A stretch of DNA of 63,590 nt, filler included, from Octopus bimaculoides (lineage: Eukaryota), in the NCBI RefSeq assembly GCF_001194135.2. It is 4 parts of 4 records of this genome, joined end to end, with 100 filler letters (N's around TTAATTAATTAA, not from the genome) between each part and the next. Parts side by side here need not be neighbours in the genome. Positions count along the whole stretch, not along the records: positions 1 to 19,512 come from NC_068981.1; 3 more parts are not named here. One strand, written 5' to 3'. Both the position numbers and the translations under genes were made by a program. Of the stretch, positions 1 through 63,590 are shown piece after piece; within the stretch, counting starts at the first letter, position 1, and every line of letters begins with the position of its first letter. The notes under the pieces were generated by a model that worked only from the letters and a program-made list of their open reading frames with translations, made no database searches and was not told where the DNA came from.

Positions 1-99
1 TATAGCCTACAGCAGATCCAAAAATGGTACCGCCCACAGAAAAGTGCTGCCCGCGGCGACCGACCCCTCCGTCCCCACACTAGGTACGTTAGTGCATCA

Positions 100-350
100 G
101 GCACCACGCCGTGTCCTTGAGCAAGACGCTTTATTTCACATTGCCCCAGTCCACTCAGCTGGTGAAAATGAGTTGTGTCTGTAATTCAAAGGGCCAGTCT
201 TGTCACATTCTGTGTCACGTCGAATCTCCCTGAGAGCTACGTTAAGAGTACGCATGCCTGTGGAGTGCTCAGCCACTTGCACGTTAATTTCACGAGCAGG
301 CTGTTCCGTTGATCGGATCAACCGAAACCCTCGTCGTCGTAACCGACAGT
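100..350 (+). mobile_element. 5'-truncated CORE-type SINE carrying the family-A 3' tail
   Basis: CORE-like motif gtgtccttgagcaagacgctttatttcacattgccccagtccactcagctg at 111-162, then the same tail as family-A copies (…ctcagccacttgcacgttaatttcacgagcaggctgttccgttgatcggatc…). Confidence 0.75.
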
Positions 351-1399
351 GTTCCAAAATCTTTTTTAAGTATTTGGACCAGACTTTAAAATTAAGTACT
401 TTGATGTATTGACTAGTATGGCAGGAAGAAATGAGGCACACTGCCCTCTTCTTTTCTCCCATCAATCTCAAAGACTCTGGAAATAGTCAGATTTGCTACC
501 TCTTACCATCTGAATAAGTCATCATTTTCATGAACTTTTGACAGTTTTATGCTGGTCGTATCGAAATATAGCACTACGCCTAGCCTAGTACTCCCTGCTG
601 GAGGATGTATTCTCTTCATTAACTCAAAGCGTTTAATATGATCGTTAACTCTTTTGTGATCATGCGCTTTAAGAAGGTTCAGAAAAATTATGAGAAAAGC
701 ATCATTATATATGTATGTGTTTGTGTGTTTGTGTGTATTGTCGCAGTGATGAATGCAAGTATGTTCGTGTAAAGTCGTACTCAACCCGTTCAAGGGTACT
801 CGGATGTAATAAGACCTTCCGTTGCGGAGCTAGATCCGAGAGAAAAAATTATCCTTTTAGACATGCGTGAGAACATAAGATGGGCTGTGAATGACGACAT
901 TGGATCGTAGGACGCATGCGTTTCTGTGTTGTTTCAGTTAGTCAGCTACGAAAAACCAAATCTGTCATTCACACTCCGGTAAGAATGAAATCATTCTTAT
1001 TAAAACAGCACAGCGAACATATGCTGCAGTGAATAAAGCTTGATCAAGTTAGAATTAATCAAATAATGTCGCACGAATCGTGTGAAGCCATATGCAACCC
1101 GTTTCAGTGCACTCAGATACGAGAAAACCTTCAGCTGCGGCCCGAGTTCGAGGAGAAAAGTCTCCTTTGAGACAAGTATAAGATTGTCTTCGCAGACGCT
1201 GCTGTCGTAAATCAAAGGCAAGAACAGACACGAAAAAGCGATGTTCTTACAGTTCTGCCAATTCACCACCCTGGGTTGGAATTTTTTTTATCGACCCCCA
1301 AAAAAGCGAGAAAAAAGGTGGCTTCGAAAAGATTTGGACATAGAGCGGAGAGAAGCGCAACGAAGACAATAATAAGGCTAGCTATTCAAAGTTCTAATG

Positions 1400-1790
1400 C
1401 CTGCCAATTTGTTGTCTCCATAATTGTCTCCAGAACAACATTATCCAATGTAGTTCTTTACTTTCTAAATATAGTAAAGTATAATTTGAGGGGAATTTGG
1501 TTGCTATTCCTAGCAGGAAGAGTGGCCACGTAGAGGCTTCTTCAGTGACTCATAGTGATATTAGATCTTGTTGTTATCGTTTAACCCTGGATCAATCCGA
1601 ATCGAGAAGACCTTTGATCGAAGATTTCTTGCCGTGACCATCTCGCCTTCCTTTTCTGGCATAGTGTATCTAGAATTACTCCATTCAGCATGTATTTCCT
1701 TTTCTAAGACAGTAGGGAGTAATTTGAAAGATATTTGGCTGTTATTTCTAGCAGGTCGAGCATCGACGTAGAGGCTCCTTCATTGATTTC
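1400..1790 (-). mobile_element. Two tandem copies of family E (CAA-tailed repeat, no tRNA head)
   Basis: The motif atttggYtgYtattYctagcagg…acgtagaggct occurs at about 1495-1540 and 1733-1778, about 237 bp apart. Homologous copies lie at 6815-7020, 12365-12445 and 56950-57775. Confidence 0.7.
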
Positions 1791-2041
1791 TTATATCATT
1801 AAGCAGTAGTGGTATGTAAGAAATCAATACTTAATCACAGAAATCGATAACATTAGAAGAAACCAGGGATCAGAACAGCTTGTTATTTACTCTTTTACAA
1901 CAATAAGAATGTCTGAACAACGGAAAAATTTCACTGCAAAAAAAACAACATAAAAAACAAAAAGCAGACAAACAAACAAAAACAAAATAAAACAACAAAA
2001 ACAGCCCCTTCTCAAAAAACAAACAAACAAACAAACAAGTG

Positions 2042-2200
2042 GTCATGTCATGTAGTTAAGAAGTTCACTTTGCAACCACGCGATTTCGGGTTCAGTCCCA
2101 CTGCACGGCACCTAAAGTAACAGTCTTATACTGTAAACCTGGGTCAACCAATATCTTGTGAGTGTTTGGTAGACGGAAACTGTGTGGAAGCCCGTCGTAT
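2042..2200 (+). mobile_element. Family-C SINE head (tRNA-like, CORE-like)
   Basis: gttaagaagttcactttgcaaccacgcgatttcgggttcagtccca…ggtagacggaaactg…gaagcccgtcgtat followed by microsatellite. Matches heads at 8130, 13490, 20130 and 53478. Confidence 0.75.
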
Positions 2201-2206
2201 CTATCC

Positions 2207-2244
<38 letters not shown>

Positions 2245-2692
2245 ATAGGCTTCAGGCGTGGCTGTGTGGTAAGAAGCTTGCTTCCGGTATAGCGTTTTGT
2301 TTGGTTCAACTGCGGTCTTTGTGAATAACACATGTGCTTTTTGGTTGTCTTAGCGGTGCGACGTTTTCCCTCTTGTTTAATGGAGGGGCGTCGGGTGAGG
2401 AGCTGTGAAGGCCTGAATTGTTCAGAATTTGTAAACTACCCTTCTTCGGACTTTGTTGTCGTCTGAGGAGGAGATGGTGAAGTGTTTGAAAAGAATAGAC
2501 GAGAAAATGGAAACAAGACGTTATGCTGTAGTGGCAGAAGAAAAGAGTGAAGACGTGAGTTTGGAGGATTTGAGTGAATTTAAAAACATGTTTAAAAGGG
2601 AGGGGAACGAAGTGAATGTGTTTCCCCAACAAAGAAGTTTTAAAGGAGAAAAGGGAATAAAACAAATGCCTGAAACAAATAAAAGAATAATA

Positions 2693-3953
2693 CAGGGGTT
2701 GGACAAAATAATGGAAACACCTAGCATCATAGCATCATAATTTTGAAATATCTTTAAAACCGTCAAACGCTTGTTTATTTTTATGTTTTTTTTTATTTAT
2801 TATTAGTGTTGCTTAAAATGTTTTGCTAAAATTGTTGTTTCTTTTCAGATATCATCAGAAAAAGGTAATTAAAATTCATTAAAATGATAGATCTATCGGA
2901 CTTTCAAAGAGATTAAACNNNNNNNNNNNNNNNNNNNNNNNNNNNNNNNNNNNNNNNNNNNNNNNNNNNNNNNNNNNNNNNNNNNNNNNNNNNNNNNNNN
3001 NNNNNNNNNNNNNNNNNNNNNNNNNNNNNNNNNNNNNNNNNNNNNNNNNNNNNNNNNNNNNNNNNNNNNNNNNNNNNNNNNNNNNNNNNNNNNNNNNNNN
3101 NNNNNNNNNNNNNACAGTATCCAAAATTACTGCAGAGCTTAATGAGCACCTCGAGAACCCTGTCTCCATCAAAACTGTTCACCGGGAGCTTCACAAAACC
3201 GGATTTCACGGGAGGGCTGTAATCAGAAAACCACTACTTTCAAAAACAAACGTTGCAAAGCGTTTAGACTGGAGAATTGGTCCGTAGAGCAGTAGAAGAA
3301 TGTTATTTTCTCGGACGAGTCATCCTTTACCTTATTTCCGACCACCGGCCGAATATACGTGTGGAGACAGCCAAAAGAAGCATTTGACCCAGACTGCCTT
3401 CTTCCAACTGTTAAATATAGAGGAGGATCTGTGATGATCGGGGTGAGGTTGGGGCTATATCTTGGAAGTCCGAAGGCCCAATGGTTTCCCTTTATGGCAG
3501 AATTAATAGTCAAGACTGTTTAAATATTTTATCTGGTCAAATTCATCCCATGGTTGCGGAACTGTTTGCGGAGGGAAGCGCAATCTTTCAGGATGATTAT
3601 ACACCAATTCACACAGCTAAAGTTGTTATTAAATGGTACGAGGAACATTCTAGTGAAGTTGAACATCTTATCTGGCCACAATAGTCCCCAGATCTCAAAA
3701 TTATTGAACATTTATGATGCATTTTAGAAAAAACAAATAAGGAGTCGATATCCTCCACCATCATCTCTACAAGAACTGGAGACTGTTTTAGCTGAAGAAG
3801 GGACAAAAATTCCTTTGGAAACAATTCAAACATTGTATGAATCCATACCGCATAGAATTCAAGCTGTAATTACTGCCAAAGACAGTCCTACCCCATATTA
3901 AAATAAATTTGTTTGAAGTTTCTCGGTGTTTCCATTATTTTGTCCAACTTCTG
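2693..3953 (+). mobile_element. Complete but inactivated Tc1-like DNA transposon (DD34E)
   Basis: 29-bp TIRs at 2693-2721 (caggggttggacaaaataatggaaacacc) and 3925-3953 with 2 mismatches, and TA on both sides (2691-2, 3954-5). Transposase remnant 2884-3901 shows MIDLSDFQR, FSDESSF, FQDDYTPIH and SPDLKIIEHL, with stops and frameshifts and an N gap at 2919-3113. AATAAA follows the stop. Confidence 0.93.
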
Positions 3954-4046
3954 TATATACACACATACAGACACACACATATATAGCTGTGTGAATATGC
4001 GTGCCTGTATGTGTGCTGCGCATGTGTGTACGTATGAATGCGTATC

Positions 4047-4256
4047 TCAACAACACTTAGCTACTGGTGTTGGTTTGTTTACATCCTCAAGACATAGCGG
4101 TTCACTGAAAGAGACAGACAGAATAAGTACCATACATAAAAAATGGAGAACAGGTACGGGGGCGGACGTGTTCCCCCCCCCCGACTAAAAAAACCCTTCA
4201 AAGCGGTGCTCCAGCATGGCTACAGTCCAATGACTGAAACAAGTAAAAGACAAAAG
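4047..4256 (+). mobile_element. Family-C SINE 3' module
   Basis: …ttagcggttc…gaataagtac…aagcggtgctccagcatggctacagtccaatgactgaaacaagtaaaaga, also seen at 7930, 19346, 20725, 39985 and 42775. Confidence 0.75.
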
Positions 4257-4264
4257 CTATATGT

Positions 4265-4700
4265 AACCACCGTGGAAAGAATTGTCTCAGACAAGTTCTT
4301 CAGTTAAAAGACTGCATTGAGAGGCAACCATATTTACAGTTTACTTTCTTTGGCAGTTGAAATGCAGGCTACGTTGATCGATCTTTTACAGATCTGTAAT
4401 ACCATCAATAACGATGTTCCTGAAATATCTGTCATTTTAAACTTTTCTGCCTAAGTTCCTCTCTGTTATTCTTAACCATTAATGTACACATGTCGCTATT
4501 CACTTTCCTTCATCCTTTACCAAATATTACATGCCATCCACTTAACGGATTCATCTTGACTTACAAATCATCGTCGTATATGATGCAGTTGAAGACCTTA
4601 TCTATAAGGTTTTCAAATGCCTCGTGCATGTAGTTTGAGACAGCGAATAATTCACATTTACGATGCAGTCTTCATCGTTTCTTTTCTGGCATTTAAGCTC
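4265..4700 (-). pseudogene. Possible highly degraded hAT-type transposase fragment
   Basis: The minus strand reads RYFRNIVIDGITDL*KIDQRSL, resembling the hAT motif YFSIIxDETTDxSxxEQLS. Several stops and frame changes are needed. Confidence 0.3.
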
Positions 4701-4794
4701 CTACGAGACCTAAAACTTCAGTTGATGTAGTAAAAACCTGAAAATGCTTTAGCCGACATTACTGTCAGAAATGTGCTCCAATATTCAGTGACAT

Positions 4795-4796
4795 GA

Positions 4797-4850
<54 letters not shown>

Positions 4851-4913
4851 CGCTGCCGCTACCACCACCACCAGCACAACCAGCACCACCAAAACCACCA
4901 CCACCACCACCAT

Positions 4914-4976
<63 letters not shown>

Positions 4977-5196
4977 CACCACAACCACCAACACTACTAC
5001 TACCACCACCNNNNNNNNNNNNNNNNNNNNNNNNNNNNNNNNNNNNNNNNNNNNNNNNNNNNNNNNNNNNNNNNNNNNNNNNNNNNNNNNNNNNNNNNNN
5101 NNNNNNNNNNNNNNNNNNNNNNNNNNNNNNNNNNNNNNNNNNNNNNNNNNNNNNNNNNNNNNNNNNNNNNNNNNNNNNNNNNNNNNNNNNNNNNNN

Positions 5197-5266
<70 letters not shown>

Positions 5267-5270
5267 TTAT
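4795..5270. repeat. Compound trinucleotide repeat (CTA/CTG/CCA)n with N gap
   Basis: Visible directly. It produces the poly-L/P/S/V pseudo-ORFs in the track. Confidence 0.95.
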
Positions 5271-5271
5271 T

Positions 5272-5480
5272 AAGGCGGCGGGCTGGCAGAATAGCCAGCA
5301 CGCCGGGCGAAATGCTTAGCGGTATCTTGTCTGTCTTCAAGTTCTGAGTTCAAATTCCGCCTAGGCTGACTTTGCCTTTGAACCTTTCGTGGTCGATAAA
5401 ATAAGTACCAGTTGTGTACTGGTGTCGCTATAATCGACTTCCCTCCTTCCCCAAATTTCAGGCCTATAATAGAAAGGATT
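5272..5480 (+). mobile_element. Family-B SINE (tRNA-derived)
   Basis: Starts aaggcggcgggctggcagaa and has B-box-like gagttcaaattcc and the central ctttgcctttgaacctttcgtggtcgataaaataagtaccag. More than 15 related copies occur in the window. Confidence 0.85.
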
Positions 5481-5537
5481 ATTATCATTATTATCATAAT
5501 AGTAGCTATGTATGATATCATTTCATCCCTCTAGCTT

Positions 5538-5538
5538 A

Positions 5539-5602
<64 letters not shown>

Positions 5603-5672
5603 CATCCATCCATCCATCTATCTATCTGTCTATCTCTATCTCTATCTATCTGTCTGTCTGTCTGTCTGTCTG
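5538..5672. repeat. (TATC)n/(TCCA)n/(TCTG)n microsatellite
   Basis: Visible directly. Confidence 0.95.
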
Positions 5673-5749
5673 TACACGAATTCACATCAAGAATCTTGCA
5701 AACCAAATTCAAAAACGAAGTATTAAGTATATATAGGTATGTATGTTTG

Positions 5750-5914
5750 TATACACACTACGGGCTTCAACACAGTATCCATCTCCCAAATTAATTCACA
5801 AGATATTTACTAGCCTCGGGGCTATAGTTGAAGACACCTGACCAAAGTGCTGCGCCGTTGGACTGAAAACACGAAGGCATGTGGTTGCAAAGCGAACTTC
5901 TAAGTCACACAACT
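5750..5914 (-). mobile_element. Family-C SINE head, interrupted by a family-A insertion
   Basis: The reverse complement reads gacttagaagttcgctttgcaaccacatg…gaagcccgtag. Its 5' end is duplicated as the TSD of the adjacent A copy. Confidence 0.7.
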
Positions 5915-6301
5915 GTGGAGGCGCAATGGCCCAGTCGTTAGGGCAGCGGACTCGTGGTCATAGGATCGCGGTTTCGATTCCCAGACCGGGCGTTGTGAGT
6001 GTTTATTGAGCGAAAACACCTAAAGCACCACGAGGCTCCGGCAGGGGATGGTGGCGAACCCTGCTGTACTCTTTCACCACAACTTTCTCTCACTCTTACT
6101 TCCTGTTCCTGTTATGCTTGTAATTCAAAGGGTCAGCCTTGTCACACTGTGTCACGCTGAATATCCCCGCGAACTACGTTATGGATACACGTGTCTGTGG
6201 AGTGCTCAGCCACTTGCACGTTAATTTCACGAGCAGGCTGTTCCGTTGATCGGATCAACTGGAACCCTCGACGTCATAAGCGATGGAGTGCTAACAACAA
6301 C
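5915..6301 (+). mobile_element. Full-length family-A SINE with 12-bp TSD
   Basis: tRNA-like head with A box tggcccagtcg and B box gtttcgattcc, and a CAA tail. TSD agtcacacaact at 5903-5914 and 6302-6313. Confidence 0.92.
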
Positions 6302-6814
6302 AGTCACACAACTATACCTACGTCTGATTTTGCAGAAAGTAAAAGCATATTTTTGTCGCCACGTCTGGAATTGTAATTCTTATGCTCTCATGCAACTATT
6401 AGATTGCCTTCAAGAAAATATCATTTATTAAAGAAACATGCTATCAGAAACTGCCTCAAATTTCCGATTCGCCTTCAAGCCAGTTCATATCTTTCTCTCT
6501 CGTTTGTTTGATGGATGGTTCTTTTTTGAGAAAACAAATAATAATCGATATGCAGACAGCTTTTTGTTTTTTATTACTTTTTTAACCTGGTTACCAATCT
6601 GAATTTTGTTCGTGCGTCTTAAGAAAGAATATAAAAAAGAAATGTCGTGTTAACGTTAGATTTGTGAATTTTAAGTGGAGAAATACTCGTTTTAAACTCC
6701 AAAAGTAAACAAATATAATTAGATATGTTCAGTCCCGATTAAATTTCTTTGGAAAGATAAAAAAATGATTTGAAGATTTCAAAACACGTTTATAAGAGTC
6801 GAAAACACAAAGCG

Positions 6815-7020
6815 TCTATACATAGTCAGCCGACTTACTAGAAATAGCAATAAAATATGCCTGAACTCACACCCAGTCGTTTTAAAAAGGAAGGGACACA
6901 TTTGATAATGTCATCCGAGATATGCAATCCCCAAGAGAAGAACAGGTTGGTTATGGGTCGAATGATATCCAACATAGGATTGACCTGGGGACAAACACAA
7001 AAACAACAAACTCAACAACA
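6815..7020 (+). mobile_element. Degraded full-length family-E copy
   Basis: actagaaatagcaataaaat…gggacacatttgataatg…gattgacctggggacaaacacaaaaacaacaa, ending in a CAA-rich tail. Confidence 0.6.
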
Positions 7021-7057
7021 GAAGCTGTTTGAGTACTACAGATCGAACTCCTCTAAA

Positions 7058-7245
7058 TTCTTTTTCTTTTCTACTCTAGGTACAAGATCGACTCCGGTAC
7101 GTGCCTAGAACTTAATTTATCGACCCCGAAAGGATGAAAGACAAAGTCAGCCTCGGCGGAATTTGAACTTAGAACGTAAAGATAGACGAAATACCGTTAA
7201 GTATTTCGCTCGGCGTGCTAACGTTTCTGCCAACTCACCGACTTC
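7058..7245 (-). mobile_element. Family-B SINE
   Basis: atcgaccccgaaaggatgaaag…cctcggcggaatttgaac…tctgccaactcaccg is the reverse complement of the B pattern. Confidence 0.85.
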
Positions 7246-7929
7246 AAGAACTTCTCTAAATTCGATTGATCTCTATGTTAATCCATATTAAATATAAAAT
7301 GTTAAGATAAGCATATAGACACGCATATATANNNNNNNNNNNNNNNNNNNNNNNNNNNNNNNNNNNNNNNNNNNNNNNNNNNNNNNNNNNNNNNNNNNNN
7401 NNNNNNNNNNNNNNNNNNNNNNNNNNNNNNNNNNNNNNNNNNNNNNNNNNNNNNNNNNNNNNNNNNNNNNNNNNNNNNNNNNNNNNNNNNNNNNNNNNNN
7501 NNNNNNNNNNNNNNNNNNNNNNNNNNNNNNNNNNNNNNNNNNNNNNNNNNNNNNNNNNNNNNNNNNNNNNNNNNNNNNNNNNNNNNNNNNNNNNNNNNNN
7601 NNNNNNNNNNNNNNNNNNNNNNNNNNNNNNNNNNNNNNNNNNNNNNNNNNNNNNNNNNNNNNNNNNNNNNNNNNNNNNNNNNNNNNNNNNNNNNNNNNNN
7701 NNNNNNNNNNNNNNNNNNNNNNNNNNNNNNNNNNNNNNNNNNNNNNNNNNNNNNNNNNNNNNNNNNNNNNNNNNNNNNNNNNNNNNNNNNNNNNNNNNNN
7801 NNNNNNNNNNNNNNNNNNNNNNNNNNNNNNNNNNNNNNNNNNNNNNNNNNNNNNNNNNNNNNNNNNNNNNNNNNNNNNNNNNNNNNNNNNNNNNNNNNNN
7901 NNNNNNNNNNNNNNNNNNNNNNNNNNNNA

Positions 7930-8280
7930 CTTAGCGGTTCGGCAAAAGAGACCGATAGAATAAGTACTAGGCTTACAAAGAATAAGTCATGTGGTCGATT
8001 TGCTCGACTAAAGGCGGTGCTCCAGCATGGCCACAGTCAAATGACTGAAACAAGTAAAAGAGAGAAAGAGTAAGAGTATGTATATATGTATGTATATATG
8101 TATGTATGTATGTATGTATATCGTATGTAGGATTGGTTTTACGGTAAAAAGTTTGTTTCTCAACCTACATGGCTCCTGGTTCAGTTCAAATGCGTGGAAC
8201 CTGGAGCAAGTGTCCTCTACTATAGCCCCAGGCCGATCACTGTCTTGTGAATGAATTTGGTAGACGGAAACAGCGTGGAA
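7930..8280 (+). mobile_element. Family-C 3' module (7930-8075) followed by a family-C head (about 8130-8280)
   Basis: ttagcggttcggcaaaagagaccgatagaataagtac…aatgactgaaacaagtaaaaga, then a degraded head ending ggtagacggaaac. Confidence 0.75.
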
Positions 8281-8881
8281 TTCATTGCTTTAGGGGAAAA
8301 TTTGTATTGGAGAAAATATTGGTATAAACATCGGATTACTATTTTAATGATTAATTAAACTCAATCTTTATGAAAGAAAAGAGGAAGCGTTCAGAATTGC
8401 TAATATAACCCACTAATTAGAAACGTACTGTTTGTATCGTTTATTAAGTTGTTAATTTCCTGAAATAATAAAGGAATCCATTATTGCTTCGCAAAAAATA
8501 TTAAAGGAAATCACAGTAAAAGTTATCGTTATTATTTATTACTTTAATCTAAACTAAACAACCAAATAAAACTATATTGAAGTTAGAAAAATATTAAACA
8601 GAACGTATTTTTCAGATTTTAGTGAAACCATCAACTAAATTAGGAATTGGACAAACCCAAACAATTACAATGTAATTTGTTTCGGTGTCCTTAATCGGTT
8701 TAATTGGTATAATTGTTATTTACATTTTCAAGATTTAATATGAAAATTTCACAAAGTGTAATCCGTTTTCTGCCTCAGCAACATAAGGTATTTCTGACAG
8801 TTTTAAACAATCAATAAGCACGTGCATAGCTGTGTGGTTAAGAAACTCGTTTTGCATATTATGCGGTGTCAGGTTCAGGCC

Positions 8882-9577
8882 ACAATCATCTGGGATATGC
8901 CGGTTCAAACCGACAAAGAAATAAAAGCTAATCGCCCAGACATAATAGTTAAGGATTTGGGAGAAAAATACCTGCTAACTTATAGACATTGCAGTCCCTT
9001 CTGATCAAAATATTGTCGAAAAGAAGTGGAGGAATTGTCGAAGTACAAAGACCTCGAAATTGAAGTATTCAAAATGTGGGGCATCAAAGTATAAGTAATA
9101 CCAATAAATAATTGGAGCATTGGGCATAATAAAAAAAAATCATATGAACAAAAATGTAGAAGCTATACCTGGATCTTCAACACTACACGCTACTAGGAAC
9201 AGCCTTCATCCTACGTAAGACACTATGAATCCAATAATACAACCTAAACAACCTACAAATACAAGACTCACTCAATACAGCATTTACTCATTAAAATAAA
9301 CTCCCACAAGCAAGCTAGGGAACCAAAGCATTACACACTCAACACACAATACAAGCAGTAACACAACAAAAGACAGCACCACACCTCAAGGAAAAAAGCT
9401 AATACAATACAGTACCGGGAAGAGATCGTACACTCCCAACAGCAGAGAAGAACACACATTGCTGCACACCCCCCCAGCAACACAGAGGTGTAGCAGGTGA
9501 TGCAGTAGAAATTTGCCTCAATCTACCAAATATTGAACCGTTATATAATAATGATAATAATAATAATAATAATAACA
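8882..9577 (+). mobile_element. 5'-truncated R4/Dong-like non-LTR retrotransposon (RLE domain, 3'UTR, (TAA)n tail)
   Basis: Frameshifted translation TIIWDMPVQTDKEIKANRPDIIVKD…LIDIAVPSDQN…KYKDLEIEVFKMW…IIIGALG…LLGTAFILRKTL* (stop 9226-8) shows the PD..D restriction-like endonuclease motif. The element ends in (TAA)n at about 9545-9577. Confidence 0.85.
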
Positions 9578-10261
9578 ACAAGAAAAAATAAAATTACAGT
9601 ACTAATTAGATGATAGTAACAGAAATAATGTTAATAATAGCTAATTTGATAATAATAAAAAGAAAAAATGCAATTGTAGAAACAAAGCTGCGTGTACTCC
9701 GGGAAATAAATTTTCTGAAAAAACATGAAGCAAATAATTCGCATATATAGGTGCATCGTCTCACTTCCTTTTCAAAAAATCGATGGCGTAGTCATATTGC
9801 ATCATTTCAGGATAAAAACAAAAGGCACAGCACGTCTCTTGCCAACATAATATGGAGTCTGAAGGAAAAGAAAATACAACATAGCATATATGTTTGTGAG
9901 TAATAAAAACTGCGTACACATACGATGGGAACTTCAGATTATGCAACAGAGACATTGTGTATATTATTATTATTATATAAGGAAGAATTAATTAACTGAC
10001 ATTCGTAGATCATTATGAGATAAAAAAAAAAAAACTTGAGGGAATATGGAAAAATATTTAATAGAGAACATCTAATTGGTTTACTAACATAAGCAAATAT
10101 GTTAATAGATGTACACATCTATAAAATGAGTGTGCATGTATCTACATCTATATTTCTGTATGTATGTGAATATGTAAATATATTCATATATTTATGAATG
10201 TTTACGTATACCGGATCATTTTATGACTATATGATAATTGTAACTCAGTCGATATGCATTG

Positions 10262-10292
10262 TAGATTATTATTATTATTATCATTATTATTA

Positions 10293-10342
<50 letters not shown>

Positions 10343-10470
10343 GATAATAATGATGATGATGGTGATGATTTCAAATTTTGATACAAGGCCAGCAAATCCG
10401 GGCGAAAGAGTAAGTCGATTATATCACTATATCGACCCCGAAAGACAACCTCAGCGAAATTTTAATAATA

Positions 10471-10540
<70 letters not shown>
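10262..10540. repeat. (ATT)n and (AAT)n microsatellites flanking a family-B fragment
   Basis: Visible directly. The B-like fragment lies at about 10365-10460. Confidence 0.85.
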
Positions 10541-10542
<2 letters not shown>

Positions 10543-11549
10543 TACTCACACGTACGAACACTATTGGCTCACGCACATCTACATACACATACAAAGGACA
10601 ATTTGCAATTTGCATGTGTGTATGTGTGTGTGTAATTGGAGGGTGATATGTGTACATATGCGCACGATAGTCATATTGATCTTTAATACTTGGCGGTTGC
10701 CAGTTTTAAAAGAAAATAGTTAACGTGTTAAAGGCTCATACCAACTTACTGGAATTTATTGGTGACGACAGAAATGTATTTTGTTTCTTCTTGAAGCCTT
10801 GAAAATTCCACGATAAGAAGCACTAACGGTTTTGAAAATCGATTTTAAGCAGTATCAAGGTTTCTTCCAATAACTGTTTTATTGATAAGAAAAAAAATAA
10901 AAACAAACAAAAACTGATGCATACTGGCTGACAAAGGAGTTTGTTTGGTATAATATTGTTGACCAACTAGCATAGCACAACTATCCTCGTTTATCATTGG
11001 CAATGGTTAGCTTCCACAAAAAACTCCAAACAAATCAGTGATAAATGATAAGAGAATATACGGGTAAAATGCGTTTCATTCCAAAACCCCAAGTTGTCCT
11101 GGTCATTGTGGGCGGTTCAAGCAGAATCTCTAACTGATGACCTACCCGTGTAAACATAGATCTATTCGTGATAAGCGTAACAGTTAGCCTAGCGTGGATC
11201 AGTGATGAATGAAACAGTGATAAACGAGAATAGATGTGGTAAAAGTTTATTGTTACTATCAAATATTCATCAGGTTGAAGAACCCAACGGCTGCGATGAT
11301 TCTTGTGATGGGCAAGGATTTTCTATGTTGTTGCAATATCCCCAAGAAATGGCAACCAAACCCGAGTCTCTGCCATATGAGAGAGAGAGAGAGAGAGAAA
11401 AAAAAAACCGAATTATTTATTGGGTAAAATAGTCTGTGATAAACTGTCTGAAAAAACTTCGGATGGTCACGATTGAAATGCATTTCAGCATAAAGTCTCC
11501 TTGACCATGGATGATTTAAGACATGGTAACACGATAACAATATTATTTT

Positions 11550-11799
11550 TGAAGTAGTTGTATGCTGTCAACTTAATGTGACAGTCCTCCGAAGGGAATA
11601 ATACTAATGTTGGTTAGACATAGGAAGCTTCACCGCTTCCTGTCGGCCTTGACATATTTCCTGTGTCTTTATGTTTACAAGGGCACAGGAAATGTGTCAA
11701 GCCCGACAGGAAGCGGTGCAGCTTCCCAGGTCTAACCAACTGTAGTATTAGTCCCTTCAGGGGACTGTCACTTTAAGTTGACAGCATACAACTACTTCA
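11550..11799. mobile_element. Roughly 250-bp fold-back (palindromic) MITE-like element
   Basis: The left arm tgaagtagttgtatgctgtcaacttaa… pairs almost base for base with the right arm …ttaagttgacagcatacaactacttca. Arms are about 118 bp around a loop tttatgtttacaa. A half copy lies at 22513-22643. Confidence 0.8.
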
Positions 11800-12013
11800 G
11801 CGTATCACTACTGCATAAATCTTTCTGAGAGATTTAGAAATGTATTATTTCTAAAAAAAAAAAAATATTTTTGTTGGTAATTTTAGTAAGATGTTTACAT
11901 GTCTTTAGCCTTTTAATTGTTATCTTTTTAATCTTTACTCCAGTACGACAGTTATTCTGTATCAGATGCTAATCTGGTATTTAAAAATATTATGAACGAT
12001 TAGAGTTTAATGT

Positions 12014-12343
12014 AAGGGGTAAGAGTAAAGGGTAAAGACCCCCTTCGGTCATGAATGACCATGAGATTGCTCCTAAAAAGTTACCTCCCGTGGCACAAGT
12101 CCGGGAAAGGTTGTTTTTGTAAGAGCAGCAGTCGCCCATGCATACCAGCCTGTTTTCACCACGCCGTTGATGTTGTCCAAGGGAAATGAAAAGTGGTCGA
12201 TACAGCTTGGCACCTGTGACGTCAAAACTAATTTTGTACAGCTAAGTGAACTGGAAATAAAGTGTCTTGCTCAAGAACATAACAAACAGCTCGGTCCGGG
12301 AATTGAACTCAGTACCTTATGACTCCAACCACTAAGCCATACC
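12014..12343 (-). mobile_element. CORE-type SINE with a distinct 3' tail
   Basis: Contains the reverse complement of the CORE motif (aataaagtgtcttgctcaagaac), a tRNA-like head (gaattgaactc…ccactaagcc) and a (ctttacc)-type tail. Confidence 0.75.
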
Positions 12344-12364
12344 TGAAGAAAACACAGGGAAAGA

Positions 12365-12445
12365 AAGAGGGGAGCTTTTACGAAGTAGCTTGACATGCTA
12401 GAAATAGTAGCTAAATCTCCTTGAAATCATACTCTACCATCTTAA
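12365..12445 (+). mobile_element. Family-E 5' fragment
   Basis: ggggagcttttacgaagtagcttgacatgctagaaatagtagctaaatctccttgaaatcatactctaccatctt. Confidence 0.65.
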
Positions 12446-13489
12446 AGAGACCTGTCCTGTTTCGTTGCATTTTGAGTTCAAATCCTGCCTTAGACTACTA
12501 CGGAGGTAGATTTAATCCCCTGTACGGTGCCCGATGTACCACCACCACCACCACCGCAAGGAATTTTAGCTGCATTTAGTAGTGTCCATTATGTGGCATG
12601 CTTTCGGGCTAGTCACCGGTTAGGGGACAGCAGTTTCTTCCCTCTCTCCTATCAGGCTTGGAAGACTTCTAAAGAGTTATGGGCAATGTCTTTCCTCCCA
12701 ACTAAAAGGACATATTGGAAAAGACAAGAAAAACAGAATTGTCACGGTTGGAATATCCTTAATTATTTGTTGTGTTTGGTATTGAGACAGGTGTGAGAGT
12801 TGGCTAAGTGCAAGGTGGTTGGCTTGACATTGTAGACATGGTGGAAGAAGCAACAGAGACTAATACAGTCTAACACAAACTCAACCAGTTGCAATAACTA
12901 TAGCGGAAGTAAGTATAGTAGTAACATCAACAGCAACACGAGCAATAAAAGCAGCAGCAGCAGCAGTAAGGTATTAATGAAGATGATAGAAAATGTAGCT
13001 CGTAATGAAAACAAGAATAATAAAATAAAAAGGAAACGATTAATTTTTAAAGGATTGTGTTGTGGACATAAATGGATTTTAAAGTGTCTCCGAGCCTCCC
13101 CTCCAAAAACAAATGACAAAATGCTCCCGCAACAACCCGTCTGCCCCTTTAGCCCCACCCCAAAAGAAACAGCTTGGATGAATCTAAGTTACTGGATTAC
13201 TAATTTGAACAAATAAGGACTGAGGAGTCTATTTTTATCAATGTGTGAGCGTCACCGATAAACTGTGGGTATCTTTTACAACTGAAAAGGTTGGAAGAAA
13301 ATAAGATAAAATTGAAAAAAATAAAAAATGGTGGAAATTTTCATCTTATTTTGTAGAATTAGGAACGATATTTAGTGGCGAGAAGTGCAATTGGTGTTTA
13401 ACGTTAGAGATGTTAACGTCTATATAAGGAGCTGGAGATGAACGACTGGAATAGCCAAGGTCTAATGAGAGTTTGAAGATTTTGTTCAG

Positions 13490-13835
13490 AAGCATGGCTG
13501 TGTGGTTAACAAAATTGCTTTAGAACTACGTGGTTTTGGGATCAGTCTCAGTGTGCGACACCTTAGACATGTGTCTTCTACAATAGCACCAGGCTAACCA
13601 AATCATTGGGAGTGAATTTGATAGGCGGAAACTGTGTGTATGTATGTATGTGTATGAGCTTCTTTTTATATGTCTCCATACCGTTTGACAACCGCTGTTG
13701 GTTTGTTTATTCTCCCGTAATTTAGCGGTTTGGAAAAATGACCGAAAGAATAAGTACTTAACTTTTAAAAAATCCTTCAAGTGGGGACCCCAGCATGGTC
13801 GTAGACCTATGATTGTAAGAGGTAAAAGAATAAAC
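13490..13835 (+). mobile_element. Complete, degraded family-C SINE (head, internal microsatellite, 3' module)
   Basis: The head agcatggctgtgtggtt…, a (TATG)n-like core and the 3' module ttgacaaccg…ccccagcatggtcg…taaaagaataa are contiguous. Confidence 0.75.
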
Positions 13836-14294
13836 GAATCTAAAAGAAAATGCTCATTAAAAGGAAAACACCTTTATATTTTAGCAGAAATTTAGTCTTC
13901 AACGATAGTAATTTAGCAAGAAATACCTTTGTTCTGTTTTTATTACGCGTCGGTAGTTTTAAACACTGCTATTCTACAGTGATTTTTCGGTTTATTTAAA
14001 CCTATAAGTTATCACTGAGTGGTTCAATGGCTGAACCTAGCATTTTATCTGCTGAAGAGGATCCTTTTGGAGGCAATCCTTCATTCTGAAATTAATCCCG
14101 GCAAAAGTGATACAAATATATTATGGTATGAAATCGTAAGTTAAGTCAACGAGCCCAGAATTTTACCATTTAAAACAATGTTTAATGTTTTTTTTTACGT
14201 CCCTTATCGTGAAAGTCACGATAAGGGACGATTCACGGATAACCACATTGCTGCAGACTTCCTTTGAAATTATTATTTGATCACAATATAATTC

Positions 14295-14508
14295 AAGGCG
14301 AGCTGGCAGAATTGTTAGGACGCTGGGCAAAATGCTTAGCGATATTTCGGCTGTCTACTTTCTGAGTTGAAATTCTACCGAGATCGACTTTATCTTTAAA
14401 CGTTTCGAAGTCGATAAAATAAGAAACTGTCAAGTACTGGGGTCGATGTAATCGACCTACCGCCCCACCGAAATTGCCGGTGTTGTACTTAAATTTGATA
14501 CCAATATT
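14295..14508 (+). mobile_element. Family-B SINE
   Basis: aaggcgagctggcagaattgttagg…actggggtcgatgtaatcgac. Confidence 0.85.
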
Positions 14509-15098
14509 TATTTTGGCAGTTGCATGGCGAGAGGTTTGGCTGTTGTAGATTTTATATCAGCGGAGCCGTGTATAGCGAATTGAGTTATAGAAAATAATAA
14601 TTTACTGATAAAAGGAAGAAGACACCTTACTTTTGATTACTATTATATATGAACGCTGTCATTTGATGTGAAGAGGTTGGATCAATATATTGAAGCAAAC
14701 GTCTTTACTATTAGGTTGACAGATAAATTGGTTTTTTTTTCATTCTTAAAAAAAATTCAATCCTTTCTAATGTTATTTGAATTAACATGAAAAATATCTT
14801 TTTCATTGCATTTTTTTTTGGAAATCTACTCTTACTCTACAACGTTTGTTTATCGTTTTTGAAATTAAGATAAACTTCACTTCTTTTTAGACATACGATG
14901 ATGGAGTACTAAGTCGAACCCCCCCCCCNNNNNNNNNNNNNCCCCCACACACACACACAAAACAATGAATTTAATCTGACAACTCAATATTTATAACCCG
15001 GAGTGACGAAAGTCATTCGCGACGGATTTGGAACCCAGAACGTAAAGGGACGTAACTTAATACCATAATAATTTTTTTTCTTATACGTACAATATCTG

Positions 15099-15480
15099 GT
15101 GGAGGCGCAATGGCCCAGTGGTTAGGGCAGCGGACTCACGGTCATAGGATCGCGGTTTCGATTCCCAGACCGAGCGTTGTGAGTGTTTATTGAGCGAAGA
15201 CACCTAAAGCTCCACGAGGCTTCGGCAGGGGATGGTGGCGAACCCTGCTGTACTCTTTCACCACAACTTTCTCTCACTCTATCTTCCTGTTTCTGTTGTG
15301 CCTGTAATTCAAAGGGCCAGCCTTGTCACACTGTGTCACGCTGAATATCCCCGAGAACTACGTTACGGGTACACGTATGTGTGGAGTGTTCAGCCACTTG
15401 CACGTTAATTTCACGAGCTAGATGTTCCGTTGATCGGATCAACTGGAACACTCGACGTCGTAAGCGACGGAGTGCCAACA
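15099..15480 (+). mobile_element. Full-length family-A SINE with 10-bp TSD
   Basis: A box tggcccagtgg and B box gtttcgattcc. TSD acaatatctg at 15089-15098 and 15481-15490. Confidence 0.92.
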
Positions 15481-15517
15481 ACAATATCTGACATTTTCGT
15501 GAAGCGGGGATAATCGA

Positions 15518-15670
15518 AATTAATGCGCAACTGGTACTTATTTGATCGATTCTGGAGGATGGAAGGTAAAGTCAACCTCAGCGGAATCTGAACTCAGAAC
15601 GTGAAGACGGACAAAACGTCGCTAAGCGTTTCGTCCGGCGTGTTAATTATTCTGCCAGCTCACTGCCTTA
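15518..15670 (-). mobile_element. Family-B SINE
   Basis: Reverse-complement match to the B pattern, ending ctgccagctcactgcctta. Confidence 0.8.
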
Positions 15671-16364
15671 ACTCAATGTTTGAATATCAAAAGACATTTA
15701 GACATACAGCGACTCTGTCATCCATCATCCTTTGCTTGTGTTTAATATTTTGTATGATTATAATTTATTAGTTTATTTGCGCATTTCTGTATATGTTGCC
15801 ATTATTATAGCTCTCGGAATTTGTCAAAGCAAAGGTTTTTATACCATATTACCATTCTACGTTTACTCCATCATGTGAGACTATATTTTGCTATACTCCT
15901 CTAGTAATAATTTATGGCTTCTATAAACAACGTGGCAGCTAAGTCTGTTATGAAGCAGGTGCTCTATATAGCGTACATACTAAATAAAGTTATTATTAGT
16001 AGTCTGGTTTCCGTTAAAGGCCGAACATCGCTTTAGCTCGAGAGAGCTTTGCAAGAAGAAAGAAACCAACTAAAATAGAAACGAAATATATTATTCATGT
16101 AGGTACTAAAATCAGTGTTTCACTTTGCACTTTAAATATACGTGGGTTACGAATGCGATCGTTCACTTACAAACATATCGGTTTCTATTATTGATATACG
16201 AGACCAAATTATGCGCGTATGTGAGTAGGATTTAGTTGATTATACAGAAAGTTGATCTGAACGCCGTTTGAAGTCGGTGTGTAAAGTGTTATACCACAAG
16301 ACAGTTTGTCTTTTAATAATATAACCCTTCTGCAGCCCACCACTCTCATAAATGCATGCTCATT

Positions 16365-16714
16365 ATACTTTTCCACTCTAGGCACAAGGCCCTAAATTTT
16401 TAGAAAGGGGGCCCAGTCGATTAGACCGACCCAAGTACGCAACTGGTACTTAATTTATCGATTCCAGAAGGATGAAAGGTAAAGTCGACGTCGGCGGAAT
16501 TTGAACTCAGAACGTAAAGACAGACGAAATACTGCTAAGCATTTCGCCTGGAGTGCTAACGATTCTGCCAGCTCATTTTAGCCAGTTGAGTGAAATGGAG
16601 GAACGTGAAATAAAAAAAGTCTTGCTCAAGGACAGAACGAACCTCCGGAAATCAAACTCGTAACCTTACGATCGGGGGCCGAATATCCCTAACAACTAAG
16701 CCACGTGCCTTCAC
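16365..16714 (-). mobile_element. Family-B SINE (16365-16572) abutting a CORE-SINE head (16575-16714)
   Basis: B pattern on the minus strand, then gaacgtgaaataaaaaaagtcttgctcaaggac…caactaagccacgtgccttcac. Confidence 0.8.
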
Positions 16715-17026
16715 CATCTTTAATGGAATACGTAATGACAACTTTTGCTCGTTTAAAAAAACAACACATACTTCGTGTTATTTCTTGACAGAAAATCCGA
16801 AGTGATACCCAAAGGATATTTTTAATTAATCGATCCAGAAAAATTGTCAATCAGTGACAATTGAACAGTAATCGAGGGGGTTGACTCAATTAGGTTCGTT
16901 CGCTTATGCTCTACTCGTCCTCTATAATGTCTCATAGTGGCATTAAAACATTTCTCCTGAACCAACGAGAACCAACCTTACCAGTAACGAATGAAAATAT
17001 ACCTTTCAAGTCGCATTCGGCTAAAC

Positions 17027-17090
17027 CAGGGGTTCTCAACCATTTTTTTTTTTACCTGTGGGCTCCTTTGATTCCTATTTTATTGTTTTT
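17027..17090. mobile_element. Possible hAT-type MITE terminus
   Basis: caggggttctcaac resembles hAT TIR starts. No partner end is visible; a SINE and a gap follow. Confidence 0.3.
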
Positions 17091-17108
17091 GTAATTGAAT
17101 ATTATTGT

Positions 17109-17367
17109 GTGTTGTTGGCACTCCGTCGCTTACGACGTCGAGGGTTCCAGTTGATCCGATCAACGGAACAGCCTGCTCGTGAAATTAACGTGGAAGTGGA
17201 TGAACACTCCACAGACACGTGTACCCTTAACGTAGTTCTCGGGGGTATTCAGCGTGACACAGTGTGACAAGGCTGACCCTTTCAATTACAGGCACAACAG
17301 AAACAGGAAGTAAGAGTGAGAGAAAGTTGTGGTGAAAGAGTACAGCAGGGTTCGCCACCATCCCCTG
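17109..17367 (-). mobile_element. Family-A SINE (3' two-thirds; head lost in gap)
   Basis: Near-identical to 15099-15480 in reverse complement. Confidence 0.9.
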
Positions 17368-18095
17368 NNNNNNNNNNNNNNNNNNNNNNNNNNNNNNNNN
17401 NNNNNNNNNNNNNNNNNNNNNNNNNNNNNNNNNNNNNNNNNNNNNNNNNNNNNNNNNNNNNNNNNNNNNNNNNNNNNNNNNNNNNNNNNNNNNNNNNNNN
17501 NNNNNNNNNNNNNNNNNNNNNNNNNNNNNNNNNNNNNNNNNNNNNNNNNNNNNNNNNNNNNNNNNNNNNNNNNNNNNNNNNNNNNNNNNNNNNNNNNNNN
17601 NNNNNNNNNNNNNNNNNNNNNNNNNNNNNNNNNNNNNNNNNNNNNNNNNNNNNNNNNNNNNNNNNNNNNNNNNNNNNNNNNNNNNNNNNNNNNNNNNNNN
17701 NNNNNNNNNNNNNNNNNNNNNNNNNNNNNNNNNNNNNNNNNNNNNNNNNNNNNNNNNNNNNNNNNNNNNNNNNNNNNNNNNNNNNNNNNNNNNNNNNNNN
17801 NNNNNNNNNNNNNNNNNNNNNNNNNNNNNNNNNNNNNNNNNNNNNNNNNNNNNNNNNNNNNNNNNNNNNNNNNNNNNNNNNNNNNNNNNNNNNNNNNNNN
17901 NNNNNNNNNNNNNNNNNNNNNNNNNNNNNNNNNNNNNNNNNNNNNNNNNNNNNNNNNNNNNNNNNNNNNNNNNNNNNNNNNNNNNNNNNNNNNNNNNNNN
18001 NNNNNNNNNNNNNNNNNNNNNNNNNNNNNNNNNNNNNNNNNNNNNNNNNNNNNNNNNNNNNNNNNNNNNNNNNNNNNNNNNNNNNNNNNNNNNNN

Positions 18096-18154
<59 letters not shown>

Positions 18155-19139
18155 AATGTATGCATGTATCTAGCTATATATCTATTCACACACGCACACA
18201 AGTATATGTATGTATATATCTACACACATATATACATACGCATGTATGTATGCATGTATGTATGCATGTATGTATGTGTATGTTATGCGCATAATCAATA
18301 CTGTTAAAACAACAAGTTTTATAATATGAAATTTTTAGAGAGACATTTCCCATTGTAATAAATTCTGAATGGCCTTGTAGGAAAATAAACAATTTCTCAT
18401 TTCCGATATTTTAGTCAAAAATAATTAATATTTTAAAATATAACGCCCCACAGACTTGTATTTCTCATTCTTTAGTTAAATCTTATTTATTTTCCTTCAA
18501 CTCTTTTTCTTCATTATATATTATAATGATTCTAAAGGTCAGTGAACTGATAAAACGTCTTGTTGTATTCAGTTATGTCCCTTTATCTTCTGAGTTCAAA
18601 TCCTGCCTTTGCTAACTAATCCTTTCATTCTTATGGGGAATCTAATAATTAAGCATTTGGTTGATGTAACTGGCACTACTAGCCGCTTCCGTCAAACAGT
18701 GTGTGTGTGTGTGTGTGTGTGTGTATTATTCAAACAGTTTGATTCGGATTCCATGCTACTTCAAGTTTCGAAGTATAACATCCGAAGTGTCCAGTATTAT
18801 ATATCCATTACGGCCTATCTTATCAATCGGTTTCGTGCTAGGTATTCATTGGAGTGTTTGGTAAAAAACCCGATTATATAACCCTGCGCTCATCACAGGT
18901 AGCCGATATGGAACGAAATATGGCGACTACCATATATATGTATATATATAAAGAATAAGGAGAAAATGGAGAAGTAATTAATAAAATATTATTTATTAAT
19001 TATAAAATATGACATCTCTGACAGCTGTTTCGTTTTATATAGTTATCTTATAGTTGAACTTTCTGTGGATTGGTAACTAACCGGTATTTTCATTGGATTT
19101 TATTATCCCTTAATGAGGTTTATAACCTTTATTTGTCGA

Positions 19140-19142
19140 TCG

Positions 19143-19220
<78 letters not shown>

Positions 19221-19512
19221 ATATATATACATACATATATATATATGTATGTATATATGTATATATATGTATATAAATATATATGTATGTATATATATAC
19301 ATGTATGTATATATATATATGTATGTATATATATATATACATACATAAGGCGGTGCTCCAGCATGGCCGCATTCAAATGACTGAAACAAGTAAAAGAGTA
19401 AAAGAGTATATATATGTATGTATGTATGTATGTATATATATGTATGTATGTTTATATATGTATGTATATATAAATATGTATATGTATATATATGTATGTA
19501 TATATGTATAAT
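19140..19512. repeat. Compound (CTAT)/(CTGT)/(TA)/(TATG) microsatellite with a family-C tail end at 19346-19405
   Basis: Visible directly. Confidence 0.9.
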
Positions 19513-19612
19513 NNNNNNNNNNNNNNNNNNNNNNNNNNNNNNNNNNNNNNNNNNNNTTAATTAATTAANNNNNNNNNNNNNNNNNNNNNNNNNNNNNNNN
19601 NNNNNNNNNNNN

Positions 19613-19655
<43 letters not shown>

Positions 19656-20129
19656 GTATGTATTATATTTGTGTGTACGTGTGTGTAATGCTTCAAGTCT
19701 GTAAATTGTAAGGGGTAAAGGAGATGTGTAATAGCTATAGAGATAACATCCTACAAACGTTTTTTTGTTACAAACGAAAAATCAAATCTAAATCATACTA
19801 GCGAACAATGTTAAGCATGTTGTTTGCTTTTTCTGATGTCAGAAATGAGTACGTTAGTAGAAATACAGCTATGGTTGAGTTTCTATAGAAATAAAATATA
19901 TTCAATATTTTCAATGGTTAATTAAATTACAAAGCATTGTTTTATAGTGTACAAGAACTTCAAGTCAATTGATATTTTTTTTAATTCCCGTTGTTTAAAT
20001 ATTCAATGCATGTGTGCAACTATTACACTTCGAATATGTATGTTATTTGGTATATGTTTCCATACAGGTTAAACATTGGTTTTGCGTACAAGAATACATA
20101 CATACATGCATACATATGCATTCATACAT

Positions 20130-20286
20130 ATTATGGCATGGTTGTGTGGTAAGGAGCTTGCTTCGCAACCAGATGGTTCTGGATTCAGTCTCACTACGAG
20201 GTACCTTGAGCAAGTGACTTCTACTATAGCCTCGGACCAGCAAAAGCCTGGTGAGTGAATTTGGTCGAGGGAAACTTAAATAGGCA

Positions 20287-20325
<39 letters not shown>

Positions 20326-20915
20326 ATGAAATTCTAAAATATCAGGCGATCCAAGGGAAGTATGCTGCAAATAACTGTATAATAAAATATGGATGTGCAA
20401 ATCTCCGTTCCTCTCATCTTTATTGATTTCATTATATTCTCAGTGGAAAATTGCATTTCCTAGAAGCACATTTGGATTTACCAACCGAGCATAATAACCG
20501 AGTCTAGTAAATTTTTACTAACTCGAGTAGCACCAACATTCGTAATGGCTAACCGGTATTGAGAACCGATCTAAGAGTTAACATGGTAAACGTCTGGATT
20601 ACATATCCCTTGAAAGCATTTTGGGAAATATTAATTTGGATATATATATATATTTGTGTGCATGTGTGTGTTTCTGCGCTCGTGTGTGTGTGTGTGTTTT
20701 TTTGTCTGTGCTTATCCGCACCACCACTGTTTGACAACTGGTATTGCTGTGTTTACGTCACCGTAACGCACCGGTTTTCCGAAGGTAACGTAAAAATGAG
20801 TACCAGGTTTTAAAAAGTAAGTACTGGGGTTGATTCGGTCTACTAAAAACTTGTTCAAGGCAGTACTCCAGCATGTCTGCAGTCTAATGACTTGAAACAA
20901 GCAAAAGATAAAAGG
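20130..20915 (+). mobile_element. Family-C head (20130-20295) and a separate 3' module (20725-20915)
   Basis: gcatggttgtgtggtaaggagcttgcttcgcaacc… and …ttgacaactgg…tactccagcatgtctgcagtctaatgacttgaaacaagcaaaaga. Confidence 0.7.
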
Positions 20916-21878
20916 CAATAGACATCTATACTTACATTTACGCATATACATACACAAGCACACATATACTTACACATACATTCGTTCACACACACACATA
21001 TACGCACACACATATACACACACACATGTATACATATGTAAGATCCTATATTGATGTGTACTTCTCCAATTTTCTCTCTACATAAATGTGTTCGTATGCG
21101 TGTGCGAGAAGACAGAGACAGAGACAGAGAGACAGATCGAGAAAGGGAAAGTATGACTGCAAGTATTCAGATTTAACAGATTTCCCCAATGATTATGTCA
21201 GACCTTCCTCAGGAAATGGTGTTTCATTATGCCCAATTTGATTTAAGAACTCCCTAATTACTACAAGCGTATTTATCTCTTTCTTCTATCTTGCATTCGA
21301 TGGCACTCTCATCTTCTACCTTAAATTCATTTGAAACGTTGCTTACTTTCTAGGTTATCCTATCATATCATTTCTTTTATTTCCGGCTCTGTAGCAATAT
21401 TGCATATTCTCACTTATACATATATGCAAACATACATAAAAACGTTTACACATACACCTGTAGTTTACGTATATATATATATATATATATATATATNNNN
21501 NNNNNNNNNNNNNNNNNNNNNNNNNNNNNNNNNNNNNNNNNNNNNNNNNNNNNNNNNNNNNNNNNNNNNNNNNNNNNNNNNNNNNNNNNNNNNNNNNNNN
21601 NNNNNNNNNNNNNNNNNNNNNNNNNNNNNNNNNNNNNNNNNNNNNNNNNNNNNNNNNNNNNNNNNNNNNNNNNNNNNNNNNNNNNNNNNNNNNNNNNNNN
21701 NNNNNNNNNNNNNNNNNNNNNNNNNNNNNGAGTGTGTGTGTCTCTGTGTGAGTGTCTCCCTGTCCATACATACATACAAAGAAATACTAACGTATTCATG
21801 CATGTATATTATATGTATATATACGTGTGTGCATGTATGTATATATTTCTACAGTATATATATATATATATATTATAC

Positions 21879-21948
<70 letters not shown>

Positions 21949-22512
21949 ATACACGCACGTAAAGTACATTACAGACAATAGTATAAAGCGAGAATTTTGT
22001 GAAATATTTTTATTAGTGATTACGATGTGTTACTAAAATGATAGACAAAGGGAAGCAACTCAAATATGATTATAGTCTCTGCATAATATGAAAACATTAC
22101 TACTGCTGTAGATATAGGTAAAACTATGAATGCTGTCCAGAACTGAGTCTCATCTCACAATCGCCATGTAATTAGCACAATGTGTCACTCATCTCATTGA
22201 TTGATCTTTTCTTACTTAATAACAGTGTTGTGATGCATGCTGAAAGAGTAATCTCTTTCTGTAATCCATATTCTCTCTATACCTATTACATATCTCCTTT
22301 ACCGCTTATAACCCAATATACTTCAGTGGCGCATTTTGTTCCATATATATATATATATTTAATGATAAATAAATGCGCCCTTTCAAAGCCTGTTCCATTT
22401 CTATCTTTGTGTAATTTCCCTTAGCTCAATTTTACTTTAGACTGATGACAAGCAATGACTCAGAAACTAATCTCTGGATGCTGGCTTTGCTGGGTGGAGA
22501 TGATCATCTCCT

Positions 22513-22643
22513 CCTTTGTAAACATAAGGACACAAGATATGTGTCAAGGCCGACAGGAAGCGGTGCTTCGTATGGCTAAATAGTAATAGTATTATTCCCT
22601 TTCATGGGACTGTAACATTAAGTTGACAACATACCACCACTTT
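22513..22643. mobile_element. Half copy of the 11550-11799 fold-back element
   Basis: ttgtaaacataag (reverse complement of the loop) then atgtgtcaaggccgacaggaagcggtg…gggactgtaacattaagttgacaacatac. Confidence 0.8.
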
Positions 22644-23794
22644 ATTACATATTATTGCTTTTGATAAATTCATCCAAACACATATTCTCTATGGAATAAA
22701 GTTTATGCTTTTTGATCAAGATGAGTCGTATTGCCTATACATCGCTACCAAGATCCTACAATATCGAATAAAATATGTTGCTTTCACTGCTACCTATAAC
22801 GAGATTGACTTTGCATTTAAGCAAGAGAATAATATTTTAAATATTAAATTTTGAAAATTTAGAGAAATTATCGCATTCCACTGTGAATCGCAAAATTATT
22901 TTGCGTACGTCAGTCTTTCCAGTTTGATTGCTTATTTGTTAGGAAAATGATTTTATATTTAAATTCAAACACAGTCACTTTGATATACACATTTTGTTTA
23001 TGTTGACTGCACACTCATTTCATTCTAAAATTCATTAAATAAGACTAAATCAGTACCTAGAATGTTCTAATAAAACCCACTAACTTCATCCTTTCTGTAC
23101 AAATGTAGGCATGAACGAAATAGGAAGAAATCATGATTGTGGAATTGATTCCGCTGCCGGAGAGCATAGCTAGGTGTTGAATAGATTGAAGCTTCGTAAC
23201 ATAGCTTTTCATTTCAAACGTTCGGTTTTGCTTTTTGTTTTTGTTTTGTTTTTATCTTCTTTTAGATATACGAAACTAAAATACTATGATTCGATTCTAA
23301 CTACTATATACACACTCATTATAAGTTTTCTCATCGAAAGATCGTTCGTTATTAGATAGTTGGAACTTTTTAAGCAAATATAGATACCATTCTAGGCGCC
23401 AACAGATTGATCATATATTTGTATAGGTTTCTGTATATAGAAATGACTTATATGCATTCTAGAAGTGTAGCAGCATAAAAGTAAAAAAAAAAAAGTATAT
23501 ATATCTATCAGAAGCTAAAATGAAGAAATGGAGACTTCCACATGTCTTTCAAATATGCCATTGTATAACACGTTTTCTCTGTATTTCGCTTGAGTGACGC
23601 AGTGATGCTGCAAACTAAAGAAGCATATACTTCTTAACACTTTCGAGATAAGCAAAGTGCTTTCGAAAGTGCTATGTCTAATTGTATGAGAATTGTATTA
23701 CGCCTTATCACTAATCTCTACAAAATATATGACCAGTTTTAAACAAAGATTTCTCTCTGTGCCTCTCTCTCCCTCTACCTATCTATCTCTACAT

Positions 23795-23827
<33 letters not shown>

Positions 23828-24247
23828 CNNNNNNNNNNNNNNNNNNNNNNNNNNNNNNNNNNNNNNNNNNNNNNNNNNNNNNNNNNNNNNNNNNNNNNNN
23901 NNNNNNNNNNNNNNNNNNNNNNNNNNNNNNNNNNNNNNNNNNNNNNNNNNNNNNNNNNNNNNNNNNNNNNNNNNNNNNNNNNNNNNNNNNNNNNNNNNNN
24001 NNNNNNNNNNNNNNNNNNNNNNNNNNNNNNNNNNNNNNNNNNNNNNNNNNNNNNNNNNNNNNNNNNNNNNNNNNNNNNNNNNNNNNNNNNNNNNNNTTTT
24101 ATATTGAAAAACATAAAAACGTGAACAAGTTTTATACGAAACAAATATTAACAAATACCTATTTACCCATCTTCATATATGAACGTGTGCGTTTTATATA
24201 TGTGTGTTTGTCTGTGTGCGTATATATGCATATATATATATTTGTTC

Positions 24248-24284
<37 letters not shown>

Positions 24285-24888
24285 ACTCTCGTTCGCTCTC
24301 TCTCTGTATAAAGCAATGTAATGGTTTTATATATTAAGAAAAAGTGGGTAGTTAGGTTTTGGAAAGGAACTATTAATTAGTGCTTTCCTCCCTTTGAGGG
24401 ATTGGATAAGAACTGTTAATTAGCGCATTCGTCCTTTTGAGGGATTTCTCATGAATAATTTTTTATTAAAAATTCATATCATTTGTATATATTTAAGTTA
24501 GTTGAAAAACTATTGAGTTGAATCTGTTTTCTTAGAATTTGGGAGGAAAATATTTAGGGAGAATTTGAGATATTTTTTGTTACTTCGAATTTATATGTGT
24601 TTGTATATATGTGCGTGTATCTGTGTAAGTAATTATGTGTGAGGAATTTTTGAAGGCCTGGTTAGAGGGAGCAGAGGAGAAATAAAGAAAGAAGTTAGTG
24701 TTTTTTCTGGGATGGTTAAAATTAATGATAGGTTAAAAAAAGGTCAATTTTTTATTAATTGCAACGAATTTCTGTTTGTCATTGTACGTCTGACAGCAAC
24801 TTACGTCAGTTGTCATATTACTACTCAGCTGTATAAAACAGGATCTCTTGAATTGTTTTGGAAGGTTTTAAAATATTTGTGTGTCTGT

Positions 24889-24931
<43 letters not shown>

Positions 24932-25006
24932 GTGTTGGTTGAAATTTCCCAGTTATTTTAGTAACAGTAGCGAGATCATTATTAATACAATATCTAGTGA
25001 TAATCT

Positions 25007-25097
25007 AAGGCGGCGAGCTGGCAAAACGTTATGTTAGCACACCGGGCGAAATTCCCTACAAAATTTCGGGCCTTGTGTCTGTAGCAGAAAAGAAAAG
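25007..25097 (+). mobile_element. Internally deleted 91-bp family-B SINE with 18-bp TSD
   Basis: Head aaggcggcgagctggca…gggcgaaat is joined directly to tail aaaatttcgggccttgtg…gaaaag. TSD aatatctagtgataatct at 24989-25006 and 25098-25115. Confidence 0.85.
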
Positions 25098-25179
25098 AAT
25101 ATCTAGTGATAATCTGGTTTGGTTCATCTGAGAAACTTATATTTTTAATAAGGATCTTATATATTTATGAATATATATT

Positions 25180-25730
25180 TTAAATCTTTGGTTTAGATAC
25201 TTTTTTAAATAAAATATCATCCTATTGCCTTCTGGTAGTTTGGATCGTCGCTTGGGCATTTAGGAAAAGGTGATATCTTTAATTTGCTGTTTCCGCATAT
25301 TTCCAGATGCTTTCTCAGCGGAATCTTCCGTAATTTTTTCGTGTGTTGTGGTGTCTGTGGATTCTTGCACGTTGGCAATGAGAATTATTGATTTTGCCAA
25401 TATAATTAATTTCCTGATTGAGACAGGTTATGCAGTTTATTAGATTGTGTGTCTTAAAGCATATCTGCATTAGACTTCGTGTATTAGGTTTTGTGTCTTG
25501 CAGTATATCTGCATTTATTTGGAATAAATTCAGCATATCTGAATTTATTTGGAAGGAGAATCCACTTTTAAATTTTATATAGGAACCAGAGTCCAGACAT
25601 TTGAAATTGTTGTTGTTACATATTCCGCTCCTAGTTTCTATATAGTATATATAGGAGGGAGAGTCAAAAATTATATGCACTTTTGTTTTGTCACTGCATT
25701 TACACAAAAGCGGGAGATAAACAAGCAGGT
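25180..25730 (-). mobile_element. Penelope-like element remnant, GIY-YIG endonuclease region
   Basis: Translation ICFKTHNLINCITCLNQEINYIGKINNSHCQRARIH (NLIY-C-YIG pattern), continuing after a frameshift as IPLRKHLEICG…PFPKC…YFI. Confidence 0.7.
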
Positions 25731-25735
25731 CGTTT

Positions 25736-25960
25736 TTGTATATAGTCTCCTTCCTTTTCGATGCACTTAGTCCAGCGGTCCACAAGTTTGCATATTCCCT
25801 CCAAGAACGAGGTTTTCAGTTGATCGTGCAGACATTTATGCAACGCTTCTTTGAGAGGTGCAAAGATATGATAGTCGGAAGGGGCAAAATTTGGGCTATA
25901 GGCAGGGTATTCCAGCACCTCAAAAGTAAATTGGTTAATAATTTCAAAGGTCTGTGTGGC
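25736..25960 (-). mobile_element. Mariner transposase C-terminal fragment
   Basis: FEVLEYPAYSPNFAPSDYHIFAPLKEAL…LVDRWTKCIEKEGDYI matches the mariner YSPDLAPSDYHLF and RWxKCIxxxGDY motifs, with an internal deletion. Confidence 0.85.
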
Positions 25961-28365
25961 GGCGGAAGTGCGGGACGTGATGGTTGAATACTCGAGGGAC
26001 AAATCGCCGGGTTTGGATGGTCTACCCTACGAGCTTTACAGTTAGTTGTATGCCAGACTTATTTGGAGACGTCTTGACAGCAGTGTACTGAAATTGCCAG
26101 CAAAACGGGAGCATCTCCGGTTTTGCGAGCCGAGGGGCCGTAACGCTGCTGAAGTAAGATCCAAGCAAGTGGGATGTAATAGATAACTTTAGGCCCATCA
26201 CTCTGCTCAATGCAGATTTGAACATTTTGGCCAAGGTATTAGCCAAGAGGTTGGCGCTTGTCATCGAGAAAGTGGTCGACAAGGCGCAAACGTGCGCCGT
26301 ACCGGGTTGGAGCATCCACAACAACCTCCATCTGATGCGCTACATCATAGACAGGGTAGTTAAGGAAAATGGCATGGGTAGGGCCCTGATTAATTTGGAT
26401 GAATCCAATGCTTTCGATAGGGTAAACCACCGATACTTGGAGGCTGTTTTCATAGCCGACCCTCTTCCGCAGCTGGATAGCTGCCTCGTACCGAGGGATC
26501 CATTCGGTAATTCGCGTGAATGGACATCTATCGAGACCCTTCGACATTGCACGTTCGGTTCGTCAGGGATGCCCCCTCTCATCGCTTTTGTACGTATTGA
26601 CACTCGAACCACTACTGCGGAAGCTGGCGACGCTGAGGGGCATCCCGCGAGGATTGGGATGCGGGAAGTGCGTGTCCGCGTACGTGGACGACGTCAACGT
26701 TATAGTGTCTAGCCAGTAGCACATCGTGTTGGTAAGCGAAACACTGAAAGGCTACAGGAGCGATAATCAACCGGAAATAGTCAGTGGGCTTGCGGCTCGG
26801 TACCTGGAGAAGCAAGCCCATGCCGTCCAACAGCGCTTCCGTCGTGGGACGCTGGACCGACGGTCTGGTCAAGTTGCTCTGGGTCTGGTTTGAGTTCACC
26901 TCCAAACGGAGAAGAACTGAAACGAAATAACGAGTAGAGTGGTCACTCTTACCCGGCAACGGGCCGAGAGGAATCTGTCTCTAAAAGGTCGGGCGGAGGC
27001 GGCGAACACGTACATCGTGTCCGTCATCTACTAACGCCTGACCGTAGTGCCTTGTCCCGACCCTACCATCACCAAACTGGAACGCATTCTCTTCCGCTTC
27101 TTGTGGAAAGGATGCGATCCGATGGTCAGACGATCCATTTGCTGCCAACACCCGTTAAATGGAGGGCTGGGTATGCCGTGGTTGATGATGCACAGACACG
27201 CACTGAGACTGTGATATCTTCCGGCTCTACGTAGACGACGGTGAACAGGTGTGGTCGCTGCTTGTGAGGCGCACTTTATCGCAGCTATGCTCCATGACCG
27301 AACTGCAGTCGTGGATCAAAAAGAGGCCGAGGAAGGGTGAATGGCACTGCGAGTGTCACCACGTTGCTCTCGAGAAACTATGCCGTCCCTGGGCGATTGC
27401 AACACAGCCAAAGCATTTTATAGGGGATCAGTGGAGGGGAGGTATGATGACGATCTCGGGGCGAACCTGGGCGTCGACGAGGAATACCTTACCCGCTTTT
27501 TCAAGACGACTTTCGGGCCGGAGCCGATGGACAACTTCCAGCGACCCTTGGCCTGGCAGAGCTATAGAGAAGCGCTACCAGTTTTAGATAAGCTCTACAG
27601 GCATGGACCGAGAAACACGGGGCCGACCAGCCCGATATTCGGTGAGAGCGACGAAGCCATTCTGCACGCGACTCGTACGGTGTCCAACCATTTCCGACCT
27701 GTGGGCCTATGTCGAACGACTATTATCGCGTGTGAGACGAGTCGGCTTATCAGCCGAGTCTATCTTGAATGTTGTCGCGCATCCTTGCTTGAAACGGGAA
27801 GGAAGAGCCATTTTCATCGTACTTGTGGCTATGGTGAAAGAATGTGTATGGTGGACGCGTCTGAAAGCTCTAGACAGAAACACTTTCCTCTCTGGTGAAT
27901 CTCTCATCAACTTCTTCAAGTATCACTTGAAGAGGAAGATGAGAGTAGAGAGGGGAGTTTTGTCTAGTGACTGTTTCAAAAGAAAGATGAGTGAATGTAG
28001 CAAGGATGGCACGTGTGAATGACGGAGCTACTTTGAACATAATCCTATAAACCAAAAAAAGAAGGAAAAAAAAAGAGTCACTTACTGTAATGTGTTTTTT
28101 TTTTTGCATGTCATTCTTGCTCGAGGTTACCGTGGTCTTTTCCGTAGGCCTTTCTTTCCACAGATAAACCCAATCCGTTTCTCATTTTACACTATGATAT
28201 TTCTGTGATACACGATCCCTATTGATCGGCTGCCCTACCTTCTTTTCACGATCCATTTTAATCAAAATTCTACTCCACCACCATTTTTTCTTTCCTTTCC
28301 CAAAAGGAAAGCTCTACTTTGTATTTTGTCCCCTCTGTGTTCAGCCCTGTGTGGCCAATAAAGAA
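25960..28365 (+). mobile_element. 5'-truncated Tx1/L1-clade LINE (RT to 3'UTR), decayed
   Basis: KSPGLDGLPYELY, NFRPITLLNADLNILAKVLAKRL, LINLDESNAFDRVNH, RQGCPLSSLLYVL, AYVDDV and a degraded C-terminal CCHC-like motif. Multiple frameshifts. AATAAA at 28357-62 directly precedes (TATC)n. Confidence 0.9.
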
Positions 28366-28368
28366 ACA

Positions 28369-28429
<61 letters not shown>
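28369..28429. repeat. (TATC)n microsatellite
   Basis: Visible directly. Confidence 0.95.
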
Positions 28430-28430
<1 letters not shown>

Positions 28431-29919
28431 ACTTGAATACCTTCTTTTTAAGTATTGCATAAAACAAAATAATATAATCCTTAATTTTTTTATCGTTTAT
28501 GCTTAAGATTTTAGGACTATACGCCTCATATAAGTTTTGCATTCTTAATGAAGGCCACAATCTATTACCAAGAATTCGCTCCAAATTATATTTCGTCTTT
28601 TTCCTGCTAAACAATTGTCAACATTTTACCCTGTTTTCTTTGATACATATATAAAATGATTTGACTTCGATTTTGTTTGAGGAACGTCTAGAAGAAATGG
28701 CAGTACACTTGGCTTTCCCAGTCTCTCGTTTGATGCCCTTGAAACTTTATAAAGCAATGATTTCCAGTGGCTCGAAATCCTGAGAGTATCAAACCGTAGT
28801 GATTTTGCCGATCTTGTGGTGAGTGTTAAGCACAAAAGTATGGTGAGATGTGTAGAGATAAGTAGGATGGAAGAAGTTGAATGGAGATGGCATGAACCCA
28901 GTGAGCTTTGAGAAACAGAAACCATTATAGTATTATTATATAGCATAAAACGTTCATTAGTAATCATAATTATCTGAACCAGGGGTTTAACCGTTGGAAA
29001 TTCAATGAACACACGGTCAAATTGCCTGTGTTACAATTGCTCAGATGAACTAATCTATTCATATATACAGATACCATGAGGTTTTATAGTTTGATTGACT
29101 ATTTAACTAGTGTTTTCCTGAAATAGTGATAAGTAATACATATCAATCCTTGAGAATATCACATAAAGAAATGGGTATGTTTGTAAATTGTTGGTTGCCA
29201 TGCAAGACGACGAGCAATCGTGCGTAAGGGACCCCAGAACGAAATAACACATTGATATATCATCAATTTATAGATTATATATAATATATTGTAAAGTGAT
29301 GGTACTGTGTTCTGGACAATTTGCATGGATGAATTTCAAGATCGACATAAGGTGTATTCAATTGCTCTTTTTTTTTCTAGGTTAGATGAATGATTGATTT
29401 GTTAGCGATTTTTAGCAAATGTGGAAAATAACTATCGTCTATTTATACAATTGTCTCTAAACACTGTTATATAAGAACATATTAGTTTTGAAAACATAGG
29501 TTCAGAAATAGATAAATTTCTGTCTTTACAATGAGTATATTATATGCATCTATTTATGCACATTGCGCTTGAGTTGGTTCTATATTTACGTGTCGTTGTG
29601 TAATTATTTAAAGTATGTTTGTTTGAGTGTATTTGTATATGGGTATAGATGCACATGTAAAGTATGTGTGTTTGTGTATGTGTGAAAGTAAATGTATTTA
29701 TGCTTATATTCTAAAGAAAGTTATTGACAATTAAATAAAGCTCTGTTAGTCGCAGTATTGAAACCTCAGGTTTGAATTTAGAAACAGAATTTATTGAAAA
29801 TGTCTTCATAGTTATAACTTTATGAAGGAAAGGAATTTTTGTCACAACCATAGATTTCTAAAATAGGTACATCAAATTACTTTGTTTATTTTTGTAGCTT
29901 TGTTGCTGTTGCTGCTATA

Positions 29920-30950
29920 ATATAAGTTTGAGAGAATGTTTCTGATCTACTTAGGCATTCCATAACCGATGAGGTAGATATTGCTAATGTTCTGCTTGAA
30001 ATGGTGCAAGTCAACAGCCTGCTAGAGAATTATATGTTAGGTATCATGTACTGCTAATTAGAGTGGGATCTGGGAGTTGGACACTATATGTGTAAGAAGA
30101 GGGGCAGAGATACAACTTTGTCAGTACAGTCCTGACATCAGAGGGGACTTGAGAAGTTATCTCTGTGTAGTATAGGTAATTGTAGTCACATTAAAAAAGC
30201 AGCAGGAAGAGAGAAATCACATCTTTCTTTAGAAACATTATATGATATTTGTGGTATAAGCTCAACATCATCCTAGAAGTGGGAGAATTAATTCATTGAG
30301 ACTGAAGGCTGAAATATTGTGTGACGCTAAAGATAAATGCCAGTCTTTGCTATGTTGTTAATGTTCGTTCACTTCACTGAGCCAGAGACCTAGTATTTGG
30401 AGCGATGCTGAAAATTCTAGGAATGCATAAATCACATTTAATGAAATAAGCTTTGTCATTTTTTTAATAAGCACAGAGATATTGTTTTATTTTAAAGCCG
30501 TAGCAGACACAATTTGTATCACATGACTATTTTGTGGGTTTTGCTCCCGTAGTTAGTGTGGGGTTGGGGTGTGTGTGGTGTCTAGGATGGATAGATAACA
30601 TTTTATGGTAGAATGGTGTGTAGGAATTGTTGCTATTGGAGCTGTCAAAATCTATGTCATTAATATTTAAGAGTAATAGTATGGTGGAGGAACTCGAAGC
30701 ATGGAGTACACTATAATTCATAAGGTGTTTGTCTGAAAAGGCTCTATCTCTAAATGACTCGACAGTATTATCTGATGAGAAATCACCGATTACGACATGA
30801 CACGGGGACGCATCCGATAGCTGGACATTTGCGACGAGGTGTTAGCATATCAGGTATCACTGAAAACTTAGCTGAGATTTGGCATAAAAACTACTTTCAC
30901 TAAAGTTATCAAAGTTTGCCTCGACTACATCTCCAAAGCATGAAACTATT
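29920..30950 (-). mobile_element. Very degraded L2/Crack/Jockey-like LINE RT and 3' region
   Basis: Ordered remnants on the minus strand: FLxxR-like, SSSTILLLLNINDI (cf. PQGSVLSPTLFLLFINDL), NSYT (cf. SYADD), SLQILGL, INNIAK, a MEYCSH-like remnant, and ggttatggaatgcct (RLWNA). Confidence 0.5.
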
Positions 30951-31785
30951 AGTAGCTCATAATTTATATTGTGTATATTAAATAATACATACATGCATGC
31001 ATATATATGCGTGTGTGTACGTGTTGTGTGTGTTTGTCTATGCGTGTGCGCGCGCGTATGTTTATTTAAGTATATATTTATGTATATATGTGTATGTGCA
31101 GGTATATGCGTATAGGTTCATCAACTTATATATCAGCTAACAAATAATTGAGGACAAGTATATATTCTATGCATCTGGGAATGATCGACAGTAGGCGATT
31201 GAAGTTATCTCCGATTGAAGTTATCTCCGATTGAAGTTAACGCTGATTGGTTATTTTCGGTTTAAGAAACAATGCTTTAATGCTATAAAAAGCAGCCTGG
31301 TCTGAGGTCGTTGATATTACTGTAAAGAAGAAGATAAAGTTCCATTTTATATTATACTAATGCTGTTAAGGATTACAAACATAAAAATGGAGAACGATTT
31401 GTGAAAGAACCTTCAACATAATAGGTTCAATTTAGTAGATGCAAGAACGTTTTAAAAAATTAAAACAGGGAAACAATCAAATAATGTAGTAAAAATTGTT
31501 GACATATCCAATCACATTCATGGTTTATTTTCAAATATCGTTTGATATAATTTTGATTTTTATGTTCGCAATATTTACTTCAGTGATTTACATCTTGGGT
31601 TGAAACAGGAAACAATGTTCCATTACGTAAATGTAATGCTTTACCGCAGAATTCTATTCCTTATCAACAAACACATTTGTTCCAATATGATCGACAGTAT
31701 GCATGCTTAATGCAATATGAAAGGTTGCAGCATATATCATATTTGTTCCATTATATCAAGGTATTTTATATATTTTTTAATGTTT

Positions 31786-31982
31786 AAAGCGGTGAGCCGG
31801 CAGAATCGTAAGCGCGCCGGGAAAATGTTTCGTTCTGAGTTCAAGTTCCCTCGAGGTCGACATTACGTTTCGTCCTTCGGGGTCGAAAAAATAAGTACCA
31901 GTTGAATACTGGGGTCGATGTAATCGACTTATCCTCTACCCCAAATTTGATGGTCTTGTTCCAAAATTTGGAACCAATATTC
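31786..31982 (+). mobile_element. Family-B SINE with internal deletion
   Basis: aaagcggtgagccggcagaatcg…ttcggggtcgaaaaaataagtaccag…actggggtcgatgtaatcgac. Confidence 0.8.
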
Positions 31983-33199
31983 CTTACTGTTTCCACATTT
32001 TAAATGCCGTCAAAGAAATAATGATCATACCGTGTTTTAGAGTCGCAACAGATTTTTTCCCTTTATAATTTCAATTGTTGATCACTTTAATACCGAATAT
32101 TATTGTTATAAATCATGAAGTTGGAATACATCTATTAATCTAACTAATTATGTATGAAAAACACCAGTATTTATTGTAAAGATAAATATTTAGTCGGCGT
32201 TAGAGGAGAGAAGAGGATCAAGAAGAGATAATTGATTAATTTCTAGCATGATAACATTAATGGAGATGGATCGGATATAATGAGTACTATGACATGAGAA
32301 GTGGAAAATATGATAAACTCTTCTGACAAACTTCCCTTTATTTTCCCTTTTTTATTCTTGTTTCTATATCATGCATCAGCACCTCCCCTTTCTTCTCTGA
32401 ATTAGTCTAGAAATTTAATATTTATCGGTTCCGCTATTGAATGATGAATTTAAATTAGGTGAAAAAAAGAAACTAATTTGCTTAATATTAGGAAGAAACA
32501 TTTGTCGAAGACAATCGGAAATTAATAAATTATATTTCGATTTACTACTAGCAATAAGCTAATTTTTAAAAAAAATTTTTACATTTGGAGTAGATACTTT
32601 CTAATTCATCGATGATATAGAGATAATAGAAGTCATTTTGTCCAACATCAACAATATCATACCAAGTACTTGATAAACTTAAATGATTTTTAAAATAAAT
32701 AATTTCAACTTTATATTCATTGTAAGAGAAGCAAATACTTACACTAATTAAAGCCATTATTAATTTTTAAAAAATTAATAGCAGGGAATAAAAGAGGCAG
32801 TAGATTACTAGGTCAAATATATTGTAGACTTTATTTAGATACATTTCTTGCTTAAAGTTAAAATTTCTCCGGAACCAATTTAGTCTTCCAGGATTCTAGG
32901 ATTAATAAAATAAGCACTCATCCTGTGTCATGTACTAGGGATTTTTTCAGTCTGAAATACCCAAAGCCTACACATTTTTGGCCTCAGATTTGCACCAATT
33001 TAAGAAATCATTTTTATATCAATAACTGAAATCACAAATTAGGTTTTATTCTGGATTTTGCTTTACTATTTCTACCATTATAACATCTATATATTTAAAA
33101 TAGCTCTCCTATATCTATGAAGATATATACAGCTTGCCGGCATTTTTATTAGGTTTGGGGTGTTATATCAGAACTGTTTATGATAATCTGCATGAATTT

Positions 33200-34760
33200 C
33201 TAAAACTATCCAGAGTTCTGTATCACCTGTGAGACTTTTGTATCATCTGCATTACTTTGTGGTTCTCTGTGTGGCTGAGAGGTCCCAAACACTAGTGTTC
33301 CCAAAACAATGGTGGTCTCAAAACAGTACCTTGCGGAACACCGCTCACTTTTTGTGTCATTGTAGGCGGTCCCATAGGCTACCACCGCCTGACTTCTATC
33401 TATCAGAAAGTCATGTAGCCATTCTCCCAATTTCCCGACTATGCCGAGATCACGCAGTTTGTGAAATATCATTCCATGATTGACTTTACCGAAAGCCTTT
33501 GCGAAATCGAGATGTATCACATCCACATTTGAGTGGTTGAGCAGCTGTCTCAACACTCAGTCATAATGTTGTAAGAGCTGAGTCAGGCAGCTTCTTCCTC
33601 GTTGGAAACCCTGTTGGGTGTCAGTCAGCAAGTCATTTTCCTCAAGGAAGGTGATTAGTTTTCTTCTGACTATTCGTTCCATGACTTTGGTGATGTCCGA
33701 GATAAGAGAGATAAGTCTGTCGATTTTGTCCTCTGCTCTGCTACCTCTTTATGACTAGGGCATATTTTTACCTTCCTTCAGTTTGCCAGGAAGTTTGCCA
33801 GTTTCAAAGAAGATCTGGAAGAGGGACTGCAGTGGTCTCTCTAGAACTCACTTACATGATTTTAGTAGGACTGCCGGGAATTCATCAGGGCCAGTATCTT
33901 AGTTCGGGTTCATCCCTTATTATATCGTCTTCTTTTATATTGATTACATCAATCATCCCTACCTCTGTTTTTATATCTGCAGTGGCGAAAAGGTCAACTG
34001 GATTGCTGACGTGCAAGTGTCCTTGGGGTGGACTGAAAACGCTTTTGAATTGCTCATTTAGTATTTCACTTATCCTCATTTGGTTTCTTGTGAGTGAACT
34101 TTTTGGGGGAGGAGTGGCACTAATGCTACACTAAGGCTGTTGCTATAGCAAACTTGTAGAAGTATCTAGGGTTAGATTTTATATTGCCTATAGTCCAGGT
34201 TACTTTTTCTGCTATTTTTTTTTCATGGGAGAGTTGAAAAGTTTTTCAATCTCATGCAGTTGTAATTTCAGGCAGGGTTTTTCTCCACTTTCAATTTGTT
34301 TAGGTGATTTGAAATTTTTGTATGCCGTCTCAAGAACTTTCCTCTCCTGGGGATTTTGCTCTTGTGTAAAATGGCCCTTCCCTCCGAGACACATCTGTAG
34401 AATATGGCTTGCATTACAGACATGAATTGTTGAAGTTTGATATCGATGTCCGGTGAGGAGAGACATTTAGGCCAGTTTTGTTTAAGGCTCTCTTTCTCAA
34501 TTTGTTTCCAGTTTGCCTTATGAAAGTTCAAACTGGAAAAATTTTCAGAGTGTTTTGTAGGCTGCATGTCCATGGTTTCTTTTGGTCCGTACATGGTCAG
34601 CTCTACCATGTTGTGGATGAGATCCATATTATTTGTGAAGCAGAGATCCAGTATATTACCTGCTCTACTTGGTTGGAGTTCTATTTGTTCCATGTACAAA
34701 GTGTTGTGTGGGCAGTCAGATTTGCTTTTTTCTTCGGCTGATCACCCCCATAATATCTTC
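33200..34760 (-). mobile_element. CR1-clade LINE, 5' half of ORF2 (endonuclease end to RT ADD)
   Basis: RAGNILDLCFTN, ILNEQFKSVF, DVIHLDFAKAFGKVNHG, WLHDFLIDRSQAV and NADDTKVSQV, with many frameshifts. Confidence 0.88.
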
Positions 34761-35364
34761 TAAGTTTAAACATATCAACTGACAAAGATATAGCAGAAAC
34801 GATGGCCTGAGCCTAATACTAATTTTGAAAAGAAAAACATGTATAAACTTTTATATATTAACTTTGTTATATTAAATAAAAGTTAATATTTTTCATGTGT
34901 ACTTTGGCAATAAATACATAATTATTATTTTTCAAAATGTTATCAACATAATGTCAATTTACGAAAAGCTATTTCTGCAAAATTTCATTAAAAATATCTA
35001 TTTATCATTGGCTGCAGTGAAGCTTTATATGTAAACTCATCCTGTACTTCTTAGGTTACCTAACACTGTATCTGTTTTACTCCCTCCCAACTCTCTCTAT
35101 GCAATGTAAATATGACTATAGATATCAACTAACCATTAATTATATCGCTTTTATGAAATACATGTGTGCATGCGCGCGCTCGTGTGTATGCGCACATGTG
35201 TGAAATGAATAGCGGCAAAGAAAGACTGGCAAAATGAGTCTCATAATTAAAATGACAAAGATATGAGTACTGAGATCTTATATATATTGTGATACTTAGT
35301 GAACCACATTGGTTTAGCACATATGATGTATCTCTTGCCCACAGCTATACAGACTGACTGTATG

Positions 35365-36200
35365 GATAGTGATACAAAAATATCACAGGTGCCAAGGACC
35401 CTGATGAAATACTAAAACTGCAAAACTACCTGAATGCAATATGTAAATGGCTGCTGAAAATAACATGCAATTCAATGCTGAGAAATTTCAAGCATTCCGC
35501 GATCGGTCCATAAACAGATAACAAGAAGAATACACAAAAACAGGGTTAATGCAATCCTAGAGTCAGTGTCGTTGCGTGAACTGGTAATCCACACGCGTAT
35601 ATTACCAAGATGGCAACACTGTGCATGCAGGTAACTGGATGGATTGTGAGATCATTCAGAACCAGGAAAGAGAATGCCATGCTACTCCTATGGAAAACTT
35701 TCGTTCTCAGTCGTCTGGAATACTACTCCCAGCTATTCTCACTGCAGAGCATCAAACTGCTGGTGGAATGTGGGGCAATCCAGCGCCACCACACAAAGAT
35801 TGACTTGCTGAAACAGAAGAGCTACTGGCAGAGGCTAAAAGAAGTGATGCTTTGTTCCTTAGAGACAAAGCGTGAAAGATATACGCTATTATACATATGA
35901 ACGTTCCTGGAATCACTAGCTCCAAACTTTGGAATTTAAAACTATATCAAAGCCCGAACTGGACGGGACAGCATAGCACCAAAGATCCCGTCTTTTCCAT
36001 CCAGAATAAGGGCCCAGTTTCCCCATTCAGATTAAGGGCCCAGTTTCCCCATTCAGATTAAGGGCCCAGCTCTATTTTCAAGGGTCCACAACAGTTTGTG
36101 CCTGGACAAAGTTTTATCTGAGATTCAAAATGAACCCGTATCACAGCAGGAAGCAAAAAGTAGAGCAACTCCGTCCAACTCGCTATTTCACAAGGAACAG
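35365..36200 (+). mobile_element. CR1-clade LINE, 3' half of ORF2 and 3' region
   Basis: DTKISQV…ENNMQFNAEKF…GWIVRSFRTR…LWKTFVLSRLEYYSQL…YWQRLKE…SLETKRERY. Confidence 0.85.
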
Positions 36201-36648
36201 TTCAGAACAGAAACCCAAACTGAAAGGCATTGCTCCAGCATGGTCTCAGCTTTTCGCTGAAACCAGCTGACGATAAAAGATACACACACACACACAGATT
36301 TTCATTCATTCATAGACTTGTACACACACATATATCCATGCACATTAGTTACAGTTTCTGTAAATGGATTATCAATTAATAAATGTTAATAAAAATCTCT
36401 AATGCTTCGAAGAAAACAAAGTGTCAAGCTATGACACTCTTTGCAAATACAGTCTATCAGTCGAATAATAAAACATACAAGATCTTAAGGATTTTACCTT
36501 GTAAATATTCACGGTTCTCCTCATAAAACTTCCAATAATGGAACATGTTTCAAGAAAACCTCGTCTTTTTTATGAAAAATGCTTAATTCGCCAACGAAAT
36601 ATATTATGCATTGATTCATATGTACTTACATGCATACATATATGGATT

Positions 36649-36650
<2 letters not shown>

Positions 36651-36712
<62 letters not shown>

Positions 36713-36769
36713 GGCTGCAGCTAACAACCCGCTACGAATGCAAGACTCCAGGAGCTCCAACAAAACCTG

Positions 36770-36802
<33 letters not shown>
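36651..36802. repeat. (AAT)n microsatellite interrupted by a 59-bp insert (36713-36771)
   Basis: Visible directly. Confidence 0.9.
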
Positions 36803-36820
36803 NNNNNNNNNNTCTCATAC

Positions 36821-36876
<56 letters not shown>

Positions 36877-37178
36877 ATGTATATTATGGACACTGACGAT
36901 CTGTTGCCAGTGGATGTGTTACACATGTTTGTATAAACGTCATATGCATACATTCAGAACTACAGAACTCCATCTGGTTGAATATATGAACACAGATAAT
37001 AATCCCGTACACACATACTCATATGCTCGATAATACAACTAAACATGCATTCATACTTAATACATAATCACATGCGTGTACAAATTAACGCAATCCATGA
37101 GTTTCAATTTAATATATTGACATGCAGACTTTTAAAAATATAATATACGTACACATGCAATACTACATATTGCATTCA

Positions 37179-37215
<37 letters not shown>

Positions 37216-37534
37216 TCATATACAAAAGCTATGTCTCCATCATACCTCAAGCATGCAGTTTTTACATAGAAAATTTCATACATACTCACGCATACACTAA
37301 CTTAAGAGTGATATCATCATAGATACATGAATACATTCACAGTTAACAACAACTTTCGAGCGGCAGAGCATAGCATATACATTAATTAGACACATTAAGT
37401 TCCACTAAGTTACACTTGCATGTGAACACACGCTTCATTTTCTGAGCACATGCATATGCCATAAATTTTCTTCACGCTTTTTCTCTCTCCCTATAGATAC
37501 ATAGTCTCTCTTTCTCACACACACGTATGTGTGT

Positions 37535-37583
<49 letters not shown>

Positions 37584-39984
37584 TGTGTCTCTCTGTGTGT
37601 GTACATACATACATATGTATGTATCGGTGTATGAGTGTATACATGTATAAACCTGAGTATACACACATACACACGTATAAATATATCTATACACGCACGC
37701 ACACATGCGCATACACACATACATATAAATATAAAGGTTTGTATATAAACAAATTGGAATATATTCCAACCTCACAGTATTCTTTATTTTTTGACGAACT
37801 TTTAAGTATATACGTCCATACAGAGGTTCAACAGAACGACTAATAATATTACAAAACTAACATAACTATATACATTCATATACACATTTGTACATATATA
37901 TGATTACGTTTAAACACGTTACAACTGTTATAAGTGGTCATAAAACAAATTGAGCGAATTTCATTGACAGTTTCTACATCATTTTATTGTGTCAAAGATG
38001 TACTCAGATGCTGGTTATTGTAATTGTTAATGCTGTTGTTGATTTTCTTCTCTCTTCATAACTATTAATGTAGTTGCTGTTGTAATTGTCGAAACCATCG
38101 CCACTTTTGTCATATTTTTCTTTCTTCTTTTTTTCTTATCAACGCAGCACTTACCGAAATGAAATAACGAAAGCAAAACACAAAACCTAACAACTTGCTT
38201 CACAAAATGATTTTTAAATATTACATAAAAATACAACTATATAAATGCGAAATTGAAAATATTTTTAAAAATCACGGTAGAGTAAAAACTAAATGGAAAC
38301 ATACTAGCAGATTTAAAATCTGCTTTATCGATTAAATGTGCTGTAGTTGCCATCTTGATGTTTACTGGAGAAGAAAGTAACATATAAACAAGCGTCATAG
38401 AATATTTGCCGTAGCTGGCGTGAGTGCCCACGTTTATAAGGTATTGATTTTATGCTTGGTCTACTACATTTTTCGGAAGGTACTTGTCTGAGCACTTAAC
38501 CGGTTTTAGAGGTTAAGCTAAGTGACTGAACAATCTCTAAAAAGCAAGAAATAGATTAATATGAGTCATCGGCAAGCTTACTACAAAGCTAAAGCCTTTT
38601 TAATATCATGAAGGAAGCCGTTACAAAGGTTGTTACAAACTTTATATTTCCACTTTCATTAAACTGTTCCATAAACATCACTGTGGCCAATTCTCCTTAA
38701 AATTGCTTCTTTCTATTTCTGTTGCTGTGTGTTGTGGATGTTATATATTTTCAAACGGAGAGAGTATTTTGTATATGTCCTCTAGAAGATTGTTAAACTA
38801 GCTCTAAGTGAAAAGAAATTTTTAGGTCATGGACACTGAAAGCAGCCAATATTTGGATATGACCTTACCAACTCAATGGCGTTCGACCGTCAGTTTATCG
38901 ATAACTGCTGTTGCATCCATCTATTTGTATGCATTTTTCTGAAAACAATATTTGAAGACATGTTTATAATTGAATCACTTATCACTCGAGTAAATGGAAA
39001 ATATTCTAAAAACTTAAGGAAAGTGTTTGACTGCCATATATATATTTCAATTCACTACACAAAAGGTGTTTCATTCTGTGCAAATTCCATTTAGCCGTCA
39101 GAACAAATCAAGAGTATGGACTGGAAATTGAAAATAACTTGGAAAAAATAAAAGTAATATTTCAAAAAATAATGATGATGGTAAGCGGAGGAAAGAACGT
39201 CATCTGACAATTGGTGAAACAAGAAATAATTTAAGGATTGTGTGCATTGACAGGAATAAAATCTGTTTATATTATAATCCACTTTACGTGTACATATGCA
39301 AAATGAATTCTTCTATATTAATTTCCATATTTCATAATAGATTTTATTTTCAGTTTTATTTATTGCAATTGATAAAGAGTTTTAAAATGATGGAGTTTCG
39401 TTTGACCGAAAGCTATTGCTACCTTATATATATATATTCTTAATTGTGATAAACATAAATCGTTCCATTCCAGTAGCTCTCTACGTAATATTCAATATTT
39501 CAACAACGTGTGCGTGTTTGTGTACAGGCTAACACAAACATTTATGCATACATGTATAATCATGTATATATGCGTATATGTATGTATTTATGTATGCTGC
39601 TATATGTATGTGTATATGCATGTGTGTGTGTGTGTATGTGTGTTTAAGATTGCGATCTGATAATCGTTTACGTCTACAATCATCAAAAAAATCGATGTCA
39701 ATCAAATTGAATACTTTCATGTATATTTGTTGGGTTTTGAGCCTTCAATGTATCAGTCACATAAGTTTGTTTGCAGCATTAAATAGTTTATATGATTAGT
39801 TGACGGGAAATCAGGAAAATGAATCATATAAGTAGAAAACCTATTTGCATTCGTAATGCATCAACATCGCTGCGAACCTTACGGTTATCAGCCTAATCTC
39901 CCACCGTTATATCTAAGATGATAATTTAACAGAATGCTGCGTCAACTTTCCGCATGATGATGTCAAAGTCAAGTAATATATATT

Positions 39985-40150
39985 TAGTTATTTGATTGCG
40001 GCCATGCTGGATCACCGCCTTTAGTCGAAAAAATCGACCCAGGACTTATTCTATCGGATCCTTTTGCCGAACCGCTAAGTAACGGGGGCATAAACACACC
40101 AACATCGGTTGTCAAGCGATGGTGGGGCGACAAACACAGACATACAAACA
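39985..40150 (-). mobile_element. Family-C 3' module
   Basis: gcggccatgctggatcaccgcctttagtcga…ttttgccgaaccgctaag…cggttgtcaagcgat. Confidence 0.8.
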
Positions 40151-40405
40151 TATACACATACACACGCGCACAAACATATATTTACGTCACAAATTCTAAT
40201 AAAATCTCTATTCGGCAATACTGAAATATATTAGTTCAGCTTTATCCCTAATTAACTATTACTTATATAATTTCAATATTGAAATCATTTGGTTTAAATA
40301 TTACTCTACAGTAGCTTTTATTTTTATTACATTTCGTTTAGTTCCAGACTATTAGCACGCTTATTTATTTACATCTTTGTAATTAGATTTGATTTGCCGT
40401 TCATT

Positions 40406-40407
<2 letters not shown>

Positions 40408-40461
<54 letters not shown>

Positions 40462-40509
40462 CTATCTCTCTCTCTCTATCTATCTCTCTCTCTCTTTCTC
40501 TCTCTCTCA

Positions 40510-40552
<43 letters not shown>

Positions 40553-40565
40553 ACACACACACACA
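40408..40565. repeat. (CT)n/(CA)n microsatellite
   Basis: Visible directly. Confidence 0.95.
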
Positions 40566-42469
40566 TTTCTCAATATTTCTTCACACCCTCTAGTGCTTCT
40601 AATTTGAAAGCAAGAAAGTACGAATGTGTATTATACCTGTGCATGATACGATTGTTTGTGTTAGTGAGTGCTAAATAAAAACAAACCAAAAATAACACTT
40701 TTGAAGCTTGCCCTTAAGATGAAAACGAAAAAAAAAACATTATTCAATAAGATCAAGAAGAAATTTCTTACAAAATAAATACTTACTTTTACATCATTTT
40801 GTACTTGCAGTGTCTACTCCTTAAGGTTCAGATAACAGAAACTAATACTATTTCTTTTCTAAATCTCTCAACGGAGAAAGTAAAATTAACAAAAACGAAA
40901 GCAGAAGAAAAAATCGTTTACTAAAACATATCCTTTCTATTTTATATCTTGTAGCACTGTTACTGTTCTAATGAGAAAGCTAAACCAAACTTAAAGACAA
41001 AATGCTATTGCTCAGTAGGAACATAATTAGATAAGTTCAACACGCGAGAATACATACGTCTATGAGTATCTATAAACGATATTTCTTTCATGCATGTAAG
41101 TCAACAATATACATGGTATTAACAAAATATGTGACTATAAATTAATACTGACGTACGTTTGTAGTTGGTATCAATCTGTTATTATCTTGAACAATTATTA
41201 CATATTTGTGAATGTTACACCAACACCTGATTATTCTGGCATATAATATTTAGTAAGTTAAAGAATTATTGCATAGCAGCAGAGAACACGCCAAAGTTAA
41301 CCTTTTTCTCATTTCTTGGTCACGAGTAAACAGTAACTAGGGAGAACTGTGAATATTTCACGGAATTAATGGTAAACTTATTGGGTTATTTCTGAACACC
41401 CTATCCAAAAAACTAAAAGCGTAGCCTGGGTTGTATCTGTATCAAAAGATAATCGCTCATCTGCTATCATTGAAAAATGAATGAAATTGGAATACGATGA
41501 TTACTTAATGCACTTTATATATAACTTTATATACTTTATGCACTACTCTATAGACTTAATACACAGCACTCTCCCTCTTACTCTCCCACTCTTTGCCTTA
41601 CCCTCTTTTCTCTCTTACTTTTCTTTCGCTTTTCGCCTTTCCCTTCAACTAATCACGTGAAAGTGTTACAGACGGGCTAAGTAACGGAGAAAAAACAGTT
41701 TTAAAATGTACACATTTCACTCGCCATTACCTCTTCCTTCTCTTACTCTATCTTCCCTCCTCTCCCCATATCCCTCCTCCCTCCCTTCCCGTCCCTTTCC
41801 CCTTCCTCCACACACACTTCCTTTCCTCCTTTTACGGACAGGTCAAGTAACGAAATGACAGGAAGAATTATTATAAGATTGGTCTATTTTCAATTCACTT
41901 GCATAATGAAATAGTACATAATTACTGTATGTTTAAACTGATTCATCGAAGTAAGTACAAAACTATCAAGTAAAATATTTATCTGAGATAAACATTTCCC
42001 AGATTTAAATCTCTTAAAATATTTTTTACGCGTGAAATCCTTGTCAAAAAATGACCAGATTCATATACATAAGTCAGTGGTAAAATATTTAATGCGAAAA
42101 GCATTAAATAACGGACTAGAAATAAAATTAAGTGGTGGGGTACAACAACATTAGTCATCGGCTCATATGGTTTTAATTATTTTGACAAGTTCCAAAGACT
42201 ACTGCAGCCATAGCGAACGTAGGCTTCATCGCAACTGGCAGAGCAGAGATAGAAATAATAGTAAATAAGTGCACCTATCCGATCGTTATTGATCACGAAG
42301 TGTTCCTATATCTAATTTATTAACTTCAAAGGAGGGCAATCATGTGATGTTAAGCGAAATTGTATACAAGTTTATAATAGTAAATCAATCTAAAAGATTG
42401 ATAAAATAATCCAGTTCACTATCTTCCAGACGCAGGCAATATCATTAAAGAACATTGAATCTTTTATGT

Positions 42470-42627
42470 TTTATCTCTTACGTCTTACTCACATTAGACT
42501 GCGGCCAGTTTGAAGGGCTTAGTCGAACAAATCGGCCACTATACCTATTTTTTAAAGCCTCGTACTTGCTCTATCGGAAATTTTTGCCGAACCGCTAGCT
42601 GACAGAAGCTTAAATATATACATATAA

Positions 42628-42714
<87 letters not shown>

Positions 42715-43135
42715 CGAATTTACACCAGCATGGTCGCAGTCAAATGACTGAAACAAGTAAAAGATAAAAGATATTTTTTACCTTTCATCTTTTACTTGTT
42801 TCAGTTATTAGCCTGAGGCTATGCTGGGGCACCACCTTGATGAATGTTTAGTCGAATGTGTCGACTCTAATACTTAATTCTTTAAGCCTGGTACTTATTC
42901 TATAGATTCATTTTGCCGAACCGCTAGTTTACAGGAATGTAAACGCACAAGCACTGATTTCCAAGTGGTAGAGGGGCAAACACAGACATAATCACGCACA
43001 CACATACGGCAGGCTTCTTTCATTTTCCGTCTACTAAATCCACTCACAAGGCTTTGGTCGGCCCATAGTATAGTAGAAGACATTAGGCCAAGGTGTAACG
43101 CAGAGGGATTGAACCCTGAACCATGTGGTTGGGTT
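42470..43135 (-). mobile_element. Family-C cluster: minus 3' module, (GT)n, plus tail end (42725-42770), complete minus copy (42775-43135)
   Basis: Matches to the C head and 3' module. (GT)n runs 42633-42711. Confidence 0.8.
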
Positions 43136-44639
43136 CTTATCATACACTCACGACTTTTTTAAGATTCAGAATGTTTAGTTTTAAATGACGTTTAATATAT
43201 TGGTAATATAACAGTTGTGTTGCTCAAACACCACTACTTATATATGTATATCAGTTGAAAAAGAAAAGTTTCTCTCTAAAACGTGTTTCCAGAATAACTA
43301 CCAGTCTTTTCTTTCTCCATACATCAGTTACAATTAAAGTATGTAAGCTTCTCTGATCTATGTTAAATGGTTCTAGTTAGAATGGACACTGCTTCCGAAC
43401 ACGGACACTGGGGCAATGATACTTTTGACGTCTCTTTTCAATTAATAGGTATGATAGGCTAGAAGAAATTGTGTATTGCTTTACGGTTGCACGGGAAGTA
43501 ATTTCATTTACTTAGCCCTCTTGTTAAACTTCTAAACAGGAGCAAACGAATGAAGTTCTTACTTGAACGTTCGAGATGCAGAAACTTGGCCTGTATCCGC
43601 TCTTATCTTTTACCTTACTATTTTAGAATTGAATTTTAGAAAGTTGAGATATCACTATAAAATAAGATATTCACCTTCTATAAAGTATTGCTGAGATCTA
43701 ATGGTGGGGGAGTGGGAAACTGTGGGGGAATATGAAACTGGCATAGAAACAGAAATATATAATGTTTATGAGCCAATGTAGAAGCTTCTACACAGCAGAT
43801 TGATAAGCAAGACATGCCCAAGAAGACAAAGAAAACATACCAGCCAAATTTCAAGTCATATTCTACCGTTTTTACAATAAGGGAGGAAATGCTTGAGTAT
43901 GTATCTTGAAACAAACTAAGAGGTCTGAATGATATCAAAGAGAATGTCCTCAGCTATGGTGTACCAAGGATTTATCAATGGCATACATTAGCTTAATTTA
44001 GTTACAGATCTTATAAAAATCAGAAAATAATGCTACGTGTAAGTTTTATATATTGTAAGTAGTAAATAAGGATTTCATAATTTCGTATCAGAGCAATACA
44101 GTTGTAATTTTTCCATGTATAGAGTGATAAGAAATGATAATCCCTAAACTATTCTGAATTATCATAAGAGACAATGTCTATAAATAGGTGTTGTGATGAT
44201 AAGAGAATATATTGCTATGGTTGTTCTCTTGTTTCATCAATTTCAAGAAAGAATATTTCAGTTTGATATAGAAAAGTACAGTTATCCACCAAGAAACATG
44301 CGCATCACGCATGGACTCATAGTTATATACGTCACCATAAATAGATTTAAATGTACTTACGTGATATAGGCTCGTACTAAATATGTGCACCAAAAGTATC
44401 AGGTTTAAACACCTAACTATAAATGTTTCGATATATACTTACATGCCTGCATATAGACGTACACATTAATCTGAGAATCTAAATCCATAAGTGAATGCAA
44501 ATATATACTCATAAGTATATAAATATAAATATACATAAGTATGATTACTCACACACACATACGCGCGCGCGCACGCACACACACTCACACACACGTACAC
44601 AGATATGTAGAGAGAGAGAGAAAGGTGTATATTCATGTT

Positions 44640-44670
<31 letters not shown>

Positions 44671-45103
44671 NNNNNNNNNNNNNNNNNNNNNNNNNNNNNN
44701 NNNNNNNNNNNNNNNNNNNNNNNNNNNNNNNNNNNNNNNNNNNNNNNNNNNNNNNNNNNNNNNNNNNNNNNNNNNNNNNNNNNNNNNNNNNNNNNNNNNN
44801 NNNNNNNNNNNNNNNNNNNNNNNNNNNNNNNNNNNNNNNNNNNNNNNNNNNNNNNNNNNNNNNNNNNNNNNNNNNNNNNNNNNNNNNNNNNNNNNNNNNN
44901 NNNNNNNNNNNNNNNNNNNNNNNNNNNNNNNNNNNNNNNNNNNNNNNNNNNNNNNNNNNNNNNNNNNNNNNNNNNNNNNNNNNNNNNNNNNNNNNNNNNN
45001 NNNNNNNNNNNNNNNNNNNNNNNNNNNNNNNNNNNNNNNNNNNNNNNNNNNNNNNNNNNNNNNNNNNNNNNNNNNNNNNNNNNNNNNNNNNNNNNNNNNN
45101 NNN

Positions 45104-45138
<35 letters not shown>

Positions 45139-45659
45139 GTATGTATGCGTGTATGTATGCATAAGCTTGTGTGCGTGTAGATACATGTTTATATCTGTAC
45201 GTATATAGGGACCAAGGTAATGACAAAGAAAGAAAGAGAGTGAGAAAGAAAGACAGGGAGACTTTTTAAAACAGTCTTGAAATAGTTTTGATTAACGGCT
45301 TACCTTTGCAGAGCTATAGGGAATAATCGATGATCTTATTGAATTATCCAAATGAAGTAGAAAGACATTTTGTAAAGTGAATTGATTATTCTTAGTGATC
45401 GATCCCGAAATTATTATACAGTAAATATATCTTTACTAATATAGAGAAATTTCAGACTTCTTAATTTAGTTCTTAGTGCACAAGTATATAAGTACTGGTT
45501 TGAATTGAAGTATACATATTCAAATACAATGTACTCCAATAAGAGCTGTAGACATACAAATATACAGTGGATACAATTCATACATATTTACACACGTAAG
45601 TCCATGTAAGTACAAATGCACATACAAACTCACACATATATACACGTACGTATATATAT

Positions 45660-45762
<103 letters not shown>

Positions 45763-46159
45763 ATGCATGTATGTATATATGTATGAATGTATGTATCTAT
45801 GTATGTTTGTATGTGTGTTCGTATGTAGTTGAGAAATTTTGCTTTTCTTAAAAACAGCTAAACTTATCTGCGTACAGGACACAGTACCAAAAGAGAGTTT
45901 GATATTTACAATACAAGATACATGAATTTTAATAACTGTATGAATATAAGGAATAGGCAGCAAAACTATGAAGTGAGTATAAGGAAATTAAATCTGTACA
46001 CACACATATAGGGTAAGCCGACCCGCGACCCGGGTAAGACCACGTCCTAGACCTATTTCACTCTAAGTTACATCTCGAGTTCTTTGTCCCCTTTGCTGAT
46101 GAAACCTCATAGGAGTCCGAGAGCCTGAAAGGGATTCGCACATCGGTCACACATATGTG

Positions 46160-47400
46160 TATACATATATTGATAAAACCACCACCTGCCACATGTTCAT
46201 CACTTACATCCTCAAGATTTTCCGGAAAAAATCCAAATGAGAGTGAAGCACATGAACTTTTAGAGACATGTTACATCCCATATCATTATAATAACTCAGC
46301 AGATCATTCACAACTTGCACATTGTCTTCTGAACAATGGTTGCCCAGGAAGTTATCGCAAACTTTCTTGAATGACTCAAAGGCAAGCTTCTCGTTTCTTT
46401 TGAGATGTGTGATGAAGGTTTCATCAAGTACAATTTTTCGAATTTGGGGACCTATGAAGAAACCTTATTTAATTTTAGCTTGACTCAAGGAAGGGAACGT
46501 TTCTGCAAGATATGCAAATGCGGAGGATTCCTTGTCCAAGGCCTTCACAAATTGTTTAAAGAAACCATGTTTAATATGCAAAGTTGGTAAAAAAAATTAT
46601 CACTTTCACAAGTGGTTTGTGCATGATGTGTTTTCCTTGCTTAATTTCATCTCGGATAGGTCAATCATTGCGTACATAATGTTCAGCTCTTGCTCTAGAA
46701 TTCCATAAGAACAGCAGGCAGCAAAATTTAGTATAGCCAAGCTGAAGGCCAGTAAGCATGGCCACAACCTTAAAATCTGTACAAATATGCCAGATATGGT
46801 CATCATACTGTATACATTTTAGAATTGCTTTCAGATTTTCATATGATTCTTTAATATGCTATGGGAACAAGAGGCAGAGTGGTACCATTGTGTAACAGAA
46901 CAGCTTTGATGCTGTCCTTGGATGCATCTATGAACATTCACTACTGGAATGTTCATCAGCACTGCTGGAACTCTGCTTTTCTTGATCTGGAGGTTTGGAC
47001 ACAGGTAAATTTTGTGAGTGCTCTACTGGGAGCATTGCTGATTGCAAATTTGGGTAAACAATGTGTTTCTTTTTCTTTATTGTAGTACAGACTGTAAAGT
47101 CATGGCGAGAGAAATAGTAATCACTAGAGTGATCTTTATTCTCACGCCAAATCATTGGCACACCAAACTTCATGAGAACATACCAATGCGGAAGAGAATT
47201 TTTATGTAATAATAATGACAAAAAGGTATACAGTGACAATTCTGTAGACGTCATGCCTAATTCAACATAAAGAAGGCCAGAAATGGATTTCCCATGTCAT
47301 TTTGCATATGAAAATGACCACAGATCTCTTGTGTATTTATTGGGTTTTTAACAGAGCATGCCCATAACATATGTTATCGGAGAACAAATACTGGGAGAAC
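46160..47400 (-). mobile_element. Decayed DNA-transposon transposase, probably Chapaev3-type (CMC superfamily)
   Basis: FGVPMIWRENKDHSSDYYF…YPNLQSAMLPVEHS, then (after an internal deletion) FIDASKDSIKAVLLHNG, HICTDFKVVAMLTGLQLGYTKFCC, PTLHIKHGFFKQFVKAL, FIGPQIRK and GCNMSLKVHVLHSHLDFF. The family name is from memory of these motifs. No TIRs were identified. Confidence 0.75.
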
Positions 47401-48355
47401 TGGTCTATCGACAGTTTGTATACATTAAGTATGATACATAGATTGCTACTAAATAATGATTATTATATTGAGTAAATACTGCGTAAATTGGTTGTGGATG
47501 TGTGTGTGTACATATATGTTTGTGTGTGTGTTTCTGTGTATGCATGTATATATATATATGTAGTATGTAGGTATGTATGTATGTCAAGTCAACCTGAGTT
47601 GTACGAAATGCATTGCAATTCAAAGCTTCGTTTAATAAAACTTTCGTCATGCACAAGAAAGTAAAACATTATCATGATAATTGATACTTACTCTAAATAG
47701 GAAATGCAATGGTTGCAAGAAAATAAGTCTAATATCGCGATGATATTATTAGCTAGAAAGAGCAATTTTATATTTGTTTCGGAACGCGTTTAAATCTTGT
47801 TTTGGACGCATTTAAATCTCGGTTTTATTACATCAGTATAGCATACTGCTGTTCTTCTCCGAAAAAGATATAGATAATTTACCATATTAGAGGATAGCTC
47901 AGTCACTAACTAGTGTTATTGACATAATTAAATAAATAGAAAATAAGACAAAAGGAGAATGAATATAGATAGACATTCGGTAGTAAGATGAATACTTACT
48001 TCACAAACACCCCATAATTAGCCTTTGCGAGATATTTTTCACTGAGAATACTCAAGAAGTTTTATAAAATCATGAATTATATGAGCCAGATGACATGTGT
48101 ATAGAGTTGAAATATAGAGGGAATTTGCTAACCTCTGATACACGAAATAAAAATAAATATGTCATCTTGTAGGAAGATGTTTGCATATATGTGTATAAGA
48201 CGTAAAAAAAATTTGGCTTCTCTTAATGTTATTACTTAATTACTACTATCCAATAAGCGATTTGGTACTTATCTATTAGGTGAATCATCCATCTAATATA
48301 AGAATTCTCTAAGGAATTGATAAAACTACATGTGAGTCTGCCTGCGTGCGCGCAC

Positions 48356-48357
<2 letters not shown>

Positions 48358-48422
<65 letters not shown>
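48358..48422. repeat. (GT)n microsatellite
   Basis: Visible directly. Confidence 0.95.
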
Positions 48423-48423
<1 letters not shown>

Positions 48424-48929
48424 ATGTGTATGTATGTGGAGGGAGTGTGCGTGTGTGTGCGTCAGCAAGTGAGCATCTCAAAAATTCTAAGTATAAATAT
48501 TCCATCTTTCCCCTTGCGAATAATACAAAATGTGACTGAAATGTTTAATGAAACTACAGTATGGTATATCTTACAGTGTTTTAGAATGCTACAGATGTCA
48601 GAATTGATCGTAACTAGAATCAAGAATATTGTTTCCTTTCTGACAAAAATGAAGAGTTGAACCACTCTCAAGACAAATAGAGAAATGCAATAATAGAAGT
48701 TTTCACAAAATTCTTGGAAACAGCTCAAAAGAGAAGCTCAAAAGATAATAATAGCAAATCTTGGTTCAGTAATAACAAAGAATATATTGTAAACGAAGAA
48801 ATATAATATACCTGCACCACTACAAATTGCTGTAGATTGTATTTTCTGATTTGTGTCTAATTATAATAATTATTATAGCTGTAATGCTCCCCAGCTACTT
48901 CTACTCATCATCAGAGATACACATATAGT

Positions 48930-49112
48930 CAGCCACCCAGGCACATGTTCAACTGGTTAAGGCAAAACAGCTGACAAGCAAATCTCTGGTATTGAACAGA
49001 ATATACCAAAACATAGCATATACATGATAACACTTCGAATCAGTTAAGATCAGAAGCCATGAGAGCCAGTGCCTGGTACTGCATGAGGGCATTTATTATT
49101 ATTATTATTATT

Positions 49113-49113
<1 letters not shown>
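48930..49113 (+). mobile_element. 3' end of an unassigned retroposon with a (TTA)n tail
   Basis: The non-simple sequence …cagaagccatgagagccagtgcctggtactgcatgagggcat ends abruptly in (TTA)n. The identity is inferred only. Confidence 0.4.
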
Positions 49114-49163
<50 letters not shown>

Positions 49164-49580
49164 GCACAGATTCTGAGGCTGGAGATGTACTACGGTGCCA
49201 GCTGTTCACTACCAGTGAACTAAAGTAACACCTCTTATTTTTCGAGAACCTTCCGGAGTATTCGAGCGGTTTCAAGCAGTGCTGTTTTCTGCAAGTGTTC
49301 CATCCTTATCACAGTCCCTATTTGTTTCGCGTACTTCTCGAGATTTTTGCTCACTGTTCCCAGGGCTCCGACAATTATTGCTACTACTACCACCTTTTTC
49401 ATCGACCACAACTGCTTAACCTCCCAAGCTAACCTGTCATATCTATCGACTTTTCTTTCTTCCTTATCGCATACCTTGTTGTTAGCTGAGCATGCTATAT
49501 CTATGATCCAGCATAGTTTGTTTTCTTTCTGAATTAAGACTATGTCCGGCTTCCTGGTTGCACTGAATCATAAAATCCCA

Positions 49581-49581
<1 letters not shown>
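49164..49581 (-). mobile_element. 5'-truncated R4/Dong-like element (RLE C-terminus and 3'UTR) embedded in a TAA/CAA microsatellite
   Basis: Stop-free frame 49558-49235: TRKPDIVLIQKENKLCWIIDIACS…RYDRLAWEVKQLWSMKKVVVVAIIVGALGTV…HLQKTALLETARILRKVLEK*. (TAA)n lies 5' (49582-49752) and (CAA)n(TAA)n lies 3' (49092-49163). Confidence 0.9.
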
Positions 49582-49644
<63 letters not shown>

Positions 49645-49669
49645 GTTATTATTATTATTATTATTATTA

Positions 49670-49752
<83 letters not shown>

Positions 49753-49852
49753 NNNNNNNNNNNNNNNNNNNNNNNNNNNNNNNNNNNNNNNNNNNNTTAA
49801 TTAATTAANNNNNNNNNNNNNNNNNNNNNNNNNNNNNNNNNNNNNNNNNNNN

Positions 49853-49902
<50 letters not shown>

Positions 49903-50313
49903 TATACATAGGTGTATTGATGTTATTCTCATCCTTGTAAGGAATCATATATTGGCATGCATATACGAATCTAAAACGTGCATACATACAGACATGTAAG
50001 CATATACGTATATGTATGTATGTATGCATATATATGCATACATACATGCATATTTGCATGTATATGCATACATTTACACATGCATATATATATGCATATG
50101 TGTGTATATATGCAACAACACACACTCACACATGCATATATATATGAATAGGTAGATGTGTAAATTCGTATATACATGATCAATATACATCAATACAAAT
50201 ACCTACATTCATATATATACACACGCTTATACCTGGTTAACAGTCGAATAAGACTTGTACACATGCTCAACGTTAATATGTACATACATGCATACATATA
50301 TGCACGCATGAAA

Positions 50314-50348
<35 letters not shown>

Positions 50349-50422
50349 GGATGGATAATGCTGTACATTTTGATTATATATATATATACATACATACATT
50401 CATACATACATATATATCTATA

Positions 50423-50479
<57 letters not shown>

Positions 50480-51015
50480 CACCTCATTATGAATATGTAC
50501 ATTGATTCGTACATTCATATTTGTATGCACTCATACGTGTTTAAAATGTTTGCGTCCATATAACTGTGCGTGTGTATTCGCGTTTCGAGCGTGTGAGGTG
50601 GTTCTTCTTTGTTTTCAGGTGTATACATGTGTGCGCATGCGTGTGTGTGTGTGCTGAATCATGAAATTTTCAGAAACTGAAGACACGTTAAGGAAAGTGT
50701 AATGAATAGAAACATCTGAGGCAGACTAAAGCTATCGTAAACTTGTAGGAGATTCAATAGAGAATGAGAATAACTTCGTTTAGAAACTTTATAGGAAGTT
50801 GAAGTATAACCGGAAGTTAATTTGAAATACAATATGTAACTCCGTGAAAAGAATAGAGAAAAATATGCGCAGTATTTGCTTCTGAAAATATTGATATATT
50901 TCTACTTGTTGCATAGTGAAGTTTCGTTCGTAGTTGTATTAGAAAATTATGGAGGATTTCATCTTAAATATCCATTGTATGTTACTTAAGTTTTATTAGT
51001 ATATAAAAGCAGACT

Positions 51016-51397
51016 GTTGTTGGCACTCCGTCGCTTACGACGTCGAGGGTTCCAGTTGATCCGATCAACGGAACAGCCTGCTCGTGAAATTAACGTGAAA
51101 GTGGCTGAGCACTCCACACTCACGTGTACCTTTACGTAGTTCTCGGGGATATTCAGCGTGACACAGTGTGACAAGGCTGACCCTTTGAATTACAGGCACA
51201 ACAGAAACAGGAAGTAAGAGTGAGAGAAAGTTGTGGTGAAAGAGTACAACAGGGTTCACCGCCATCCTCTGCCGGAGCCTCGTTGGATCTTTAGGTGTTT
51301 TCGCTCAATAAACACTCACAACGTCCGGTCTGGGAATCGAAACCGCGATCCTATGACCGCGAGTCCGCTGCCCTAACCACTGGGCCATTGTACTTCC
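51016..51397 (-). mobile_element. Full-length family-A SINE with 11-bp TSD
   Basis: TSD aaaagcagact at 51005-51015 and 51398-51408. Confidence 0.92.
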
Positions 51398-52568
51398 AAA
51401 AGCAGACTAACCTAGGCATTTAGAACATCACATCTTACACTGACTGACTAGATTTTGCGGTTAGTGTTAAGAGTCTAAATATTACGTGAAATCTGTGACC
51501 GGCCAGTCTTTCTGAACGGCGCCCCTAACGAAAAATTACCGTTAATTTCTTTCAGTAGTTCAGTCCGCCTGATAATGATTCATGTTCCATGCAGTCCGCC
51601 TCATGAAGAAACTTGTCCATATCGTGGTTTAAACTCACATCAACATTGATCGAACAGAGATAAGAGTTAAAACGATCTAGTCGTGACGATTCCGTCGATT
51701 TGTATATCGTAATATTTTTTATCAGATTCGGTCATTTTTTTTTTTTTTAAGACCATTATTTTAAAAAACTTTGCTTTCATTCTTTCAGGCACAGTAAAAT
51801 AAGCATCAGTTAAGTAGTAGTGAAGATTCAATTGACTATGTCACTTCCTATAAATTTTTGGCCTTGCCTCACTATTAGAAATTTTTAATAATTCGAGCAA
51901 AGTATGGGATGTTGAAGCAGAAGATGGGATGTTGTCATATTCATATTCCTCTTCCTAATCCAAGGCAATGGATTGGTAGCTTTCTATCGAACAAAATCTC
52001 TTGTCAAAGTGCCAAGAACATCTTGCCTGTTATTACAAGCAAAAACTTTTCTTCTCTACGTAATTTCAACAACCCTAATACCAACTCTTTCATGAGTATG
52101 ATTTTTTTTTTTATAGCATGAGCTAATCGAGCTAAAACTGATTCTCTCTATATATGTATACACTCAGCTACTGTCAAAGATAACTCACCACCTCATTTTC
52201 CAGCTATATCTGGAATTTAGGAGATAGTAATAGTTACAATTATAAAATCATTTGGTCCGTTATAAAACTCACATCACCTACATTAATAATTTTAGAAGGA
52301 GTGATCATTGCTTCTTGAAAAAATATATTAACCGTTATGACGTTTTCCAACTTTGAGCAAGAGATCAGAATTGGTAAGTCTACCAGACATTTCCATTGAC
52401 ATTTATCTCGATATTTCCGATAGCCAACTGGCTAGAAATAGTTTATTTACTCATCATGGATTTACCATAAGTTGAAATATAATAAAACACTTCGTCCTTC
52501 ATCAATTTGCATTGATAACAACCACTTTCCTTGATTTTGTGTAATTTACATATATGATACTGAAGTCA

Positions 52569-52949
52569 GGAGGTACAATGGCCCAATGGTTAGGGCAGCG
52601 GACTCGCGGTCTTAGGATCGCGGTTTCGATTCCCAGACCGGGCGTTATGAGTGTTTATTGAGCGAAAACACCTAAAGCTCCACGAGGCTCCGGTACCGGA
52701 TGGTGGTGAACATTACTGTACTCTTTCACCACAACTTTCTATCACTCTTTCTTCCTGTTTCTGTTTTACCTGTATTTCAAAGGGCCAGCCGTATCACACT
52801 CTGTGTCACGCTGAATATCCCCGAGAACTACGTTAAGGGTACACGTGTCTGCAGAGTGCTCAGCCACTTGCACGTTAATTTCACGAGCAGGCTGTTCTGT
52901 TGATCGGATCAACTGGAACACTCGTTGTCGTAACCGACGGAGTGCCAAC
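52569..52949 (+). mobile_element. Full-length family-A SINE with 12-bp TSD
   Basis: TSD atactgaagtca at 52557-52568 and 52950-52961. Confidence 0.92.
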
Positions 52950-53267
52950 ATACTGAAGTCAAGACAATATCACATTTTTGCATAAGAGTAAGTGACATTT
53001 GGATTGATGAATGTATAATAAACTTCCTAACGTTTTCTTGGACAACCAATCAAATGTCGATGACTAATAATGCTTTCTACATACAATATTTTTTTTCTTT
53101 ATTGTCACGCAGTTTCCTCACTTCCATTGTGTGAATAAACGACAACGGGAAACTCATTGTAAAAGCTTAAGAAACTGTAGATTCTATGAAAATCAACACT
53201 ACTTTCTCTAACTTTGTAACCACGCGCGATCACAATACACACACATACTTACATGAGCATGTGTGAG

Positions 53268-53323
<56 letters not shown>

Positions 53324-53340
53324 ATTTTGTTTATTTAAAT

Positions 53341-54075
53341 AATATTGGTTTCAAATGTTGGCACAAGGCAATGAAATTCGAGGGAGGGAGTTAGTCGCTT
53401 ACATTAAACCTGAAAGAATGAAAGATAAAATCGGCTCAAACGTTTTTCCCACCGTGCTAACTATTCTGACAGCACACCGCCTGTGGTAAGAAGCTTGCAT
53501 CCCAACCACATCGTTCCGAGTTCAGTCCCACTGCGTAGCACCTTAGACAAGTGTCTTATATTGTAGCCTTGAGCCAATCAAAGCCTTGTGAGTGGGTTTG
53601 ATTGATGGAAACTGACTAAAAGAAATAAAACAATATATAACATCCCCTTGTACTATAGGCACAAGGCTTGAAATTTTTGTGGCGGCGTTGGATGGGGTTA
53701 GTCGATTACATGGACCCCAGTGCGCATCTGGTACCCATTTTATCAACTCAGAAAAAGATGAAAGGCAACTCAGAATGTAAAGACGGACCACTATGCATTT
53801 CGACCGGTGTGCTAACGAATTTTTTCTACTCTAGGCACAAAGCCCGTAATTTTGGGGGAGAGGGCCATTCTATTAGATCGACCCCATTACGCAGCTGGTA
53901 GTTAATTTATTGACCCCAAAATGATGAAAGGCAAAGTCGACCTCGGTGGAATTTGGTCTCAGAACGTAAAGACAGACGAAATACCGCTAAGCATTTCGTC
54001 CGGCGTGATAACGTTTCTGCCAGCTCGCCGTCTTCGTACATTTACATATTAGCTGTATATAAATGTATATGTACT

Positions 54076-54128
<53 letters not shown>

Positions 54129-54372
54129 GAGGTGATAACTGTAATCTTCGTCATATTGATTTAAAATTTTGGCGCAAGGCCAGCAATTTCGGGTGAGTGG
54201 GTAAATCAATTACATTGATCTCAGTATTCAACTGGTACTTCTTTTATCGATTCTGAAAGGATGAAAAGGAAAACTCACCGCGGATGAATTTGAGCTCAGA
54301 ATGTAGAGACGGACGAAATGCCGCTAAGCATTTTTCCCGGAGTGCTAACGCGTCTGTCAGCTTGTCGCCTTA
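53341..54372 (-). mobile_element. Cluster of 3-4 family-B SINEs (minus) plus one family-C head (53478-53605, plus)
   Basis: Repeated ggatgaaaggcaaagtcgacctcgg / ccgctaagcatttcg / ctgccagctcgcc motifs at about 53341, 53650, 53821 and 54155. Confidence 0.85.
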
Positions 54373-55102
54373 AATGATCTTGGTAATATCGTTTTGCTGT
54401 TTGTCGAGTGTCAGATGATATATTTTGGATGTAATTTCAATAATTTGTTTGTGTTGCAGCTGCATTATTCCATATGGCCATCTTTATGTAATTTGTGTCT
54501 TGCAGAACGAACAAGAGAGAGAGAGGTGGGGAGAAAGAGAGAGACTAACAACTTATTGCGATATTATTTTTCGAATTATGAAGGAAAATTTATTTCGACA
54601 TGTTACTACTCACATCTCCCCATGGCGTACAAATTTATTTAAGATTTTGAATTTTATTTCAGGTTTTGAATATCACAAGTATAGTATGATCTTTTGCGGA
54701 TGGAGACAATTATTTAAGTTTTCAAATTCTGGTTCTTGTGTATGCTCTGCAATTCTGGTTCTTGTGATGCAGTCTTACTTATCAGATTCGCCCTCACTGT
54801 GCTACATTATTACTGAGTTCATGGGGATCAGGGGTGGGGCTTGAATTTGTGATGTTTATTATTCGTGAGTTGATGCTGATACATAATGCCACCGCGTTCC
54901 AAATGAGTTTCCTCAACACGTAGTATAGTACCTTCGTTTAGATAATGATGAGATGCGATTTTGATGTCTCCATTACAAGCATTAAACATTACCATATAAT
55001 CACATGCATGTATTATATATTATAAAGGGTAAAATTCTTAATGATTTTTACCAAGTGGTCAGCGTGGAAATAAAACCTCATAGGTAAATTTTATAAATAT
55101 TT

Positions 55103-55317
55103 TATGATTATATACATAGTTATAACAAGAGCTTGGCTTGTGCTTCACCACGCACTGAAAAATAGACGTCAAAAGACACTATCACCATAAATTCTCCGAG
55201 AAGTGTAGTGTTTTTCTCGGAAAATTTATGGTGGTAATAGTGTCTTTTGACGTTTATTTTTTAGTGCGTGGTGAAGCACGAGCCAAGTCCTTGTTATAAT
55301 TATGTATATAATTATAA
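55103..55317. repeat. Roughly 215-bp imperfect palindrome
   Basis: The left arm …ttataacaagagcttggcttgtgcttcaccacgcactgaaaaatagacgtcaaaagacacta…ccgagaa pairs with the right arm ttctcgg…tagtgtcttttgacgtttattttttagtgcgtggtgaagcacgagccaagtccttgttataa around an 11-nt loop. Confidence 0.9.
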
Positions 55318-55625
55318 TATATATATATATACATACAGGCATACACAGATGACTATAGAATCACGTGCATTAATATAGATACATGAATAAATACATACAT
55401 TCATACATACTGTGTGTCTCTCTCTCATGCACACATTGTCGTTAACATGGTGAAATGTTAATTATCATTGAATTCTGGTTGAAAAACGCCAATCTCCGTC
55501 AGTATGCAATCTTAGGTGCTAGAAAGATATATTTACTTTTCAAAAATGGTTTTTCCACATTTTCAGTGTTGAGTGCTTATTATTTTAATTAATTTCTAAC
55601 GTATATATGTAGCTATAAAGATACG

Positions 55626-55757
55626 AGAGTGCACAAACAGGAGAATGATCCGGAACTATCAAAAAGTCAGAAGAATTTGTATGAATGTCGAACCTTCAAC
55701 AAGTTCTGTCAGTCGTTGGCAGGATTCAGGAGCCATTGTCTTTCTCACAACATATAA
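55626..55757 (+). mobile_element. Probable RTE-clade LINE ORF C-terminus (degenerate zinc finger)
   Basis: YECRTFNKFCQSLAGFRSHCLSHNI* resembles the CxxCxxxxxSxxGLxSHxxxH terminal motif of RTE ORFs. Confidence 0.5.
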
Positions 55758-55864
55758 TCCTATGATACACTTTATTTAGCCATCCATACTTGTTTAACGA
55801 GTTGGCAGCCATCATATCTAAATGTATTTGCATGTATGTTTCCATGCATGTATATACACTTGTT

Positions 55865-56035
55865 CATATGAATGTGTGTGATAGATCGCTGACCACTACA
55901 TTTATATTTTTTCTCCTTATATCTCTCCTTATTTCTTTCTGTGTTCCTTTCAGTTGAAGAGTGTAGGCTCGAAACGTCAAAGACTTTCTCTATTCCCGAG
56001 CGTTAAACTAATACATCCATTTGTTGTTTACACAT
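55865..56035 (+). mobile_element. Probable Penelope-like terminal-repeat remnant with a degenerate hammerhead motif
   Basis: cttt-cagttga-a-gag tgtagg ctc-gaaacgtc-aaag has the layout of minimal PLE hammerheads. The PLE assignment is inferred. Confidence 0.5.
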
Positions 56036-56949
56036 ATGTATGTATGTGAGTTCGGGTAAGGATGCGTTCTCTTTCAACTGTGTTTGCGATTACTGTACTA
56101 ACAACGGCATTACTTCATATTTCCAGTTCCTATTTATAAAAGCTTCACATCAGTTTCTCTCGTTAACATCGTTACTGACTCGCAAGTTATTTTGAGTGAC
56201 CAGACGCACAATCTAAGACGTTCCAGGTATAACTAGTCCAGTCTCTTCTCGAGTATTGAGCACCTAAGACTACTTTATCCAATGTGCCCTTCTAAATTGA
56301 AGATAGTAGGCTCTAAGGGCTCGTAATAGACTTGTTAATGTAAAAAGACGCAATAAAAAACTTTTATCAAAGGAGAAGGAACGAAGTAATTTCCGTGGGG
56401 TCACTTATGTTGCTACGGAGGCTTGCAAATTTATCCTTAAGTCACTCCTATAATATCTTTAGGAGCGACAAAAAAATAAATGAAGCACACATTAAGCAAT
56501 ATAGTCCTAGATACACTATGTTTAAAAATTGCTTCTCAACATACTTTTACACTTACAGCAATGATCTGAAACAATAATTGCAACCATAATTGAAACGACG
56601 ACAACACCGATGACGATAGCACCTCGAAGACGATGATGACAACCTTGATGTCAACAACAATGACAGCAACAACAACAACAACAACAACATTGTCAACTAC
56701 AAGGCTAAGAACAATAATAATAACAGCAATATTTTCTATTGAAATAATTCCGTTCCAGTAGTCGCTAGGCCAGTCACTCAGTACACTCGAGTGAAATACC
56801 CTGGGCATAATATTAATATTTATTGCATCGCATTGGGAGGTATGAATCAAACTGAGAAAGTAACGTGACAGAACTAATAACTTCGTATATGAAGTGAGAT
56901 CGAAAATTTTAAACATAAAATATAAAAAAATTAGCTTCATTTTGTTATT

Positions 56950-57775
56950 GGTGTTGCCGTGTGTTGTTTAGTTCCTGGTCCAACCTTAAAAGAGGAAATC
57001 TAAGACGAACAAAGAAGTTTCTCAGTCATAAACACCCCTTCCTTTCCTGTTATCGACCATTGCGTAACTAGAATTGCATTATTCAGTGTGTCCCGTCCAT
57101 TTTTAAGACTAATTCGTTGCTATTTCTAGCGGTCGTGTGACCGCCTAGAAAGAGAGAGAAATAGAGAGAATTAAAATGACAGAGATACTCTTATCGCTTT
57201 ATTGTAATTTAATCACAGGTCATCTCTTATCGATCAGGCACATGATCAAAGGCGCTCCAATCGTGACTATCTTTTTTTTTTATCTCTATGTGAAGAGAAC
57301 CAAGGTCACAATTTCCGTGAATATTTCTTAATGATACAGTAAGATGCGATCTGAGGGCGATCTGGCTGCTTTTTTTCTAGCAGGCCAGTGAACTACGTAG
57401 AGGTGCCCTCCTCGGTTATATTTGTTGTTGTTGTTGTTTCGTCCAAGATCAACCCTAATAAAGCAGACTCGTGACGAAAAACACTGCAGTCGTAGCCACG
57501 CAACCGTCCTAAGTGTCTAGAAACGAGGGCCACATTACCCAACATTTCCGTTTTTAATACAGTAGGGCATTATTAAGGGAAATGTGGTTACAATTTTCAG
57601 CAACGTAGAGCTCCCTAATCACTTGTAGAGGTTGCTTTTGTTTAGTCCCCTGTCAGCGCCAGTGAAGTAAATGCATTCAAATACCCTACAGTCGTGAATG
57701 TCCCATCTTTTTCCGACGTGTAGAGAAACTAGGGCCACGTTACCAAACTTTCTGTTTTTAATATAGTAGGGTGTT
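56950..57775 (-). mobile_element. Tandem array of about 4 diverged family-E units
   Basis: Units begin (plus strand) with ttgttg-rich ends at about 56950, 57215, 57422 and 57630. They share atcaaagg/cgtgac, attaccc/aatg and ctagca…acgtagag motifs at roughly 210-bp spacing. Confidence 0.6.
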
Positions 57776-57776
57776 A

Positions 57777-58165
57777 AAGGCGGTGAGCTGGCAGAAAGTT
57801 TAGCACACGGGGCGAAATGCTTAGATGTATTTCGTTGGTCTTTACGTTGTGAATTCAAATTCCGCCGAGGTCGACTTTGCCTTTTATCTTTTCGGGGGTT
57901 GATAAATTAAGTGCCAGTTGCGTACTGGGCTCGATCAAATCGACTGGCCGCCTCCCCAAATATTTCGGCCCTTGTATCTAGAGTAGAAAAGAATATTTTA
58001 AACGCGGCGAGTTGAAAGAAACGTTAGCACGTCGAGTGAAATGCTTAGCGGTATTTCGCTTGTCTTTACATTCTGAGTTCAGATTCCGCCGAGGTCGACT
58101 TTACCTTTCATCCTTTCGGGGTCGATAAATTAAGTACCAGTGGCGTACTGGGTCGATCTAACGAA
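57777..58165 (+). mobile_element. Two tandem family-B SINEs
   Basis: Heads at 57777 and about 58000 with the full B central region. Confidence 0.85.
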
Positions 58166-59235
58166 ATCTAGTTCGTGTATTGAATAACGAATTCTAATTC
58201 AAGTATTGAATAACGAACTCTATAGTGTACATAATAACTCGTTTTACTCTTAATATCTCCATTTCCCGAGGGTAGACCAAACCGCAATAACTTTGGGGCG
58301 ACAGCTAAGTAAGGGAAGATTAGCTAAATGATAAATAATAATTTTATCGTTTTNNNNNNNNNNNNNNNNNNNNNNNNNNNNNNNNNNNNNNNNNNNNNNN
58401 NNNNNNNNNNNNNNNNNNNNNNNNNNNNNNNNNNNNNNNNNNNNNNNNNNNNNNNNNNNNNNNNNNNNNNNNNNNNNNNNNNNNNNNNNNNNNNNNNNNN
58501 NNNNNNNNNNNNNNNNNNNNNNNNNNNNNNNNNNNNNNNNNNNNNNNNNNNNNNNNNNNNNNNNNNNNNNNNNNNNNNNNNNNNNNNNNNNNNNNNNNNN
58601 NNNNNNNNNNNNNNNNNNNNNNNNNNNNNNNNNNNNNNNNNNNNNNNNNNNNNNNNNNNNNNNNNNNNNNNNNNNNNNNNNNNNNNNNNNNNNNNNNNNN
58701 NNNNNNNNNNNNNNNNNNNNNNNNNNNNNNNNNNNNNNNNNNNNNNNNNNNNNNNNNNNNNNNNNNNNNNNNNNNNNNNNNNNNNNNNNNNNNNNNNNNN
58801 NNNNNNNNNNNNNNNNNNNNNNNNNNNNNNNNNNNNNNNNNNNNNNNNNNNNNNNNNNNNNNNNNNNNNNNNNNNNNNNNNNNNNNNNNNNNNNNNNNNN
58901 NNNNNNNNNNNNNNNNNNNNNNNNNNNNNNNNNNNNNNNNNNNNNNNNNNNNNNNNNNNNNNNNNNNNNNNNNNNNNNNNNNNNNNNNNNNNNNNNNNNN
59001 NNNNNNNNNNNNNNNNNNNNNNNNNNNNNNNNNNNNNNNNNNNNNNNNNNNNNNNNNNNNNNNNNNNNNNNNNNNNNNNNNNNNNNNNNNNNNNNNNNNN
59101 NNNNNNNNNNNNNNNNNNNNNNNNNNNNNNNNNNNNNNNNNNNNNNNNNNNNNNNNNNNNNNCAAGGAAGCGGCGCTTCAAATATGAAGCTATTTTCTAA
59201 CCTGCCTTGACTTAATGCTGTGATTCCTAGCGCAA

Positions 59236-59237
59236 AA

Positions 59238-59285
<48 letters not shown>

Positions 59286-59341
59286 CAGCAGCAGCAGTAG
59301 TAGCAGCAGCAGCAGTACCAGTAGTAGTAGTAGTAGTAGTA
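59236..59341. repeat. (AGT)n/(AGC)n microsatellite
   Basis: Visible directly. Confidence 0.95.
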
Positions 59342-59467
59342 ATTTCTTGTAATAATAGTCAAGGCAATTTATTGAAGGAATTAATATATTAGTAGTGGAT
59401 ATTTTCTGTACATTTCCGGACGACGAAAACGAGAAAGAAAGAAAAGAATTATGAAAACTATGAAAAG

Positions 59468-59524
<57 letters not shown>

Positions 59525-60028
59525 TACGCATTGTATCTCTCTATCTCTTAAACACACACATACTCACATTCATATACACGCATACAGTACGCACACAAAA
59601 TGGAGTTTGCTGTGGTTTTCGTTCGTGTAAGCGTTTCTAGCGCGAATGACGTCAAAGAACAGTCAAGTGTCTCAAACGGCTTTATATAATACTTTTGTCG
59701 TTTGGCTATTGTTTATGATGTGAGGTGTCACTTTTCTTAGCTGATTGCATCTATATTCGTAAATCAAAGGATACTTTCATTCTATGTGTCTGTAGGCTGA
59801 TGTGAGGTGACATGTAGGGAATATGTGCATATATGGATATATAAGCAGGGTGTAAAATGTGTCTCCTCTGTAAAGTGTTGCTTGATTTTTTTTGATATTT
59901 ATGAAGATAACATTAGACTATTACAAAACAGCGAAAGAGAAACTGTCTGGTCGCTTGATATGCTAGATATAGCAACCAAATCCTCTTGAACTCATATTGT
60001 ACTGTCTTAATACAATATGTAAGAGAGG

Positions 60029-60450
60029 AAAGGCGGAGACCTGGCACGCTGGACGAAATGCTTAGCGGTATTTCGTCTGTCTTTACGTTCTGAGTTCAAA
60101 TTTCGCCGAGGTCGTCTTTGCCTTTCATCCTTTCGGGGTCGATTAAATAAGTACCAGTTACGCACTGGGGTCGATATAATCGACTTAATCCGTTTGTCTG
60201 ACCTTGGTTGTCCTCTCTGTGTGTAGCCCCTTGTGGGCAGTAAAGAAATAAGAAGCGTTAGCACGCCGGACGAAATGTTTAGCGGTATTTCGTCTGCCGT
60301 AACGTTCTGAATTCAAATTCCACCGAGGTCGACTTTGCCTTTCACCCTTCGGGATCGATAAATTAAGTACCATTTGCGTACTGGAGTCGATCTAATCGAC
60401 TGGTCTCTCTCTCAAAATTTCGGACCTTGTGCCAAGAATAGATAAAGATA
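60029..60450 (+). mobile_element. Two tandem family-B SINEs with different 3' tails
   Basis: Copies at 60029-60245 and 60255-60450. Confidence 0.85.
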
Positions 60451-60473
60451 TGAGAGGAAGAGAAAGAAACATT

Positions 60474-60511
<38 letters not shown>

Positions 60512-60554
60512 GGGGGGGAGAGAAGTTTAAAATAATCTTACCTATTACCTTTTA

Positions 60555-60770
60555 TTTGATTCAATCACTGGACTACGGCCATACTAGGCCATACTACGGC
60601 CATACTAGGGCATTTTGGTCGAACAAATTTCACCTGTACTTATTTTCTTTTAAAAGTTCAATACTTATTCTCTTATCGCTCTCTTTTACCGAATTGCTTA
60701 CAAATCAAAGCCGCTTGTCAAGCGGTATTGGTGGCACAAACATGAGCACACACACACACACACACAGAGG
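60555..60770 (-). mobile_element. Degraded family-C 3' module
   Basis: ggtcgaacaaat…ttttaccgaattgct…cttgtcaagcgg…acaaac. Confidence 0.6.
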
Positions 60771-61067
60771 GTTAGTCAAAAGTCACCTGACAGTAAATCA
60801 AAACCGTTTAATTCGAAGACTTATTTATGTTTAACAACTGAATGAATTTAATAAAAGCATTTAAATTCAACATCATCAAAATTTTTCAAACTGAAGTCCT
60901 TCTTGAGCGACACACTTTCCCATTCGAGTCAATACAGAATTAAAAGTATTATTTATGGAATTTTGATTTACTGTCAGGTAACTTTTGGCCAACACGTTAT
61001 ATAGATTTATATATGGTTCAAAATTATGAAAAAAAACCTTCAAAAAACAAAAGACAGGTAAGGTAGC

Positions 61068-61262
61068 AACAAACAAGGACAGACATACGGATTAAGTCAA
61101 TTATATCGACCCCAGTGCGTAATTGGTACTTATTTAATCGACCCCGAAAGGATGAAAGGCAAAGTAGACCTCGGCGGAATTTGAACTCAAAACGTAGCGG
61201 CAGATGAAATACCGCTAGGCATTTCGCACGGCGGTGCTAATGTTTCTGCCAGCTCGCCACCT
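61068..61262 (-). mobile_element. Family-B SINE (arm of an inverted duplication)
   Basis: Reverse complement of 60029-60210, including the same tail variant. Confidence 0.85.
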
Positions 61263-61360
61263 TTTCTCTCTTTCATATCGTACTAAGACAGTACAATATG
61301 AGTTCAAGAGGATTTGGTTGCTATATCTAGCATATCAGCAGCAGCAGCAAGAGTAGAGTT

Positions 61361-61411
<51 letters not shown>

Positions 61412-62079
61412 CTGTTGCTTCTCTTGTTAAAAAAAATTCGCCCAATTTTGGTAGAAATTAGTTACCAACCGGTTATATTTTTCTGAGATTTTTTCTAATG
61501 GTAGAGGCTGCAGATTTATGAGAACAGCTGTAACTTCTCTTTAAATTCTTTCTAGTAGATTTTGAAGAAGTTATGGTTGAGTAGAAATGTTATTTCATAA
61601 ATGTAGGAATAATCTTGTGTTGTTCGAACTGGTATTTAAACTCTGGGTTACTCTGTGTGAATCTTTTTTTTGTTTGCTGAATGGTTGCATTGATCTGTTT
61701 AGATGCACGATGAGTTCCATTATCCAAGCTACCTCTATGCAATGCACTGTTGTAATATTCAGCTGATGATCCGGCTGCCGGTGTATCTAAACTTCGCTTA
61801 TTAATGTAGTTATGAAGATGTTTGAAAATAGCTGGCCGATTGTTGAAACATTTGTAAATGTACTATAAAGTTTCAAAGATATTTGCAAGAGAGATATGAA
61901 GTGAGTAAATCTAGACGTTCTTGAAATGGGAGGAGGTCGCAAATGATCGCCTATGCTTGAGACGAATATTACGTAAATGAATGGAGTGACGGGAAGAGAA
62001 AATGAGATTTTCCACCGAAGAAAAACGCGTTCGAAGGAAGAAAAACTCGGTGGAAAGGTTGTTCAAATGCAGTCGCTGC

Positions 62080-62330
62080 GTTCATGACTGCCATTCCTAT
62101 GTAGGCCTGTGCAATCATAGCAGACGCTGCACTGCCATCAGGAAATGACACACAATTCTTCAAGTACAAATCCATAGTCTTTCGAGACCGAGGGATGCCT
62201 TTCATGTCACATGAGGATCTTTGAAAATGGCAGGCAGGTGGTTGGGACGTTTGCAAATGAATTATAAAATTTCTGTAAGGATAGTAGATATGTATTAATC
62301 CCGATGTACACAGACTTTGTGGACACCCTG
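62080..62330 (+). mobile_element. Possible Tc1/mariner right end
   Basis: …cagactttgtggacaccctg|ta is the reverse complement of a CAGGGTGTCC-type TIR. It is preceded by a weak transposase-terminus-like stretch (AIIADAA…EMT…RIFENGRQV). No left TIR was found. Confidence 0.35.
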
Positions 62331-62997
62331 TAGAGTAAATGATCATACTGGTGTTTGAGTGGCTGGGTGGTAAGGAGCTTGCTTACCAACCACATGGTTC
62401 CGGGTTNNNNNNNNNNNNNNNNNNNNNNNNNNNNNNNNNNNNNNNNNNNNTTAATTAATTAANNNNNNNNNNNNNNNNNNNNNNNNNNNNNNNNNNNNNN
62501 NNNNNNGTAAATTCTTGGCAGAGAAGAAGAAGAAGAAGAAGAAGAAGAAGAAGAAGGAGGAGGATGCGGGAGTGTTATGATAGTAGTAGCGTGTTAAATG
62601 GCCCAAGTGCCTAAGAATAACACACACGCAAATATTAAAAATGATACATTCAAAAGCGTTACACGTGAATTCATTAAAAACAGCTCCAATCACTACTATA
62701 ACCCACAACGAGCCACTTTTATGTCACTTGACCATTTAACATCCTGCTACTAACATACCATCCCGCATTCTTGCTTTATTATTCTTTCTCTTCTTGTCCT
62801 TCTTCGTCTTCTTCCTCTACGCCACCTCCTTCCTTAATTTACTACTACTGCTGTCTACAATAAAACCTACGCCAATATTATAAACAATACATTCAAAAGA
62901 GATATCTCAAGAATTCAATCACTACTACCATCCACAGCCAGTCATTTTCAGAGCACTTGTCCATTTAACATCCTACTACTATCATAGCACTCCCGAA

Positions 62998-63081
62998 TTC
63001 TTCTTCTTCTTCTTCTTCTTCTTCTTCTTCTTCTTCTTCTTCTTCTTCTTCTTCTTCTTCTTCTTCTTCTTCTTCTTCTTC
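62998..63081. repeat. (TTC)n microsatellite
   Basis: Visible directly. It produces the poly-Arg pseudo-ORF. Confidence 0.95.
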
Positions 63082-63354
63082 TCTGCCGAGAATTAACTAC
63101 GACCTCGAGCACACAAGAGTAAACAAGAGACACCGAGACAGGCAGAAACTAGGAAAATGTCCTTTGTATTTGAATACTATGCAAATACTTTTTAAAGAAA
63201 ATTTTGTTTAATTTTTCCAAAATTTAATTATTTTCCAAACTTACAGTTGGAAACGTATCAATGACTGAAACCGGTACTGTATAACACTGTTTCAACATTT
63301 TCTACCTTGACTTTTTCCATGTGTATATCAACTCGTGCGTTCCTTTCCAACCTT

Positions 63355-63390
63355 CTACATATATACATATACATACATAAACATACATAT

Positions 63391-63421
<31 letters not shown>

Positions 63422-63550
63422 TATGCATATACACATATATATATAAATATTAATATATACGTATATATATATATACGTGTATACATACGTATAAATATAC
63501 ATATACATACATATATATACATATACATATATGTATACATATAAACATAC

Positions 63551-63590
<40 letters not shown>
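63355..63590. repeat. TA/TACA-rich low-complexity repeat
   Basis: Visible directly. Confidence 0.95.

What the first reader, a model, noticed from the sequence alone, without database searches (positions are those of the whole stretch)
1488..1790. Family E: tRNA-less, CAA-tailed repeat whose 5' end fits an HDV-like ribozyme fold
Seen in sequence: on the sense (minus) strand both copies read [P1 5']-[P2 5']-cc-TCTACGT-gg-[P1 3']-ga-c-CTGCTA-GAAA/GGAA-TAGCA-(g/a)CcAAA-t-[P2 3']. Copy 1725-1790 keeps a 7-bp P2 (tgaagga/tctttca) but has lost P1 and one P3 pair. Copy 1488-1551 keeps P1 gagt/actc, P3 cc/gg and a GNRA-capped P4, but its P2 is poor. Established: HDV/CPEB3-type ribozymes use this nested double-pseudoknot order, a 7-nt L3 with U and G five positions apart (CPEB3 has UUCACGU) and a CNAA J4/2 carrying the catalytic C, and they process 5' ends of R2/RTE retrotransposons. 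Inference: E is a non-autonomous retroposon using a self-cleaving 5' end instead of a Pol III tRNA head. No single copy here is intact.
Basis: partly seen in the sequence, partly recalled or inferred. Interest (0 to 1): 0.8.

Follow-up and report, generated by a model that had tools for sequence, protein, structure and literature searches.

The report
Old octopus retroposon, ribozyme head unproven
The flagged repeat is a real, old, non-coding "jumping" element of an octopus genome, but its resemblance to a self-cutting HDV-type RNA is pieced together from different decayed copies and does not hold for the family's inferred ancestral sequence.

Summary
They belong to a real dispersed family: five copies of a ~225-235-nt unit in this 19.5-kb Octopus piece, on both strands. 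Each has a shared ~70-nt 5' head, and the two full-length copies also share a 3' box and a CAA/ACAA-rich tail. No coding capacity or small-RNA-derived head was found, so "non-autonomous retroposon" is supported.

The ribozyme claim is not supported.
- Only two helices are ancestral: the closing helix "P2" (7 bp in the consensus) and the GNRA-capped hairpin "P4".
- P1 is 4 bp in copy B only. P3 is intact in B, and in C through one compensatory pair.
- Rfam's CPEB3 model hits copy B alone, at 23.1 bits (threshold 35; window-wide E = 0.033).
- Seven of B's ten private substitutions happen to match the CPEB3 consensus. Two of them create B's P1 and P3; three break P2.
- The family consensus matches the model at 25 of 63 positions, against 33 for B.
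- A structural descriptor relaxed to B's quality finds 4 sites here, against 2.8 ± 1.6 in shuffles.
- Covariation does not exceed shuffles.

I could not fetch more octopus copies, so a genome-wide consensus remains the decisive test. I put the ribozyme at about 0.2.

The parts
1566..1790 (-). Copy A, full-length unit (225 nt): head, body, 3' box and tail
   Evidence: blastn; nhmmer (HMM positions 2-207); aligns with copy D end to end
1725..1790 (-). Closing helix 'P2' 1776-1782 with 1725-1731 (7 bp). GCC 1773-1775. TCTACGT 1766-1772. Hairpin TGCTA-GAAA-TAACA 1740-1753. GCCAAATA 1732-1739. No P1; one of three P3 pairs.
   Evidence: the RNAfold MFE keeps the closing helix
1585..1598 (-). Copy A 3' box GGATTGATCCAGGG, shared with copy D at 6977-6990
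1567..1584 (-). Copy A tail TTAAACGATAACAACAAG (CAA-rich)
1408..1551 (-). Copy B, shorter unit (144 nt) ending in GGAGACAATTATGGAGACAACAAA (1408-1431). It lies 15 nt downstream of copy A's tail.
1489..1564 (-). Sub-threshold Rfam CPEB3_ribozyme (RF00622) match on copy B: 23.1 bits against gathering 35. GAGT 1548-1551 with ACTC 1520-1523. GCC-TCTACGT-GGC 1525-1537. Hairpin 1502-1515. ACCAAAT 1495-1501.
   Evidence: 7 of B's 33 matches to the model consensus are private to B
12359..12449 (+). Copy C, head plus about 25 nt of body, after which homology stops. GCT-TTTACGA-AGT gives a 3-bp P3 (G-U, C-G, U-A). Hairpin 12396-12409. GCTAAAT has U where the putative catalytic C would be.
   Evidence: no HDV-family hit in Rfam
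6801..7024 (+). Copy D, full-length unit with 3' box 6977-6990 and tail 6991-7024. GAGTCG at 6796-6801 just upstream pairs with CGACTT at 6831-6836, a different register from B's P1.
   Evidence: no Rfam hit
11311..11545 (+). Copy E5, very decayed full-length copy with an internal (GA)n expansion. TCTATGT is a CpG-decayed TCTACGT; ACCAAAC is retained; no P2, P3 or P1.
   Evidence: nhmmer E=0.036 with the head profile and E=6e-6 with the full-length profile; sequence; alignment

Best explanation
Family E is an old, dead family of short (~225-235 nt) non-coding, LINE-dependent retroposons in an Octopus genome. It lacks a small-RNA head, so it is a tRNA-less SINE in the broad sense, of the type described as bipartite non-autonomous LINEs or LP-SINEs.

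Shown:
- Five dispersed copies on both strands.
- A common unit with a ~70-nt head, a body, a conserved 3' box and a CAA/ACAA-rich tail.
- No coding capacity.

Inferred:
- The RNA was copied into new sites by a partner LINE's reverse transcriptase, which recognised the 3' box and tail (target-primed reverse transcription).
- The head is most likely the 5'-terminal piece of that LINE's 5' UTR. It folds as a domain closed by a 7-bp long-range helix and contains a GNRA-capped hairpin. It would serve transcription and/or RNP assembly, as proposed for mollusc LP-SINEs.
- The HDV/CPEB3 resemblance is best read as a chance composite. The ancestral head supplies the P2-like and P4-like helices, an ACGU loop motif and CCAAAU. 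Copy B's own later substitutions add a 4-bp P1 and the third P3 pair.
For: - Family membership and unit structure.
- Source organism: a SINE ORF in the window matches a UniRef Octopus bimaculoides entry.
- No coding or small-RNA origin.
- Consensus of the heads: GAAATCAATGAAGGAGCCTCTACGTAGTCGCTCGACCTGCTAGAAATAGCAGCCAAAT ATCCTTCA. It gives a perfect 7-bp P2 and a 5-bp P4, but P3 = G-U, C-G, C x A and no P1.
- Per-helix counts: P4 90% paired, P2 64%, the three inner P1 pairs 58%. Covariation score 0.254 against 0.224 +/- 0.033 in shuffles (109 of 500 shuffles as high).
- P1 candidates exist only in B (4 bp) and D (6 bp, non-homologous register).
- B matches the CPEB3 consensus at 33 of 63 positions. 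A matches 27, C 21, D 23, the family consensus 25.
- Seven of B's matches are private to B (columns 7, 17, 31, 38, 47, 62, 63) out of 10 private states in all. About a third would be expected, so binomial P is about 0.02 (my calculation).
- A is B's closest relative (74% identity), so these states are derived in B.
- A structure-only descriptor is at chance level.
Against: - The Rfam CPEB3 hit is unusual for a 19.5-kb window (E=0.033 over 4227 families). It lies in sense orientation at the 5' end of the unit, where retrotransposon HDV-like ribozymes sit.
- The ancestral closing helix falls exactly where CPEB3's P2 strands align.
- TCTACGT has the U...G spacing of L3, and the hairpin is followed by CCAAA, where the catalytic C and the A-rich J4/2 belong.
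- C's P3 shows one compensatory pair (C-G to U-A).
- An active R2 ribozyme with a 4-bp P1 is known (PMC3774820).
- The head is no better conserved than the body (58% against 59% between A and D), so there is no positive evidence for any head function.
- No significant target-site duplications were found and no partner LINE was identified.
Confidence: 0.6

Rival explanations
1. The master copies of family E carried an active HDV/CPEB3-like self-cleaving ribozyme as their first ~70 nt. It trimmed upstream read-through RNA and defined the 5' end of the retrotransposition intermediate. The copies seen here are decayed relics that have each lost different helices.
For: - CPEB3_ribozyme CM hit on copy B: 23.1 bits, E=0.033 window-wide and 7.5e-4 on 441 nt.
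- Correct order of elements.
- L3-like UCUACGU against CPEB3's UUCACGU.
- C followed by AAA after a GNRA hairpin.
- A perfect 7-bp P2 in the consensus.
- One compensatory P3 pair in copy C.
- Position at the 5' end of a tailed retroposon.
- HDV-like ribozymes are established at the 5' ends of R2, RTE, L1Tc and others, and in non-autonomous derivatives such as R2 SIDEs and NARTc (PMC3414825, PMC3383444, PMC5786205).
Against: - P1 is absent from the consensus. In B it depends on a private A-to-G change.
- The third P3 pair in B is also private.
- The same copy has private changes that break P2.
- Copies A, C and D give no HDV-family hit even in searches of 141-441 nt.
- No P1.1: J1/4 is UUCC in B, and GACC in the consensus gives at most one wobble.
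- No covariation signal.
- The descriptor is at chance level.
- Nucleotides upstream of the putative G1 look partly shared between copies (TATAAGA in A and D; TA.GAGTC in B and D), which a 5'-end-defining cleavage would not leave.
Confidence: 0.2
2. The head is a functional structured RNA of another kind. It could be an unrecognised self-cleaving motif, or a protein-binding or IRES-like domain of the partner LINE built on a three-way junction. It would not be an HDV-type fold.
For: - The closing helix and the GNRA hairpin are the only consistently supported helices.
- RNAfold of copy A gives a three-way junction.
- R2 5' RNA also serves protein binding and translation (review PMC6765202).
Against: - No Rfam family other than CPEB3 matches.
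- The third hairpin seen in A (GUCGA/UCGAC) and in D (AGUC/GACU) is in different registers, so it is not conserved.
- Folding energies are ordinary, with z-scores from -0.3 to -1.6.
- The head is not better conserved than the body.
Confidence: 0.12
3. E is not a retroposon. It would be a DNA-transposon or MITE fragment, or a local tandem or segmental duplication.
For: Copies A and B lie head to tail 15 nt apart. No significant target-site duplications were found.
Against: - Copies occur at four separate loci on both strands.
- There are no terminal inverted repeats.
- There is a one-sided CAA/ACAA tail.
- The sequence upstream of A is not a third unit: its alignment score falls within shuffles. 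This rules out a satellite array.
Confidence: 0.04

Closest known systems
Bipartite non-autonomous LINEs (e.g. RTESINE2 and WALLSI3 of RTE; also the Ingi, Vingi and R2 clades), Kojima 2018, PMC5786205
   Same: Short, ORF-less units made of a LINE-type 5' end and a LINE-type 3' end with tail. No tRNA, 5S or 7SL head. [quoted passage not shown]
   Different: No partner LINE was identified here, so derivation of head and tail from one LINE is untested. Whether octopus family E is already in Repbase or Dfam could not be checked.
LP-SINEs of gastropods and bivalves (Lsa_2, Hdi/Hmi_LP, Sgl_LP), Matetovici et al. 2016, PMC4758252
   Same: Mollusc SINE-like elements with a ~68-70-bp non-tRNA head and 3' simple-repeat tails. 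The head is about the same size as E's 66-70-nt head.
   Different: The LP head is defined by homology to the 5' ends of Nimb-17_LMi, I-3_DR and RTE-9_CPB. The authors propose a promoter, not a ribozyme.
R2 SIDEs and T. cruzi NARTc (non-autonomous elements headed by an HDV-like ribozyme), PMC3414825, PMC3383444, PMC4035085
   Different: In those elements the ribozyme fold is complete and cleavage was shown in vitro. In E, P1 and P1.1 are missing from the consensus and nothing has been assayed.
Mammalian CPEB3 ribozyme (Rfam RF00622)
   Same: Copy B aligns over the whole model. It shares GAAGC-U..ACGU-GC (the 3' end of P2, then P3 and L3) and C-AAUUC (J4/2 and the start of P2'), has a 3-bp P3 with a 7-nt L3, and has a weak or absent P1.1.
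   Different: The score of 23.1 bits is below the gathering score of 35. P1 has 4 of 6 pairs. P4 is unrelated in sequence. The similarity is specific to copy B and largely due to its private substitutions: the consensus matches 25 of 63 positions against 33 for B.

Membership tests
HDV-like self-cleaving ribozymes (HDV, CPEB3, drz, R2 type) | Nested double-pseudoknot order P1-P2-P3-L3-P3'-P1'-J1/4-P4-J4/2-P2', all within one molecule | tested here: inconclusive
   The order can be drawn on copy B, and the Rfam alignment agrees. No copy, nor the consensus, has all the helices.
HDV-like self-cleaving ribozymes (HDV, CPEB3, drz, R2 type) | P1 of about 6-7 bp (rarely 4) starting at the cleavage site, with P1' immediately 3' of P3' (PMC3774820) | tested here: not met
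   B has GAGT/ACTC, 4 bp, dependent on a private G. D has 6 bp in another register, 3 nt away from P3' and with no J1/4. A, C, E5 and the consensus have none.
HDV-like self-cleaving ribozymes (HDV, CPEB3, drz, R2 type) | 3-bp P3 closing a 7-8-nt L3 with the conserved U and G (reverse wobble) | tested here: inconclusive
   B: GCC/GGC with UCUACGU. C: GCU/AGU, with one compensatory pair. A has 1 of 3 pairs and the consensus 2 of 3. The L3 G is lost in D, and in E5 it is the C of the ACG motif that has decayed to T.
HDV-like self-cleaving ribozymes (HDV, CPEB3, drz, R2 type) | P1.1 pairs between L3 and J1/4 | tested here: not met
   J1/4 is UUCC in B, with no pair to L3's C and U. The consensus GACC allows at most one U-G wobble (read from the sequences).
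HDV-like self-cleaving ribozymes (HDV, CPEB3, drz, R2 type) | Catalytic C at the start of J4/2, followed by A-rich linker nucleotides | tested here: met
   GCCAAAU (A), ACCAAAU (B) and ACCAAAC (E5). C has GCUAAAU and D has AAUAAAAU. The consensus is CCAAAU. This is a sequence-level test only.
HDV-like self-cleaving ribozymes (HDV, CPEB3, drz, R2 type) | P2 of at least 5 bp joining the segment 5' of P3 to the segment 3' of J4/2 | tested here: met
   7 bp in A and in the consensus, 5 of 7 in C, 4 of 7 in B, 3 of 7 in D.
HDV-like self-cleaving ribozymes (HDV, CPEB3, drz, R2 type) | Match to a curated covariance model at its gathering score | tested here: not met
   CPEB3 at 23.1 bits against 35, on copy B only. 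No hit from any other HDV-family model, and none on A, C or D.
HDV-like self-cleaving ribozymes (HDV, CPEB3, drz, R2 type) | Covariation supporting the helices | tested here: not met
   Four heads: covariation score 0.254 against 0.224 +/- 0.033, with 109 of 500 shuffles as high. Three pairs show a double change against 2.3 expected. Power is very low with so few copies.
HDV-like self-cleaving ribozymes (HDV, CPEB3, drz, R2 type) | Site-specific self-cleavage (2',3'-cyclic phosphate and 5'-OH products), abolished by mutating the catalytic C | not testable with these tools
   Needs in vitro transcription and cleavage assays and RNA 5'-end mapping.
Non-autonomous non-LTR retroposon (SINE in the broad sense, or bipartite non-autonomous LINE) | Many dispersed copies of one short unit, in both orientations | tested here: met
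   Five copies at four loci, three on the + strand and two on the - strand.
Non-autonomous non-LTR retroposon (SINE in the broad sense, or bipartite non-autonomous LINE) | 3' end with a simple-repeat or A-rich tail on one strand only | tested here: met
   A: TTAAACGATAACAACAAG. D: ACAAACACAAAAACAACAAACTCAACAACAGAAG. B..GGAGACAACAAA. E5..AACACGATAACAATA.
Non-autonomous non-LTR retroposon (SINE in the broad sense, or bipartite non-autonomous LINE) | Target-site duplications flanking the copies | tested here: inconclusive
   The best candidate for A is ATACCACTACTG / ATATCACTATG, with local-alignment P=0.14 against shuffles. Nothing was found for B or D. The copies differ from each other by about 26-43% in the head.
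Non-autonomous non-LTR retroposon (SINE in the broad sense, or bipartite non-autonomous LINE) | No protein-coding capacity | tested here: met
   Only short ORFs overlap the copies. There are no Pfam hits, and the ORF 1568-1771 has no homologue in the protein collection.
Canonical SINE (Pol III head derived from tRNA, 5S or 7SL) | 5' head derived from a small RNA, with A and B boxes | tested here: not met
   No tRNA, 5S, 7SL or snRNA match on the copies in Rfam at E<=10. ARAGORN finds none, but it also misses the window's tRNA-derived SINEs, so it is weak evidence.
LP-SINE / bipartite non-autonomous LINE | Head and tail homologous to the 5' and 3' ends of an autonomous LINE | not testable with these tools
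   No octopus or Repbase LINE library is reachable here, and no LINE fragment with this head or tail lies in the window.

The most novel reading that the evidence does not exclude
The ~70-nt head of family E descends from a CPEB3-type HDV-like ribozyme (L3 U-N-N-A-C-G-U, weak P1.1), and it is the same module as the cross-phylum ~68-bp 'LINE promoter' head of mollusc LP-SINEs and of Nimb and RTE LINEs. If so, those heads are self-cleaving ribozymes rather than, or as well as, promoters. CPEB3-like ribozymes would then be an old retrotransposon lineage, which bears on the unexplained origin of the mammalian CPEB3 ribozyme.
Probability: 0.12. Interest if true: 0.65.

Novelty: new member of a known kind. 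Interest (0 to 1): 0.2.

Why it matters
If the ribozyme reading were right, E would add cephalopods, and an abundant SINE-like family, to the list of retroelements that use HDV-like self-cleavage to make their 5' ends. It might also link the mollusc LP-SINE head and the mammalian CPEB3 ribozyme to one retrotransposon module.

As the evidence stands, the finding is an ordinary decayed retroposon family. Its practical use is as a caution. A fold assembled from helices that survive in different decayed copies, together with a sub-threshold covariance-model hit on one copy, can arise from that copy's private mutations. It should be checked against the family consensus before being believed.

Tried and rejected
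1. Fetching more octopus copies failed by every route.
- The antisense ORF of copy A has no relatives in the protein collection.
- Tc1 transposase relatives led only to contigs of other animals (L001-L006), which share the Tc1 but contain neither E nor the octopus SINE.
- The young-SINE ORF hit a single UniRef Octopus bimaculoides entry with no contig on record.
- Pattern scans of metagenome contigs (two patterns), viral contigs and prokaryote genomes gave nothing, or two chance matches (L007, L008) whose similarity does not extend beyond the pattern.

2. Tandem-array or retrozyme-like arrangement: the sequence upstream of A is not a third unit.

3. Target-site duplications as a way to fix the 5' ends: none is significant.

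4. An alternative 6-7-bp P1 (GAGTCG(A) with (T)CGACYT; 6 bp as read in copy D):
- It is attractive because of its G-U base pair and the conserved 3' strand.
- Its 5' strand is present only in D, possibly as flanking DNA, and partly in B.
- It leaves 3 nt between P3' and P1' and no J1/4, so it is non-canonical and was not adopted.

5. A third local hairpin (GUCGA/UCGAC in A, AGUC/GACU in D): the registers differ, so it is not conserved.

6. Head better conserved than body: it is not.

7. Thermodynamic stability: unremarkable.

8. Other ribozyme classes or small-RNA origins: no Rfam match.

Full report
**What is there.** The piece is non-coding, repeat-rich animal DNA of about 35-40% G+C, with assembly gaps and many microsatellites. 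An ORF inside a young tRNA-derived SINE in the window matches a UniRef entry of Octopus bimaculoides at 80% identity, so the source is an octopus or a close relative.

- Copy A (1790->1725) has TGAAGGA...TCTTTCA, GCC-TCTACGT, the hairpin TGCTA-GAAA-TAACA and GCCAAATA.
- Copy B (1551->1488) has GAGT...ACTC, GCC-TCTACGT-GGC, TGCTA-GGAA-TAGCA and ACCAAAT.

**The repeat family is real.** blastn of the region against the window finds two further copies on the plus strand: C at 12359-12449 and D at 6801-7024. nhmmer profiles recover all four, plus a fifth, very decayed copy at 11311-11545. That fifth copy scores E=0.036 with the head profile and 6e-6 with a full-length profile.

Core motifs recur far more often than in shuffles: 3 matches against 0.00 expected, and 2 against 0.05.

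A and D align over the whole ~225-235-nt unit. The unit comprises a head, a body, a 3' box GGATTGAYCYRGGG and a CAA/ACAA-rich tail. B is a shorter version ending in ..GGAGACAACAAA. C keeps the head and about 25 nt of body.

The sequence upstream of A is not another unit. A and B are therefore adjacent insertions, not a satellite array.

ORFs over the copies have no Pfam match, and the ORF 1568-1771 over copy A has no homologue. Rfam finds no tRNA, 5S, 7SL or snRNA on the copies.

The strand with the tail is the sense strand. "Tailed, tRNA-less, non-autonomous retroposon" is therefore well supported. Target-site duplications could not be shown: the best candidate has P=0.14.

**The one objective signal for a ribozyme.** Scanning the whole piece against all 4227 Rfam families returns CPEB3_ribozyme (RF00622) on copy B at 1564..1489 on the minus strand. 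The score is 23.1 bits against a gathering score of 35, with E=0.033 for the window and 7.5e-4 for a 441-nt search.

The alignment places GCC/GGC as P3, UCUACGU as L3 (CPEB3 has UUCACGU), 4 of 6 P1 pairs, the GGAA hairpin as P4 and ACC-AAAUUC as J4/2. No other HDV-family model matches. Copies A, C and D give no HDV-family hit even in very small searches.

**Why I do not take that signal as evidence about the family.** I mapped the CPEB3 consensus onto the alignment of the four heads.
- B matches the model at 33 of 63 positions. A matches 27, C 21, D 23 and the family consensus 25.
- Seven of B's matches are states that no other copy has (columns 7, 17, 31, 38, 47, 62, 63). At five of these seven columns the other three copies agree with each other.
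- B has only 10 such private states in total. About a third would be expected to match, so 7 of 10 gives binomial P of about 0.02 (my calculation).
- A is B's closest relative (74% identity), so these states are derived on B's own branch.

The private states include the G that makes GAGT (P1) and the C that completes P3. Three others (columns 17, 62, 63) destroy pairs of P2.

A simpler explanation is that the ancestor had P2 and P4 only, and that B drifted by chance towards the model.

**Helix-by-helix test.** The consensus of the heads gives a perfect 7-bp P2 (UGAAGGA/UCCUUCA) and a 5-bp GNRA-capped P4. Its P3 is G-U, C-G, C x A, and it has no P1.
- A search for any P1 of at least 4 bp finds GAGT/ACTC in B and GAGTCG/CGACTT in D. 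The latter is in a non-homologous register, 3 nt away from P3' and with no J1/4, and its 5' strand may be flanking DNA. A and C have nothing.
- P1.1 cannot form in B, where J1/4 is UUCC.
- On the four-copy alignment 73.7% of cells pair, but the structure was drawn from these same sequences. Covariation does not exceed shuffles (109-125 of 500 as high). Only P4 is robust, at 90% paired.
- A structural descriptor relaxed to B's quality finds 4 sites in the window, against 2.8 +/- 1.6 in dinucleotide shuffles. A canonical one finds none.
- Folding energies are ordinary.
- The head is not better conserved than the body: 58% against 59% between A and D.

**The 5' end.** A ribozyme that defines the 5' end predicts that homology between copies starts at G1.
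- Strict local alignments start only near P3 and L3.
- Looser alignments allow either a common start GAAA(U/A/G).A in A, C and D, or a shared TA.GAGUC in B and D together with TATAAGA in A and D. The second reading would put shared nucleotides upstream of the putative cleavage site.

With five old copies and no significant TSDs this cannot be settled. It neither supports nor refutes the model.

**What keeps the ribozyme idea alive.**
- The motif sits in sense orientation at the 5' end of a retroposon.
- The ancestral closing helix is exactly where P2 belongs.
- L3 has the U...G spacing, and a C followed by As comes after the hairpin.
- Copy C's P3 carries one compensatory change.
- R2 ribozymes tolerate a J1/4 of 0-2 nt, mismatches in P1 and, in one active case, a 4-bp P1 (PMC3774820).
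- HDV-like ribozymes are established at the 5' ends of several LINE clades and in their non-autonomous derivatives (PMC3414825, PMC3383444, PMC4035085, PMC5786205).

I therefore leave the ribozyme about a 0.2 probability.

**Comparison with what is known.** E works like a bipartite non-autonomous LINE or an LP-SINE. Matetovici et al. (PMC4758252) described mollusc SINEs whose first ~68-70 bp derive from LINE 5' ends shared by Nimb and RTE elements of a locust, zebrafish and a turtle, and proposed a promoter. Kojima (PMC5786205) showed that ORF-less bipartite derivatives of RTE, Ingi, Vingi and R2 keep the LINE 5' end, and pointed to 5' ribozymes as a possible reason.

**Limits.** All routes to more octopus DNA failed.

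**Verdict.**
- Observation: partly confirmed. The motifs and the family are real; the fold is not above chance.
- Interpretation: partly supported. The retroposon is supported; the ribozyme is not.
- Interest: low.

Noticed in passing
window 2691-3956: Decayed Tc1/mariner-type DNA transposon. Its 32-nt terminal inverted repeats (..GTTGGACAAAATAATGGAAACACC) are 94% identical. Transposase fragments at 3123-3958 carry stops and frameshifts, and the interior is cut by the N gap at 2919-3113. The closest proteins are 76-83% identical, and DNA 73-80% identical over a few hundred bases or more occurs in contigs of unrelated animals. Cluster members come from an amphipod and a fish, so this Tc1 lineage looks horizontally widespread.
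   Followed up: partly
window 5915-6300, 15099-15484, 17110-17367 (-), 210-357: Young tRNA-derived SINE (GTGGAGGCGCAATGGCCCAGT...). The longer copies are 94-95% identical to each other; the partial copy at 210-357 is 84-86% identical to them. An ORF inside it matches UniRef A0A0L8H1P9, an 'uncharacterized protein' of Octopus bimaculoides, which is therefore probably a spurious gene call inside a SINE. The match also identifies the source organism.
   Followed up: partly
window 11550-11799: Inverted repeat with 121-nt arms, 89% complementary and 8 nt apart, forming a long hairpin that looks MITE-like. It lies directly after the decayed E copy at 11311-11545. It accounts for the sub-threshold miRNA-family hits (mir-3173, mir-4716, mir-5595, mir-1788) at 11634-11715.
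   Followed up: no
window 4200-4255, 8011-8066, 13779-13834, 19347-19402: A repeated 56-nt segment (AAGGCGGTGCTCCAGCATGGCCACAGTC.AATGACTGAAACAAGTAAAAGA). At 8011 and 19347 it is followed by (TATG)n-type microsatellite. It may be the 3' part of another SINE family that seeds microsatellites.
   Followed up: no
window 1920-2200: A long (CAAA)n/(ACAA)n-type tail on the plus strand (1920-2039), belonging to another retroposon. It abuts the tRNA-like head of a further SINE (2040-2200, ..GGGTTCAGTCCCACTG..GAAGCCCGTCGTAT). CAAA-type tails seem to be the common currency of this genome's LINE partners.
   Followed up: no
window 12450-12520 and 12714-12757: Right after copy C's head the homology to E stops, and a tRNA B-box-like GAGTTCAAATCCTGCC appears. 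Copy C is either interrupted by another SINE or is a chimeric head-swap element. A weak nhmmer match to E's body (E=0.89) lies at 12714-12757.
   Followed up: no
window 18090-18300, 19200-19510, 8070-8125, 10145-10205: The top Rfam 'hits' of the window (mir-297, mir-3149, mir-1277, mir-466 and similar, all far below their gathering scores) fall on (TA)n/(TATG)n low-complexity DNA and are artefacts.
   Followed up: yes
window 2919-3113, 5011-5196, 7332-7928, 14929-14941, 17368-18095: Runs of N (assembly gaps), so the piece comes from a draft scaffold. Distances and element boundaries across these gaps are unreliable.
   Followed up: yes
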